Origin: a bacterium
GTDB lineage: Bacteria > RBG-13-61-14 > DATKZS01
Assembly (NCBI GenBank): GCA_963674965.2
Contig: CAXXFL010000007.1
Location: 160,001 to 224,000, forward strand
Reading direction: 5' to 3'
Length of the DNA: 64,000 bases
The notes under the pieces are model-generated. The model did not search any database. It had not been told where the DNA came from and saw only the letters and a program-made list of their open reading frames with translations. Shown here in pieces: positions 1 to 64,000 of this stretch; within the stretch, counting starts at the first letter, position 1; every line of letters starts with the position of its first letter. Both the position numbers and the translations under genes were made by a program.

Positions 1-785
1 CCCTGCTCCATCCCCGATTCTTCGACCTGGTCAAGGTCCTGAAGGACAATGGGGTCGAGACTTACTTCAACTGTAACGCGACCCTCATGGACGAGGAAAA
101 AGCCGCCAAAATACTGGACCTGGGAGTGGATACCATAAGCTTCTCCATTGACGGGGCCACCAGGGAGACCTACGAGCGGATCAGGGTGGGAGCCCAATTC
201 GACAAGGTCATCGAAAACGTGGCCAGGCTGTCGAAAATGAAAAAAAGCCGGGGACAGGTCACGCCGTATATCAACTCCCAGTTCACCGTCACCCGAGGCA
301 ACGCCCACGAGATAGTCGAGGCCGTCCGCGTGGCTGCGTCCCTTTCCGTGAACCAGTTGGTGGTCGAGCCGCTGACCCCCGTGTTTTGCTTCGACCGGGA
401 ATATGAAAAATACTATCGCGAGAACCTGGTCCCGTCCTCGGAAATTATCGGCCGGGCGCGAGAGGCCAGGGAGGAGGCGGAAAAACTCGGGGTCATTTTC
501 TCCTCCCATTACCTTTTCAAGGACGAGTGCCCGGACCCGCCCCGAACCTGCGTCCAGCCCTGGACCACCCTGGGCGTCAGGGTGGACGGCCGCGTTTTCA
601 CCTGCTGCGGGACCATGGAGCAGATGGGCGACCTGGCCGTCCAGGAAATCGGCCAGATATGGAACGGCGAGAAATACCGGTCACTGCGCCGGGCCGCCGC
701 CTCGGGACAATTCCCCGACTTCTGCTCCCTGTGCCTCTCCGAAAACAGGGCCAACCATTTTAACGAGGACATCCTCCTCGATTAG
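1..785 (+). CDS. Radical SAM/SPASM-domain protein, 5' end outside window
   Basis: Frame is open from the window start (LLHPRFFDLVKVLK...FNCNATLM). SFSIDG core motif, and C-terminal CxxPW...GRVFTCC...CSLC SPASM/Twitch cysteines. Confidence 0.85.
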   Translation, partial: LLHPRFFDLVKVLKDNGVETYFNCNATLMDEEKAAKILDLGVDTISFSIDGATRETYERIRVGAQFDKVIENVARLSKMKKSRGQVTPYINSQFTVTRGNAHEIVEAVRVAASLSVNQLVVEPLTPVFCFDREYEKYYRENLVPSSEIIGRAREAREEAEKLGVIFSSHYLFKDECPDPPRTCVQPWTTLGVRVDGRVFTCCGTMEQMGDLAVQEIGQIWNGEKYRSLRRAAASGQFPDFCSLCLSENRANHFNEDILLD

Positions 786-2008
786 TCCTCATCGTACTGA
801 AGGTCCACGAAGCGGCTCGTGGCCCCCTCCAGTATCGCCTTCTTCGTCTCGTCCCCCTTAAGGTACACGTCGAAGAACGCCACCGAGTACTCCTTGTAGG
901 CCTCGGCCTTGTCGTCGAAATGGGAGCGGAAGCCCGGTAGCGTCAGCCGGGCCAGGGTTATGGCGGCGGTCGAGTCGGCGGCCGTCATGTGGTCCGTCTT
1001 CTTGAGCACGATAAGATACTTCGGCGCCGGCGCGTTGTCGTAGATCGTCTGGATAGGCTCGATGGGCACCTCGAACTTTTCGTCGTCACCGTTGATCAGC
1101 ATGATCGGTATCTCGAGTTCCGAGGCCGCGCGGCCGAGCTCGGGATACATGACCGCCGAGCTCATGGCCAGGGACGCCTTGATCCGCTCGTCGCGCATGG
1201 CGAAGGGGTCCATTTCCCGAACGTAATCGAGGCAGCACGGGTTGGGCAGGTCGTCCAGGGCCATGTCCTCGAAGTCGCATTGGTCCGGCGGGGGCTGCCC
1301 CTCCTCGCAATAAAATGGCATGCCCGAAACCATGAAGGTCGTAAGTCCGCCCAGGGAGTGGCCGCTCATGCCTATCTTGTCGGGATCGATCGCCCCGAAC
1401 AGAAACGAGGCGGGGTCCCTGTTCCAGGCGAGGACCGCGTCAATGGCCGCCGACACCTCGGCCGGGCGGTAGGCGAAATCGTACTGCCTTTCCTCCAGCA
1501 TGTCGCCGAAAAGGTCGAACACCACCTTGGACAGGTCGAAGTTTGACTTGATCACGCTCCGGACCAGTCGCCCTTCCTTGATCTCGGGCTCACCCGAGAT
1601 ATGGCACATGGACGCCTCCGCGTGGTCCAGGGCGATGATCACGTAACCATGGCTGGCCAGGTTCTCGTTATAAAAAACGTGCTGGGGCGCGCACCCGCCC
1701 ATGCCGTGAGAGAAGACTATCAAGGGGTATGGCGCCTCGTCGGCCTTCAAAAGAGGAGCGTCAAGCGCCGCGTCGCCGACGATGCCGGTGTTGTACTCGT
1801 ATTTCGCGGCCTCCCTCGAGACGTCCGCCGGGTACCACAACAGGGCCGGGGCCACGCGGCCGTTGGCCTCAACCTGAGTCACCCGGACCCCCACGGGGTA
1901 GGGACCGTCGGAGGAGATGGTCTTCCGGGCCTTCGCCTCCGAGTCTCCGGGCGATAATAACCATAATGCCGCTACCGCCAGCGCCGCTAAAACCTTTAGA
2001 TTTTTCAT
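782..2008 (-). CDS. Secreted alpha/beta hydrolase (dienelactone hydrolase/PAF-acetylhydrolase-like)
   Basis: Signal peptide; PLIVFSHGMGG; GHSLGG nucleophile elbow; late TDHM His; SD AAGGAG upstream. Confidence 0.8.
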   Translation of the reverse strand: MKNLKVLAALAVAALWLLSPGDSEAKARKTISSDGPYPVGVRVTQVEANGRVAPALLWYPADVSREAAKYEYNTGIVGDAALDAPLLKADEAPYPLIVFSHGMGGCAPQHVFYNENLASHGYVIIALDHAEASMCHISGEPEIKEGRLVRSVIKSNFDLSKVVFDLFGDMLEERQYDFAYRPAEVSAAIDAVLAWNRDPASFLFGAIDPDKIGMSGHSLGGLTTFMVSGMPFYCEEGQPPPDQCDFEDMALDDLPNPCCLDYVREMDPFAMRDERIKASLAMSSAVMYPELGRAASELEIPIMLINGDDEKFEVPIEPIQTIYDNAPAPKYLIVLKKTDHMTAADSTAAITLARLTLPGFRSHFDDKAEAYKEYSVAFFDVYLKGDETKKAILEGATSRFVDLQYDED

Positions 2009-2209
2009 TGGTCGACTCCTTTCCTTGGATTAATTATTATCCCGCCGGCGCTTGAATATCAAACCAAGCGACATGGTCCTGAGGCAAAGCCCCCCTTGGC
2101 TTTCTCTTCGTGGTTTTCCGGATGGCGGCGATCGGGGTATTATTTATACCATCTTTGTAGCCCCCGATGCCCGAGCGCGGATGGGGCCGGGCCAATAAGG
2201 GAAAAGGAA

Positions 2210-2650
2210 ATGGAAAAAACCGAAAGCGCGATTAAAGATTTTCTCGCGGGATATAGCTGCGCCCAGGCGGTCCTGGCCTCCTTCGCCCCGGACATGGGCA
2301 TGGACCGGGAAACGGCCCTGAAGATCGCCTGCGCCTTTGGTGGGGGTATCAGCCGCCAGGCCATGACCTGCGGGGCCGTGACCGGGGCCCTCATGGCGAT
2401 AGGGCTTAAGTATGGAATGTCGGACGTTTCGGACTATCCGTCCAAGGAAAAGACCTATAGATTGGCTGCCCGGTTTATGGAACTCTTTAAAATCGAGCAT
2501 CAAAGCCTGGAGTGCAAGAGTTTGCTTCCATGTGATATAAGTACGGACGAGGGGATTATGGAATTCCGGGAAAAAGGATACCTCGATAAATATTGCGCCT
2601 CCTTCGTCCGGACCTCCGTTACCATCCTTGAAAAACTTCTAGAAGAATAG
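2210..2650 (+). CDS. C_GCAxxG_C_C family putative redox protein
   Basis: GYSCAQAV, FGGG, TCGAVTG and two later Cys. Start moved to ATG 2210 after a purine-rich SD. Confidence 0.85.
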   Translation: MEKTESAIKDFLAGYSCAQAVLASFAPDMGMDRETALKIACAFGGGISRQAMTCGAVTGALMAIGLKYGMSDVSDYPSKEKTYRLAARFMELFKIEHQSLECKSLLPCDISTDEGIMEFREKGYLDKYCASFVRTSVTILEKLLEE

Positions 2651-2662
2651 TGGAGGAACAAA

Positions 2663-4099
2663 GTGAAGAACTTTCGCGCGAAGACCCGCTACCTTGGCAT
2701 GTTGCCGACTTTTATTATCGCCTTTGTCCTGCTCGCCCCGCCTTTTCCCTCGAGGGCGGGTAAATGGGACGACGTAGCCGATCCTCTCGCGGTGGCCAAG
2801 GCGGCGGCGGACAAGGAGCTTTTCGGCCGGGTCATCGGGGACGACGCCGAGCGTCCGGACTTCAAGGTCCACCACGACCTTCTTTGGGAGGACTCGACCC
2901 TCATGGCCGGCGTGTTCGCGCTTTACGAGCGGACCGAGGAGGTCGGGTCTCCAGTACAAAGGTACGTGGATTATCTCGAGGCCTGGGCCGACAGGGACCC
3001 CGGCTATTACCTGGCGCCCATCGTCCACGGCGACCAGGTCTGCGCGGGCCAGACCTACGTCTGGCTTTACGAGAGGTCCGGCAAGACCTCGAACCATCTC
3101 TCCCGGACCGACGGCATGATCGATTTCCTGCGCAAGGGCCGGAAGTTCTCCCAGATCGGAACGGGATACGACCGGTATTGGATGAGGTTCTGGCAGGACG
3201 ACGTGCACATGGTGGCGCCCTTTTTGGCCATGCGCGGCGAGGCGGCGGGGGCCGAGGGCATACCCGGCGGGAGGGACGCCCGGGAGATATCCATGGACTA
3301 TTGCCGGGCTTATTGGGATATCCTTGGCGATGAGTCCACCGGCCTTATGTTCCACAATCCCCGCGCCCTGGGCGATTTTCACTGGGGCAGGGGCAACGGC
3401 TGGGTGGCGGGCGGCTATCTGAAGGTCATGCGGATACTCGAGCGCGACCCCGCCTACGCCGAGGACGCCGCCTGGCTCAAGGAAAGACTGACGGCCATGG
3501 CGGCCACGCTAAAGGACAACCGCAACGTGTACGGCACGTGGAACGCGGACCTTATTAATCGAGCCGAGTACGACGCTCCCGAGACCTCGGGCTCGGGTTT
3601 CTTCACCTACATGATCGCGAACATGGCCGGGGCCGGGGACCTCCCTGATGAATACAAGCCCGTGGCCCTCAAGGCCTGGAACTTCCTGAAAAGGAGCGTC
3701 AGGGACGACGGCTCGGTCATGCGCGTACAGCCGGTGGGAAGAGGGCCCATCGCCAAGGACTTCGAGTTCCATTCCGACACCTACGGGATAGGCTCACTCA
3801 TCCTGGCCGGGATCGAGATATCCAAAATGCCGGAGTTGGCCTGGACCGAGGGGGAAAAGGTCGAGTGCATGAGGCTTTCGCCTGACGAGTTGTCCATATC
3901 CGGGAACTCCGCCTCCATATCCGCCGAGGCGATCAAGGAGAAGGCGTCCGATTTTCCCGCGGACGCTTCCGGCCTAGTGGGGGCGGCCGTCTCGGGCGAG
4001 GCCCTGCCAACGGCGACGGCCGGCCCTGACGGAGGCCTTATAATCGAGGGCCTGCCCGACGGTTTCGAGGGCTATCTTTATCTTTATTACCAGCCTTAA
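2663..4099 (+). CDS. Secreted glycoside hydrolase, GH105/GH88 family
   Basis: Signal peptide; WQDDVHM, HWGRGNGW and ETSGSGFFTY motifs of the GH105 (alpha/alpha)6 fold. Confidence 0.8.
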   Translation: MKNFRAKTRYLGMLPTFIIAFVLLAPPFPSRAGKWDDVADPLAVAKAAADKELFGRVIGDDAERPDFKVHHDLLWEDSTLMAGVFALYERTEEVGSPVQRYVDYLEAWADRDPGYYLAPIVHGDQVCAGQTYVWLYERSGKTSNHLSRTDGMIDFLRKGRKFSQIGTGYDRYWMRFWQDDVHMVAPFLAMRGEAAGAEGIPGGRDAREISMDYCRAYWDILGDESTGLMFHNPRALGDFHWGRGNGWVAGGYLKVMRILERDPAYAEDAAWLKERLTAMAATLKDNRNVYGTWNADLINRAEYDAPETSGSGFFTYMIANMAGAGDLPDEYKPVALKAWNFLKRSVRDDGSVMRVQPVGRGPIAKDFEFHSDTYGIGSLILAGIEISKMPELAWTEGEKVECMRLSPDELSISGNSASISAEAIKEKASDFPADASGLVGAAVSGEALPTATAGPDGGLIIEGLPDGFEGYLYLYYQP

Positions 4100-4113
4100 A
4101 GAGGATTATCCGG

Positions 4114-5991
4114 ATGAAAGTTATTAAAGCGTTTATAGCCGCGGCCCTTATCCTGGCCGCCTTTTCCGCGCAAGCGGGCGCGGTCGAGATCGAGAGGGTA
4201 AAGAGGATTATCCCCGCCCCCAAGCCTTATGGCGAGCCGCAAGGCGCGGTGACGCCGGACGGGACTTTCAACGTCCGCGACCCGGGCGCTCCTTTTTACT
4301 CCGAGCGCCTGGCCGACGCCATGGGTCTCGACGGCGAGGGCAGGGACGCCGATGGAAACTACCTTGACCTGAACCGGGCCATATACACGGCCTATCGCCT
4401 GGCGGGAGACTCCGGCGCCCCCCGCGCCGTGCTTGTCCTCATGCCCGGCACCTGGGCGGGGTCCATGAGCATGGACACGGTGGCTCGCGACCTTCTGCGC
4501 CTGGCGGGCGAGAACGGAAAAAGCGGCCTCGAGGTCTGGCTCCTGGACCGCCGCTCCGAGCAACTCGAGGACCACGCGGGTCTGTGGTGGGCCATGCAAA
4601 ACGAGGGCAAGCTTTCGAACTCGGAGATAATCCGGACCATCTCCGATTATTATCGTCCCTTGTTCGAGCCGCTGGACGAGGGGACCGAGTTGATGGGACG
4701 CCGCTTCGTGCCCCTCGATCACGACTCCCTTCGCTTCATGGCCAACTGGGGCGCCGACGTGGCCATAAGGGACTGGCGGGCGGTCGTGCTCGAGGCCCAC
4801 CGCCGCGTGGGCAACGCCATCGAGGGGACCCTGGTGGAGGAGGCGAGGATTGTGGACGATTCAGCGGGAAGCGTCTTTATCGGCGGCCACTCCCTGGGCG
4901 GGAGCTTGACCGTGCTTTACGCCTCCTACGACTTCAGCCGGGACCCGGATACGGAGATACTGGGCATGAACGACGTAAGCGGCCTGGTCCTCCTGGAGGG
5001 CGGCTCGATGAAGCCGAGAAAGATAAGGGAGATGGGCGCGGAGAAATACCTCGAGTCCAATCAAAAGAGATACGAGGACGGCAAGGTCTACTTTGACATG
5101 GACGTGCTCGGCATCAGGTACGCTCCCTCCACCATGGCCTCGGTGGGCATCATGGGATGGGCTGCGGACAACGCCAGGGGAGAGCCATGCGAGTTTCCCG
5201 ACTATGCCCGGCCTAAAAACCTCAGGCTGCCCCGGATAACCAACGAGGCCGTTTTGGGTTACGCCATGGACGACGACGCCAGTCTCTTTTTCATCGCCCG
5301 CGCCTCGATAGGGACGCCGGAGGGAGACTTTGGATGGAACGGCCAGCTTCGTCCCAAGAGCTTCACCATTCATCCGGACCCTGGCGAATGCAGGGTGATC
5401 ACGCCATGGTACCCCGGCCACCGCGTCAAGGACCCTTCCTTTTTATATGGCTGGTCGAACCTTGACCAGGGACCTCATCCCGACGCGGACAACCCGCTTC
5501 GCAAGAAGTGCGGCCAGGACGACCCGGAGGTCACGGACTTTTACGCCTTCGCCCGGCTCCTTTATCGGGGAGTGGCCGAGTACGAGAACCAGCCGGCCCT
5601 AAGCCGCGGTCCGAACGACTTTCCCGAGTGGTACTTCCCGCCGAGGCTTTCCCATGACTCGAGGCTGATCGGCAAGAAGGCGGTCATGGACGGCGGGACC
5701 GAACTTTTCAACGCCACCGCCGTGAACGATATAGACCTTCCCGTGATTTCCCTCGTGGGAGACGACTCGATGGGGGAATTCTCGGTTCCCACCGTTGGAG
5801 AAAAGGACTTCGTCCCGGGTTCCCTCCAGCGTAAGGAAACGGCGGTCCACTTGATCAAGGGCTACACCCACCTGGATATAACGGCGGCCACGCGGAATTT
5901 TCAGGACGACCTGGACCCTCGATACTCGAATTACAACGCGCCGTCCGTGTATACCTACCGCTTTATCGAGCAAGTGGAAAGCTCCAGATGA
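4114..5991 (+). CDS. Large secreted alpha/beta-hydrolase-fold protein
   Basis: Signal peptide (AQA); LVLMPG; FIGGHSLGG; C-terminal GYTHLD His. Confidence 0.7.
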   Translation: MKVIKAFIAAALILAAFSAQAGAVEIERVKRIIPAPKPYGEPQGAVTPDGTFNVRDPGAPFYSERLADAMGLDGEGRDADGNYLDLNRAIYTAYRLAGDSGAPRAVLVLMPGTWAGSMSMDTVARDLLRLAGENGKSGLEVWLLDRRSEQLEDHAGLWWAMQNEGKLSNSEIIRTISDYYRPLFEPLDEGTELMGRRFVPLDHDSLRFMANWGADVAIRDWRAVVLEAHRRVGNAIEGTLVEEARIVDDSAGSVFIGGHSLGGSLTVLYASYDFSRDPDTEILGMNDVSGLVLLEGGSMKPRKIREMGAEKYLESNQKRYEDGKVYFDMDVLGIRYAPSTMASVGIMGWAADNARGEPCEFPDYARPKNLRLPRITNEAVLGYAMDDDASLFFIARASIGTPEGDFGWNGQLRPKSFTIHPDPGECRVITPWYPGHRVKDPSFLYGWSNLDQGPHPDADNPLRKKCGQDDPEVTDFYAFARLLYRGVAEYENQPALSRGPNDFPEWYFPPRLSHDSRLIGKKAVMDGGTELFNATAVNDIDLPVISLVGDDSMGEFSVPTVGEKDFVPGSLQRKETAVHLIKGYTHLDITAATRNFQDDLDPRYSNYNAPSVYTYRFIEQVESSR

Positions 5992-6047
5992 AGCGCGATC
6001 GGCGGCCTTAACGCGGCCGGTCCGGGGATTTACTCTACGGCCTTTTG

Positions 6048-6917
6048 TCAGCCCTTCAGTTTATCGAGCAGCGTTTGCCTGAAGCGCTCTCCCAGTTCGG
6101 GGTGTTTGAGCGCGTAATGGACGTTGGCCTCGAGGAAGCCCAGCTTGTCGCCCGCGTCGAAGCGCTCGCCCTCGAATATTAGGCCCATTACCTCTCCCTG
6201 GCCCGCTCGGGCGTTGATGGCGTCGGTAATCTGGATTTCCCCGCCCACTCCGGGGGGGGTCGCGTCGATGGCCTCGAAAATTTCCGGGGTGAAAAGGTAG
6301 CGGCTGACGATGCCGAGATTGGAGGGCGCGTCCTCGGGCCGGGGCTTCTCGATGGCCCTTTTCACCAGGACCACCCTCTCCGAGACCGGCTCGTGCTCGA
6401 CCATGCCGTACCAGGAAATCTGGTGTGGCGGAACGTCCATCAACGCCACCACCGACTTTCCGTGCTCCTCATACACGTCCATCAACTGGCGGCAGGCCGG
6501 CCGCTCGGGGTTGTCGATCATGTCGTCGGGAAGGAGCACCACGAAGGGCTCGCGGCCCACGGCCACCCTGCCCCGCCCGATGGCGTGCCCCAGACCCAGG
6601 GGCCGCGCCTGCCTGACGGTAACGATCTCGCAAAGGGATTGCAACTCCTTGACGTTCCTCAATAACGCGTCCTTGCCCCGCCTCTCGAGCATGTCCTCGA
6701 GTTCCGGCGAGGCGTCGAAATGATCGGCCATGGCGTGCTTGCCGTGGGCCGTGACCAGCACCACCCGCTCGATCCCCGAGGCCGCGCACTCCTCGATCAT
6801 GTACTGAAGGATGGGCTTGTCCACGATGGGCATCATTTCCTTGGGTATGACCTTGGTGGCGGGCAGGAAACGAGTTCCCAGTCCCGCCGCAGGAATCACG
6901 GCTTGTCTTATCTTCAT
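6048..6917 (-). CDS. galU: UTP--glucose-1-phosphate uridylyltransferase
   Basis: AVIPAAGLGTRFLPATKVIPKEM, LGLGHA, GGEIQITDA. Confidence 0.97.
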   Translation of the reverse strand: MKIRQAVIPAAGLGTRFLPATKVIPKEMMPIVDKPILQYMIEECAASGIERVVLVTAHGKHAMADHFDASPELEDMLERRGKDALLRNVKELQSLCEIVTVRQARPLGLGHAIGRGRVAVGREPFVVLLPDDMIDNPERPACRQLMDVYEEHGKSVVALMDVPPHQISWYGMVEHEPVSERVVLVKRAIEKPRPEDAPSNLGIVSRYLFTPEIFEAIDATPPGVGGEIQITDAINARAGQGEVMGLIFEGERFDAGDKLGFLEANVHYALKHPELGERFRQTLLDKLKG

Positions 6918-6964
6918 CGAATCTCCCTTGCATATTTATTCGGCCGGGCCAAACTTATCGATCT

Positions 6965-8236
6965 TCATGGGGTCTTAAGCGCCCCTCCCACGAACACGGC
7001 CTTGGCCTTGCCCTTGACCTTCCAGCCCTGGAAGGGCGTGTACCTTCCCTTGGAGTAAAATTTGCTCGCCTCGACGATCCACTCCTCCTCCGGGTCCAAG
7101 ACGGTCACGTCGGCTATCTGCCCAGGGGCCAGGCTCCCTCCCTCGACGCCCAGTATCTCGGCCGGCGCGGCCGAGACCAGTTCGACCCACCGGGAGGGCG
7201 ACAAATGCCCTTCCCTCACCAGGGACAATGATAATGGCAAAATGGTCTCGAGACCCACGATGCCGTTGGCGGCCATGGCGAACTCGACGTCCTTCTCGAC
7301 CGAGCTGTGAGGGGCGTGGTCGCTGGCCACGGCGTCGATGGTCCCGTCGGCCAGCCCCGCGATAATGGCCAGCCTGTCCTCCTCGGACCGGAGGGGCGGG
7401 TTCATTTTGAAACGCGAGTCGTATCCCCGGACCGCCTCGTCGGTAAGAGTGAAGTAATGGGGGCAGGTCTCGGCCGTAACCCTGACTCCCCTCTCCTTGG
7501 CCCGCCTGACGATCCTTACCGACCCCTCGGTGGAAAGGTGCTGAAGGTGCAGCCTGCCGCCCGTAAGCTCGGCCATTAAAACGTCCCTGGCCACCATCAC
7601 CTCCTCGGCCGCGCCCGGGACCCCCGCCAGTCCCAGCTCGGTACTGACGTGGCTCTCGTTCATGCAGCCGCCCTCGGACAGGCTCGTCTGCTCCGGATGC
7701 GACAACAAGGGAACGCCCAGACCCAGGCAGTACTCGAGGGCGTGGCGCATGATGAGGTCGCTGGTGATGGGATGGCCGTCGTCGCTCAGGGCCACGCAGC
7801 CCGCGCCGACCAGTTCTCCCATCTCCGCCAGTTCCTCACCCGCCAGTCCCCTGGTCACGGCCCCGACCGGATATATCCGGGCCTTGTCCGCCGCCCGGGC
7901 CCGATCCCGGATATAGTCGGTCACCGAGGCGTTGTCGTTCACCGTCCTCGTGTTGGCCATGCAGGCAACGGCCGAGACGCCGCCGGCGACGGCCGCCGAG
8001 GAACCCGAGGCTATGGTCTCCTTGTACTCCTCGCCGGGTTCGCGAAGATGGACGTGCATGTCGATAAGGCCGGGTACCACCCACTTGCCCGAGGCGTCGA
8101 AAACCTCGTCGTGATCGGCCGATGACCCGGGCTCGAGTATGGCCTTGATCCTTTCGTCCTCGATGAGCACGTCCCTTTGATCGCTTATGCCCTGGCTGGG
8201 GTCGATGACCCGCCCGCCCTTAATTAGCGTCTTCAT
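6965..8236 (-). CDS. pyrC: Dihydroorotase
   Basis: [28 protein letters not shown]. Start at MKTLIKGG (8236) overlaps the pyrB end. Confidence 0.96.
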
Positions 8237-9155
8237 GCTTTCCTCCGCACAAAAGGAAAAGGAGCGCCATTCTGACGGCCACCCCGTTCTCCACCTGCTC
8301 CAGGATGATCGAGCGGGGACCGTCCGCCACCTCGGGGCTGATCTCGACCCCCCGGTTGACGGGGCCCGGATGCATGATAAGCGCCTCATTTTTGGCGCGC
8401 TCGAGGCGAGCCGAGTTGAGACCGTAGCGGATCGAGTACTCCCTTAAGGAGGGAAACCGCGAGCCGCTTCCCCTCTCGAGCTGTATGCGCAGCGTCATGA
8501 TCACGTCGGCGTCCTTGATGGCCTCGTCCAGGTCGTAGGAAACGGAGGCCCCCATTCTTTCGATCCCCTTGGGGATGAGGGTGGGCGGCCCGCACACCGT
8601 CACCCGACTTCCCATGGTGGTGAAGCCCTGGACGTTCGAGCGGGCGACCCGGCTGTTGGTTATGTCCCCCACGATCACCACCTTGAGGCCGTCAAGGCGC
8701 CCGAGCTTTTCCCGGACGCTGAACATGTCCAGGAGCGCCTGGGTCGGATGAGCGTGGGCCCCGTCCCCCGCGTTGATGATGGGCGTGGGCACGGCCCGGG
8801 CTATCATGTGAGGGGCCCCCGCCATGCGGTGCCGGATCACCAGGATGTCCGGCGACATGGCCTGGATGTTTCGGACCGTGTCCAAAAGGGTCTCGCCCTT
8901 GGTCAGGCTCGAGGCGCCGGGCGAGAAGTTGATGGTGTCGGCCGAGAGCCTTTTTCCCGCCAGCTCGAAGCTCATGCGGGTCCGGGTGGAGGGCTCGAAG
9001 AAGAGGTTCACGTGGGTGAGTCCCTTCAAGGTGGGGACTTTCTTGATCCTTCTCTTGTTGATCTCCTTGAGGGAGTCCGCCGTGTCCAGGATGGCCGTTA
9101 TATCGCCCTGGCTCACGTCCGTCAGGTCGAGAAGGTTCCTGATCTTCAATTCCAT
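8220..9155 (-). CDS. pyrB: Aspartate carbamoyltransferase catalytic subunit
   Basis: [30 protein letters not shown]. Confidence 0.98.
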
Positions 9156-9170
9156 GGCCAGACCTCCATG

Positions 9171-9734
9171 TCACTCTCCCTCCTTTTTTTGAAGCTCATC
9201 GTCGCCCTCCACCAAAAGGACCTCGTCCTTTTCGCCGCCCACCGAGACGTTGACCAGGTCGCCCCTGGCCGTGGGTACGTTCCTGCCCACGTAGTCGGGC
9301 CGGATGGGAAGCTCGCGGTGGCCCCTGTCTATCAGCACGGCCAGTTGGATGCTTTTGGGCCTTCCCAGGTCCATAAGGGCGTCCATGGCCGCCCGGATGG
9401 TCCGGCCCGTGAAGAGCACGTCGTCCACCAGGATGATGGTCTTGCCCTCGACCGGGAAGTCGATCACCGTCTTTTTCACCTTGATGTTGGTGCGGCTGTG
9501 GAATATATCGTCGCGGTACATGGTCACGTCGATGTACCCGCAGGAGGACGAATTCGACTCGATCTCGCCCAGAAGCGAGCAAAGACGCTTGGCCATGCCC
9601 TCTCCTCCGCTGCGCACGCCGACCAGGGCCACGTCCCTGGCCCCCTTGTTGCGCTCGACTATCTCGTGGGCGATGCGCCTCAGGGCGCGGTCTATGGCCT
9701 CGTGGTCGAGCATTACCCGCTCGCGTGGTTTCAT
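9171..9734 (-). CDS. pyrR: Pyrimidine operon attenuation regulator / uracil phosphoribosyltransferase
   Basis: RIAHEIVE, LVDDVLFTGRTIRAA, DRGHRELPIRPDYVG. Confidence 0.97.
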   Translation of the reverse strand: MKPRERVMLDHEAIDRALRRIAHEIVERNKGARDVALVGVRSGGEGMAKRLCSLLGEIESNSSSCGYIDVTMYRDDIFHSRTNIKVKKTVIDFPVEGKTIILVDDVLFTGRTIRAAMDALMDLGRPKSIQLAVLIDRGHRELPIRPDYVGRNVPTARGDLVNVSVGGEKDEVLLVEGDDELQKKEGE

Positions 9735-9766
9735 GGGGACCTCCCGGCGTCCCCTCCCGGAGACGT

Positions 9767-9794
9767 AAAAAAAACCTTCTCCTCAAGGAGAAGG
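9767..9794 (-). terminator. Intrinsic terminator of the pyr leader (attenuator)
   Basis: Minus strand CCTTCTCC-TTGA-GGAGAAGG followed by T8, lying between the promoter and the pyrR start. Confidence 0.9.
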
Positions 9795-9831
9795 CGTGGG
9801 TCGGTGGTAATTTTTCGCTGGCGTCTCATTA

Positions 9832-9868
9832 TCCTTCCTTTCTTACCTCGCCGGATAAAATTAAAGGA
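9832..9868 (-). promoter_or_regulatory. PyrR-binding RNA stem-loop
   Basis: Minus strand TCCTTTAA-TTTTATCCGGCGAGGTAAG-AAAGGAAGGA closely resembles the CUUUAA...ARUCCNGNGAGGYU...AAGG consensus, and sits upstream of the leader terminator and pyrR. Confidence 0.88.
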
Positions 9869-9910
9869 CGGACATTGAAAACCACTATGGCTTTTCAATG
9901 GTCGGGTAGA

Positions 9911-9939
9911 AGACTACCACCATGAAAGAGCCGTGTCAA
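9911..9939 (-). promoter_or_regulatory. Sigma70-type promoter of the pyr operon
   Basis: TTGACA-N17-TAGTCT on the minus strand. Confidence 0.7.
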
Positions 9940-10080
9940 CGCCGTTTTCGATTCATGTTTTTTTTAAGCTCGCCGGCGAGCGAGTCCCCGCGTTTTCACG
10001 TCTCGATGGCAACTTAGAGCAAGTTATTATCGCCTAAGCCCTTGCGGAGTTGGGGTAAGTTTATTATTGTAGGCATTGGG

Positions 10081-11922
10081 ATGAAGACTGCCATCATAGG
10101 GGGCGGGAGGGGCTGCCGGGACATACTCGAGCTGGCGCTGGAGGGCAGGCTGAAGACCATCAGCCTGAACGTGCTTTGCGTGGTCGACCCCTCCCCCGAG
10201 GCTCCCGGCGCCGTCTACGCCCGAGGCCACAACATCACGACCTTGTCGGAGATGGAGCCGGCCATCCGCCTCCCGGGTCTCGACCTGATCCTCGAGGTCA
10301 CGGGCCGCGACGACATCCTGGAAAGGATATATCAACTGGTCCCCCCCGGGGTCAGGGTCATGGACCACATGCTCGCCCGCGTCTTCTGGGACGTCGAGCA
10401 GGCCGAGCACAGGTTGCGGGACCAGCTTCGGAAGAGCCTCGAGCTCGAGTGGCAGATCGAGCGAGACCGGCGCGAGCTGCAGGAGATACTCGACGCCATG
10501 CCCGACGTGGTGATGGTGATCAACAAGGACCGTCGTATCGATCGGGTCAACGCCCGGTTCGAGCAGATGACGGGCATCGGCCGGGAGGAGGCCCACGGCA
10601 TGCTCTGCAAGGAGGCCTTCTGCGGCAGTGGCGACTTCCAGCGCTGCCGGGAGGGCAACCTGTGCAGCTTCGACGAGGTCCTGGCCAAGGACGGCCCGGT
10701 GGTGTCGATTCATTTGGGGGGCCGCCGCGACGGCGACGAGAGCTACTCCGAGGTGACGGCCAACCCTATCCGGGACGGCGAGGGAGAGGTAATCCAGATA
10801 GTCGAGACCTTCCGCCCCATCACCGAGCAGGTCCTCCTCAAGCGGGAGACGGAGGAAAGCGAGCGCCGCTTCCGCCAGTTCCTGGACGCCACTCACGACG
10901 TCATCGTGATGAAGGACATGGCGGGCCGCTACCTTTACATCAACCAGCGCGCTGCCGAGATGGCGGGCAGGCAGCCCGAGGACTTCGAGGGCCGCACTGA
11001 CTTCGAGCTGCTTCCGGGCAAGATAGCGCGGAGGATGCTCGAGCGGGACCGGGAGGCCATGGAGGAAAAGCGGCACGTGGCCAGGGAGGAGAAGCTGGTC
11101 ATCGGGGGCCGGGAGTATTACCTGGAGACGGTCCGGTTCCCCCTTTATGACTACAAGGGAGACGTGATCGGGGTCTCGAGCATCTCCCGCGATATCACGG
11201 AGCAAAAGCAGCTTCAGAGCGAGCTGCTACAGTCCGAGCGCCTGGCGGCGGTGGGCAAGCTGGCGGCGGGGGTGGCCCACGAGATCAACAATCCGCTGAC
11301 GGGCATCCTGACCTTCGCCGAGAGCCTCCTGCTGGAGGCGGAGGAGGACGACCCGGCCCGTGAGGACTACGAGGTCATCATCAGGGAGACCATGCGCTGC
11401 CGCCGCATAGTAAGGGACCTTCTCGACTACGCCCGCCTGGAAAAGCCCAAGCGGGAATTAAGCGATTTAAACCGCCTGGTCGAGCGGTCCGTTTCCATGG
11501 TCGAGAAACAGGCCGACTTTCACGACGTCAAAATCGAGCGGGATTTTCTCATCGCCCTTCCCGAGGTGAGCGTGGACCCGAACCAGATTCAGCAGGTCAT
11601 ACTCAACCTTGTGATCAACGCCAAGGACGCCATGAAAAAAGTGGGGACCATATCGCTCAAGACCGGGGTGGACGAGTCGGGCAACAAGGTCACCCTCGAG
11701 ATATCGGACGACGGTCCGGGCATTCCCCCCCGCGACAGGAAAAGGATTTTCGAGCCCTTCTACACGACCAAGGGGGCGGAGGGAAACGGTTTGGGCCTTC
11801 CCGTTGTCCTTAATATCATCGAGCAGCACGGCGGCAAGGTCTCGGTGGATGAATCCGAGATGGGTGGCGCCTTGTTTAGAATAACTCTGCCGTCGGCCAA
11901 GGCGGCTCAGCCGGAGGAATAA
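10081..11922 (+). CDS. Cytoplasmic sensor histidine kinase (Rossmann-like N-domain, 2 PAS, HisKA, HATPase)
   Basis: KTAIIGGGRG N-terminus; two PAS/PAC regions; AHEINNPL H-box; NLVINA, DDGPG and GLGL boxes; no TM segment. Confidence 0.92.
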   Translation: MKTAIIGGGRGCRDILELALEGRLKTISLNVLCVVDPSPEAPGAVYARGHNITTLSEMEPAIRLPGLDLILEVTGRDDILERIYQLVPPGVRVMDHMLARVFWDVEQAEHRLRDQLRKSLELEWQIERDRRELQEILDAMPDVVMVINKDRRIDRVNARFEQMTGIGREEAHGMLCKEAFCGSGDFQRCREGNLCSFDEVLAKDGPVVSIHLGGRRDGDESYSEVTANPIRDGEGEVIQIVETFRPITEQVLLKRETEESERRFRQFLDATHDVIVMKDMAGRYLYINQRAAEMAGRQPEDFEGRTDFELLPGKIARRMLERDREAMEEKRHVAREEKLVIGGREYYLETVRFPLYDYKGDVIGVSSISRDITEQKQLQSELLQSERLAAVGKLAAGVAHEINNPLTGILTFAESLLLEAEEDDPAREDYEVIIRETMRCRRIVRDLLDYARLEKPKRELSDLNRLVERSVSMVEKQADFHDVKIERDFLIALPEVSVDPNQIQQVILNLVINAKDAMKKVGTISLKTGVDESGNKVTLEISDDGPGIPPRDRKRIFEPFYTTKGAEGNGLGLPVVLNIIEQHGGKVSVDESEMGGALFRITLPSAKAAQPEE

Positions 11923-11923
11923 A

Positions 11924-12691
11924 ATGACCGACCGGATAAAAATACTGGTGGTGGACGACGAGGAAATCGTGCTGGCCAGCGTTAGCAGGATACTCAAAAG
12001 AGAGGGGCACGAGGTCGAGGGGGTGCTCACGGCCCACGAGGGCATCGAGAAGGCCAGGACGGGTGAGTATTCGCTCGTCATCACCGACCTCATGATGCCG
12101 GAGATGAACGGCATCGAGATGATGCACGCCCTGCGCACGGACGGCCTTGACGTTCCCTTTTTAATGGTGACGGGATACCCGACCATCAGGACGGCCATGC
12201 AGGCCCTGAGGCTGGGAGCCATCGACTATATCCCCAAACCCTTTACGCGGGTCGAGCTGTTAGGACCGGTCAACCGGGCCCTTCGGCGCAGGGAGGTCAA
12301 GGACGTGGGCGAGGAGGGGGCCTCCGGCGCGGCGGCCAAGACGGTGACGCCCGGAGACCGCTTCGTGCTACCCGAGCACAGTTGGGCCATCTACGACCAG
12401 GACGGGACGGTGGCCATAGGCGTCGAGGGGTCCTTTCTCCGGTCCATCGGGTCGGTCGAGAAAATCGAGGCCCCGGGCATGAACGAGATGATCGAGCAGG
12501 GATATCCCACCATCAGGCTTCACGCCGACGACGGCCATTCCCACGGGGTGTTCGCCCCCTTCTCCGGGCGCGTCACGGCCGTGAACGACGGCGTGGCCGA
12601 TTCTCCGGAACGTCTTTCCTCCACCGAATGGGTCATCAGGGTAATCCCCTCGAACCTGAAGGCGGAGACGGCCATGCTGGTGAAGGTCTAA
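11924..12691 (+). CDS. Response regulator: receiver domain fused to a glycine-cleavage-H-like domain
   Basis: ILVVDDE, TDLMMPEMNG, TGY, KPF; C-terminal HSWA...VAIGV...VFAPFSGRVTAVN...WVIRV matches the GcvH pattern. Confidence 0.85.
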   Translation: MTDRIKILVVDDEEIVLASVSRILKREGHEVEGVLTAHEGIEKARTGEYSLVITDLMMPEMNGIEMMHALRTDGLDVPFLMVTGYPTIRTAMQALRLGAIDYIPKPFTRVELLGPVNRALRRREVKDVGEEGASGAAAKTVTPGDRFVLPEHSWAIYDQDGTVAIGVEGSFLRSIGSVEKIEAPGMNEMIEQGYPTIRLHADDGHSHGVFAPFSGRVTAVNDGVADSPERLSSTEWVIRVIPSNLKAETAMLVKV

Positions 12692-12736
12692 GGGCTTTCT
12701 TGATTCGCGCCGCGACGGGGGGCACAATAAGACCCC

Positions 12737-13690
12737 ATGTCTGACGTTGCTCTATTCGTTCTGGCTTTCCTGGGCGGCCTGGCCGTTCTGTCGCTCGGGG
12801 CGGAGTGGCTGCTGAGGGGCTCCCGGGACCTGGCCCTGCGGATGGGGGTCAGTCCCATCGTGGTGGGCCTGACGGTGGTGGCCTTCGGCACGAGCGCCCC
12901 GGAGCTGGTCGTCTCCATAATCGCCGCCATCCAGGACTCACCCGACGTGGCCGTGGCCAACGTGGTGGGATCGAACATAGCCAACGTGGGACTTATAATC
13001 GGTCTCACCGCCATTATCCTGCCTCTTCCGTCGGACCGGTCTTTCCTTAAGATGGACATGCCTCTTCTGGCCGCGGCCATGGCGCTACTATTTTTTATCT
13101 CTATGGACGGGGTGCTCTCGAGACTTGACGGAGCGATATTGCTCGCCGGCCTTTTCGGTTTCATAGCGATCACCTATATGACTTCGCACAAAAGGGAGAA
13201 GGAGGAGGACAAGGAAGAGGAGGACAAGCCGTCCGGTGGGTGGGGCGGTTCGACCTTCCGGACCGCGGCGGGCCTGATTTGTCTCTCGGCCGGGGCCAGG
13301 GCGATGGTCTGGGGGGCCGTGGGCATAGCGGACAAGGCGGGGATATCCCAGGTGGTAATAGGAGCGACCATCGTGGCGGTGGGAACGAGTCTTCCCGAGC
13401 TGGCCACGTCTCTGATAGCGGTCATCAGGAAGCAACCCGACATCGGCCTGGGCAACGTGATCGGATCGAACGTCTTCAACATTTGCTCCATATTGGGCAT
13501 CGCGCCGATTATCAAGCCCCTTCCCATTCACTCGAGCATCCTTTACGCCCAGTATCCCATCATGATCGCCTTTGCGGCCCTTTTAGCCATTATGCTGGCC
13601 AAAAAAAGAAACCAGATCACCAGGCTGGAAGGGGGAATTCTTTTCGCGGCCTACGTCGCCTTCATGGTCTGGGCCTTCGCGGCTGGTTAA
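12737..13690 (+). CDS. Calcium/sodium antiporter (CaCA, YrbG-like)
   Basis: Two alpha repeats, GTSAPE and GTSLPE, each followed by GSN; about 10 TM helices. Confidence 0.93.
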   Translation: MSDVALFVLAFLGGLAVLSLGAEWLLRGSRDLALRMGVSPIVVGLTVVAFGTSAPELVVSIIAAIQDSPDVAVANVVGSNIANVGLIIGLTAIILPLPSDRSFLKMDMPLLAAAMALLFFISMDGVLSRLDGAILLAGLFGFIAITYMTSHKREKEEDKEEEDKPSGGWGGSTFRTAAGLICLSAGARAMVWGAVGIADKAGISQVVIGATIVAVGTSLPELATSLIAVIRKQPDIGLGNVIGSNVFNICSILGIAPIIKPLPIHSSILYAQYPIMIAFAALLAIMLAKKRNQITRLEGGILFAAYVAFMVWAFAAG

Positions 13691-13705
13691 AGGTTGGGAT
13701 TGTAG

Positions 13706-14290
13706 ATGCGAGTAACGTCCGCCGAGTTTATCAAGAGCGCCTCCGACTCCTCGGGCTATCCCGAGGAGGGCCTTCCCGAGGCGGCCTTCGCCGGAAGGTC
13801 CAACGTGGGAAAAAGCTCGCTCATCAACAAGCTGGTCAGCCGTAAAAAACTGGCCAAGACCAGCTCGACCCCCGGCCACACCCGGCTCGTAAACTTTTTC
13901 CGCGTGAACGATAAAGTGGTCCTGGCCGACCTTCCCGGCTACGGCTACGCCAAGGCCTCGATAAAGGAAAGGGAGCGCTGGAAAAGGATGGTCGAGGAAT
14001 ACCTCGTCAACCGGCGCGAGCTGAAGGCCGTGGTTATCATCGTGGACATTCGCAGGGCGCCGGGTCAGGAGGAAAAGGACCTGGTAGCCTTTCTGACGGG
14101 AGAGGGCATAACGCCCGTCCTGGTGGCGACCAAGGCGGACAAGCTGGGCAAGACCAGGCGGCTAAAGCCGCTCCGGGAAATTTCCGAGGCCTCGGGCGTT
14201 CCCCTCTCGGCGATAGTGACCTTTTCCGCCAGGACCGGTGAAGGCAGGGACGAGCTCTGGGCCCGGCTACGGAACATACTGGACTTTTAG
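13706..14290 (+). CDS. engB: Ribosome biogenesis GTP-binding protein YihA/YsxC
   Basis: GRSNVGKSS, TPGHT, DLPGYGYA, TKADK. Confidence 0.96.
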   Translation: MRVTSAEFIKSASDSSGYPEEGLPEAAFAGRSNVGKSSLINKLVSRKKLAKTSSTPGHTRLVNFFRVNDKVVLADLPGYGYAKASIKERERWKRMVEEYLVNRRELKAVVIIVDIRRAPGQEEKDLVAFLTGEGITPVLVATKADKLGKTRRLKPLREISEASGVPLSAIVTFSARTGEGRDELWARLRNILDF

Positions 14291-14299
14291 GTCACCGGC

Positions 14300-14328
14300 T
14301 TGTGATCGGGAACGGGCCAAAGTACAAT
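14300..14328 (+). promoter_or_regulatory. Sigma70-type promoter upstream of rsmD
   Basis: TTGTGA-N17-TACAAT. Confidence 0.55.
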
Positions 14329-14351
14329 GGGATTTTGGGCCGAGGAGTCGC

Positions 14352-14915
14352 ATGCGAGTTATTGCCGGATCGCTCAAGGGCAGAAAGCTGATGATGAAAA
14401 AGGGCGCCATACGTCCCACCTCGGACAAGGTGCGCTCGGCCATCTTCAACATTCTGCCCCGCGACTTGTCGGAGGCGGTGGTCCTGGACCTTTTCGCCGG
14501 CACCGGCGCCATGGGCATCGAGGCCATCTCGAGGGGGGCGCTGAGGGCGGTCTTCGTGGACTCGGGCCGGGACTCGGCCAGGCTTCTGGCAAGGAACATC
14601 GAGGAAACGGGAGTGACGGAAAGGGCCCGGGTCATTCACCGGAACGCCGCCGGCGCCTTGAAGCTTCTTCGCGGCTACGGCGAGCGCTTCGATCTCGTTT
14701 TCATCGACCCGCCCTACGGGGGCGGCGAGGCGGAAAAAGTCATGAACCTTATCGGTGAGCCGGGCCTCTTAAACAATGGGGCCGTGGTGGTGGTCGAGCA
14801 CGACGCGAGCTCCGAGACCGCGTCCGGCTACGGAACGCTCGAGCTTACCGACAGGAGAAAATACGGGCGCACGGCGGCCTCGTTTTACGAGATCAAGGAG
14901 GCGTGGGCAAAATGA
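14352..14915 (+). CDS. rsmD: 16S rRNA (guanine966-N2)-methyltransferase
   Basis: MRVIAGSLKGRKL, RPTSDKVR, LDLFAGTG, FIDPPY; SD GAGGAG. Confidence 0.95.
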   Translation: MRVIAGSLKGRKLMMKKGAIRPTSDKVRSAIFNILPRDLSEAVVLDLFAGTGAMGIEAISRGALRAVFVDSGRDSARLLARNIEETGVTERARVIHRNAAGALKLLRGYGERFDLVFIDPPYGGGEAEKVMNLIGEPGLLNNGAVVVVEHDASSETASGYGTLELTDRRKYGRTAASFYEIKEAWAK

Positions 14916-15511
14916 AGGGAAAAATATTTTTCATCGCGGCCCTCATGGCCATGGCCGCCGTCACGCCGCCGATCTCGCGCTCCGGGGCCGCGTCCTATCC
15001 CGAGGTCGAGCTCGCGCAGGCCGCCTACAGGCGGGACCCGTCGGATACCTCAAGATACCTGGGGGAGATACACTCGGACGATCAAAAGGGTTACTCGATT
15101 CGGCCCCCGGCCCAGTGGTACAAGGTGGTAAAAGGGAGTCGTTTCGACGTCAAGTTTTCCTCCCAGGAATATGACGCCTTCATTATGGTCAACCACGTGG
15201 ACGCGGAAGGGGAGATAAAAATCGACCGCGAGTTTTCCAAGTTCATCAAGGAAAAAAACCAGGCGGTCAAGGAAAGGGTCCCCAGCATGCGCGTCCTGTC
15301 CGATTTCCCCGGCAAGATCGGGGGAGTAAAGGGATGGAGAACGGAAATGGTCTTCCAGGCCGGTTCCAACCGCATACTCATGAACGTCTACTACGTCCCC
15401 CACAAAAACCGCCTTTGGATCATCACGACCATGTGTCCCGAGCTAAACGCCTCCAGGAAATGGGTGGGCGTCATTAGCGCGTCGGTCGATACCTTCCGGG
15501 CCATGAACTGA
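14912..15511 (+). CDS. Exported hypothetical protein, possibly PsbP/DcrB-like fold
   Basis: Signal peptide; GYSIRPPAQW start and SVDTFR end resemble PsbP-like proteins; ATG overlaps the rsmD stop. Confidence 0.6.
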   Translation: MKGKIFFIAALMAMAAVTPPISRSGAASYPEVELAQAAYRRDPSDTSRYLGEIHSDDQKGYSIRPPAQWYKVVKGSRFDVKFSSQEYDAFIMVNHVDAEGEIKIDREFSKFIKEKNQAVKERVPSMRVLSDFPGKIGGVKGWRTEMVFQAGSNRILMNVYYVPHKNRLWIITTMCPELNASRKWVGVISASVDTFRAMN

Positions 15512-15530
15512 AGGGAGAGCCAACCGGCAA

Positions 15531-16988
15531 ATGGCGCGAGTCGTCTTCATCCAGACCGAGTGGTTCGAGCACCTGGGCATACTCTCGCTGGCGGCCTCGG
15601 TAAGGGCCGCCGGACACGACGTAAAGATAGTGGTCGGCCGGTCGCCCAAAAAAGTCGTTCCCCTCGTCATGGAGGCCCATCCAGACGTGGCGGCCTTCAG
15701 CGCCACCACGGGCTCCCATAAGGTCTCGCTCCATATCGCCTCCGCTCTTCGTCCCTATTTCAAGGGATCGATCATCATGGGAGGGCCGCACCCGACCTTT
15801 TTTCCCGAGGTCATTAACGACCCCGCCCTTGACGCCATCTGCCGGGGCGAGGCCGACCTGGCCCTGGTGAATTTCCTGGACAACCTGGAGGCGGGACAAG
15901 ACCTGACCGGGGTCAGGGGCTTCTGGGTCAAGTCGGGAAACGAGGTGGCAAGGAACGCGGCCGCGGCCCCGGTGGCCGACCTTGACTCGCTTCCCTTTCC
16001 CGCCCGTGACCTGCTCGTCGATTCCGACCCCTGGTTCGGCCGCTTCTCGATGAGGCGGGTCATAACCGGAAGGGGATGCCCCCACGAGTGCACCTATTGC
16101 TTCAACCGGGCCATGCGCGAGCTGGTCAAGGGGTCGGGACCATACGTCCGGACCAGGAGCGTGGACCACGTTATCGCCGAACTCAAGGCCATCGGGGCTG
16201 GACGAAAAGGCGGCAACAAGGAAGCCCCGCCCATGACCATCAACTTCGTGGACGACAGCTTCGGGTTGAACAAGAGATGGGCGCTCGAGCTGCTGGCAAG
16301 GTACGGCGAGGAGATACGGCTTCCCTTCATCGTGAACCTGAGGCCCGAGCAGGCCGGCCTCGAGATGGTCAAGGCCCTGGCCGACGCGGGCTGCTACTGC
16401 GTTCAACTGGGGGTCGAAAGCTCTTGCGCCGAGACCAGGCGCAAGGTCCTGGGCCGGGAGGTAACGGACGAGACCCTCGAGTCGGCCGTCCGGGGGGTCA
16501 AGTCCATGGGCCTCAAGCTTCTGACTTACAACATCGTGGGCCTGCCGGACGAGAGGCTGGAGGACGCGGCCGAGACCCTCGAGTGGAACGCCCGGATGGG
16601 CGTCGACTTTCCCCGCGTTTCCATTTTTCAGCCCTATCCGCGGACCGTGCTTGGCGACATGGTCCTGTCCCGACTCGCCGCCGAAAACGGAGGGAAAGTA
16701 CCCAACGGATCGGCCGCCGACCTCGTCAGAGAGAACTATTTCAGGCGCTCTCCGCTGGGAGGTCCCGAGTCGAGAAGGATCGAGAACCTGCACAAGCTTT
16801 ACTATCCTTACATAAAGCTACCCGCCTTAAGGGGGCTAATATTAAAACTCTCGGGCGCTCCTTCCAACGTCCTTTTCGACTTCCTTTTCCTGGCGGCCAT
16901 CGGGGCCCAGTACAAAGAGGCCGCCAACCTGGGCGCGCGGGAAACCATCTCGCTTGGCCTTAAGAACTTGAAGGCCTACTTTGCATAA
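15531..16988 (+). CDS. B12-binding-domain radical SAM protein
   Basis: N-terminal IMGGPHPT and GEAD B12-binding motifs; GRGCPHECTYC CxxxCxxC; GVES. Confidence 0.92.
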   Translation: MARVVFIQTEWFEHLGILSLAASVRAAGHDVKIVVGRSPKKVVPLVMEAHPDVAAFSATTGSHKVSLHIASALRPYFKGSIIMGGPHPTFFPEVINDPALDAICRGEADLALVNFLDNLEAGQDLTGVRGFWVKSGNEVARNAAAAPVADLDSLPFPARDLLVDSDPWFGRFSMRRVITGRGCPHECTYCFNRAMRELVKGSGPYVRTRSVDHVIAELKAIGAGRKGGNKEAPPMTINFVDDSFGLNKRWALELLARYGEEIRLPFIVNLRPEQAGLEMVKALADAGCYCVQLGVESSCAETRRKVLGREVTDETLESAVRGVKSMGLKLLTYNIVGLPDERLEDAAETLEWNARMGVDFPRVSIFQPYPRTVLGDMVLSRLAAENGGKVPNGSAADLVRENYFRRSPLGGPESRRIENLHKLYYPYIKLPALRGLILKLSGAPSNVLFDFLFLAAIGAQYKEAANLGARETISLGLKNLKAYFA

Positions 16989-17111
16989 TCCCGGCGCCGC
17001 CCGTTTTCGATGAAAGCGCCGGCCCCTTCGAAATCGGTTTTCTTATTTTGCCTTATTGTATAATTCTAGTATGATTGATGCCACAGCGCGGAAACGCGGC
17101 GGGAGGCTTAC

Positions 17112-18170
17112 ATGAAAGTATCCGATCTTGACCTTACGCGCATGCTGAGTTTCCAGCCGGACAAGGGCCTCATCCTTTTCGGCGGCGATCGCATGCTCCT
17201 TTTCCGGGAAGAGGCTTTCCGCGAGCTTCGAAAGCTCGTCTTCTCCCAACTGGGATCGGAACTGGCCCGGGGCATCCTGACCCAGTTCGGTTATCGTTGC
17301 GGGAAGGGCGACTACCATACCCTGACCTCGAACTACGAATGGGACACCGAGGGCGACAAGGCCGCCTGCGGAGCGGCCCTTCATTCGTGGGAAGGCATCG
17401 TCAAGGCCGAGGGGACCTTCATCGAGTTCGACCGCGCGAGCCTTCATTACCACAGGAAGGGAAAGTGGACCAATTCCTACGAGGCCGACGTCCATATCCA
17501 GGAGTTCGGATTCAGCGACGAGCCCGTTTGCCACACCCTGACCGGATACGCCAGCGGCTGGGCCTCCTCCTTCGTGGGCGCCGATTGCGTGGCCATCGAG
17601 ACCATGTGCGCCGGAATGGGGGCGGACCACTGCGAGTTCGAGATCAGACGCTCCCACGCCTGGGGACCCGAGGCCGACCCTTGGAAGAGGGCCCTTACCG
17701 CCGACCAGGCCTCTATCCACAAGGAGTTGGAGGAAAAGCTGGCCATCATCGAGCGACAGAAGGAAGCCATCCACAAGCTCTCGACGCCCATCCTCGAGAT
17801 GGGGGACGGCGTGATCGTAGCCCCTATTATCGGGATCGTGGACTCGATGAGAAGCCGGGAGATCATGGACAACCTGCTCGCCCATATCGTGTCCAAGCAG
17901 TCGGACAGGGTCATCATCGACGTCACCGGGGTCGAGTACGTGGACACCAGCACGGCCAATTACTTCCTCAAGATAGTCGAGGCCGCCGGCCTGCTGGGGG
18001 CCAGGTGCGTGGTCTCGGGAATCAGCCCCTCCATCGCCCAGGTGATGACCGAGATAGGGATCGACTTGAAAGGCGTCGTTACCGCCCGCTCTCTTAAAGA
18101 CGCGCTCAGCCTCCACGGAATCCAGGCCAGTCGCTCCCGCAAGAAAAGGGACAAGGAGATCATCCTCTAA
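17112..18170 (+). CDS. XylR-N/V4R sensor domain fused to an RsbR-like STAS domain
   Basis: G-x-I-x-F-GGDRMLL, GYRCG, NSYEA, CHTLTGYASG, ETMC...CEF (XylR/V4R); LSTPIL, IIGIVDS, IIDVTGVEYVDT, SGISPSIAQ (STAS). Confidence 0.88.
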   Translation: MKVSDLDLTRMLSFQPDKGLILFGGDRMLLFREEAFRELRKLVFSQLGSELARGILTQFGYRCGKGDYHTLTSNYEWDTEGDKAACGAALHSWEGIVKAEGTFIEFDRASLHYHRKGKWTNSYEADVHIQEFGFSDEPVCHTLTGYASGWASSFVGADCVAIETMCAGMGADHCEFEIRRSHAWGPEADPWKRALTADQASIHKELEEKLAIIERQKEAIHKLSTPILEMGDGVIVAPIIGIVDSMRSREIMDNLLAHIVSKQSDRVIIDVTGVEYVDTSTANYFLKIVEAAGLLGARCVVSGISPSIAQVMTEIGIDLKGVVTARSLKDALSLHGIQASRSRKKRDKEIIL

Positions 18171-18335
18171 GGCCGGCCAGGTCCCCGGCGCCTCGAATTT
18201 TGCGCGACGTTCTTGCCATGGCTTTAACTTCGGAGCCTGCCCCCCTTGGTTTGTCTTGTATTAGCGGTTAGAGCGGCTATCATAGAACCATCGTTTTAAA
18301 ATATTTTAAACCGGCCCATATAAGGAGGAAATTTA

Positions 18336-19007
18336 ATGAAAAGGAAAGCGGCCCTGGCGTTTTTCGCGGTATTTTGCGCGGCGGCCCTGATAGGGGCCTC
18401 GCCGTCGGGCGTCAATTTCAGCGGTACCTGGCAGACGCAGTGGGGCAAGCTCATATTAAACCAGTCGGGAGACAGGGTGACGGGAACTTACTCCTACGTC
18501 GGCGGCAACGGCCAGGCGATTAACGGGTCCATCGAGGGAAAGGTTAAAAAGGACCGGCTCGACTTCAAGTGGGCCCAGACCCCCACCTACTCGACGCCAA
18601 GCGACGCGGGCGACGGCTACTTCATCATCGCCACCGACGGCAAAAAAATCGACGGCAAATGGCGCTACGGCTACAGCGGGGAGTGGAAAGGCGACTGGAA
18701 CGGCACGCTCTTGTCCATCGCCCCCAAGGACTTCAGCGGAAGCTGGAACACCGAATGGGGAGTACTTACAATCAGACAAAACGGCGAGAGCGTCACCGGC
18801 GAGTATACCCACAAGGCGGGCAAGATCGAGGGCACCGTTAGCGGCGACCGGCTGAACTTCTTCTGGGCCCAGTCCCCCAGCTACTCGACTCCCAGCGACG
18901 CGGGCGACGGCTACTTTATCATCTCCACCGACGGAAAAAAGCTAAACGGAAAATGGCGTTACGGATACAGCGGAGAATGGCAAGGAGACTGGAGCGGCTC
19001 AAAATAA
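18336..19007 (+). CDS. Secreted protein with two tandem ~95-aa Trp/Gly-rich beta domains
   Basis: Signal peptide; SD AAGGAGG; duplicated FSGxWxTxWG...WAQxPxYSTPSDAGDGYFII...GKWRYGYSGEWxGDW. Confidence 0.8.
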   Translation: MKRKAALAFFAVFCAAALIGASPSGVNFSGTWQTQWGKLILNQSGDRVTGTYSYVGGNGQAINGSIEGKVKKDRLDFKWAQTPTYSTPSDAGDGYFIIATDGKKIDGKWRYGYSGEWKGDWNGTLLSIAPKDFSGSWNTEWGVLTIRQNGESVTGEYTHKAGKIEGTVSGDRLNFFWAQSPSYSTPSDAGDGYFIISTDGKKLNGKWRYGYSGEWQGDWSGSK

Positions 19008-19135
19008 AAGCACGGCGACTCTAATACAAGTTATCCTCCCGGCCCGGCGGTGAATGGACCTTCAGCCCAAGCGCGCTCAGTTTCCCGTCGGGGCGGGAAA
19101 ATATTTTTCCGCGTAAAAAGGTCCCTTCGTTCCGC

Positions 19136-19633
19136 TCAGTCCAGCTTTAAAATTTTACCCTCGATTGATTCCACCTCTATCTTTATTATTCCCAGGGTCC
19201 TCGGTCCCTCGATCTCGTCGGGCCCGCAGTATCCGGGGTTGATAAAAAGGATATCTCTTATCCGCTCGCAAACGGCGAAGTGGGTGTGGCCGAAAACCAT
19301 GACCTGAGGCGCAAACCCTTTATCCGCCATCAAGTTGGCGATGAGATGCTTATGCTGGTCCCAGGATATGGTTATCATGCGGTGGGTCAAAAAGAACTGG
19401 ACGCCGAAAATAACGGCGGCCCCCGGGTCTTTGAGCAGCCGGTCCTGGATATCCGGCTCATTGTCGTAATTTCCCTTGACTATGGTAAGGGGAGCTATTT
19501 TTTCCAGGCGCTCGATCACCTTGATACCGCCCACGTCTCCGGCGTGGACAATGTGCTCGACGTTCGCGAAAAGCGTTTCCACTTGGGGATGGATGTATCC
19601 GTGAGTGTCGGAGATAACGCCTATTCTGGTCAT
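19136..19633 (-). CDS. Metallophosphoesterase (YfcE/MJ0936 family)
   Basis: ISDTHG, HAGD, GNYD, FGHTH, FINPG. Confidence 0.93.
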   Translation of the reverse strand: MTRIGVISDTHGYIHPQVETLFANVEHIVHAGDVGGIKVIERLEKIAPLTIVKGNYDNEPDIQDRLLKDPGAAVIFGVQFFLTHRMITISWDQHKHLIANLMADKGFAPQVMVFGHTHFAVCERIRDILFINPGYCGPDEIEGPRTLGIIKIEVESIEGKILKLD

Positions 19634-19696
19634 AGCGGCCTTTCTGACGGGTCAGGTAAAAAGGTAAAGGGCTGATTTTTCCGCGCTCATTACAAT

Positions 19697-19768
19697 AAAA
19701 AGCGCCGGATACCGCGCACAGGGAACACGGCCATCCGGCTCCTCGCAACGACAGGTGGGAATTGCGAG
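19697..19768 (-). ncRNA. Candidate small RNA or attenuator: two hairpins followed by a U-tract
   Basis: Minus strand promoter TTGAAC-N17-TAGCCT (19776-19804), then hairpins CTCGCAA...TTGCGAG and GCCGGAT...ATCCGGC, then TTTTT. Confidence 0.4.
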
Positions 19769-19886
19769 TAACAATAGGCTAACATAGAAAAGGGGTGAGT
19801 TCAACGAAAAATTTACTGATTGGTAATATTTTAACAAAATATTTTCAGCTACTTACATAATTTTGTAAGGCGGTAAATTTCAGGCG

Positions 19887-20402
19887 TTACTTTTTTTCCG
19901 CTTCCAGGGCCTTTTTGCGCTGTTTTACATATCGGCTTCTTTTCATCCTTCCAATATGGTCGATAAAGAGTTTTCCATTCAAATGGTCTATCTCATGCTG
20001 GAGCACTCTGGCCATAAAGCCCTCGGCCGTGACCAAAATATTCTCGCCCTTCAGGTTCTTGGCCTGGACCTTGATTTTCAGGGCCCTTTTGACCTCGGCG
20101 GTGAAATCCGGCACGGAAAGACAGCCCTCTTCCATGGTCTCCGTGTCCTCGTCCATCTCGATTATTCGAGGATTAACTAGCGTTATCAAGTTCTTAGGCT
20201 CGTCCTGTTTGGATATGTCCGCCACCAGGAGCCGCTTGGCCAAACCGATCTGGTTGGCGGCCAGCCCCACTCCCGGGGCATGGTACATGGTCTCGGCCAT
20301 GTCGTCGATCAATTTGAGGATTTCGTCGTTTATTCCCTCCAGGTCCCTGGCCTCCTCCTTAAGGACGGGGTTTGGAAACTCGACGATTTCAAGTATGGCC
20401 AT
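19887..20402 (-). CDS. def: Peptide deformylase
   Basis: GVGLAANQIG, EGCLS, QHEIDHLNG. Confidence 0.98.
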   Translation of the reverse strand: MAILEIVEFPNPVLKEEARDLEGINDEILKLIDDMAETMYHAPGVGLAANQIGLAKRLLVADISKQDEPKNLITLVNPRIIEMDEDTETMEEGCLSVPDFTAEVKRALKIKVQAKNLKGENILVTAEGFMARVLQHEIDHLNGKLFIDHIGRMKRSRYVKQRKKALEAEKK

Positions 20403-20412
20403 AGCACTTCCT

Positions 20413-22902
<2,490 letters not shown>

Positions 22903-22922
22903 TCATGATCGATATATATCCG

Positions 22923-22951
22923 ATTATACCAGAAAAATGGTTTTTTTGCAA
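22923..22951 (-). promoter_or_regulatory. Sigma70 promoter of gyrB-def
   Basis: TTGCAA-N17-TATAAT with a TG extended -10. Confidence 0.75.
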
Positions 22952-23560
22952 GGATTTCCGCGCCTCTAGCCACTGGTTAAACTATTGTTATTTAAGCTTT
23001 TATTCTTTCGCTGAAAATTAGTTCGCCCACCCGTTGGCAAAGGGATGATAACTTCCTCCGGACCGCTCAAATTTCCCGATAATTTGACAAATCATGGAGC
23101 GCTTTTCGCCCCCTTCTTGCACTGAATAACAAGCTGATCGCCGCCCCTTTCAAGTCGTATGAAATCTTTGCATAGACAAAGGCCCTTCCGTGGAGTATTT
23201 ACATGTTTATCATTAATATTCAGTGCCTTACAATTACGGTTCATTCTTTGAACCTGTATTCAATCAACCGATTGTTTAATATAAGTCCCTGTACAGACAA
23301 GAGAAGTTGGAATCATTGTTTTAAAGCCTTATCCGGCCCCGGGCTTTTTTTAAGGGGCTGGCTCGAAAATTGCTTTTTATACTTGTGTTTCCCTTAGAAG
23401 ATGAATATCGCATCTCGATCGACGCAACCTGGACCAGATATTCGAAAACATTGAATCCAGAAAGGAGAAGGTGATGACGGGTAATCCAGTCCACGACGAT
23501 AGTTCATGGCCGAGGTCTTACCGTAATACTATAAACCTTTTAATATGGAAAGGGGCGTGA

Positions 23561-23597
23561 GGTTTGAGGGCCGGGTGGGGAACTCGGCCCTCGAACC
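23561..23597. repeat. 16-bp stem hairpin in the gyrB upstream intergenic region
   Basis: GGTTTGAGGGCCGGGT-GGGGA-ACTCGGCCCTCGAACC, with two G-U pairs. Confidence 0.7.
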
Positions 23598-23868
23598 CAA
23601 CCCAACCGGCTCATTGATTGACAGGGAGAGGGGATGAGGAAGAAGAGGCCAAACCCCGTCCACCAGAACTGACGGCAGAGGTCGGCCCGAAAGAAGGGAT
23701 TTATTTCATCGAACGAGTGAAGCCTTCAAAGAGCAGTGGTATGATCCGCCGGCCCGCCCGGCGGGTGACCAAGCAGGTTTTGCAGAAACCGTCCGGGGCC
23801 CTCGAGGGACGGGAGCTATTTTCCAAGCCGCCTCGGCATTTTTGCGCAAGCTATGCGTACATACCCGT

Positions 23869-25038
23869 TTATTCCCGGTTTCTCCGGCCGCGATTATAAA
23901 GTACGTAAAAAAGTAGAACCATAACTAATACTATAAACGCAATAGCGCCAATCCAAACGGTTTGAGATTTTTCATCGCCGGAGCCGCCACCTGAAGGCGG
24001 TTTGGGTGACCGATCCGTTTTTTTATCCGCATCGGGAGACTTCTCATCGTTCCCGCCGGCTTTTTTCAAACCTTCGGGAGTCGGGGTCTTGTCATCAGGT
24101 TTCTGAGAATCGTCGGGCTTATTGTCATCCTTCGATGATCCATCATTTTTTTCCTTTTTTTTAACCACATCGGCCTCTTTGTCTTTCAAGCAGTCATCTA
24201 ATTCACCTACTCGATTTTTGTGACGAGATCGACTGAACCATCCGCCAAAATCAACTTTTTTATTCTTTGACATTGAGGAGGGACTGCCGCGTCTCTCGTC
24301 AACACTCAACGTTATAAATCCTATTTTTTCTCCATCCGCCCACCAGAGCATGTCATTAAACCAGGTTCTAACCCACTCCCTATTAACTTTTCTTTCCTCT
24401 TTTTTTAGGGCCATTTCATAATAAGCGGGGCGATAGCCATAGGATATCCCATCTATTTCCCCCGCCTTGATAAAGTCGAAATTTAGCGTTTCCTCATCCT
24501 TCATTACCCACTCACCATTAACCACAGCCTCATATTCAGGAAGCGTATTAACGAATAACTTATTAGCAAGTTCACTGGCCTTTGATTGGTCAGATGGTAT
24601 GCCCTTGCCATCTTTTCTTGTTATAATAACGGAAATTAAATTATAGCTTTCTACATGATAGATGCGATAATCGAGCATTTCAAAATGAGTACAAATTTTA
24701 TTTACCTGGTCCCATTCAAGAACAAACGTAATATCGTCCGACAGCCAATCCGGTTTAATCCAATGTTTTATCGATCTGCCATTACGGAAACTCTGCAGAT
24801 AACACGCATTTTCAGGAAGTAGGCTTTCAGCCTCAATATAGTCTGGGAATATACAACGAGACGTGATAATATCTTTGCATTGACTCCCGCATCCCCACTC
24901 GTTCTCAAGTATCTCGAAAAGAGCGGGTTTGAATTCTAGTACCATATCCTCGGCATTCGTCGCGCGAGAAAAGGCAATCGAACATAACTGGATAATAAGA
25001 AGCGGATATAACCATTTTCCAATTTTCGGCAATCTCAT
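23869..25038 (-). CDS. AT-rich hypothetical surface protein (signal peptide, K/D/P-rich linker, C-terminal TM anchor)
   Basis: MRLPKIGKWLYPLLII leader; low-complexity linker; VWIGAIAFIVLVMVLLFYVLY followed by a basic tail; visibly lower GC than neighbours. Confidence 0.75.
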   Translation of the reverse strand: MRLPKIGKWLYPLLIIQLCSIAFSRATNAEDMVLEFKPALFEILENEWGCGSQCKDIITSRCIFPDYIEAESLLPENACYLQSFRNGRSIKHWIKPDWLSDDITFVLEWDQVNKICTHFEMLDYRIYHVESYNLISVIITRKDGKGIPSDQSKASELANKLFVNTLPEYEAVVNGEWVMKDEETLNFDFIKAGEIDGISYGYRPAYYEMALKKEERKVNREWVRTWFNDMLWWADGEKIGFITLSVDERRGSPSSMSKNKKVDFGGWFSRSRHKNRVGELDDCLKDKEADVVKKKEKNDGSSKDDNKPDDSQKPDDKTPTPEGLKKAGGNDEKSPDADKKTDRSPKPPSGGGSGDEKSQTVWIGAIAFIVLVMVLLFYVLYNRGRRNRE

Positions 25039-25284
25039 TTTACAATCCCTCATTAAGGCCATTTTTCAGCCCGTGTTGTCCCGTCGTCATCTATTTTCGG
25101 GTTGCCCCCCAGGCAATAAAAAACCTCCATCCCCGGCCTAGTTTCATCTTCTGGAGACAAATATACCCGACCGTGATTGCAGATTCAAGGTAAAGAACGC
25201 CTCCACGCGTTCCTTATTAATGGCGCGGTACCAAACGCCTTTGCGCTTGAATCCCCGGGGATAAAGATATCAATGTGCAAGATG

Positions 25285-25458
25285 ACAGTTCTGGGCACAG
25301 TGTACTTAATTTTTGAAAATCAACTGGGTTCTTCGACGATGAATATTGATGGAATATTCATAAACGCCTCTCTAGCCGTAAATAAAGGCGAGATAAGTAT
25401 GCTGTCCCCAGATCTGTGCAGATCTGACAGATCTCCCTGTCCCCAGATCTCCAGATCT
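25285..25458. repeat. Imperfect 24-bp inverted repeat pair plus a CAGATCT repeat cluster (REP-like)
   Basis: 25285-25308 versus 25394-25417 (20/24 complementary, plus 2 G-T); five CAGATCT copies and two CTGTCCCCAGATCT copies in 25402-25458. Confidence 0.75.
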
Positions 25459-25560
25459 ACAAAAAAGGGAATCATCCGCTTCGCCCATTACGGATCATCC
25501 ATGGCCGACGTCCCTGAGAACGAGGAGATTCTCGAGATCATCGACCAAATGGAGGATTAG
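25459..25560 (+). pseudogene. C-terminal remnant of an AhpC/TSA peroxiredoxin-like gene
   Basis: KKGIIRFAHYGSSMADVPENEEILEII* resembles the DxxGxIRxxH(Y)G C-terminus of that family. It begins exactly where the repeat cluster ends, and GC content returns to normal there. Confidence 0.55.
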
Positions 25561-25735
25561 GCGGGGCGTCCGTCCGTTATCGGCCCTTAAATAAGTCCTT
25601 AACCGCCTATACCGTCCCTTACCATTTCCCGCCGATTCCCGGGCCGCTTTGCAATTTCCTTCCCCTATGGCATTATTGTAGCCTCATGAACGATCCCCGG
25701 CCGGCGAGTCGATCTCCGGCCGTACGGAGGAGCCG

Positions 25736-26626
25736 ATGATAAGTCAAAACGTGATAATCCAGGACGTGGACGTCGAGCAGTGGCTTAACGTTTTCAAGCT
25801 CGCGGCGGGAAAACTTCCGCCCCGGGAAAAGACCTCGAGGCCCGGGGACGCCGCCGGGAAAAAGAAACGCGGGCGCTCGACGCTCCGGCTCATAGTGGAG
25901 GACGGCCGCTGCCTCAAGGCCTTTCACGGCGAAAAAGGCCCGCTCCGGGATTATAGTCCACTGACGACCGACGACCCCGCGGCCCTGGCCGAGGCCGAGG
26001 GCGTGGGTCGGGTAATCATCATCGAGCGGGGGACCCCCCGGAAAATAATGCACCGCGTACAGTCGGGCCTGACCCTGGACATGAACTTCGGCCAGCAGGC
26101 GCTGCTCATTTACGGCGAGATCAGAAAAGAAATGGGCCAGGGCATCAAAATCCATCCCCGCCCCAAAATGCCCGACGTAAAATACGGCGCCATTAACACG
26201 GCCGTCAAGTTCATGGCCCCTCCCAACGAGCTGATCATGGTCGCGATCTACGACGAAAGCGGCGAAATCAGGGACAGCAGGGGCCTGCCCATCGTCTGGT
26301 CCGGCATCATGAGGCTGGACAAGGACTATAATATCGACCTCCTCAGCACCACCGACAGCCTGGTCTCGGCCGGCCTCAAGGTCTCGGACTGGAAAAAGGA
26401 CTTCGAGTCCATGAACGCGCTGGCCAAAAAGGTCTGGCAATCCAATTTGTTCGCGGCCTACCACCTTCCCCTTACCGCCGTTCCCGAGTTGGTAAAGCGG
26501 GCGAAATCCGGCAATCCCGGCAAAGCCCTGCTCGAGATGAGGAAAGAGAAAAAGATCATCATCGATCCATTCCCCCTTCGTCTCCGGACCCTCCTGAAAA
26601 TGGGCGGGATGATGAAAATAAAATAG
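25736..26626 (+). CDS. Hypothetical cytoplasmic protein
   Basis: 296-aa ORF, SD GGAGGAG, host-like codon usage; no motif recognised. Confidence 0.75.
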   Translation: MISQNVIIQDVDVEQWLNVFKLAAGKLPPREKTSRPGDAAGKKKRGRSTLRLIVEDGRCLKAFHGEKGPLRDYSPLTTDDPAALAEAEGVGRVIIIERGTPRKIMHRVQSGLTLDMNFGQQALLIYGEIRKEMGQGIKIHPRPKMPDVKYGAINTAVKFMAPPNELIMVAIYDESGEIRDSRGLPIVWSGIMRLDKDYNIDLLSTTDSLVSAGLKVSDWKKDFESMNALAKKVWQSNLFAAYHLPLTAVPELVKRAKSGNPGKALLEMRKEKKIIIDPFPLRLRTLLKMGGMMKIK

Positions 26627-26754
26627 GCAAACAATAACGGATGCTTAATCGATCACGGACCCGATCTCGCTCTCCCGATCAAATCCCTGAAGGCCGTCAG
26701 GCATATTATGCATGGCGGTCTTTTATTATCCGCTGAAATCATTATTTTTTTTCC

Positions 26755-26783
26755 TTGAATTCTTTATATCGATCATCTATCTT
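26755..26783 (+). promoter_or_regulatory. Candidate sigma70 promoter for the giant gene
   Basis: TTGAAT-N17-TATCTT preceded by a T-rich UP-like tract. Confidence 0.5.
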
Positions 26784-26940
26784 AACCAAAGCGCGAAAAT
26801 CGTGCCCGCGAGCGAAGGAGCGCCTCTCACGCGACACATGGGAATCATTCCCGATCGAGTAAAATCTTGTCTTTACTCGTCAAGTAAATTTGAGGTAATA
26901 AACGTCTTTTCGAGCCAAGCTTTGTACGGGAGAACGCGTC

Positions 26941-29900
26941 ATGAAAAGAATTTTATCAATCGGTACAACCCTAGCCATCATCCTCCTCGCCATGCTTTCT
27001 TCACCCGCCCGGGCGCAGGACTCCGACGCGGACGGCATGCCCGACGCCTGGGAAAACGCGCATGGATGTCTTCAGGCGGGCACGGCCGACGGCGGAGTGG
27101 ATTACGACTCGGACGGCCTGACCAGCCTGGCCGAGTACCAGTATTCCCCCCAAATGGACCCGTGCTCGGCCGACTCCGACGAGGACGGGAGCGATGACGG
27201 CGACGAGTACTCGTCCGGCTCGAACCCAGCGGACGCCAGGATCGTTCCCGGCTACGTCCGGGAGGGAAGCGAAAAAAGGATCACCTATACCAACTCGGCC
27301 TCTCAGTATCCCTCCCTGCAATGGGCCGATTCCGTGTACGGCCTGTCCTGGACCGACTACTACTCGGGCGTGGCGGAAATCTACCAACGGCGACTCGAGC
27401 TGGATGGGGACACGCTCGGCTACTGGCAGAGAATCTCCTACTACGGCAACGCGGTCCAGTCCAGCCTGGCCTGGTCGGGCTCCGAGTTCGGACTTTCCTG
27501 GAACGATACCGGCGGCGAGATCAAGTTCCTCCGTATCAGCGACGGCGACTCGATAATCGGCTACCCCATAACCGCGGTCATGCATGAGGCGGGCAACGAA
27601 ACTCTTTACCCGGAGCTTGTATGGGCCGACACTCAATACGGCCTGGTCTGGTCTCGCGGTAACGGCCAGTTTCGGCCCATGGGCGCCGACGGCGACACCT
27701 CCTCCTACTCCATCATGGACGTCAGCATCCACGGGGCCCTCAGTCCGCCCTCCATGGTATGGACCGGGTCCGAGTATGGACTGGCCCTGCACGACGACAC
27801 GGGCATAACCTTCCGCCGACTCGATCCCTCGGGAATGGGTCTCAGCATGGCCTACCTGGGCGACTTAGGCCAGAACCCGTCCGCGGCCTGGACCGGCTCC
27901 GAGTTCGGCGTCGTCTGGGACAGGAACGACCTGGACGGACAGGCCGTGTACTTCGCCCGCCTCTCCGCCCAGGGCGCGGTAATCGAGAGCGACATAAGAC
28001 TGACCGATCTCGACCTTTCCTGTTACGACCCTTCCATCGCCTGGAACGGCTCGGTCTACGGCGTGGCCTGGTCCGACTCGGCCATGCCCGCCAACGCGGA
28101 GGTCTATTTCAAAACCATCTCCCTCCAGGGGGAGGACAGGGGAAACGTTTCGGCGGCCTCGACGGGCTTCGACTCGAGCGACTCCCCTACCCTGGCCTGG
28201 AACGGCCACGGCTTCGGGCTGGTCTTCCGGGACCGGCGAGACGCCAATTACGAGATTTACTTCGCGAGCTTCGAGCCCGACGCCGATGGGGACGGACTTA
28301 CCGAGGCCATGGAGTCGGCCCTGGGGACCAGCGCCTCCGACTGGGACAGCGACGGCGACGGCATGGCCGACGGATGGGAATACTACTTCTCCTATTGCGG
28401 CCTTAACGCCAACTCGGTGGACGCCGGCCAGGACCCCGACGGCGACGGCGTGTCGAATATCGACGAACACTCGCTGGGAACCATCCCCTGCGACCCCGAC
28501 ACGGACGACGACATGCTCTGCGACGGCGACACCGGCGTCATGGACGGAGCGACCATCTGCTATCCCGGCGAGGATGTCAACGTCAACGGCGTGATCGATC
28601 CCACCGAGACGGACCCAACCGACCAGGACACGGACGACGACCAGTTGTCCGACTACGAGGAGGTATACTCGCATTCGACCGATCCCCTCGATCCCGACAC
28701 CGACGGCGGCGGCGAACTCGACGGCAAAGAGGTCTTTTTCGCCCGCGACCCCAACGACCCGGCCGACGACTGGGCCGAGATCGACATAGGCGACGGCTCG
28801 GACCTCTGGCATTACCCTCTCGCCGCCTACTACCACGACGCCAGGACCCAGGTCATCTACAAGGCCTCGGAAATCGGGAGGTCGGGAGAGCTTAAGTCCC
28901 TGTCTCTTAACGTGGCGGTCGCGCCGGGAATAATGCTCCAGAACTTCACCGTCCGGGTTAAGCACACTTCCCTCGAGGAGTATCCCGAGACGCCGTCCTG
29001 GGAAGGATGGGACTGGACCACGGTCTATCAGATTAACCAGTACTTCTCGACGGGATGGTACGAAATCTACTTCACCTTCCCTTTCCTTTACAACGGCGTA
29101 GACAACCTTATGATCGACTTCAGCTTCAACAATTCCGAATACGAAACCAACGGCTGGGTCCGGGCCACCAACTCGGGAGACGACCGTTCCCTTTTCTTCC
29201 AGACCGACAGCGGCTACGGCGACCCGCTCATGTGGTCCGACACCGTTTATCCCGTTCCAGGCGTGGAAACCCTCGTGCCCGACGTTAAACTCGTCATCGG
29301 CCCTCCTTCCGACTCCGACGGAGACGGCATGCCCGATTACTGGGAGCGCGTCTACGCGTGCCTCGATTATACCAGCGTCGACGACGAGTCCGACTCCGAT
29401 TACGACGGCCTGACCAACGGCGAGGAATTCGGGGAGTCCACCGACCCCTGCTTCAGCGACACCGATTACGACGGGATTATCGATTACGACGAGGTCTACC
29501 TGTACGGCACCTCCCCCATCAGCCAGGACACGGACGGCGACGGCATGCCCGACGGCTACGAGATATGGGCGGGAGACACCTGCGGGCTCGATCCGACCTA
29601 CGGCGACTCGGCTGAGGACGCCGACTCGGACGGTCTTACCAACCTCGAGGAATACGGCGAGAGCACCGGCGTTTGCGTTCCGGACACCGACGACGACGGA
29701 CTCGAGGACGGAGAGGAGGTTCATACTTACTTCTCCGACCCGCTCAGCTACGACACCGACGGCGACTCGATCGGGGACGGTGACGAAATTCACGTCTACG
29801 GGACCGACCCCAACGACGTGGACTCGGACAACGACTACTTCGATGACGGATACGAGGTCTACTACTCTTTCACGGACCCGGCCGACCCCGACACCGACGG

Positions 29901-32900
29901 CGACGGGCTCGAGGACGGAGAGGAAATGTACTACGCGGCCGATCCCCTCGACCCGGACGTGGACGACGACGGGCTAAGCGACGGCGACGAGATTTTTATC
30001 TGGGACACCGAGCTTTGGGACTGGGACTCGGACGGAGACTCGGTCGGAGACGGGGTCGAGTCGATCCACGGCGCCGACGCCCTCGACTCGGATATTATCC
30101 CGAGCCTTGTCGAGATTGAAGACGACTTCCGAATAAGCTTCAACGGAGCCGTGGGCCTCGCGCCCGACCTGGCGGCCGGAGGAAGCTGGCTCGGCTCGGT
30201 CTGGCAGGACCACCGATACGGAAACGGCGAAATCTATTTCAGGTCCTTCTCCTTCGACGGGGAGACGACCAACCCTACCGTCCGGGTAACCAACGACGCC
30301 GCCGTGAGCCAAGCGCCGGCCATCGCCGCCGACGGCCAGGGGTTCGGACTGGCGTGGATCGACGCGAGGCCCGGCGCGTACCAGACCTATTTCGCCGGCA
30401 TGAGCGAGACGGGGACCAAACTGACGGCAGACGTGAGAATCTCCAGCGGCTCGGGAAACAACTTCGACCCCGACGTGGCCTGGGCCGACTCGGCCTACGC
30501 CGTGGTCTGGGCCGACGGCCGAGGGTCGTCCCTCGAGGTCTACTTCAGGGGAGTCAGCGCCGGAGGCACTTTATTAACCACCGAGATTTCCCTTACGGGA
30601 GGAGACTCGACCGACTCGAAGCAACCCGCCATCGCCTGGACCGGCTCCGAGTTCGGACTGGCCTGGAGCGACCTGCGCGACGGCGGCTCTGAGGAAGTCT
30701 ATTTCGCCCGCGTAAGCCCGAGCGGGACCGTGCTCACCCAAACGAGGATCACCAACATGTGGGGCCCCAGTATAAAGCCCGATCTGGCCTGGGGAGACTC
30801 GTCCTTTGGACTGGTATGGTCCGAATTCGGCGCGGGCGGCAACCAGATAATGTTCCAGCGCGTGACCCAGGTGGGAGACACCATCGGCCCGGCCAGATCG
30901 ATTTCCAGGGAATTCAGCTCCAAGTATACTCCCCGTATTTCATGGGACGGCTATACCTTCGGCGTGACATGGGAGGACCAGAGATACGGAAGCGGCGAGA
31001 TATACGCCATTGCCCTCATCGAGCAGGGATTGCCCGTTTGCGATGAAACCAGAATAACTCACGACATGTACGCCAGCCAGGAGCCGGCCATCGCCTTTGG
31101 AGGAAGCTGGTTCACCGTGGCCTGGGTCGACGCTCGGGACGGGGACAGTCAAATCTACGCCACTCGATTCGACCTGGACCTGGACGGAGACGGCATGGCC
31201 GGACTGGAAGAGATAGAAATTGCCACCGATCCCCTCGACTGGGACTCCGACGACGACGGCATAGGCGACCTCGAGGAAACCGTCTCCGGCGACGACGGCT
31301 ACGTTACCGACCCGCTCGATCCCGACACCGACGACGGAGGGGAGACCGACGGAGACGAGGTCGCGGGCGGCCGAGACCCGCTCGATCCCCTCGACGACGT
31401 GGTCTTGATCCCTCCCATCGGGACCGGCACCGCGAGCTGGTACTATCCGCTCGCCTCCGGATATTACAAGGCCCGCACCCAAACCATTTACTACGCCGAG
31501 GAAATCGGACGATCGGGCAACATCCAAACCCTGTCCCTCAACGTGACCTGGGTACCCGGATCGACCCTTTCCAACTTCACTATCCGCATGAAACACACCG
31601 AGGACTCGGCCTACGCCGAGGAGGACGGCTTCGACCCCTCCGGCTGGCAGACCGTGTTCCAGGATGACGTGACGATATCTCTCGAGGGATGGAACCGCTT
31701 CATCTTCGACTCCGACTTCGCCTACAATGGGTCAGACAATCTTATGGTCGACGTCAGCTTCTCCAATTCCCTGTACTCCGACGACGGCTACGTAAAGACC
31801 TCGAGGGGAGACCAGTACCGAACCGTCTACGCCAGGTGCGACTTCTGCGCGGGCGAGCCCACCGAGTGGGGCGTGTCTCTTTTGCCCGAGCCCAACCGCT
31901 CCAGGAACTATCCCAATATAATGCTCGGCATATCGCTTCCCACCGACGACGACGGCGACGGCCTCCCGAACTTCTGGGAGGACAATTACGCCTGCATGCA
32001 GGGATCGACGCCCGATGAGGGACAGGACCACGACTCCGACCTCCTGACCAACCTCCAGGAATATCAGAACCAGACCGACCCCTGCGAGACGGACACCGAC
32101 TCCGACGACATGGACGACTACTTCGAGGTGGTCAACGCCTGTCTCGATCCCCGCGTCGGCGACTCCCTTTTGGACCCGGACTCCGATGGGCTGGCCAACC
32201 TGGACGAGATGGACAACTCACTCGATCCCTGCGATCCCGACACCGACTCCGACGGCATGACCGACGGCTGGGAGGTCGAGTACGACGCCTGCCTCGATCC
32301 CGCCTCGGGGGACTCCCTCCAAAACCCCGACGGAGATGGGGCCAATAATATCAGCGAGTTCAACAACTCGACCGATCCATGCCTCGACGACGACTCGGAT
32401 GGCGACGGCATGACCGACGCCTGGGAAAACTCCTATTCCTGCATGATGGCCAACACCGTCGATACCAACCCCGACTACGACGGCGAGGGACTCGTGAACC
32501 ACGACGAGTTCCTCTACTCCACCAACCCCTGCAACGTCGACACCGACTCCGACCAGCTTAACGACCTCATGGAGATATTCGTCTACGGCAGCAACCCCAA
32601 CGACGTGGACACCGAGGGCGACGGGCTGATCGACCGCCTCGAGGTACTGACCTACAACTGCGATCCCACCGACGAGGACACCGACGACGACGGGTTGAGC
32701 GACGCCTTCGAGGTCGGAGTCGTCGTCGGCGTGGGCTTCAATGGCGCGCTTAACACCGCCGCCGGAAACGACGACGTTATCCACGATCTGGCCGTCTGGC
32801 TCGGCGCCGATTTATGGCCCGGCACCACCGCCGCGGGGGACGACCTCCAGGTGATTCCCCGCTTCCTTCCCTACCCGAGGCTGTTCATTACCGATCCCGA

Positions 32901-35900
32901 CGACCCCGACACCGACGGCGACGGGCACGACGACCTCGCCGAGCTGTCGGCCGGGGCCAACCCGCTCGATCCCGATATCCTGCCCTCCCCTCTCGCCTGG
33001 GGTGGGGACACGGCCGTCAACCTATCCGACTACTTCATGGGAGACGGCCACTCCGTCTCCATCGCCTGGGCCGACGAATTCTACGGGGTGGCCTGGTGCA
33101 GGGACAATTCTTACTCCGGCGTCTGCGACTCCATCGAGTTCGCCGTGAAAAGCCTGCTCGGCGACTCCATCACGCCTCCCTTTACCTTGCCCACCTCCAG
33201 CTTCGCCTCGAGCCCGTCCATCGCCTGGACCGGCTCCGAGTTCGGCGTCGCCTGGTGTGAGGACAGCGACTGGGATTGGGTCTGCGACGGAGTGTACTTC
33301 GGCAGGATCGACCACGAAACCATGGCCATGGTGGGATCGACCCTGCCCATCGCGCCCTCCGACATGGTACCCAGTGAGCACCCCGACCTGGTTTGGACCG
33401 GCTCCGAGTTCGCCGTCACCTGGCATGACTTGGCAGACGATAACGACTGGTCCTGCGACCTGTGGACCGGAAGCACCGACTGCAATTACGAGGTGTATTT
33501 CACCAGAATCAGCGAATCGGGAGAAACCGTCTCCGCCCCCGTGAGAATAACCAACCAGCAGAGCATGAGCCTGTACCCGGACCTCCTGTTTAACCAGGAC
33601 TTGAACGAGTACGCCCTGGCCTGGGAGGACATGAAACTCGACGCCAACGACTGGTGCGAGATGGTGTGGGAATCCTCAGACTGCAACGGGGAGATATTCT
33701 TCACCAGGCTCACCGCCGGTGGGACCGTCATTGGACAGGAACAGAGAATCTCGCGCAGTCCCGGCTACAGCCAACACGCGTCCCTCGCCTGGACCGGGAC
33801 CGAGTACGGCCTCGCCTGGTGCGAGGACGACGAGGGCATGGGAGGAGGATGCGACGACGTTTACTTCTCCAGGATTTCCTCCCAGGGCGCCCCCGTCTCC
33901 GAGATCGTCCAGGTAACCTATAGCGAGGGCAAAACCTTCGCCCCCGACCTCGCCTGGATCGTGGACGGGTTCTGGATCGCCTACAGCGAGGACACCACCG
34001 AGTCATGGTACGGAGACGCCATTTACGTTGACGTGCTCACTCCCGAGGGAGACGAAACGGAATACCATCTCGAGCTTGCCGACGACGGAATGATGGCCTC
34101 GGAGTTTCCCGCCATCGCCGGAAACGACGTGGGAGCGGCCATCGCCTGGGAGGACGCCCGAGACGGCGACGTCGGAATACTTTTCTACCTCGTTAGCCGC
34201 GACGGAGACGGCGATGGACTGCCCGACGTCGTCGAGATGACCATGTGCGCCGATCAATTCAACCATGACACCGACGGCGACGGAATACTGGACGGGATCG
34301 AGGACGCGAACCTTAACGGCGTGGTCGATTCACCCGATGAAACCGATCCGTGCGATCCCGACACCGACGGCGACGGACTTTCCGACGGGATCGAGGACTC
34401 GGACCACGACGGGGTGGTGGACTCGAACGAAACCGATCCCACTCTCGCCGACACCGACGGCGATGGACTCTGCGACGGCTCGACCTCGGCCCCGGGCTGC
34501 GCCGCCGGAGAGGACTTGAACGGAAACGGAGTCGTCGACCAGGGAGAAACCGATCCATGCGACGCGGACTCCGACGGCGACGGAGTTAACGACGGAGATG
34601 AAACGTCCGCCGGGTCCAACCCCCTCGACGAGGACGTCGTCATGGGCTTCTCCGGCAAAGTGGGCGGAGACGTGCGCGTCACCTCCACCGCCGACGACTC
34701 ATGGGCCCCGTCCGTCGCATGGACGGGGTCCGAGTACGGACTGGCCTGGGAGGAGGACGTCGACGACTATTCCGAGATTTTCTTCCTTCGCCTATCGCCA
34801 CTGGGACAAAATATCGGCCTGAAGAAAAGGATCACCACGACTACCGATATCAGCTACAGCCCCAGCATTATGTGGACGGGCTCAGAGTTCGGACTGGCCT
34901 GGACCGACGGCCGCGACGGCAACTTCGAGGTTTATTTCAGCCGGGTCTCGGCCGCGGGAGTCAAAACCCTAGCCGATAAGAGAATCACCTATAACGATAC
35001 CGACGCCATACAACCGGTACTGGCCTGGACCGGGTCGGAATATGGACTGTCATGGATCGATGGCAACCAGGCCACGCCCATGGCCTGCTTTAGAAGGATC
35101 GCCCTTAATGGCGACACCGTGGCCCCCGAGGAAATTATAAGCTCAGGCGGCTCCGACATGTACTACCCGGACCTTGTCTGGGCCGAGTCCGTCTTCGCCA
35201 TGGCCTGGCAGGAAAACTACGGCGTAAGGTTTACCAGACTCGCCGCCGACGGATCGACCCTCCAGCCTTCATATAGCGTCTACTCCATGAATGGAAACGA
35301 CGGCGACCCGGCCCTCGCCTGGACCGGACAAAATTTCGGGACCGTCTGGGAAAATCGAGGGTCCATGGACGAGGAAATTTATTTCGCCCTGATCGGAGCG
35401 TCCGGCGACACGACAATCGGCTACGAGACCAGGGTCACCAACGCTCCCGAGATCAGCGTCACGCCGGCCATAGCCTGGAACGGATTCGAGTTCGGACTCT
35501 CATGGGAGGACTGGCGGGAAGGATTGAGCGATATTTACTTCACCAGGATCAGCGGCGACGGCGAGGAGATAGACGACGAGTTCTACCTATCAAGCGGAGG
35601 GGCCGACTCACACGACTCGAAAATCGTCTGGACCGGTTCGGAATACGGCGTCTTCTGGGCCGACTATCGGGACGAAAACTTCGAGATTTATTTCGCCAGG
35701 GTCGGGTTCGATTTCGACGGCGACGGCATACCCGATGGACTTGAAAGCCAGTTTTCCACCTCCCCCAACGATTGGGATACCGACGGAGACGGACTGGCGG
35801 ACGGCCTCGAGCTTTGCTACGACGAGGTCTGCCTCGCCTTCTCCTCCACACTCGATCCCAATCCAACCGTGATCGACACCGACGGAGACGGACTCACCGA

Positions 35901-38900
35901 TTACGAGGAGGTCATGGTACACTTTTCCAACCCGGCCAAAGCCGACACCGACGACGACGGCATGCCGGACAAGTGGGAAGTTGACAATAACCTAACCCCC
36001 ATCGCGGCCAACGCCAACGGCAATCCCGACAAGGACGGCCTGACCAACATTCAGGAATATCTGGCTGGCTCGAACCCAAATTCCGCCGACACCGACTCCG
36101 ACGGCATGCCCGACGGTTGGGAGGTTATCGATCACCCCTGCATGCATCCGACCGTTGACGACAGAAACATGGATTACGACAGGGACGGAATACTTAACCT
36201 GGACGAGTACAATCAAGGCAGGGACCCATGCGTGGTCGAGACCTTGCCCTCATCAACCTGCTCTTCAACCGTGTCCCTTACCAGCGCCGATACCGTCATG
36301 CTCACGTTTACCTCATCGGACAAGTACGCCGAGGTCAAGCTTAAAGTATCTTTCAATGGAGGGCCCTATCTATCCACTGGCCTTTCCGACTCCGACACCA
36401 CAAAGGGAAGCTTCGTTTATACCTTCAATAAAGGAAACGGAGTCTATCGTTTCCATACCATAGCCTCGCTTTCCCTGGTCCTGATTGAGGAACCTCCCGA
36501 GAGTCCGGACTATGACGCGCAAATAACCCTTGATGGATCGGCTCCCAATTCATACGTCAGTTATGCCCCGGCTTTCGTGCCCGATCATTTATTTTCGGTT
36601 CAATTCGCCTGTAATGACGAAAGCGCAGAGACCCGCCTTTATTACCGCAAGGACGGCGGGGGGTGGATGGACTCGGGTCTGGGGCTGTTGGCGGGGGACT
36701 CGGGGACTTTCAGCTTCACGCCGGCGGGCGAGGGGACTTACGATTTTTATACCATCGCCGGCGACCCGGCGGGGAACATCGAGGACCCGCCCACCTTCCC
36801 CGACAAGGACGCCACCACCGTGGTCGACGACTCGCCGCCCGCCGTTCCGGTCGTGACCGACGACGGGACTTACACGGGTTACACCGACCGCTTCCACGCG
36901 ACGTGGACGTGCGGGGGCGACAGCGTTTCGGGCGTTGTCCAGTATGACTACGCGATCGGTTCGTCGGCGGGGGCGACGGACGTGGTGGGGTGGACGGACA
37001 ACGCGACGCTGACGGAGGTGACCAGGTTCGGGCTCGAGCTCGAGGACGGGTCGAGTTACTTTATCGGGGTGAGGGCGGTTAACGGAGCGGGGCTGATGAG
37101 CGTGGGGTGGTCCGATGGGATACTCGTCGACTCGAGGGGGCCGGAGATCGCCTGGTCGTCGCCGGCGCATCGGGAGATCGTGAACGACGACATGCCGCCC
37201 GTGGATTTGCCGGTCAGTATAAACTTCATCGACCCGGGCGGGGCGGGGATCGACTGGTCGAGCCTCGAGATGGTGCTCGACTTCAGCACCGTGCAGAGCT
37301 TCAGCCAGGACGGGGACACGGTGAGCTTCGACGCGCTGGCCCTCGACCTGGGCAACCACGTGGTGAACGTGCAGGTCGCGGACCTGGCGGGGAACGGTCT
37401 TAACCGGAACGTCATCTTCGTGGTCGAGGACCCGCGGCGGGTGATAATCAATCCGGTATACGTGGAATGGGCCCCGGGCGACGGGGACGTGACCTTCGTG
37501 GCCGACGGCGGCACCGGCGCGTACCGGTGGGCGGCGACTGGCGGGGCGCTCGATTCCTTCACCGGGACCGAGGTTGTCTTCACGCCGGGCCCCGAGGCGG
37601 GGGCCTACGTGGTGGCGGTTTCTGACGCCAAGCTGGTGAGCGCGCAGGCGACGATAATTATTTCTGGCGAGGTCGAGGTGGCCCCGGCGGTGGTCCGCCT
37701 GAGCGCGGGCTCGGCGGCGACCTTCACCGCCTCGGGCGGTAGCGGCGACTTCAGTTGGACGGTCAACGGCGGCTCTTGCGTATTGTCGGGCGACCGTGAT
37801 GAAACGTGTTCGTATACGGCCTTCGAGTCGAGCGGGCAGTACTCGGTGAAGGCGCAGGCGGGCTCGGGCGAGAGCTTCACCAGCCGCGTGATCGTCACCG
37901 ATCCGGTGGGCCGGGCCATCGTGGTGGTGGGCGGCGGCCTGGTGGACTCGAACCGTCAGGTCGAGGCTCTGAACTCCCTTGGCCACCTCGCCTACGAGAC
38001 CCTTTTGGCTCGCGGCTTCGAGCCGGACCAGATCATGTACCTCAATCCCGACGCGACCCAGGCCTACGACGGCGACGGCGACGGCTACGCCGACGACGTG
38101 GACGGCGCTCCCACCCCGGCCGCTCTGCAGGCGGCCATCCTGGATTGGGCCACCGCCGACCTGGGGGTGGACAACCCGGGCGTGGGTCCGGGCGTGCCTT
38201 TAATAATTTATATGGTCGATCACGGGGGCGACGACTCGTTCCTCATCAACTTCACGGCCGCGGGCGCTGGCCAGGAGGTGACCCCCACCCAGCTCGACTC
38301 GTGGATCGACGCGGTGCAGGGGGGCGACACCTCGAACCCGAACGGGGTAGACGTGGTGGTGATTTACGACGCCTGCCGGTCGGGCAGCTTCCTGGACGAG
38401 GTGGGCGGCGGCGGTTCCGACCGTATCGTGATCACCAGCTCGGCGTCCTCGGAGAGCGCATACTTTGGCGTATCGGGCACGATCAGCTTCAGCCAGTTTT
38501 TCTGGCAGCGGGTCCGGACGGGCGCCACTCTCAAGTCGGCCTTCAACGACGCGGCGGCGGCGCTGGCCACCTGGGCCACGCAGACGCCGTGGCTGGACGA
38601 CAACGGGAGCGGGACTTACGCGGCCACCGGCGACGGCAAGGACGGCGACGCGGCGGACCTTTTCGTGGTGGGCGCGGACTTCGTTACCGGCGCGGTGCTT
38701 CCCGAGCTGACACCTCGCGGCGACGCGCTGCTCGAGGGCGACAGCCTGGATATTTACTCGGGCATACTTTACGCCAGCTCGAGCGAGATATCGGCCATGT
38801 TCGCCATTTTGACGCCGCCTGGCTTCTCACCTCCCCAGTCGGAGGGCAACTTCGACACGCCCTGGCTGGAGGACGAGGAGGGCAATCCCCTGCCTCGCGT

Positions 38901-41730
38901 TTACCTCGAGTACTCGAGCGCGACGGACGACTGGCGGCGTCGGCTGGACTCGGCCGAGCTGGCCGAGCTGTTCACGGTCAACGGCCGATATACTGCCACG
39001 TTATACGCGATCGATCTCGAGGGCCGGGTGACGGCGGCGGCGGAGTTCTCGATCACGGTGTTCGGCCCGGACCCTTACGAGGACGACGACTGGTGGAGCT
39101 CCGGCTCGAGCGTCGAGGTTAACTCGAGCTCGGCGCAGGCCCACAACTTCCACGACTCGGGCGACCGTGACTGGGTGAAGTTCTCCGTGGCCTTTGGGGA
39201 CACGGGATATTACTCTGTGTATACGGAGAACCTGGCGGACCGCTGCGACACGGTGATCGAGCTTTACGGCTACTCGGTGGCCGGCTCGACGGTGGTCCCC
39301 ATCGCGTTCGACGACGACTCGGGCCAGGACGGCGGCGGCTCGAGCCGTATTTTCATGTACCTGTCCGAGGGTCTTTATTACGCTGAAGTATATCAATACG
39401 GCGACACCATCGGGGGCCAGGACACGGAGTACGACCTCCGGGTGGACCACGACGAGGGCGACTACGGCTCGGTCGAGGGCTACGTGACGGACTCGGTGAC
39501 GGGCTTCGGGGTGCAGGGCGCGAACGTGATCGTGATCCTTGGCGGTCCTCCCCGCGTGGCCACCACCGGGGCGGGCGGCTATTACAAGCTCTCGAGCCTC
39601 CTGGCCGGCTCTGGATATCCCATGCAGGTGCAGGCGGCGAACTTCACCACCTGGTCGGGGACGGTGAACGTTGGCGTGAACCAGACCACCAGGAAGGACG
39701 TGGTGCTGGCGGCGAAGACCGGCACCTCGGGCGTGCTGATGGGCCACGTTTACGGTCACGGCGGCGCGCCGCTGGTGGGGGTCGGGCTCGAGGTCTCGGG
39801 CAAGTCCGTGGTGAGCGAGGCGGGCGGCCTTTACTCGATCCGTCTTGCTCCCGGAGCGGCCTACGTTTATTCGAGCTGGCCGGGCTACGAGCCGTACCTC
39901 GAGGAGGGGCTAATGGTTGTGGCCGGCGATACCACGGTGCATGAGGTGTCGCTCGAGCCGGTGGACACCGACGGCGACGGCCTTCCGGACTGGATCGAGA
40001 CCTCGGGCTGCACTGACGAGTCCGAGGCGGACTCGGACGGCGACGGCTTATGCGACGGCGATACCGCGGTGTATGACGGCGCGACTCTCGTCTGCTCGGC
40101 GGGCGAGGACCTCGATCTTGACGGCGAGGTCGGGGCCTCGGAGACCGACCCTTGCGACGACGACTCGGACGGCGACCTCCTCGGCGACGGCGACGAGGCG
40201 CTGACTTACGGCACGGACCCGCTCGAGGTTGACACGGACTCGGACGGCCTCGGCGACCGCCTCGAGGCGGTGGTCGTAAGCTGCCTCGATCCGACTGACG
40301 ACGACACGGACGACGACGGCCTTCTGGACGGAACGTCGAGCGGCGAGGACAAGGACGGCGACGGGGTTGTTGACGCGACGGAGACGAGCCCTTGCCTTTT
40401 CGATACGGACACGGATACGCTGGGCGACGGCGCGGAGGTGACGGTATACGGCACGGACCCGCTCGAGGTTGACACGGACTCGGACGGCCTGAGCGACGGG
40501 CTCGAGGTACCCTGGTGCACGTCGCCCACGGACGAGGACAGCGACGGTGACGGGCTTCTGGACGGCACGCCGAGCGGGGAGGACAAGGACGGCGACGGCG
40601 TGGTGGACGCGACCGAGACCAACCCCTGCGCCTTTGACAGCGACTCGGACGGCATCGGCGACGGGCTCGAGCTTGGGACTTACGGCACCAACCCGCTTAG
40701 GCAGGATACTGATTCGGATGGGATCGGCGACTACGTCGAGGCGGTCTCGAGCGCCTGTCTCGACGCTACGGAGGCGGACACCGACGGCGACGGCCTTCTC
40801 GACGGGACCATATTCGGTGAGGACAAGGACGGCGACGGCGTGGTGGACCCGGGCGAGACCAACCCCTGCCTCGAGGACAGCGACGAGGACGGGCTCGGTG
40901 ACGACGAGGAGCCGGGGCTGGGCCTGGATCCCCTCGAGTGGGACACGGACGGCGACGCTCTTCCCGACGGCTACGAGGTGGCGAACTCGAGCGGCCATGC
41001 CTTGAACCTCGATCCGCTCGACCCGGGCGACGGCTGCGCGTCTGACTTTGACGGCGACGGCAACGCCAACTGCCACGAGTATTACAACGGCACGGACATT
41101 TGGTCGGAGAACGTGACGGGCGGCTCGGCCTGCTTCAGCTGGGCGGACTCGGGGAGCACGGTCAGCGCCGACGGCCTGGTTTCGCCTCTGGACCTCGGCG
41201 CCTTGAACGCCCGCGCGTCGCTGAAGGACGCGTCCTACACGGGCGTGCTCCCACCCAACGGCGACTCGCAGGAACTCGATATGGACGAGATTATCTCGGC
41301 GCTCGACCTGGCGGTCCTGCGCCAGATGGTTGCCAACCTCTCCACCTCCGGCAACCCCAGCCGTCCGGTCGCCCTCGAGGTTTACGGCGACACGGCGGTC
41401 ACGGCCGAGGTGGGAAGCACGGTGCGGATCGAGCTGGGCGCCCTCAACCAGGGCGGCAAGCACACATCGAGCCTGGGGATCATCTTCACCATCGACCCCT
41501 CCTCGACCGCCTCGGCCACCCTCCTCGGCGGCGACGGCGCGGCCTCGAGCGGCCGCTACGACGTGACCGGCCCCATCGCCACCGGCGGCCGCTCCGCCAT
41601 CGTCCTCCTCCCCACCGCCCCCGGCTCCCTCCTCCTCAACGCCCACCTCCCCCCATGCGGCGTTGACGGAAAAGGCCGCTACTGCGAAGAGCTGATCAAA
41701 CAGCCCCTGGTGACGGTGACGGTGGAGTAG
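26941..41730 (+). CDS. Giant secreted multidomain protein (4,929 aa): Ca-binding DxDxDG repeats, 4 beta-propeller-like modules, Ig/Fn3-like domains, C13/caspase-fold peptidase, PPC-like and carboxypeptidase-regulatory-like domains, dockerin-like C-terminus
   Basis: Uninterrupted ORF; signal peptide ending ARA; dozens of D(S/T)DGDG(L/M)xD repeats; WTGSEFGxxW repeats; IYMVDHGG...VIYDACRSGSF dyad. Confidence 0.93.
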   Translation: MKRILSIGTTLAIILLAMLSSPARAQDSDADGMPDAWENAHGCLQAGTADGGVDYDSDGLTSLAEYQYSPQMDPCSADSDEDGSDDGDEYSSGSNPADARIVPGYVREGSEKRITYTNSASQYPSLQWADSVYGLSWTDYYSGVAEIYQRRLELDGDTLGYWQRISYYGNAVQSSLAWSGSEFGLSWNDTGGEIKFLRISDGDSIIGYPITAVMHEAGNETLYPELVWADTQYGLVWSRGNGQFRPMGADGDTSSYSIMDVSIHGALSPPSMVWTGSEYGLALHDDTGITFRRLDPSGMGLSMAYLGDLGQNPSAAWTGSEFGVVWDRNDLDGQAVYFARLSAQGAVIESDIRLTDLDLSCYDPSIAWNGSVYGVAWSDSAMPANAEVYFKTISLQGEDRGNVSAASTGFDSSDSPTLAWNGHGFGLVFRDRRDANYEIYFASFEPDADGDGLTEAMESALGTSASDWDSDGDGMADGWEYYFSYCGLNANSVDAGQDPDGDGVSNIDEHSLGTIPCDPDTDDDMLCDGDTGVMDGATICYPGEDVNVNGVIDPTETDPTDQDTDDDQLSDYEEVYSHSTDPLDPDTDGGGELDGKEVFFARDPNDPADDWAEIDIGDGSDLWHYPLAAYYHDARTQVIYKASEIGRSGELKSLSLNVAVAPGIMLQNFTVRVKHTSLEEYPETPSWEGWDWTTVYQINQYFSTGWYEIYFTFPFLYNGVDNLMIDFSFNNSEYETNGWVRATNSGDDRSLFFQTDSGYGDPLMWSDTVYPVPGVETLVPDVKLVIGPPSDSDGDGMPDYWERVYACLDYTSVDDESDSDYDGLTNGEEFGESTDPCFSDTDYDGIIDYDEVYLYGTSPISQDTDGDGMPDGYEIWAGDTCGLDPTYGDSAEDADSDGLTNLEEYGESTGVCVPDTDDDGLEDGEEVHTYFSDPLSYDTDGDSIGDGDEIHVYGTDPNDVDSDNDYFDDGYEVYYSFTDPADPDTDGDGLEDGEEMYYAADPLDPDVDDDGLSDGDEIFIWDTELWDWDSDGDSVGDGVESIHGADALDSDIIPSLVEIEDDFRISFNGAVGLAPDLAAGGSWLGSVWQDHRYGNGEIYFRSFSFDGETTNPTVRVTNDAAVSQAPAIAADGQGFGLAWIDARPGAYQTYFAGMSETGTKLTADVRISSGSGNNFDPDVAWADSAYAVVWADGRGSSLEVYFRGVSAGGTLLTTEISLTGGDSTDSKQPAIAWTGSEFGLAWSDLRDGGSEEVYFARVSPSGTVLTQTRITNMWGPSIKPDLAWGDSSFGLVWSEFGAGGNQIMFQRVTQVGDTIGPARSISREFSSKYTPRISWDGYTFGVTWEDQRYGSGEIYAIALIEQGLPVCDETRITHDMYASQEPAIAFGGSWFTVAWVDARDGDSQIYATRFDLDLDGDGMAGLEEIEIATDPLDWDSDDDGIGDLEETVSGDDGYVTDPLDPDTDDGGETDGDEVAGGRDPLDPLDDVVLIPPIGTGTASWYYPLASGYYKARTQTIYYAEEIGRSGNIQTLSLNVTWVPGSTLSNFTIRMKHTEDSAYAEEDGFDPSGWQTVFQDDVTISLEGWNRFIFDSDFAYNGSDNLMVDVSFSNSLYSDDGYVKTSRGDQYRTVYARCDFCAGEPTEWGVSLLPEPNRSRNYPNIMLGISLPTDDDGDGLPNFWEDNYACMQGSTPDEGQDHDSDLLTNLQEYQNQTDPCETDTDSDDMDDYFEVVNACLDPRVGDSLLDPDSDGLANLDEMDNSLDPCDPDTDSDGMTDGWEVEYDACLDPASGDSLQNPDGDGANNISEFNNSTDPCLDDDSDGDGMTDAWENSYSCMMANTVDTNPDYDGEGLVNHDEFLYSTNPCNVDTDSDQLNDLMEIFVYGSNPNDVDTEGDGLIDRLEVLTYNCDPTDEDTDDDGLSDAFEVGVVVGVGFNGALNTAAGNDDVIHDLAVWLGADLWPGTTAAGDDLQVIPRFLPYPRLFITDPDDPDTDGDGHDDLAELSAGANPLDPDILPSPLAWGGDTAVNLSDYFMGDGHSVSIAWADEFYGVAWCRDNSYSGVCDSIEFAVKSLLGDSITPPFTLPTSSFASSPSIAWTGSEFGVAWCEDSDWDWVCDGVYFGRIDHETMAMVGSTLPIAPSDMVPSEHPDLVWTGSEFAVTWHDLADDNDWSCDLWTGSTDCNYEVYFTRISESGETVSAPVRITNQQSMSLYPDLLFNQDLNEYALAWEDMKLDANDWCEMVWESSDCNGEIFFTRLTAGGTVIGQEQRISRSPGYSQHASLAWTGTEYGLAWCEDDEGMGGGCDDVYFSRISSQGAPVSEIVQVTYSEGKTFAPDLAWIVDGFWIAYSEDTTESWYGDAIYVDVLTPEGDETEYHLELADDGMMASEFPAIAGNDVGAAIAWEDARDGDVGILFYLVSRDGDGDGLPDVVEMTMCADQFNHDTDGDGILDGIEDANLNGVVDSPDETDPCDPDTDGDGLSDGIEDSDHDGVVDSNETDPTLADTDGDGLCDGSTSAPGCAAGEDLNGNGVVDQGETDPCDADSDGDGVNDGDETSAGSNPLDEDVVMGFSGKVGGDVRVTSTADDSWAPSVAWTGSEYGLAWEEDVDDYSEIFFLRLSPLGQNIGLKKRITTTTDISYSPSIMWTGSEFGLAWTDGRDGNFEVYFSRVSAAGVKTLADKRITYNDTDAIQPVLAWTGSEYGLSWIDGNQATPMACFRRIALNGDTVAPEEIISSGGSDMYYPDLVWAESVFAMAWQENYGVRFTRLAADGSTLQPSYSVYSMNGNDGDPALAWTGQNFGTVWENRGSMDEEIYFALIGASGDTTIGYETRVTNAPEISVTPAIAWNGFEFGLSWEDWREGLSDIYFTRISGDGEEIDDEFYLSSGGADSHDSKIVWTGSEYGVFWADYRDENFEIYFARVGFDFDGDGIPDGLESQFSTSPNDWDTDGDGLADGLELCYDEVCLAFSSTLDPNPTVIDTDGDGLTDYEEVMVHFSNPAKADTDDDGMPDKWEVDNNLTPIAANANGNPDKDGLTNIQEYLAGSNPNSADTDSDGMPDGWEVIDHPCMHPTVDDRNMDYDRDGILNLDEYNQGRDPCVVETLPSSTCSSTVSLTSADTVMLTFTSSDKYAEVKLKVSFNGGPYLSTGLSDSDTTKGSFVYTFNKGNGVYRFHTIASLSLVLIEEPPESPDYDAQITLDGSAPNSYVSYAPAFVPDHLFSVQFACNDESAETRLYYRKDGGGWMDSGLGLLAGDSGTFSFTPAGEGTYDFYTIAGDPAGNIEDPPTFPDKDATTVVDDSPPAVPVVTDDGTYTGYTDRFHATWTCGGDSVSGVVQYDYAIGSSAGATDVVGWTDNATLTEVTRFGLELEDGSSYFIGVRAVNGAGLMSVGWSDGILVDSRGPEIAWSSPAHREIVNDDMPPVDLPVSINFIDPGGAGIDWSSLEMVLDFSTVQSFSQDGDTVSFDALALDLGNHVVNVQVADLAGNGLNRNVIFVVEDPRRVIINPVYVEWAPGDGDVTFVADGGTGAYRWAATGGALDSFTGTEVVFTPGPEAGAYVVAVSDAKLVSAQATIIISGEVEVAPAVVRLSAGSAATFTASGGSGDFSWTVNGGSCVLSGDRDETCSYTAFESSGQYSVKAQAGSGESFTSRVIVTDPVGRAIVVVGGGLVDSNRQVEALNSLGHLAYETLLARGFEPDQIMYLNPDATQAYDGDGDGYADDVDGAPTPAALQAAILDWATADLGVDNPGVGPGVPLIIYMVDHGGDDSFLINFTAAGAGQEVTPTQLDSWIDAVQGGDTSNPNGVDVVVIYDACRSGSFLDEVGGGGSDRIVITSSASSESAYFGVSGTISFSQFFWQRVRTGATLKSAFNDAAAALATWATQTPWLDDNGSGTYAATGDGKDGDAADLFVVGADFVTGAVLPELTPRGDALLEGDSLDIYSGILYASSSEISAMFAILTPPGFSPPQSEGNFDTPWLEDEEGNPLPRVYLEYSSATDDWRRRLDSAELAELFTVNGRYTATLYAIDLEGRVTAAAEFSITVFGPDPYEDDDWWSSGSSVEVNSSSAQAHNFHDSGDRDWVKFSVAFGDTGYYSVYTENLADRCDTVIELYGYSVAGSTVVPIAFDDDSGQDGGGSSRIFMYLSEGLYYAEVYQYGDTIGGQDTEYDLRVDHDEGDYGSVEGYVTDSVTGFGVQGANVIVILGGPPRVATTGAGGYYKLSSLLAGSGYPMQVQAANFTTWSGTVNVGVNQTTRKDVVLAAKTGTSGVLMGHVYGHGGAPLVGVGLEVSGKSVVSEAGGLYSIRLAPGAAYVYSSWPGYEPYLEEGLMVVAGDTTVHEVSLEPVDTDGDGLPDWIETSGCTDESEADSDGDGLCDGDTAVYDGATLVCSAGEDLDLDGEVGASETDPCDDDSDGDLLGDGDEALTYGTDPLEVDTDSDGLGDRLEAVVVSCLDPTDDDTDDDGLLDGTSSGEDKDGDGVVDATETSPCLFDTDTDTLGDGAEVTVYGTDPLEVDTDSDGLSDGLEVPWCTSPTDEDSDGDGLLDGTPSGEDKDGDGVVDATETNPCAFDSDSDGIGDGLELGTYGTNPLRQDTDSDGIGDYVEAVSSACLDATEADTDGDGLLDGTIFGEDKDGDGVVDPGETNPCLEDSDEDGLGDDEEPGLGLDPLEWDTDGDALPDGYEVANSSGHALNLDPLDPGDGCASDFDGDGNANCHEYYNGTDIWSENVTGGSACFSWADSGSTVSADGLVSPLDLGALNARASLKDASYTGVLPPNGDSQELDMDEIISALDLAVLRQMVANLSTSGNPSRPVALEVYGDTAVTAEVGSTVRIELGALNQGGKHTSSLGIIFTIDPSSTASATLLGGDGAASSGRYDVTGPIATGGRSAIVLLPTAPGSLLLNAHLPPCGVDGKGRYCEELIKQPLVTVTVE

Positions 41731-41745
41731 AGGAGAATTATTTTT

Positions 41746-41778
41746 GCCCCAGCCGATCCAATGGAATTCGGCTGGGGC
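41746..41778. terminator. Hairpin between convergent genes (probable terminator)
   Basis: GCCCCAGCCGA-N11-TCGGCTGGGGC with AT-rich flanks. Confidence 0.7.
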
Positions 41779-41788
41779 TAAATTTTAA

Positions 41789-42775
41789 TTATTGTACTTG
41801 GACGCTCGCTTTCTCAAGTATCGCTCTTGCTTCTTTTACCATCCTGTCGATAAGAATTTTTACCGGTACCAAGTCATGAACCAGTCCTATGGACTGTCCC
41901 ACGTTAATTGATCCAGCGTTGACGTCGCCGTGTTTCCAAATCTTTGGTGACAGGCTGCCGGCCAACAGCGGAAAGATATCCTTCGTGTTTCCATTTCCAT
42001 TTTCTATCTCGATAATTTTTTTAATGGTCTCGTTTTTAATCGCTCTTCCTTGGAGACCGATGGAATTTCCGTAAAGGACGGTTTCATACTCTTGGCGTCG
42101 AATGATCTCTTCTTGAATATTGGGATGGACTTCGCATTCATCGGTGCAGATAAACCTGGTAGCCATCATGACCCCATCCGCTCCCAGGCATAAAGCCGAG
42201 GCCAGCCCTCTTCCGTCGGCTATGCCGCCGGTAGTGACGATAGGTATGGAAACCGATTCGGCGATCCTTGGCGTCAGGATCGAGGTGGCCACGTTGTCGT
42301 TCAATGGATGTCCTCCCTCCTCGACTCCGGCCGCCAGCACCGCGTCGTAGCCTACTTTTTCGCAGTGCAGAGCGTGTCTTACGGATCCCAGTTTATGTAT
42401 CATCTTCACGCCTGCGATTTTTAGTTTATCGATATAGGTCCCCTTCAAGAACCGGTCGAGAGGACTTCCCGCTATCTCGACGGCGGCTACTTTTTCCTCG
42501 ATGCAGACGTCGAAGATTTCCATGTATCTTTTTTCGCTGATCCTGAAATGTGGGAGCATGGTAACGTTCATCCAGAAGGGCTTATCGGTCATTGACCTTA
42601 CTTCCTTTATGGCCTCGCGGATTTTGTCCTTGTTGGCGTAATTGGCCGCCGTAAGGTTCCCAAGTCCTCCGGCCTCGGATATGGCGGCGCAAAGCCTGGG
42701 CTTTGCCAGGACCATCATTCCTCCGCAAAGTATGGGATACTCGATTCCGAGCATTTTTGTGATTCTCGTTTGCAT
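41789..42775 (-). CDS. Nitronate monooxygenase / FabK-like flavoprotein
   Basis: LGIEYPILCGGM, AGGLG, EEGGH, GGIADGRG, GQSIGLV. Confidence 0.9.
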   Translation of the reverse strand: MQTRITKMLGIEYPILCGGMMVLAKPRLCAAISEAGGLGNLTAANYANKDKIREAIKEVRSMTDKPFWMNVTMLPHFRISEKRYMEIFDVCIEEKVAAVEIAGSPLDRFLKGTYIDKLKIAGVKMIHKLGSVRHALHCEKVGYDAVLAAGVEEGGHPLNDNVATSILTPRIAESVSIPIVTTGGIADGRGLASALCLGADGVMMATRFICTDECEVHPNIQEEIIRRQEYETVLYGNSIGLQGRAIKNETIKKIIEIENGNGNTKDIFPLLAGSLSPKIWKHGDVNAGSINVGQSIGLVHDLVPVKILIDRMVKEARAILEKASVQVQ

Positions 42776-42979
42776 GTGTTCGGTCTCCTTTCGGTGGATA
42801 TTTTTTCCGAATCTTTCAATACGATCATATCAAAGTGGCGGCCTTGTTCCAAGGTATCATAACAATCGTTATCTGCCACTTGCACGCGGACGATGGACAT
42901 GGTAGCTTTCGATAAACAATTTCGCGCCCGTCGGCGACGTTCTTCGCTTCGCGGCGCCTCAAATCCAGGAGGACCGAAA

Positions 42980-43432
42980 ATGACCGAGACCAATCCCATG
43001 ATCAACGCTTTCAAGAACGGCATCGCCTTTTCGAAGCGGGCCGGCATCGACTCGACCCGCATGGACAAGGAAAGCATAGACCTTGTAATGCCTCTCCAGC
43101 CCAACGTCAATCACATCGGCACCATGTACGCCGGGGCCCTTTTCACTCTTGGCGAGATGATGGGCGGTGCGGTGGCTCTGGTATATTTCATGGAGCATCG
43201 CCTGATTCCCATCGTCAAGTCGCTTAACATCAAGTTCCTCAAGCCGGCCAAGTCCGACGTTACGACGAGCTACTCGATGACCGAGGATGAGGTCAAGCGC
43301 ATCATCGAGGAGTGCAAGGAGAAGGGCAAAGCTGAGTACGCCATCACCCTCGAGCTTAAGGACAAGGACGGAGTCGTGGTTTCGGTAACGGAGGGTCTTT
43401 ACCAGGTTCGTGGATCGTGGGCGAAGAAATAA
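42980..43432 (+). CDS. Hot-dog fold thioesterase (DUF4442/YiiD-C-like)
   Basis: NVNHIGTMYAGALFTLGE, IKFLKPA; SD AGGAGG before ATG 42980. Confidence 0.85.
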   Translation: MTETNPMINAFKNGIAFSKRAGIDSTRMDKESIDLVMPLQPNVNHIGTMYAGALFTLGEMMGGAVALVYFMEHRLIPIVKSLNIKFLKPAKSDVTTSYSMTEDEVKRIIEECKEKGKAEYAITLELKDKDGVVVSVTEGLYQVRGSWAKK

Positions 43433-43516
43433 TCGATTTCTCGAGGCGATTAGTAATGATGGGGCCGAGGGATATACGCGGCGCCTCGGACCCCTGATTG
43501 GCGAAGGGCCTTAGTT

Positions 43517-44542
43517 ATGCCTATACCTGGCAACCTTCTGACCACGGCCATGGCGGTAATGCCCCACCGGGACGTCGAGCGCGCCCTCGAGGTGGCCCTC
43601 TCTTTGGACGTTCCCTTCTGGCCCCAGCTTCCCCGCTACGACTATTATGAGGATATGTACGTTCAGGCCTCGGAGCATTTTCCAGGAATCGTGCTTGACG
43701 TTCCAAATCGGAGCCTTTCCTTTGACCTCGATAAATTTTTCTCTGAATATGAGGAAGCGCTGTCTCGCTACGACGACCCGGAGTACTTTGACGTCAGCGA
43801 GACCTACTCCGTCGTTTACCATCGTTTCCTTTCACTCGACCTTTCGGGCCGACCCGCTATAAGGGGGCAGTTGGAGGGGCCAATCAGCTTCGGCTTTAAC
43901 GTGCGGGACCAGGATGACCGGCCCATATTATTCAATGACGTCGTACGTCCGGTCCTGTTCGAGATCATGGCCAAGCGGATCAACGTCCAGCTTGACAAGC
44001 TGAAGAAGATGAACGAGAACGCGTTCATGTACGTGGACGAGCCCGGCCTTCAGTTTTTATGGAGCGCCATGTCCGGCTATAACGACTCTCGAGCGAGGGA
44101 AGACCTCGAGTCGTTTTTCGCGAGCGTCGACCGCCCCCGCGGCGTTCATCTTTGCGGCAACCCGGACTGGGACTTCCTTCTGGGCCTAGACCTGGATATC
44201 CTCTCTCTTGACGTCTACTCGAACGGCGAGGTTTTTTCCACCTACTCGAAATCGATAAAAAGATTTCTCGACCGCGGCGGGGTCCTGAGCTGGGGCATCA
44301 CGCCCACGAACTTCGATCCTTTCCAGGCCGAGACCACCGCTTCCCTCGAGGGGCGGCTGAAGTCGATATGGGACCGCTTGTCCAGGAGCGGGGTTGACCT
44401 CGAGTTCATGCTTTCCCGTAGCCTCATTTCTCCCGCCACCTGCTGCCTCGTCAACCCGGACGGTGAAAGGACGGTCGAGTCGGCCTTTCAGGCGGTCAAG
44501 GAACTTTCGCAGAGGCTTCGGGAATCCTTCGGCCTGGGTTAA
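43517..44542 (+). CDS. Single-barrel cobalamin-independent methionine synthase-like protein (CIMS C-terminal family)
   Basis: PFWPQLP, GQLEGP, YVDEP, GVHLCGNPDW (HxC), LSWGI, SPATCC. Confidence 0.75.
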   Translation: MPIPGNLLTTAMAVMPHRDVERALEVALSLDVPFWPQLPRYDYYEDMYVQASEHFPGIVLDVPNRSLSFDLDKFFSEYEEALSRYDDPEYFDVSETYSVVYHRFLSLDLSGRPAIRGQLEGPISFGFNVRDQDDRPILFNDVVRPVLFEIMAKRINVQLDKLKKMNENAFMYVDEPGLQFLWSAMSGYNDSRAREDLESFFASVDRPRGVHLCGNPDWDFLLGLDLDILSLDVYSNGEVFSTYSKSIKRFLDRGGVLSWGITPTNFDPFQAETTASLEGRLKSIWDRLSRSGVDLEFMLSRSLISPATCCLVNPDGERTVESAFQAVKELSQRLRESFGLG

Positions 44543-44613
44543 GGCCTTCTTCTTACATCACGGCCATTGGTCTGGTATACTTCATTCAAGAAACTTATCG
44601 ACTTGGAGGATCA

Positions 44614-45267
44614 ATGGAAGACGTTATCAAGGGCGCGTTTATCCAGCGCGACAAGGAGACATACGCGCTGGTACCCAGGATGCCGATGGGCCTTATCACG
44701 CCGGAGATTCTGGAGAACATGGCGCGGGTGGTGAAGAAGCATAACATACCGATAGTCAAAATCACCTCGGGACAGCGGATAGCGCTGGTGGGAATCAAGC
44801 CCGAGGACGTCGAGCGGGTGTGGACGGACCTTGGAGTCGCGGTTGGCCAGGCGGTTGAGCTTTGCGTGCATTACGTTCAGGCCTGTCCGGGCACGGCGGT
44901 TTGCAGGTTCGGGGTGCAGGACTCCCTGGGGCTTGGCGGAAGAATCGAGTCGGCCTTCGTTGGCCGCGAACTTCCGGGCAAGGCCAAGTTCGGTATCTCC
45001 GGCTGCGTTCGGAACTGCGCGGAGGGCTACGTCCGTGACTTCGGGGCCTTCGGCAAGAAGGGCGGCTGGACGGTAATATTCGGCGGCAACTCGGGCGGCA
45101 GACCCCGGATAGGCGACGTGATCGGCGAGGACCTTTCTGATGACGAGGTCTTGTCCCTGGCCGAGAGGTGCTTCGATTATTACGCGAAGAACGCGAAGCC
45201 CAAGGAGCGGACCGCCCGTTTCATCGAGAGGATAGGCGTCGAGGAATTCAAGAAGAACGTCCTGTAA
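44614..45267 (+). CDS. Small nitrite/sulfite reductase-like Fe-S protein
   Basis: IQRDKETYA, KITSGQRI, ACPGTAVCRFG, SGCVRNC, ERTARFIER. Confidence 0.88.
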   Translation: MEDVIKGAFIQRDKETYALVPRMPMGLITPEILENMARVVKKHNIPIVKITSGQRIALVGIKPEDVERVWTDLGVAVGQAVELCVHYVQACPGTAVCRFGVQDSLGLGGRIESAFVGRELPGKAKFGISGCVRNCAEGYVRDFGAFGKKGGWTVIFGGNSGGRPRIGDVIGEDLSDDEVLSLAERCFDYYAKNAKPKERTARFIERIGVEEFKKNVL

Positions 45268-45353
45268 AGTCGCCTGGCTCGGCCTCGTCCCGGCCGCTTA
45301 CGGGAGCAATCGGCGGTGACTTCATCGCTTATCTTTACTCCCTGGCTCCTTGT

Positions 45354-48300
45354 TTATTCATCCGTTTTGTAGAACAGGGCCTTAACGTCCTCCATGATAA
45401 AGTAAAGCGCGGGCACGAGGATGAGGGTTATCAGGGTGGCGAAGAGGAGCCCGTAGCCGAGGGACAGGGCCATGGGAATGAGAAAGCGGGCCTGTCTCGA
45501 GGTCTCGAATATCATGGGGGCGAGTCCTCCGAAGGTGGTCAGGGTCGTGAGCATAATGGGCCGGAAGCGCTTGACGCCGGCGTCGAGCAGGGCCTCCTTG
45601 ACTTTCATGTTCTCGCCTCGCCGTCGGTTGGTAAAGTCGACGAACACGAGCGAGTTGTTGACCACCACGCCGGAGAGGGCGACTATTCCTATTACTCCCA
45701 TCATGCTGAGGCTGTAGCCCATGATGAGGTGTCCGATCACGGCCCCCACGATCCCGAAGGGTATGCTTATCATGACTATCATGGGCTGGGCGTAGCTTTT
45801 AAAGGGCACGGCCAGGAGGGCGAAGATGGCGACGAGCACGACGGGAATGGTGCGCCACAGGCTGGTGACGCTTTTCCTTTGCTCCTCCTGCCTTCCCTGA
45901 TAGGAGTAGGTCATGCCCGGGTACTTGCGGGCCAGTTTGGGCAGCACGTCGGCGTCGAGGGTCTCGATAACTCTTCCGGCCTCGGATTGGGGCTTCACGT
46001 CGGCGGTGACGGTCATGGTTCGCCGTCCGTTTCTTCTCGCGATCGTTGTATAGGCCCTTCCCCTTTCGACCTGGACGGCCTCGCGCAGGGGAATTTCTCC
46101 TCCCGCCGGGGTCCTTAGTATAAGGTCCTCCAGGTCTCCCACGCTTTTTCTTTCGGCCTCGGGAAAGCGGAGCCTGACCGTCAACTCGCTCCTTCCCCTT
46201 TGCTGCCGGATGACCTGTATCCCCTCGTAGGCGGCCCTTACCTGCCGGGCCACCTCCCTGGCGGTCAGTCCCAGGCTCCTTCCCTCCGGCTTGATTTTAA
46301 AGCTAAGCTGTTCCTTTCCATACTGGAAGCCGTCGTCCACGTCCTCGACCTTGGGGAACTTCTCGAGCTCGGCCGCCAAGTCCACGGCCGCTTCCTCCAG
46401 GGTTTTCACGTTGGAATGGGACAGCTCGATGGTAAGGGCCGAGCCTCCACCCGGCCCGCCCCGGTCCGACTGGAACTTCACGAACTCGGCTTCCTTAATT
46501 CCGCCGATGACCTTTCGCCAGCGCTCGACGAACTCCTGGGTCCCCATGATCTTGTTTCTAATCTCGGGGTCCGCCAGGTAGACCCTGCATTCCAGGTCGT
46601 GGGTCCCAGAGGCGCCGATAAAGGCGAAGACCCCCTCGATAAGCTCTGGATGCCCGGCCTCCTCGGCGACCTTGGCCGCGGCGGACGACATGCGGTTGGC
46701 GAGAGCGGCGGTTTTTTCAATGGGCGATCCGTAAGGCAGGGCTGCCGAGGCGTAGGCGTAGTCGCTCTCGACGCGTGGAAACATCTCGAAGCCCATTCTT
46801 CCTCCGGCGATGTATCCGATGGTGACGGCGAGGATCGAGGTCGAGGCGGCCACCACGACGTAGCGGTGATCCAGGCAAAGGGACAAAAAGGGCGCGTATC
46901 TTTTTCTTACCCACTCGCTGAACCAGTCGCTGAATCTACTTTGCATTGCATGGAAGCGAGAGCCCGCGCCTCCTCCGGGCTTTCCCCTGTAATGGCCGAG
47001 GTGAGCGGGCAACACGAAAAGAGACTCGACCCATGAAATCATGAAGACGGACACGACTACCACGGGCAGCATTCCCATAACTCTGCCCATCATTCCGGAG
47101 AGGGCGTAAATGGGGGCGAAGGCCACCACGTTGGTGAGGATGCTGAAGGACACGGGCATGGCCATTTGCCTGACGCCGATAATAGAGGCCTCGAGTATGG
47201 GCTTTCCCGCCTCCATGTGTCGATAGACGTTCTCGCCCACCACGATGGCGTCGTCGACCACTATTCCCAGCGCCAGAATATAGGCGAACATGGTTATCAT
47301 GTTTATGGAGAGCCCGGTAATCGGCATAAGGAGCAGGGAGCCCAGGAAAGACACGGGTATGCCCATCATGACCCAGAAAGCCAGCCGCAACTCGAGGAAG
47401 GCGCCCAGCAGAAGCAGGACCAGGATGAGTCCCATGGCCCCGTTTTGCAGGAGGAGTTCGGCCCTTTGCCGGTAGATATCGGCCCTGTTATGCCTGATCG
47501 ACAGCTCGATCCCCTCGGGAAGGATGGACCTTATTTCCGGCAGCTTCGACTTGACGGCCTCCTCGATCTCCACCGGGGTCTGCTCGCCCACCCTAAAGAC
47601 CTCGATCATAACCGCGGGCTTCCCGTTGAAGGTGGCGAAATGCTCGGCCTCCTCGAGCCCGTCGCTTACCTCGGCCAGGTCCTCCACCAGGACCTCGGAC
47701 CCGTCGGCGCCGGTGATAAGGGGAACGCGGGCGAACTCGCGGCCGTAGTCCCGCCGCTCGGTCACTCGCACCAGCACCTCGCCGCTGTCGGTCTTGATCC
47801 CGCCTCCAGGCAGCTCGACGGCGGCGTTCTTAATCTCTTGCGCGATCCGCTCGAGGGTCAGTCCATAGGCTCGGAGCTTGGCCTGGGGGACCTCGATGGA
47901 CACCTCGGGATTTCGCGTGCCCTCGATATCAACCTGCGAAATCCTCTCGTCCTCGAGGAATCGGTCCCTTACTCTCTCGGCCAGGATTTTCAGCGCCCAG
48001 TCCTCGGCGTCCCCGTAAAGGGCCAACTCGATCACCTCGCGCCGCCTGACCGTGAGAGACACCTCCGGTTCCTCGGACTCCTCCGGGAAGGTGACTATCC
48101 TGTCGACCTCGCTTTTAACGTCCTGGTAAACCTGGATGGCGTCTACCCCATCGAGCAGGTCGGCCGTGATCACGGCGCCGCCCTCCCTCGATCTCGAGGT
48201 TAAAACGTCAATGCCGGGCTGGCCCTGAAGGGACTCCTCGATGGCCAGGACGATACCCTGCTCGACCTCCTCGGGGCTGGCCCCGGGATAGGCGACCACC

Positions 48301-48467
48301 ACCTGCACCTGGTTCTGTTGGACGTCGGGGAACACCTCTTGAGTGATGCTCCGGAAGGTCAGAATCCCCCCCACCAGGAAAAAAAGCATAAGAAGGTTGG
48401 CGGCGACGGAGTTCCGCGCCATCCAGGCGAGAGGACCGCGGCCGGCCCCCGGCAAACTCTCGTTCAC
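45354..48467 (-). CDS. RND efflux permease (AcrB/AcrD/AcrF family)
   Basis: 1037 aa; YPGASPEEVE, GIVVDDAIVVGEN, RFRPIMLTTLTT. Confidence 0.96.
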   Translation of the reverse strand: MNESLPGAGRGPLAWMARNSVAANLLMLFFLVGGILTFRSITQEVFPDVQQNQVQVVVAYPGASPEEVEQGIVLAIEESLQGQPGIDVLTSRSREGGAVITADLLDGVDAIQVYQDVKSEVDRIVTFPEESEEPEVSLTVRRREVIELALYGDAEDWALKILAERVRDRFLEDERISQVDIEGTRNPEVSIEVPQAKLRAYGLTLERIAQEIKNAAVELPGGGIKTDSGEVLVRVTERRDYGREFARVPLITGADGSEVLVEDLAEVSDGLEEAEHFATFNGKPAVMIEVFRVGEQTPVEIEEAVKSKLPEIRSILPEGIELSIRHNRADIYRQRAELLLQNGAMGLILVLLLLGAFLELRLAFWVMMGIPVSFLGSLLLMPITGLSINMITMFAYILALGIVVDDAIVVGENVYRHMEAGKPILEASIIGVRQMAMPVSFSILTNVVAFAPIYALSGMMGRVMGMLPVVVVSVFMISWVESLFVLPAHLGHYRGKPGGGAGSRFHAMQSRFSDWFSEWVRKRYAPFLSLCLDHRYVVVAASTSILAVTIGYIAGGRMGFEMFPRVESDYAYASAALPYGSPIEKTAALANRMSSAAAKVAEEAGHPELIEGVFAFIGASGTHDLECRVYLADPEIRNKIMGTQEFVERWRKVIGGIKEAEFVKFQSDRGGPGGGSALTIELSHSNVKTLEEAAVDLAAELEKFPKVEDVDDGFQYGKEQLSFKIKPEGRSLGLTAREVARQVRAAYEGIQVIRQQRGRSELTVRLRFPEAERKSVGDLEDLILRTPAGGEIPLREAVQVERGRAYTTIARRNGRRTMTVTADVKPQSEAGRVIETLDADVLPKLARKYPGMTYSYQGRQEEQRKSVTSLWRTIPVVLVAIFALLAVPFKSYAQPMIVMISIPFGIVGAVIGHLIMGYSLSMMGVIGIVALSGVVVNNSLVFVDFTNRRRGENMKVKEALLDAGVKRFRPIMLTTLTTFGGLAPMIFETSRQARFLIPMALSLGYGLLFATLITLILVPALYFIMEDVKALFYKTDE

Positions 48468-48511
48468 GACGAGCGCTCCCGGTCAAGAAAGATGAAGAAC
48501 GTCATGGCGGG

Positions 48512-49723
48512 TTATTCTTCCTCCGCCGTCAAGGTCATGCCCTCGACCGGCGCCCCAAGGAAGGATATTACCAGCCTTGCGCCCTCCTCGAACTCGTTGG
48601 CCACGAAGACCTCCTCGGCCGTGCTCCATATGACCTTGGCCTGGACTACCAGAAGACGGCTATCGCGGTCCAGGAGCCAAAGCCTTGCACCGTCACGAAG
48701 AAAAGAGCGGGAAACCCGGATTACGTTATCCTCCGTCTTGCCCAGCAGCGTGACGCGGACAAAATCGCCGAGAAGCATTGGCCGTCCCGCGCCTTCCCCG
48801 GACGAGATTCCCAGGGGGTCTTGGACCTCGACGACTACTCGGGCCATCCTTCCGGCCGGGTCCAACTCGGGCTCGAGCTTAATGAGCCTTCCCTCAATTT
48901 TATCGCCGGATGAGATTTCGATCTCGGCTTTCGAGCCGTTTGGATTCTTTTCCGATGGGAAGGAAAGCCATTTGAGTTGGTCCACTCGAACGGAGGCCCT
49001 TACCAGGAAAGCGTCCGTCGAGATCAGCCGGGCCAGGGTGACGCCGGGAGCGGCCCGATCGCCCACGTCCACGTCGGCCTCGGCCACCACGGCGTTGAAG
49101 GGCGCTCGGACGCTCGAGCGCTCGAGGTCCAGTTCGGCCTCGGAAACGGCGGCGCGGGCGGACTCGACGGCGGCGCGGGCGGACTCGAGCTGCGGCTTTC
49201 TAAGCCCCAGGTCCGGGTCGACGTCCGCTCCATCCTCATCCGGGTGGAATATCCGCCACTCGGCGGCGGCCACGGTTTGTTTTCCCCTCTCGAGCTTCAG
49301 GGCGCTTTGGGCCTCCTGGAGGCCGGTCCTGCTCCTGGTAAGGGCCAGCCTGAACTCCCTGTCGTCGAGTTTGACCAGGACTTCGCCCTCCTTAACCAGG
49401 CCGCCCTCGATCATCTCGGCGTGGACCCACTTGACGCGGCCGCTGACCTCGGATTGGAGTTCGGCCTCATCGGCCGCGTCCACGGTCCCCATCGCCTCGA
49501 TCCTGACCTGCACGCTCTCGGGCCTTAGCTCCGCCACGTCGACAATTGGGGTGACCTTGGCGCGCTCGCGCGGCTTGGCCGTCGGCCGGGTCGAGGCGAA
49601 CCAGACCGCCAGACTAAGTCCAACGGCCAGGAATATGGCCGAGGTCATCAGCGAGGGCAGTCGTCTTCTCCACTTGCCCTCTTCTTTTCGCGAGTTCGAC
49701 TCGTTATTCATTTCATTTACCAT
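48512..49723 (-). CDS. RND periplasmic adaptor (membrane fusion protein)
   Basis: N-terminal TM; EVSGRV, coiled hairpin, VRAPFNA; directly upstream of the RND permease. Confidence 0.93.
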   Translation of the reverse strand: MVNEMNNESNSRKEEGKWRRRLPSLMTSAIFLAVGLSLAVWFASTRPTAKPRERAKVTPIVDVAELRPESVQVRIEAMGTVDAADEAELQSEVSGRVKWVHAEMIEGGLVKEGEVLVKLDDREFRLALTRSRTGLQEAQSALKLERGKQTVAAAEWRIFHPDEDGADVDPDLGLRKPQLESARAAVESARAAVSEAELDLERSSVRAPFNAVVAEADVDVGDRAAPGVTLARLISTDAFLVRASVRVDQLKWLSFPSEKNPNGSKAEIEISSGDKIEGRLIKLEPELDPAGRMARVVVEVQDPLGISSGEGAGRPMLLGDFVRVTLLGKTEDNVIRVSRSFLRDGARLWLLDRDSRLLVVQAKVIWSTAEEVFVANEFEEGARLVISFLGAPVEGMTLTAEEE

Positions 49724-49883
49724 CCAGAGCCAAAGGGCTTAGCCGGCGACGGAAGTCTTTCCAGCCAAGCCTCGCCGATAGGTATTATAGCAGACAATGC
49801 CGACGCAAAAAGACCGGGATGGAAAATATCGCCGCCTTGGGTCAAAATAAATTCCGCGCGGGGTTGTCCCGAATATCCGCCGT

Positions 49884-49912
49884 TTGTCGAGAGGTTCGGC
49901 GCGTTTTATAAT
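49884..49912 (+). promoter_or_regulatory. Sigma70 promoter implying a leaderless thiD mRNA
   Basis: TTGTCG-N17-TATAAT, 6 nt before ATG 49919; no SD. Confidence 0.7.
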
Positions 49913-49918
49913 CCGTTC

Positions 49919-50695
49919 ATGGCCCTTAACGTATTGACTATCGCGGCCTCGGACCCCTCGGGCGGGGCGGGGATCGAGGCGGACGTGAAAGTCGCCTGCG
50001 CCTTTCGCGTCAACGCCCTCACGGCCATCACCGCGCTTACGGCGCAGGATACCTCGGGAGTGAAGGGCGTGGTCCCGACCGACCCCGGACACTTTAATCG
50101 AACGCTGGGGCTTTTGGCCGATGACCAACCCATCGCGGCGATCAAGATCGGCGCCATGGCCACGAGTCGAAACCTCGAGTCCATCCGGGACTTCCTTCTT
50201 GGCCTCGATCCCAGGCCGCCGGCGGTGCTCGATCCGGTCTTCAAGTCCACGGGAGGATTCATTCTTTGTCCTCCCAACGCCGCCGAGATGGTGGTCCGTG
50301 AACTCCTGCTTCTCGTTGCACTGATAACTCCCAACGCCGTCGAGGCCGCGGCGCTCACCGGGATAGAGGTTAAAAACCGGGACGACGCCGAGAGGGCCGC
50401 GCGAAAACTTGTCGATTCAGGCGCCAGGGCCGCGCTGGTCAAGGGCGGGCATCTGGAGGGAAGGATCGTGGACGTCCTTTGTTGGGGCGACAAGACTAGA
50501 ACTTGGGAAGGCGAGCGGGCGCCGGGAGAATATCACGGCACGGGCTGCGCTCTTTCCATGGCCATAGCCTGCGGGTTGGCCCGGGGCATGGAAATACCGG
50601 AGGCCGTGGGCGAGGCCAGAGGGTTCCTCCTCGGCTGCATGAAAAGAGCAAGCCGGGGAAAAGGCGAGGCCTATATCCTGGACTTTCTTCCCTGA
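49919..50695 (+). CDS. thiD: Hydroxymethylpyrimidine/phosphomethylpyrimidine kinase
   Basis: SDPSGGAGIEAD, IKIG, VLDPV, TPNAVEA, KGGH, HGTGC. Confidence 0.93.
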   Translation: MALNVLTIAASDPSGGAGIEADVKVACAFRVNALTAITALTAQDTSGVKGVVPTDPGHFNRTLGLLADDQPIAAIKIGAMATSRNLESIRDFLLGLDPRPPAVLDPVFKSTGGFILCPPNAAEMVVRELLLLVALITPNAVEAAALTGIEVKNRDDAERAARKLVDSGARAALVKGGHLEGRIVDVLCWGDKTRTWEGERAPGEYHGTGCALSMAIACGLARGMEIPEAVGEARGFLLGCMKRASRGKGEAYILDFLP

Positions 50696-52326
50696 AGTCC
50701 ATTTTTGGCGTAGATTCGGAACCTGACCAGGCTGGTCCTTGTTACGCCGTCGTCCAAAGATTTCTCGGTTACGCTCCATCCGTCCAGTTCGGCCGCCAGG
50801 AAATACCCTCTCGCGAGTTTCTCAACTGGTTCGCCCTCCGGATTGAGAGCGGCGCGGTCGAAGGCCGAGTGCCCAATTATGGTCCCGTCCTTGAACTCGT
50901 GGGCCATGACCACCAGGTAGTTCGGTTTCGAGTCGAGGACGTAATCCAGGTCGGCGTCCATTCCCGCCGCGCCGGGACGGGAGGCAAGGTAGCGGTCCAC
51001 CAGTCCGTTGACGTCGAGTATCCGGTCGACGTCGGTCACGAACCCGATGTAGCCTATGTCGCCGCAGGCGATAAGGTCGGAGCGCTCCGCGTGAAGCAGG
51101 AGCCAGGAGGCCGCCGGCCCATACCACTTGGCCTGCGACCCGTGCCAGGCGCCGGATTCCAGGTCCTTTAGCTCCAGCTTTTTGAGGGGAGTCCATTCAC
51201 CGGTAAGGACCGTCATCAGGGTCGCCAAAACCAGGACGGGAAGCCTGAACCGGGAAAGGAAAGGAGAGTATTTTTCAGACCCGGCTTCTTCCCCCTCGCT
51301 CGCTTTATAAGGCATAACGGCGATAAAGCCGGTCCCGATCACGACGGGGAGGACGTGCATAATAAAGCGGTAGTCCGGCATGAAGTCCCCACCGGCGTAG
51401 ACTATAAAGCCCGCGTAAAGAACGAGCAGAAAAAAGGGGGCCTTGGTCCATGTCCATTTATCCGGGTTTTTCTTGTCCAAGGCCGCGAGAACGGCCCCAA
51501 GCATGAGGGTCGCGAAAGCAGGCCAATATCGAATCGCGGCGTGGATCGAATATTTCAATCCCACCAACGCCCCAGGAAGACCCAGTCCCGTTTTGGCGTA
51601 AAAGGTATTGGGCACGAGCGAGTGAAAGTGGAGAAGTCGAAAGACCGTATAGGCCGCGAAGGGCGCGGCGAAAAAAATGCCCGCCCAGAAAACGATCGCT
51701 TTTTTATCGCCTTTCGAGGAGGTCGCGTGCGCGATGAAAACGGCCGCGGGCGCGAGCAGACCGTCGGGCCGCGCAAGACAGGCGATAAAGGACAATAGAT
51801 ACGGCCAGGGACCGGGCCGGCGAGGATTGCAGGAGGCGACGGCGGCCATGGCTAAAGCCGCGAACATGGCGGTTTCAAGTCCCCGCGTGGACCACGCCGC
51901 AAAGTAGACACAAACGCCAAGGCAAAAGGCGGCAAGGGCGCCGGCGATTCTCGAGCCGGTCCTTGCCCTCACCCATACGCCCAGGATCAATATGGAAGCC
52001 AGCGACGATACGCCGCCCATCACGGCCGCCGTGACTCGAGGATGAACGTTCCTTTTAAAGCCCTCGGCCATGCCCATGACCCAGAGGAAGTTCGAGTAGC
52101 CCTCGACGGGGTCGGCCCCCGCCGGGGCCCTGTTGTATCTGAGGCCCTGTCCCGCGGCCAGGTTGCTCGCGTATCGGGCCGAAATCATGGCGTCGTCGCA
52201 AAGGTCCCGGGCAAAGGAAAACAAAAGCCCGGCGTGTATTACGCAAGGGCCCGCCAGGGCGGCCAGGAATATAATTTCCATCGCCCATTTCCAGGCCCGT
52301 CCTCTTAAATTTTTCTTTTTACTCAC
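50671..52326 (-). CDS. Polytopic membrane glycosyltransferase (GT-C, AftB-like)
   Basis: DDAMISARYA..GLRYN..VEGYSNFLW, GLET, RPDG, PNTFYAK, GGDFMPDYRF, ILDVNGLVD. Confidence 0.75.
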   Translation of the reverse strand: MSKKKNLRGRAWKWAMEIIFLAALAGPCVIHAGLLFSFARDLCDDAMISARYASNLAAGQGLRYNRAPAGADPVEGYSNFLWVMGMAEGFKRNVHPRVTAAVMGGVSSLASILILGVWVRARTGSRIAGALAAFCLGVCVYFAAWSTRGLETAMFAALAMAAVASCNPRRPGPWPYLLSFIACLARPDGLLAPAAVFIAHATSSKGDKKAIVFWAGIFFAAPFAAYTVFRLLHFHSLVPNTFYAKTGLGLPGALVGLKYSIHAAIRYWPAFATLMLGAVLAALDKKNPDKWTWTKAPFFLLVLYAGFIVYAGGDFMPDYRFIMHVLPVVIGTGFIAVMPYKASEGEEAGSEKYSPFLSRFRLPVLVLATLMTVLTGEWTPLKKLELKDLESGAWHGSQAKWYGPAASWLLLHAERSDLIACGDIGYIGFVTDVDRILDVNGLVDRYLASRPGAAGMDADLDYVLDSKPNYLVVMAHEFKDGTIIGHSAFDRAALNPEGEPVEKLARGYFLAAELDGWSVTEKSLDDGVTRTSLVRFRIYAKNGLQGRKSRI

Positions 52327-52365
52327 GCCGCCTTATCCTTCATATGCCGGATACCCGGCTTAAGA

Positions 52366-52394
52366 AAGATATCAACCATGCCCGGCGGCGTCAA
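52366..52394 (-). promoter_or_regulatory. Sigma70-type promoter of the GT-C gene
   Basis: TTGACG-N17-TATCTT. Confidence 0.55.
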
Positions 52395-52529
52395 TCGGGG
52401 GTTTTTGCCTCGCCAAAAATATTAGAAGAAATTAATTTTTACCATTGAACCTTTCCCTCCTCCGTGCTATCTCTTAATCTGACGATTCCGTTAAACCATA
52501 TAAAACGCATCTTGAGAAGGAACGACGCA

Positions 52530-54044
52530 ATGAAACGATTATTGACTTTTCTTGGCCTTTCAATTTTCCTTTTTTCTTCTTGTCCAGCCTTTTCCGAGGA
52601 AGGGCGCTTCGAGAAGTTCTCTTTCAACGTCAAGGGCAGGATAGACGACGTTATCACCGACGACCTTGACGGCGACGGCTTAAAGGACCTGACCGTGATC
52701 CATATTGACCGCAACTCCGACCCGCCCGCGAGGTACGTCACGATTTACCTCCAGGACAAGGAAAAAGGCTTCCCTTCCTCGGGGATAAGGTGGGACGTAC
52801 CCGACCAGGTCTCGGCTATAGACGCGGGCGACGTTTCGGCCGACGAGGGCAAGGAACTGGTTTTCATCACCGAGAAGGGCGTTTCCTATTCGCACGTGGA
52901 GGGGGGCAAGATCACCTCGCTCCAGGAGATGTTCGAGGTCCAGTCGGTGGTGGCCATCACCTTCGAAGGCGGCCTTCCCTACTATAATTTCGTCAAGGAC
53001 TACACGGGCGACGGCAAGGACGACGTCCTGGTGGTGGGCTTTTACGAGGCCGTGCTGGCCAAGCAGGGCGCCGACTATTCTTTCTCGAGCCATAATTTCC
53101 GACTTCGGCCGGGCATTAACATAGAAGCCTGGGATAACGATATAATAGCGGCCGAGAGCGAGCATCCCATGCTTCGCGTGAGCTATTTCGTTCCCCGCGT
53201 TTATTCACTGGACGCCAACTCGGACGGGCTGGTGGACCTTATCGCCAATTACAACAACGAGATATACGTGTATTACCAGGAGCCCGACGGGTTCACCTAT
53301 AACCCGGCCAAACACTATCGCGTCCGGCTTTTCAAGGACTCCTCAAAGGACAGGAGCAGGGGTAGGAACCAGCCTCAAATCGACTTCCACGACTTTGACA
53401 ATGACGGCAAATTCGACGTGGTTGCCCATAAGGTAATGGGGGACATCGGCAACCTGGAGTCCCGCACGGTCCTTTTTTACGGCAAGTCGGGAGGACTCGA
53501 GCATAATAAGCCGGACCTCGAGTTCAAGCCCGGCAAGATGGTCCTTACCTACCACGTGGCCGACATGAACAAGGACGGAAGGGAGGACCTGATCTTACCC
53601 ACCATGGACCTTAACCTTCTCACGGTGGCCAAGGTGTTCGTGACCAGCGAGATCAACTTCGAGTACACCTTCTATCTGGCCAGGGAGGACGGGACCTTCA
53701 ACTCCAAGCCGGACCGAACGGCCAAGGCCAACATCAAGTTCGCCATTACCAAGTTCAAGTTCGAGCACGGATTTCCCAACATCTTCGGGGACTACAACGG
53801 GGACGGCTACCCCGACCTGGTGGCGGGGGAGGAGCCCAACAAGCTCGTCATCACGCTTAAGGACGGGGAAGGACAGCCGCTGGGCATGAAAGAGGCGATC
53901 GACGTACCCGTGGCGCTCATCACCCGTCCGGTGGACATGAACCAGGACGGTTACACGGACCTGGTGTTCTTCTACCAGGAGACGCTCGATTATCCGGGCG
54001 TGCTCCACGTCTTCATGAACAAAGGCAACTGGACCGCGGAATAA
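52530..54044 (+). CDS. Secreted FG-GAP/VCBS repeat beta-propeller protein
   Basis: Signal peptide; repeated DxNxDGxxDL motifs. Confidence 0.88.
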   Translation: MKRLLTFLGLSIFLFSSCPAFSEEGRFEKFSFNVKGRIDDVITDDLDGDGLKDLTVIHIDRNSDPPARYVTIYLQDKEKGFPSSGIRWDVPDQVSAIDAGDVSADEGKELVFITEKGVSYSHVEGGKITSLQEMFEVQSVVAITFEGGLPYYNFVKDYTGDGKDDVLVVGFYEAVLAKQGADYSFSSHNFRLRPGINIEAWDNDIIAAESEHPMLRVSYFVPRVYSLDANSDGLVDLIANYNNEIYVYYQEPDGFTYNPAKHYRVRLFKDSSKDRSRGRNQPQIDFHDFDNDGKFDVVAHKVMGDIGNLESRTVLFYGKSGGLEHNKPDLEFKPGKMVLTYHVADMNKDGREDLILPTMDLNLLTVAKVFVTSEINFEYTFYLAREDGTFNSKPDRTAKANIKFAITKFKFEHGFPNIFGDYNGDGYPDLVAGEEPNKLVITLKDGEGQPLGMKEAIDVPVALITRPVDMNQDGYTDLVFFYQETLDYPGVLHVFMNKGNWTAE

Positions 54045-54162
54045 TTCCAATCTAACTCGAGCCCATGAGGCCTCTTTTGTTTACCCTCCTATGATGGGCA
54101 AGGCGCTTTTTTTGCCTTCAAGGCGCGCTCTTATTAAAATCAGTCCATAAGGACAACCGCAT

Positions 54163-55554
54163 ATGACCGACCGCGCCGATCTAAAAAACTTTTTCGAGCC
54201 CAGGGGAGTGGTAATCGTGGGCGCTCCCAGAAAGCCGGGCTTCGGGCACAACGTGCCTCTTTCCCTCGCCAGGCAGGGATGGGGCGACCGGCTATGGCTC
54301 GTGAATCCCGCCGGTGGAGAGCTTCACGGGTTCACCCTGCATAAAAGCCTCGACTCGGTACCGCCCAAGGTGGATCTTGCCGTTACCATGGTCCCGGCAA
54401 GGATCACTCCGCGAACCATCGATGAAATCGGGAAGCGCGGCATAAGAAACGCGATCGTCGAGAGCGCCGGGTTCGCCGAAACGGGCGAGGAAGGGACGAG
54501 GCTCCAATCGGAACTGCTCGAGGCCGCCCGGGAGCACGGCGTAAGGATTATCGGCCCCAATTGCGTGGGCGTCATCAACTCGTCGAACCGCTTCTCGACG
54601 GTGGAAGTCGTCGAGGAGGCCCTTACCCCCGGCGGCCTGGGCATCATCGCCCAAAGCGGGGCCTTTGGCAACGTTCTCCTTGACGGCCTCCACGAGGAGG
54701 GCCTTTTCATATCCAAGGCCGTCACTCTGGGTAACAAGATCGACGTGAACGAGCTTGACGCGCTCGAGTACCTTCGCGAGGACAAGGAAACCAGGGCGAT
54801 CATGATGTACCTGGAGGGCGCGAATGACGGGCTTGCCCTGGTCCAGACCCTGAGAGAGGTCACGAGGGAAAAGCCGGTCATGATTCTGAAAAGTGGACGC
54901 ACCGAGACTGGCAGGGCGGCCACCTCCTCCCATACGGGGTCCATGTCCGGGGCCGACGAGCTTTACGACGCGGCCTTTTCCCAGGGCGGGGCCGTTCGGG
55001 CGGAAGGTCTTTCAGACCTGGTGAACATGGCCCGGGTTTTCGCCACCCAGCCGGCGCCCGCCGGAAAACGCCTGGCCGTGATCACCTCGAGCGGAAGCCT
55101 GGGAGCGCTCGCGGCCGACGCGGCGGTCAAGGCTGGACTCGAGCTGCCCCCCCTATCCGGGGCGACCCTCGAGAAAGTTAGGCGGATTGCCCCCGCCTGG
55201 ATGAACTTCAAGAACCCCCTCGACGTGGGCCCATCCGGGACCTTCGCCCGGGCCATCGAGGCGCTGGCCGCCGACGATAACGTTGACATGCTGATAGCCG
55301 TGACCATAATTCCCTATTCCGTATTCAGGGAGGCAAGGCCACTGGGGCTGACCGGGGCCGCGTGGTTTGGACAAATCGAGAAGATAAGAAAAGCTTTCCC
55401 CCAAAAGCCCATGGCCCTGGTGGTGATGGGCGCGCGGGAGTTCGCGGCTCACATGCGATCCGTCGCGGGACCGGCGGTCCCCGTCTTCAGCGGCCCTGAG
55501 GAGGCGGCCCACGCGATGGCCTCCTTATGGAAGTTTTACTCCAGGCAAGGCTGA
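54163..55554 (+). CDS. Acyl/acetate--CoA ligase (ADP-forming) alpha-type subunit
   Basis: FFEPRGVVIVGA, SAGFAE, IIGPNCVG, AQSG, SSHTGS, NPLDV. Confidence 0.9.
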   Translation: MTDRADLKNFFEPRGVVIVGAPRKPGFGHNVPLSLARQGWGDRLWLVNPAGGELHGFTLHKSLDSVPPKVDLAVTMVPARITPRTIDEIGKRGIRNAIVESAGFAETGEEGTRLQSELLEAAREHGVRIIGPNCVGVINSSNRFSTVEVVEEALTPGGLGIIAQSGAFGNVLLDGLHEEGLFISKAVTLGNKIDVNELDALEYLREDKETRAIMMYLEGANDGLALVQTLREVTREKPVMILKSGRTETGRAATSSHTGSMSGADELYDAAFSQGGAVRAEGLSDLVNMARVFATQPAPAGKRLAVITSSGSLGALAADAAVKAGLELPPLSGATLEKVRRIAPAWMNFKNPLDVGPSGTFARAIEALAADDNVDMLIAVTIIPYSVFREARPLGLTGAAWFGQIEKIRKAFPQKPMALVVMGAREFAAHMRSVAGPAVPVFSGPEEAAHAMASLWKFYSRQG

Positions 55555-55564
55555 GAAGACGCTG

Positions 55565-56545
55565 ATGGCCAGACGCATAGCAATACCGATCGCGCTTTTA
55601 GCGGGCCTACTTTTATGCGCGCCGCTTCTAGCGGGACTTATCGTGGATAATAGGAGAGTCGAGGCCAGGGGAGCCAAGCTCGTTAAGGTAAATCTTCACA
55701 AGCAAAGGGGAGTCCTGATCGTCTCGGGAGGCGCGGAGACCCTCATGGACGCGAGCTTCCGGTTCGACCGCGAGATATGGAGGCCCATCGTGGACTACGC
55801 CGTGGGAACCGACAAGGTGGGAAATCTGACGGTAAGACAGCCGACCTCCTTCGTCACCCCGCCCGGCGAGGGCCAAAACGAGTGGGACATAAGACTTTCT
55901 CCCGACTTGCCCATGGACCTTTTTATCGACTCGTCCAGCGGCGCCAACGTTCTCGACCTGGGAGGGATCGACCTGGCTCTATTCAGGCTCGAGGGCTCGA
56001 GCGGCAAAGTGGACCTCAGCCTGCCGGGCCGTTTTCCCTCCATGGGAAAGATAAGGGTCACGGCCTCAAGCGGCAACATCGATTTCGACGCGCCCGGCGA
56101 TTATCCGAGTCTCGAGTCGATCAGGATCAGGTCCTCAAGCGGATCGATAAATTTCAGTCTCACCGGAAAAACGGGAAGCTATGTTGACCTGGTGACGGAC
56201 TCGAGCAGCGGAGAGACCAGCCTCAACTTCACCGGGGAGTACGAAAAAGGGGCGAATTTCCTTATCGACGCCTCGAGTGGGCCGATCAAAATGGACCTGA
56301 CGGGAAAATGGAAGGGAGACCTCACCGCCAGGATCGAGGCAAGCTCGAGCCCGGTAACCGTATACCTTCCCGTGGACGTGGGTCTTCGCGTACTGGCCAG
56401 CTCTTCCTCGGGCGAGGTCAAAGCCGACGGTTTCATCGCCAATGAAGACGAGTACGTCAACACCCAATACGGCAAATCGGACGTGAACTTGAAATTGAAG
56501 ATCACGACCTCGAGCGGGCCGATCAAGTTATATCTGACCGAGTAA
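55565..56545 (+). CDS. Exported toast-rack/DUF2154-DUF4097-like beta-solenoid protein
   Basis: N-terminal TM/signal; NEWDIRLS; about nine xSSG repeats. Confidence 0.75.
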   Translation: MARRIAIPIALLAGLLLCAPLLAGLIVDNRRVEARGAKLVKVNLHKQRGVLIVSGGAETLMDASFRFDREIWRPIVDYAVGTDKVGNLTVRQPTSFVTPPGEGQNEWDIRLSPDLPMDLFIDSSSGANVLDLGGIDLALFRLEGSSGKVDLSLPGRFPSMGKIRVTASSGNIDFDAPGDYPSLESIRIRSSSGSINFSLTGKTGSYVDLVTDSSSGETSLNFTGEYEKGANFLIDASSGPIKMDLTGKWKGDLTARIEASSSPVTVYLPVDVGLRVLASSSSGEVKADGFIANEDEYVNTQYGKSDVNLKLKITTSSGPIKLYLTE

Positions 56546-56585
56546 GGAACTCTTTCCTTTTACGAGACCTTTCCGTCCATGGGTT

Positions 56586-57299
56586 TCAGATGGTCTTTTC
56601 GACCTTCGGGGCCGTTTGGGCCTCTCTCATCTTTTTGATCTCCTCGAGTTGGGCCTTGGCCGAGGCCATGCGGGACTCCTTGCGGATTTCCTTGATCTTG
56701 TCCTGAAGCGACCTGTCCTGGGTTTCCTTGTTGGCCTCGATCTCGGCGGACAGCTTGTCTATGCGCTGCCTAACGTTCTCGAGGGCCCTCATGTCCGCCT
56801 CGGGGGACATGCGGTCAAGCTGGCGCATGATCGCTCGCCTGGCCTCGAGGGTCGCCAGCCGGGCCAGGGCCTGCTCCTTCTCCCTGCGCAATCTCTCGAT
56901 CTCGCCCTGGAAGTCAACCAGGCTTCGCTTGGCCTCCTCCGCCTCGATCTTGGTGTGCTCGAGTTCGCCCTTCAATCGAGATATCTCAGCCTCGAGGTCG
57001 TCCTTTTTCTCGATCAGTATAAGGGCCACCTCGTCCTCGCCCTTGTCGACCGCCACCATGACCTGCTCTTGGAGGGAAGCCAGTTCCTTGTTCTTCTGCT
57101 CCAGCTCCGAGGCCAGCTTGTTGCGAAGATACACGATGCCGGCCACGGCCTTCTTTAGACTCTCGTACTGATTTAGCCTCTCTTGTATGGCCGACTCGTA
57201 AACCGCCTCGGGGTTGCTCTCCTCCTTGCGGCCGATCCAGCCGGACCAAAGGCCCCTCCAAAGATTCATTAACCTCGCAAAAAAACCCTCGTTTGCCAT
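56586..57299 (-). CDS. PspA/IM30 family protein
   Basis: GFFARLMNLWRG amphipathic N-terminus, ESNPEAV, long coiled coil; SD GGAGG before ATG 57299. Confidence 0.85.
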   Translation of the reverse strand: MANEGFFARLMNLWRGLWSGWIGRKEESNPEAVYESAIQERLNQYESLKKAVAGIVYLRNKLASELEQKNKELASLQEQVMVAVDKGEDEVALILIEKKDDLEAEISRLKGELEHTKIEAEEAKRSLVDFQGEIERLRREKEQALARLATLEARRAIMRQLDRMSPEADMRALENVRQRIDKLSAEIEANKETQDRSLQDKIKEIRKESRMASAKAQLEEIKKMREAQTAPKVEKTI

Positions 57300-57328
57300 T
57301 CGAGTCACCTCCTCCAGGTTCATCCTGG

Positions 57329-57357
57329 AATATAGCCTCTTTATGCGCGACGGTCAA
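57329..57357 (-). promoter_or_regulatory. Sigma70-type promoter of the PspA-family gene
   Basis: TTGACC-N17-TATATT. Confidence 0.65.
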
Positions 57358-57440
57358 CGGATAAACCGAGTTAATATTTGATTCGAAATCGAGGGAGAGA
57401 GCGCTTTTCCCGTATTGGGCCTACGTGCTATATTAAAACA

Positions 57441-58541
57441 ATGGGATACAAATGCGGCATCGTGGGACTTCCCAACGTGGGCAAGTCCACCATTTTCAAC
57501 GCCTTGACCGGGGCGGGAGCGCCGGCGGAGAACTATCCCTTTTGCACCACGTCTCCTCACGTGGGCGTGGCCGTTCCCCACGACGAGAGGCTCGAGGAAC
57601 TCGCGAGGCTTCTCGGTCCCGAAAGGGTCGTGCCCTCGATCGTCGAGTTCGTCGACATAGCCGGCCTGGTCAAGGGGGCCTCCCGCGGGGAGGGCATGGG
57701 GAACGAGTTTCTCGACAACGTGAGAAACGTGGACGCCGTCGCCCACGTCGTGAGGTGCTTCGAGGATAAATCCATAAGCTTTCACGAGTCGGTAAGCGGG
57801 GTGGACCCGGTCCGCGACGCGGAGATAATCGAGTTCGAGCTTTTACAAAAGGACCTGGAGTGGACCGAGCGTAGAAAGGAAAAAGCCTCGAAGCTCCTTA
57901 GAACGGGCGATAAAAGCCTTAAAAAGGAAATAGAGCTTTACGAGCGCATGGAGGCGTGGCTTAATCGGGAAAAGCCCCTGTCCGCCATGGAGTACGCGGA
58001 GGAGGAGTTGTCCATCCTAAGGGAGATGGGCCCCCTTACCATGAAGCCCATGTTCTACGTGGCCAACCTGGGAGAGGAGGCCCTGAGCGGAGCTTCACAA
58101 TATCTTGAGGCTCTCGAGGGCCACGCGGCAAAAAGGAACTCGATCGTCATTCCTTTTCACGCCAACCTCGAGGCTGAACTGGCCGAGTTGGAGGAAGGCG
58201 AGCGCGAGGCCTTTCGAGCGGAAATGGGACTTTCCCGCGACGGGGTCGCCGACCTGGCGGTGGCCGGCCAGGAATCCCTCGGGCTGGTGACCTTTTACAC
58301 CAAGGTCGGTCCCGAGCTTAGAGCGTGGACCGTGCCCGCGGGAACGCCCGCGCCCAAGGCCGCCGGCGCGATTCACACCGACTTCGAGCGCGGCTTCATC
58401 AAGGCCGAGGTCGCCTCATTCGAGGATTTCTCCCGAGCCGGCTCTGAGGCCGAGGCCAGGAAAAAGGGGGCCCTGAGACAAGAGGGCAAGGACTACCTTA
58501 TTCGAGACGGCGACGTGGTAAGGTTCAAGTTCAACGTATAA
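57441..58541 (+). CDS. ychF: Redox-regulated ATPase YchF
   Basis: CGIVGLPNVGKST, NYPFCT, VDIAGLVKGAS, IHTDFERGFI, DGDVVRFKFNV. Confidence 0.97.
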   Translation: MGYKCGIVGLPNVGKSTIFNALTGAGAPAENYPFCTTSPHVGVAVPHDERLEELARLLGPERVVPSIVEFVDIAGLVKGASRGEGMGNEFLDNVRNVDAVAHVVRCFEDKSISFHESVSGVDPVRDAEIIEFELLQKDLEWTERRKEKASKLLRTGDKSLKKEIELYERMEAWLNREKPLSAMEYAEEELSILREMGPLTMKPMFYVANLGEEALSGASQYLEALEGHAAKRNSIVIPFHANLEAELAELEEGEREAFRAEMGLSRDGVADLAVAGQESLGLVTFYTKVGPELRAWTVPAGTPAPKAAGAIHTDFERGFIKAEVASFEDFSRAGSEAEARKKGALRQEGKDYLIRDGDVVRFKFNV

Positions 58542-58550
58542 AGACGATCT

Positions 58551-58726
58551 TCTTGCATAAGTCCTTTTCTTGGCGGCATAGCCGCTTTGGAGCGCTCTCG
58601 CTTGAGACCGCTTTCGATGGCCTTGGCTTGACAAGGCCTAAAAATACAGCGGCTAGCCTCGCGTCAAGCCGCTCGGAAGAAAAGCGTCGTCGAGCCGCCG
58701 CACTCCAAAACGGGACTTTTACAAGA
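58551..58726. repeat. Nested inverted-repeat element (REP doublet / MITE-like)
   Basis: Outer IR 58551-58564/58713-58726 (12/14); inner IR TTTGGAG...CGCTTT 58586-58614 / AAAGCG...CTCCAAA 58681-58709. Confidence 0.7.
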
Positions 58727-58797
58727 GGCTCAAGACGCAAATGGAACGAAAAAAGAAGCGTGATGAAAAACAAGCCGGATAAAAAGGAGCGCCGTTC

Positions 58798-60099
58798 ATG
58801 ATCCTTATCGCCGGGGCCGGCCTGGCCGGTCTTTCCGCCGCCTTTCACCTGGGGGACCGCGACTATCGCATTATCGACAAGAACGAGCGGGCCGGCGGAC
58901 TGTGCCGCACCGAAAAGGTCGGCGGCCAGCTTTTCGACTACGGCGGCCACCTGCTACACCTTCGCGGAGACGACGCTCGCTCGCTGGTCATGGAGTTGAT
59001 GGGGGATTCCCTGACTCTCCATGCAAGGAAATCGGCCATTTATTCGAGCGGGACCGTGACGCCCTACCCCTTCCAGGCCAACACCCACGGTCTTCCCCCC
59101 GAAGTCTCGCGCGATTGCCTGGTTGGTTTCGTCGAGGCCCTTTTAGCGGCGAGGGACGCCGAAAAGCCGGAGAACTTCAGGGACTGGATTCTATACTCCT
59201 TTGGCGAAGGCTTCGCCAGGCACTTCTTTTTCCCCTTTAACGAAAAATTCTTCAAAACGGACCTCAGGAACATTACAGACGAGTGGGTTTCATGGAGCAT
59301 TCCCAGGCCGAGTCTCCTCGAGGTGGTAAACGGGGCGCTGGGCATACAGGATAAAAGCTTCGGCTATAACGCCGAGTTCTATTATCCCGACCATGGGATC
59401 GAGGAACTGCCCAAGGCCATCGCCAGGGAGCTTCGACATCCCATCCAGGCGCGGGCCAGGCTGGTCGAGGTCCGACCAAAGGACGGGATCGCCGTCCTCG
59501 ACTCCGGCGAGGAGATAAAGTACGAGAAGCTCGTCTCGACCGTTCCCCTCGATGAACTGCTGGGCATGATAAAAGGGGCGTCCCCCATGGCGGGCGGGAG
59601 CCCGAGGGACCTGAAGTCCCTCTCCGTGTTCTGCGTCAACCTAGGGGTTTCCGGGCCTCCATTATCCGACCAGCACTGGATTTACATGCCCGGACCCGAG
59701 CAATCCTTTCACCGGATCGGCGTCTATTCCAACTTCATTCCCACCGAGCCCCTGATGAACACGCTTTACCTCGAGATCACCCTCCCCCGCGAGACGGCCG
59801 CCTCCATCAAGCCCGAGCTTCCCGCCCTTATGGACGAGGCGGTCGAGGCTTTGAAGGAAACGCCCTTTTGGGACGAGGATACGCATCGCGTGGAAATCCG
59901 GGACGCCATGCTCATCGAGCGCGGCTACGTGGTTTATGACGAGTATCGCAAGCGGGAACTGCCGGGGATTCTTTCCCGGCTGCGGGAAATGGATATCGAG
60001 CCGGCCGGCCGTTACGGCCTTTGGGAGTACTCGGCCATGGAGGACGCGATTCGAGAGGGAAGACTGGCGGCGCGGGCTTGCCAAAAACGGCGCGGATAA
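58798..60099 (+). CDS. FAD-dependent oxidoreductase (protoporphyrinogen oxidase/UDP-galactopyranose mutase-like)
   Basis: IAGAGLAGLSAA, GGLCRT, FDYGGH, AGRYGLWEY. Confidence 0.88.
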   Translation: MILIAGAGLAGLSAAFHLGDRDYRIIDKNERAGGLCRTEKVGGQLFDYGGHLLHLRGDDARSLVMELMGDSLTLHARKSAIYSSGTVTPYPFQANTHGLPPEVSRDCLVGFVEALLAARDAEKPENFRDWILYSFGEGFARHFFFPFNEKFFKTDLRNITDEWVSWSIPRPSLLEVVNGALGIQDKSFGYNAEFYYPDHGIEELPKAIARELRHPIQARARLVEVRPKDGIAVLDSGEEIKYEKLVSTVPLDELLGMIKGASPMAGGSPRDLKSLSVFCVNLGVSGPPLSDQHWIYMPGPEQSFHRIGVYSNFIPTEPLMNTLYLEITLPRETAASIKPELPALMDEAVEALKETPFWDEDTHRVEIRDAMLIERGYVVYDEYRKRELPGILSRLREMDIEPAGRYGLWEYSAMEDAIREGRLAARACQKRRG

Positions 60100-60119
60100 T
60101 ACCGCGTGGAGGTTTTAGT

Positions 60120-61316
60120 TTGATAGCGCGAGTTATACATATCATCACCAAGCTGGAGTTGGGAGGGGCCCAGCAGAACACTCTATACACGGTGGGAAAC
60201 CTCGACCGCTCCCGCTACGGCGTGGCCCTGTGGTCGGGGGACGGGGGAATATTGAACGGCGACGCCGAGGCCCTCGAGAACGTCGATTTCCGTATCATCT
60301 CTGAAATGGTCCGCGAGATCAGCCCGGCCAACGACCTACGCTGTCTTTTTCGCCTGCGCCGCATGTTGGCGGAGGAGGTCGAGAAATCCGAGGTACCGGT
60401 CATCGTTCACACTCACAGCAGCAAGGCCGGCATTCTGGGCAGGCTCGCGGCCCGGACCGCCGGCGTCCCCATCATTATCCATACTTTTCACGGCTTCGGT
60501 TTCAACGACTTTCAGAGGCGTCCAATAAAATGGGCTTATATCCTGGCGGAGTGGATCACGGGAAAAGCGACTGACCACTTCATCGCCGTAAGCCGGGCCA
60601 ACCTCGAGCGGGCGGCCGGCCTGGGTTTCGGAAAGCGCGAGGATATGAGTCTTATTAGGAGCGGTATCGACCTCGCGGCGTTCACGCGCCCCGAAGACCA
60701 GGATATAAAGGCGAAGAAGGAATCTCTTGGCCTTCCGGCCGACGCCCCGGTGGCCTTGATGGTGGCCTGCTTCAAGCCCCAGAAGAGCCCGGTGGACTTC
60801 GTCAAAGTGGCGTCTTTGGTGAAGAGGGAGTTGCCCGAGGCCCGCTTCATCGTCGCCGGAGACGGGGTCCTTCGTCCGGATATGGAGTCGGCGATCAAGG
60901 AGGAGGGACTCGAGGACGAGCTTAAGCTACTCGGCTGGAGAAGAGACGTGGCCGAGCTGATGTGGGCGAGCGACGTCCTCGTCTTGACCAGCTTGTGGGA
61001 GGGGCTGCCTAGAGTGTTTCCACAGGCCATGGCCGCGGGCCTGCCCATAGTGGCGACCAGCGTCGACGGAGGGCCCGAGGCCGTGGTCGACGGAAGAAAC
61101 GGGTACCTCTTTTCCACGGGAGACCTCGAGGTTATGGCCTCTCGGGTCATCGAGCTTCTGAAGGACAAAGATAAATCATCGGCCCTGGGCGAGGGCGGCA
61201 AAAAAGCGGTGGGCGAGTTCGATATCGACCTTATGGTCCGGAAACAGGAGAGTCTTTACGAAAGCCTCCTGCTGAAAAAGAAGGGCGAAGGGAAGGACCC
61301 TTTGGTTCGGGAATAA
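60120..61316 (+). CDS. Glycosyltransferase family 4
   Basis: LELGGAQQN, VHTHSSKAG, SLWEGLPRV; TTG start after GGAGG. Confidence 0.93.
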   Translation: MIARVIHIITKLELGGAQQNTLYTVGNLDRSRYGVALWSGDGGILNGDAEALENVDFRIISEMVREISPANDLRCLFRLRRMLAEEVEKSEVPVIVHTHSSKAGILGRLAARTAGVPIIIHTFHGFGFNDFQRRPIKWAYILAEWITGKATDHFIAVSRANLERAAGLGFGKREDMSLIRSGIDLAAFTRPEDQDIKAKKESLGLPADAPVALMVACFKPQKSPVDFVKVASLVKRELPEARFIVAGDGVLRPDMESAIKEEGLEDELKLLGWRRDVAELMWASDVLVLTSLWEGLPRVFPQAMAAGLPIVATSVDGGPEAVVDGRNGYLFSTGDLEVMASRVIELLKDKDKSSALGEGGKKAVGEFDIDLMVRKQESLYESLLLKKKGEGKDPLVRE

Positions 61317-61323
61317 TGGCCCT

Positions 61324-62406
61324 TTAGTTTTCTCCCTCTTTTTCATCGGTCTTTACCGGACCGGTCTTTTCCGGCCCGGTCTTTTTGGGTTTCGTATCGA
61401 GCATATCCCAGGTGATAGTGGTGTGATACGACATCATGCTCTGTTCGGCCTTCATGGAGGCCGCGGTTACCCGGACGCCATCGAATCCTTCCCTGTACTC
61501 GGGGAACTTCCCGTCCAGAAACGCGGCCAGGTCCTCAGCCTCCTTCTTCAGCTTCTCCTCGTCGTCCAGGGCGTCGGCCATGTAGGATATCTGGACCAGT
61601 AACTTTCCCGCCTCGTAAGCCGAGTCCAGGTTATACACCTGGTAGCTCCCGCCTCCGGAAGTGGACCAAACCTGGAAGTTGCCCGCCTCGTCGCCGGGCA
61701 TGTAATCCACCTTTATCAGTTTCAACTGGTCCGTCAGGGTCTTGACCGTGTATTCATGGGCGTTAAGCGCGACCTCGGAAAGCAAGATGGCCGTTTTATA
61801 GTAAAGGCTCGCGAGATGAAGCTTGTTCTCCTCCCTGTATTTCAAGGCCTTTTGCAGGTAGTACTCGGCCCTTTTGTGCTTGATGGTCATGGGATTGATC
61901 TCGATAGACCGAATGAGCCACTTGTCCCCGTCCTTTTCCATCTGCATAACCACGCGGAGTATTTCCAGGTCCGTCCTGGCCCTGTAATGCGTTACCGCCA
62001 GGTCCTCGTTGGCCGGCATGAGGTAAAGGTCGTTAATATTCGGTTCTCCCAGGTTGCAGGGAATCCAGACCTGGACCTCATCGGCCTGGGCCTTCATATA
62101 ATAGACCTCCTCCACCATGGGGAAATCGATATCGCCAAAGGCGCCCTCGAAGAGCTTGAACACCGTGGTGAACTGGTCCTTGGTCTGCATCTGCTTGAGC
62201 TGCTCCGACCCCAGTTCATAGAGCTTGTTATAATCCTTGGACACGAGCATGCTCATGTAAAGGTCCGAGGTGGACAGAATATCCTGAAGTTTCTCATCCC
62301 CCACGTCGTCGCCGTAAAGGCAGGTCGTCTGGGGCTCCTTGTCCTTGCATCCGGCAAGGGACAAAAGAATAAGGACTATCGTGAAAAACTTGGCGGCATT
62401 ATTCAT
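61324..62406 (-). CDS. Hypothetical lipoprotein
   Basis: MNNAAKFFTIVLILLSLAGC lipobox; 360 aa. Confidence 0.75.
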   Translation of the reverse strand: MNNAAKFFTIVLILLSLAGCKDKEPQTTCLYGDDVGDEKLQDILSTSDLYMSMLVSKDYNKLYELGSEQLKQMQTKDQFTTVFKLFEGAFGDIDFPMVEEVYYMKAQADEVQVWIPCNLGEPNINDLYLMPANEDLAVTHYRARTDLEILRVVMQMEKDGDKWLIRSIEINPMTIKHKRAEYYLQKALKYREENKLHLASLYYKTAILLSEVALNAHEYTVKTLTDQLKLIKVDYMPGDEAGNFQVWSTSGGGSYQVYNLDSAYEAGKLLVQISYMADALDDEEKLKKEAEDLAAFLDGKFPEYREGFDGVRVTAASMKAEQSMMSYHTTITWDMLDTKPKKTGPEKTGPVKTDEKEGEN

Positions 62407-62595
62407 ACGCGGTACTCTCCCTGCCCTTTCAATGTTTATCGGGCAATCTGGTAAAATGCTTTCCTCATAAAAGGCGAGGACTTTACACAAGTCTAAAAGA
62501 GGCCCTGGCGCGAGTCAAACCGCCACATTATATCTCTTTGCTCCGGGGCCATATAAATGAGATACTTGATTTGGCGACGCGGAAAGGATGGGTAA

Positions 62596-63444
62596 TTGAA
62601 AATCGCGGGAATAATCTGGCGTAAAGGTTCTCAAGACGCCTACGAGCTGGCGGGCAAGGTGGCCTCCCGGCTGAGTCGAAAATCGGTGAAATGCCGCTCC
62701 CTGGCCTCGCAAAAGGAGTTGCCGGAAGCCGAGTCCAAACCCGACCATGAATGGTCCGACGGCCTTTCCCTGGTCGTCGTGCTCGGCGGCGACGGGACCC
62801 TGCTTCGGGCGGCCCAGCTCATCAAGTCCAACGACGTGCCCGTGGCGGGAGTCAACATGGGAGGCCTGGGTTTTCTCACCGAGCTGAGGCCCGAGGAGAT
62901 ATTCCAGGTTATCGACGACGCCCTGGCGGGCAAGGGCGGCGCGGTCGAGCGCATGATGCTCGAGGCCAGGATTCTGAACGGGGAAGAGGAAAACCGGCTA
63001 TTGGCCCTGAACGAGATTTCCATCGTTTACAAGGGCATGCCCACCTTGTCGGACCTGGCCACCGACATCGACGGGGTCAAGGTGACGACCTTCCGAGCCG
63101 ACGGCCTCTTAATCTCTACTCCCACCGGCTCGACCGCTTACTGCATGGCCGCGGGTGGGCCCATCGTGCATCCGGCCATGAAATGCATGACCCTTACCCC
63201 CATCTGTCCTCACAACCTGACCTCGAGGCCCCTGGTGATCCCCGACTCCTCGAGGATTTGCATCAGCCTGGCCGGAAAGGCCGACGAGGTCCACGTGGTG
63301 GCCGACAGCCAGGCCTCGCGCCTCCTGAAAAAGGGACAGACCGTCGAGATCAAGGCCGCGGCCAGGGGCATACGCATCCTCAGCTCTCCTTCCCGAAACT
63401 ACTACGAAATCCTGCGTGAAAAGTTGAGGTGGGGAGAGAGATAA
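62596..63444 (+). CDS. nadK: NAD(+) kinase
   Basis: LGGDGTLL, GGLGFL, ALNE, DGLLISTPTGSTAY. Confidence 0.96.
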   Translation: MKIAGIIWRKGSQDAYELAGKVASRLSRKSVKCRSLASQKELPEAESKPDHEWSDGLSLVVVLGGDGTLLRAAQLIKSNDVPVAGVNMGGLGFLTELRPEEIFQVIDDALAGKGGAVERMMLEARILNGEEENRLLALNEISIVYKGMPTLSDLATDIDGVKVTTFRADGLLISTPTGSTAYCMAAGGPIVHPAMKCMTLTPICPHNLTSRPLVIPDSSRICISLAGKADEVHVVADSQASRLLKKGQTVEIKAAARGIRILSSPSRNYYEILREKLRWGER

Positions 63445-64000
63445 ATGCTGGTGGCCCTTCGGATCAAAGACCTGGCGGTAATCGACTCGATCGAGATCGA
63501 GTTCGAGGAGGGGTTTACCGCCCTGACCGGGGAGACGGGGGCGGGCAAGTCCATCCTGGTGGACGCCCTTTCCATCGCCCTGGGCGGCCGCGCCTCCCGA
63601 GACGCGATCCGGACGGGGGCCGAGGCGGCCGAGGTCGAGGCCTTGTTCGACGTCTCGGACTCCCCGGCGGCTCGACGATTTCTCGGCGGTATCGATAATA
63701 ACGAAAATGGTAAGGAGAGCGGGGAACTGGCGATCAAAAGGGTCATCGGTCGCTCGGGCAAGAACAGGGCATGGATTAACGGCTCGATCGAGACCACGTC
63801 CAGACTGGCCGAAATCGGGTCCCTGCTAGTCGATATTTACGGGCAGCACGATTACCATACCCTGCTCTCGCGCGACAAGCACCGTGAGTTGCTCGACTGC
63901 TTCGGAGGTCTTGAAGCGGACCTGGCCGAGTACGCCGAGGCCTACTCGACCCTGGTCGAGGCGGAAAAAGAGAAGGCCGCCCTCGACATGGACGAGGCCG
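63445..64000 (+). CDS. recN: DNA repair protein RecN, 3' end outside window
   Basis: MLVALRIKDLAVIDSIEIEF..LTGETGAGKSILVDAL..VDIYGQH; starts immediately after the nadK stop. Absent from the ORF track because it is truncated. Confidence 0.95.
   Translation, partial: MLVALRIKDLAVIDSIEIEFEEGFTALTGETGAGKSILVDALSIALGGRASRDAIRTGAEAAEVEALFDVSDSPAARRFLGGIDNNENGKESGELAIKRVIGRSGKNRAWINGSIETTSRLAEIGSLLVDIYGQHDYHTLLSRDKHRELLDCFGGLEADLAEYAEAYSTLVEAEKEKAALDMDEA

Follow-up and report, generated by a model that had tools for sequence, protein, structure and literature searches.

A genome-specific two-residue code in the dockerin-type tails of a giant putative adhesin-protease and its tail family

The closest described systems are built from cohesins and dockerins, and are cited here and below from the accessible portions of the sources. 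In the type I pairs of the clostridial cellulosome (1daq, 1g1k, 2vn5; PMC5748583), whose dockerin and cohesin are homologous to those reported here, the dockerin likewise ends secreted modular enzymes, its published specificity determinants are positions 10, 11, 17, 18 and 22, and positions 10-11 are species-specific (PMC5748583). Cohesin-dockerin assemblies of peptidases have been proposed before in other phyla (PMC6461901, PMC8542988), the earlier Gram-negative ones from domain lists, without evidence of selection to bind. The 'Planctosome' of freshwater Nemodlikiaceae is, like our own, a genome-based proposal of peptidase docking in a diderm, with single-cohesin proteins carrying TSP3 repeats and an adaptor that joins cohesin and dockerin (PMC6461901), while 'Ca. 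Stygibacter' (Cloacimonadota), also an uncultured diderm, has a cellulosome-like complex of dockerin-tailed S8 and C25 peptidases (PMC8542988). Non-cellulosomal pairs have been proposed to act in adhesion or partner recognition in ANME archaea and their sulfate-reducing partners, deltaproteobacterial lineages included (PMC9012536, PMC10553843), and Omnitrophota giants, in which TSP3 repeats and dockerin motifs form very long chains and near whose genes type II-like loci are reported, to act in attachment (bioRxiv 10.1101/2023.11.21.568195).

Here we analyse a giant gene within a 64,000-nucleotide stretch of bacterial DNA (the window), together with its genome (G000) and relatives of the same class. 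Our main reading, to which we give a probability of roughly 0.5, is that of a type II-secreted adhesin-protease docked by its tail on the genome's own cohesin hub at the cell surface. The protein would leave the cell by Sec and then type II secretion, and its dockerin-type tail would clip onto the hub, the hub cohesin being the putative partner; the variable front would grip a target and the constant peptidase would cut protein, presumably outside substrates, with the Ca repeats serving as stiffened linkers and a FadL-family barrel perhaps holding the hub on the outer membrane. With a single cohesin plus a tail of its own, a hub would carry just one client or link up with other hubs in a chain. 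What matters here is the tail family across the genome rather than the single ORF.

Architecture and export of the giant protein

The features discussed below are as follows (window coordinates).

26941..41730, + strand: whole ORF, 4,929 aa (ORF call and hydropathy); acidic (D+E 19%, K+R 4%), with 65 Cys
26941..27015, + strand: Sec-type signal peptide, judged by eye to be cleaved following A-R-A (aa 25); hydropathy
27259..28275, + strand: beta-propeller 1, aa 107-445, seven-bladed, blades of ~51 aa (local profiles, AlphaFold2)
28777..29310, + strand: domain A, aa 613-790, an unnamed beta-sandwich (local profiles, AlphaFold2)
30112..31173, + strand: beta-propeller 2, aa 1058-1411 (local profiles)
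31408..31944, + strand: domain A', aa 1490-1668, 41% identical to domain A (local profiles)
33007..34263, + strand: beta-propeller 3, aa 2023-2441, with Cys-containing insertions (local profiles)
34657..35706, + strand: beta-propeller 4, aa 2573-2922 (local profiles)
36238..37881, + strand: Ig/Fn3-like domain stack, ~aa 3100-3647 (weak Pfam matches only)
36820..41738, + strand: 4.9-kb 3' cassette, also present in five further genes of the genome, ending 5-8 nt past the stop codon
37882..38700, + strand: C13 (legumain-like, clan CD) peptidase, with the codons of His3761 and Cys3812 at 38221 and 38374 (Pfam, homologues)
39469..39960, + strand: two carboxypeptidase-regulatory-like domains (CarboxypepD_reg twice, Pfam)
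39961..41115, + strand: last DxDxDG Ca-binding (TSP3-like) repeat block (motif count, Pfam)
41116..41727, + strand: tail module, aa 4726-4929, dockerin-type double EF-hand then Ig-like beta-sandwich (profiles, model)
41185..41190, + strand: dockerin loop 1 positions 10-11, Pro4749-Leu4750, genome-specific code (tree and column analysis)
41299..41304, + strand: dockerin loop 2 positions 10-11, Ala4787-Leu4788, genome-specific code (tree and column analysis)
41746..41778, + strand: 11-bp GC-rich inverted repeat 3' of the stop codon, a possible terminator (by eye)

The original prediction of a single secreted ORF with a Sec-type signal peptide is borne out, and local profiles place the four propellers, all seven-bladed, and domains A and A' where it had put them. 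Its Ca-repeat scaffold with binding-type folds gains support from 62 DxDxDG motifs, in blocks that also lie between all upstream domains (~35% of the chain), and from a TSP3_bac match at the cut-off (24.7 bits against 25). Pfam recovers both carboxypeptidase-regulatory-like domains and returns weak matches for the predicted Ig/Fn3-like stack; searched with the 4,929-aa protein, it did not confirm the 'PPC-like' label. Across the whole protein, hydropathy finds the N-terminal signal peptide as the sole strong hydrophobic stretch and no C-terminal membrane anchor, in agreement with the earlier view; a weaker 19-aa window (1.69) falls in the first strand of the peptidase domain. AlphaFold2 modelling of aa 104-790, which covered propeller 1 only among the propellers, predicted both a propeller and a beta-sandwich with confidence (mean pLDDT 87), with beta-propellers as the best structural matches at 8-12% identity. 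Domain A had no Pfam or PDB sequence match, its similar clusters in the Atlas are themselves unnamed, and the structure search with this model, dominated by the propeller, gave no specific fold match for it.

NCBIfam matches to CglD and MtsD lie on the Ca repeats below cut-off, and orthology to either was rejected. No paralogue was found for the 296-aa ORF upstream of the giant gene, and a terminator consensus scan called none, the inverted repeat at 41746..41778 included.

The export route had been considered unclear. The absence of adjacent secretion genes still holds, as neighbouring genes in the window include neither secretion nor partner genes, but a plausible route now exists: the genome encodes a type II secretin (GspD, 474 bits against a cut-off of 351) flanked by genes that we read by eye as GspC, E, F and G, and a Sec signal in a genome with a type II system is the combination expected of a type II substrate. 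Export is thus likely to proceed by Sec and type II secretion, with passage of a protein of this size through the secretin as our assumption. Type IX export was rejected (no PorV, and for SprA just a fragment of 60 positions scoring 17 bits where the cut-off is 200, in a genome 97.6% complete), as was a type I RTX adhesin, given the signal peptide, no RTX family match, as first noted, and no TIGR01843 match above cut-off.

The shared cassette and its C13 peptidase

The gene does not stand alone: a paralogue search of the genome returned five sisters with the C-terminal cassette and 30 ORFs with the tail, making it one of six paralogues with near-identical 3' cassettes. Four sisters are 98-99% identical at the nucleotide level and the fifth 93% over a longer 6-kb match, and the six genes, with their differing N-termini, bear a gene-conversion signature. 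They exchange a constant 3' cassette and keep different heads.

The clan CD peptidase predicted within this cassette is supported as an intact domain. Peptidase_C13 matches the excised domain at 25.7 bits (cut-off 22.8), the His-Gly and Ala-Cys motifs (IIYMVDHGG, VVVIYDACRSG) each have a hydrophobic strand ahead, and the catalytic pair is conserved among homologues (His in 68 of 71, Cys in 70 of 71). Enzymes of this family typically have a caspase/legumain fold and cleave after Asn or Asp, or ligate. A single-sequence PDB search with the domain alone found no clan CD relative, and a PDB profile search from whole peptidase homologues was uninformative, dominated by their NHL propellers. In other lineages, proteins with propeller, C13 and CarboxypepD_reg are common, for example the Desulfonema limicola 'Peptidase C13 domain-containing protein, NHL repeat-containing'. 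These share our peptidase subfamily (28-43% identity for most matches) and often place C13 after the propeller and before CarboxypepD_reg and a terminal tag, but their propellers are of the NHL type, their tails differ, and in many of them C13 recurs as a degenerate second copy; the homologous peptidase there ends in interchangeable tails, plain dockerins among them. We found no functional study of such proteins in the literature searched.

It is possible, if doubtful, that docking occurs as proposed while C13 acts on its own chain or neighbours, in release, maturation or ligation rather than for food. Indeed, the domain sits at a fixed place between variable head and anchor in 8 of 8 carriers and is identical or nearly so in the six cassette genes, whose heads differ; ligase and transamidase activities also occur in family C13. 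However, other carriers of the tail bear peptidases of typical degradative kinds (C25, C1 and M6 in this genome, to which relatives add S8), and most adhesin-like carriers have no C13 domain.

Dockerin-type tails, cohesin hubs and the two-residue code

The 204-residue tail, nearly restricted to one bacterial order, is by profile comparison a dockerin homologue, which supports the predicted dockerin-like tail with Ig-like domain. Specifically, cellulosomal dockerins of solved structure are recovered with a 46-sequence profile (8x39, E 1.3e-6; 1daq, E 8.6e-4), the tail 's-p-l-D' aligns with their positions 9-12, and there are two loop-helix repeats with Asp12 invariant in both, as in type I-like dockerin loops. 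In the Atlas, the tail's neighbours are Dockerin_1 clusters at 0.83-0.85, which we take as no more than a lead. Divergences from the type I-like consensus, in which Asp or Asn occupies positions 1, 3, 5, 9 and 12, are a four-residue insertion in loop 1 and, in loop 2, Glu at position 1 and Ser at 9; Pfam Dockerin_1 misses the giant protein's tail and passes one copy in the genome, and a PDB sequence search with an 18-row tail profile was blank or uninformative. The tail model has a helix after each loop, its dockerin half at low confidence (pLDDT mostly <50), and Foldseek gave generic Ig-like matches, none specific for the Ig half. As 19 of the 30 tail-bearing ORFs have no recognisable peptidase, the family is not simply a protease complex, and no glycoside hydrolase family appeared in the giant protein or in the 28 other tail ORFs scanned whole (a 111-aa fragment was left out).

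Searched with a 12-sequence cohesin profile that recovers type I cohesins of solved structure (1g1k, E 4e-5), the genome yields exactly two cohesins, each on a separate protein, and no multi-cohesin scaffoldin; with two cohesins for ~30 tails, no cellulosome-style scaffold is possible. They are encoded at C4:283378-283818 and C4:289208-289654 by tandem hub genes, each of which also carries its own tail; the gene of a FadL-family outer-membrane barrel immediately precedes the pair. Among 13 genomes of the class, cohesins occur in 12 (the G008 match is below cut-off) and the barrel (PF03349) in 11; seven of these 11 pair it with a hub (directly upstream in six, one gene away in one), G011 has it away from the hub, and in G006, G010 and G012 the contig ends at the locus. 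Hydropathy gave the hub no membrane segment beyond its signal peptide, nor was an S-layer-homology or sortase anchor seen on it; the adjoining barrel is a candidate anchor by gene order. There is precedent for such docking in the same barrel family, whose members PorV and BamG use their loops to bind proteins of the surface (PMC12578637). Our barrel profile matches both, and also TbuX/CymD/TodX, but is slightly nearer TbuX and CymD, so that a docking role is suggested by gene order only. Predicting the complex of hub-1 cohesin, tail and two Ca gave 0.42, 0.00 and 0.07 (median 0.07, mark 0.32), evidence neither way. In the literature searched, mostly by title and abstract and with supplements excluded, we found no paper on the dockerin-Ig tail, the barrel-cohesin locus or this lineage's surface proteins (subscription journals largely lay outside that search).

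Positions 10-11 of the dockerin loops track the genome, not tail ancestry. When 136 columns were ranked for genome-over-subtype tracking across 42 tail modules from 10 genomes, the top four were positions 10 and 11 in each loop, and next came positions 20, 22 and 14 (position 22 of loop 2 is sixth); the published determinants 17 and 18 have no rank among the genome-tracking columns. Within a genome, three tail subtypes of separate descent uniformly carry the same two residues; between genomes the pair differs (PL, SG, GS, VP, PD). In the tree, the PD40-inserted tail type of four genomes is a clade (support 100/96), as are 18 of 20 C-terminal modules (98/93) and, more weakly, the N-terminal tail type of four genomes (93/88). 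Identity between subtypes of the same genome is 0.66 at the top four columns versus 0.31 at the others; shuffled genome labels gave a mean of 0.18 and reached 0.66 in 0 of 2,000 trials, a significance that is overstated because the genomes are kin, several in same-genus pairs, for a pattern noticed before testing. In our genome, loop 1 reads PL in 29 of 29 modules with a dockerin half, and loop 2 of these reads PL in 20, AL in eight and SL in one. All five genomes that have a single cohesin locus (G000, G002, G003, G004, G007) show a uniform code, and the bacterial family with 2-4 cohesins a mixed one.

Several observations sit poorly with a hub cohesin as partner. Three modules of G001 (97% complete, 90 contigs) share a PD code, with no cohesin and no barrel found; module L029 of G007 departs from that genome's VP code; subtypes share no code in four genomes of one family (G006, G008, G009, G010); and the hub has no visible anchor in the membrane.

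The other subtypes are only 22-24% identical to the giant protein's tail and group by subtype in the tree, so homogenisation cannot explain the two common residues. Three subtypes switching the same contact residues together, as they do in several genomes, is sequence evidence for one shared partner, which would drive the code. That the tail is instead a genome-coded tag for a partner other than the hub cohesin (the FadL barrel, as PorV serves type IX cargo, another receptor, or a self-matrix) seems to us rather unlikely. A concerted code needs just one shared partner or self-binding, G001 is coded with no cohesin detected, PorV and BamG, which bind surface proteins by means of loops (PMC12578637), are matched by the barrel profile, and the tail's last beta-strand is the C-terminus in 80 of 92 non-self proteins of at least 350 aa. 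However, the coded columns are the classical cohesin-contact positions, G001 has no detected barrel either, and N-terminal tail copies (two in G000, six among the best 150 matches) do not fit a strict C-terminal sorting signal. Less probable still are released or matrix-bound Ca-rich fibres whose dockerin-like tail is just a Ca-binding cap spread by duplication and gene conversion: cohesins are few, paralogues are strongly homogenised and non-cellulosomal dockerins without scaffoldins are widespread (PMC9012536), yet homogenisation would not give the same two residues in subtypes so diverged.

Four short-read contigs, from runs that may be the assembly's own sample, tile 25,536-36,698 without mismatch; their overlaps of only 26-29 nt leave three breaks unbridged, all at 30-mers repeated in the genome, and they do not bridge the six-copy cassette. 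In one run, contigs of the unique part have a depth of ~17-24 and those of the shared 3' part ~100-108, the increase that six copies predict. It is highly improbable that misassembly across repeats produced the length or domain order, given this tiling and depth, 132 of 177 differences among cassette copies at third codon positions, frames of 4,155 and 4,768 aa with similar build in a same-order genome, and a stop-reaching cassette within which a mis-join would not alter the architecture.

Meaning and comparison with known systems

The predicted surface fibre combining binding with proteolysis is thus supported in its architecture, but neither as a lone ORF nor as a protein lacking an export route. 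New here is that three tail subtypes changed the same contact residues jointly in each of several genomes. PL, SG, GS and VP offer small natural cognate and non-cognate pairs that could be tested in E. coli with no need to grow the bacterium itself, and that might also supply designer scaffolds with new orthogonal pairs. How assemblies of this kind could stay on an outer membrane in the absence of type IX secretion is a question to which the pairing of barrel and hub genes gives a testable answer, and the six-gene cassette inverts the polymorphic-toxin layout, its catalytic end constant and its front variable. It is tempting, as a tentative and on balance unlikely extension of hub docking, to see a class-wide outer-membrane display without type IX: the barrel would hold a single-cohesin hub, hubs would chain by their tails and dozens of giant adhesins and proteases would dock via a two-residue code rewritten in each genome, which would keep enzymes on producer cells and exclude relatives, while conversion would keep the protease-plus-dock cassette constant behind interchangeable heads.

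Unlike the clostridial cellulosome, the system has a Gram-negative host, no multi-cohesin scaffoldin, a dockerin fused to a trailing Ig, peptidases and propellers rather than glycoside hydrolases as cargo, and no S-layer-homology or sortase anchor seen on its hub. Omnitrophota giants reach at least 30,000 aa with C-terminal membrane and SecA-like regions (bioRxiv 10.1101/2023.11.21.568195), whereas the protein here has 4,929 aa, one terminal dockerin and no membrane segment. ANME-type proteins have up to five cohesins against one per hub here, and the covered parts of those papers (PMC9012536, PMC10553843) have no dockerin-Ig tail, barrel locus or converted cassette that we saw. The scaffoldin of Stygibacter carries cohesins in tandem and a sorting domain at its C-terminus (PMC8542988), in contrast to our single-cohesin hubs in a genome with no type IX markers. 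In the Planctosome, for which we saw no recognition-code test in the covered parts of the paper, M12B/M14 metallopeptidases go with a lamin-tail anchor (PMC6461901), whereas here C13, C25, C1 and M6 peptidases go with giant clients and a FadL-barrel locus.

The giant protein and its domains

The original prediction of one uninterrupted giant gene was borne out, and local profiles place all four of its propellers, and both copies of an unnamed beta-sandwich that we call domain A, where that prediction had put them. About 35% of the chain consists of DxDxDG repeat blocks standing between the propellers and domain A copies. The window features concerned are:

26941-41730 (+): ORF of the giant protein, 4,929 aa
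23869-25062 (-): ORF of 397 aa lacking any family match; it contains a low-complexity linker and, C-terminally, a membrane segment carrying a basic tail

The 397-aa ORF lies in a region of lower GC content (47% at 24-26 kb) and has one paralogue (contig C6:1164458) in the source genome, G000, whose assembly comprises 6.5 Mb in seven contigs at 97.6% completeness.

In the predicted structure of residues 104-790 of the giant protein, the propeller and the beta-sandwich are both confident, the nearest solved folds being propellers at 8-12% identity. Pfam and PDB sequence searches gave no match for domain A, which shows likeness to unnamed clusters of the Atlas. The claimed peptidase also stood: the excised segment exceeds the Pfam C13 cut-off, and of 71 homologues (drawn from a search restricted to 532-2,000-aa proteins, 8,000 candidates) 68 retain His3761 of the catalytic pair and 70 retain Cys3812. 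Genes for this peptidase number eight in the source genome and are present in two of 12 relatives.

A tail module with a genome-specific code

The last 204 residues of the giant protein form a tail whose first half is a dockerin and whose second half is an Ig-like sandwich. This module is found on 30 ORFs of the source genome (together 3% of it; 28 with a hydrophobic N-terminus), 26 times C-terminally, twice just after the signal peptide, once interrupted by a propeller and once as a fragment; with a broader profile a further protein is recovered, which carries two divergent copies. A recognisable peptidase is carried by 11 of the 30 (eight C13 and one each of families C25, C1 and M6), and LVIVD propeller repeats by eight. 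The module occurs in 9/10 genomes of the same order, 0/2 of the class's other order and 0/28 outside the class. Of 1.84 billion representative proteins just 178 carry it; among the best 150 of these it is C-terminal in 137, N-terminal in six and internal in seven. A pattern scan of species genomes matched solely a contig titled Deltaproteobacteria bacterium RBG_13_61_14; RBG-13-61-14 serves as a phylum name in PMC13170169.

Paralogues with an N-terminal module followed by long Cys-rich repeats lie at two fetched loci, L002:4751-10960 (-), with glycosyltransferase genes next after it, and L001:3913-9591 (+), a copy broken into two ORFs of the same frame; relative G001 has a similar gene and neighbours, and the product is a candidate glycosylated surface or S-layer-like protein. 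Another subtype (locus L003:2234-7336; representative proteins P0126, P0145 and P0151) has a PD40 propeller apparently inserted within the Ig half, its source-genome ORF (L003) bearing the M6 peptidase. Tail proteins of ~370-490 aa that open, past the signal peptide, with an 'MSS.SY.I' type motif recur as a class and include P0030 (no annotation in a family scan), P0043, P0052, P0063, P0072, P0087 and L082:9043-10509.

We aligned 42 modules from 10 genomes, comprising 13 of the 30 from the source genome, picked for diversity, and all 29 distinct dockerin-half modules in the loci fetched from relatives (a 39-residue contig-end piece excluded). Their tree clusters by subtype across genomes. Positions 10-11 of both dockerin loops track the genome: PL in G000, SG in G002 and G004, VP in G007, PD in G001 and GS in G003, with one tail subtype only in G003. 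These positions take ranks 1-4 among 136 columns for genome tracking, and 0/2,000 genome-label shuffles attained the identity observed there, in a test on related genomes made after the pattern had been noticed. The pattern does not hold for a single module of G007, nor for four genomes, all from one family, in which the subtypes are unlike each other. Positions 10-11 are published cohesin-recognition positions (PMC5748583). Because the tail modules are only 22-24% identical yet share two residues, gene conversion is not an easy explanation; selection for binding one shared partner can account for the common code. A 615-aa secreted protein of the source genome (C3:434437-436284) has two divergent dockerin-Ig modules with differing residues at positions 10-11, and may represent a second specificity class or act as a cross-linker.

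Candidate partner and route of export

The source genome has two cohesin domains, N-terminal in tandem genes of 1,922 and 2,046 aa (hubs), and their profile matches solved type I cohesins. By eye, each hub continues with a second dockerin-like module (residues unlike the PL tail's), Ig and beta-sandwich domains, CarboxypepD_reg, Ca repeats and a PL tail. Immediately upstream lies a gene for a FadL/TodX-family outer-membrane barrel. Of 13 genomes of the class, 12 yielded cohesin and 11 the barrel. Six of these 11 have the barrel gene immediately upstream of a hub, one has it one gene away, one has it elsewhere, and in three the arrangement is undecidable at contig ends. Frequent further members of the locus, as labelled by eye, are a cyclase- or CHAT-like gene and one for a conserved ~720-aa secreted protein. 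PorV and BamG, which are FadL homologues, hold surface proteins (PMC12578637); the barrel is at least as similar to transporters as to these two.

At C1:1442976-1450319 (-), sigma-factor-like, anti-sigma-like and cyclase/CHAT-like genes (by eye) precede the conserved secreted protein, which several relatives have next to the barrel-hub locus but which lies apart from that locus in the source genome. Two more barrels of the same subfamily (C6:1111109-1112626 and C6:1209482-1210828) each lie beside a secreted or lipoprotein-like gene.

The giant protein has a Sec signal. In the source genome a type II secretin exceeds its cut-off inside a gsp-like cluster, a second secretin belongs to a cluster identified by eye as pilMNOPQ, and searches for type IX and type I secretion markers found none over cut-off. 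In other lineages the same C13 peptidase has varied short or domain-sized C-terminal tails, plain dockerins among them, several of which are presumably sorting or anchoring tags; this suggests that the giant protein's tail occupies an anchor slot.

On the likeliest reading, to which we assign a probability of about 0.5, the giant chain would pass the inner membrane via Sec, fold with Ca and disulfides, and then exit through type II secretion; its tail would dock onto a hub cohesin, the hub being anchored by the barrel or linked to further hubs. It would then fall to the variable propellers and sandwiches to bind, at a distance, a surface or particle, and to the constant peptidase to cleave protein close to the cell. 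Possible, if on the unlikely side, is that the C13 peptidase is a self-processing or ligating domain, which would fit either docking route. The main evidence against hub cohesin as the partner is G001, whose tails are coded yet in whose genome neither cohesin nor barrel was detected; set beside a code at cohesin-recognition positions, binding of the tail to another receptor, or to itself, seems doubtful. The claimed absence of a membrane anchor in the giant ORF was confirmed, and a vestigial tail on proteins acting as free fibres strikes us as improbable.

Shared 3' cassette and relation to known systems

The proposed search for paralogues with common C-terminal modules returned five further source-genome genes matching the last 4.9 kb of the giant ORF, four at 98-99% nucleotide identity and the fifth at 93% across a longer region; the similarity stops just past the stop codon. 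The front ends are dissimilar, with other propellers, a C-type lectin or unnamed domains. In their final 4,800 nt the six copies have 177 variable sites (132 at third codon positions), and 115 of the 152 codons that vary do so synonymously. The four-gamete test on 84 informative sites gives 2% incompatibility at separations of up to 50 nt, increasing to 62% at more than 1.5 kb, as would be expected of patchwork gene conversion among the copies. Short-read contigs, from reads possibly of the assembly's own sample, are ~five-fold deeper over the cassette than upstream; they tile the unique part of the giant ORF without mismatch but do not bridge the breaks, and that the ORF is a misassembly product is very improbable indeed.

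Elsewhere in the source genome, three proteins of 3,255-3,323 aa (C6:881384-891355, C2:70140-80060 and C6:748616-758383) are 62-77% identical over ~3,050 aa and have unrelated C-termini, one terminating in an HNH-like motif (by eye); with arrays of related ORFs (~580 aa and ~240 aa) nearby, they resemble a polymorphic toxin system and its spare cassettes.

Our literature searches returned no description of a dockerin-Ig tail, a concerted code switch, a barrel-hub locus or a converted cassette. The predicted system is not a cellulosome, because no scaffoldin was found in the genome and no glycosidase among the tail-bearing ORFs scanned; it would work like a simple non-cellulosomal cohesin-dockerin system. 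Peptidase-bearing versions of such systems have already been proposed in planctomycetes (PMC6461901) and Cloacimonadota (PMC8542988), as have adhesive versions in ANME consortia (PMC9012536, PMC10553843) and dockerin/TSP3 giant proteins in Omnitrophota (10.1101/2023.11.21.568195).
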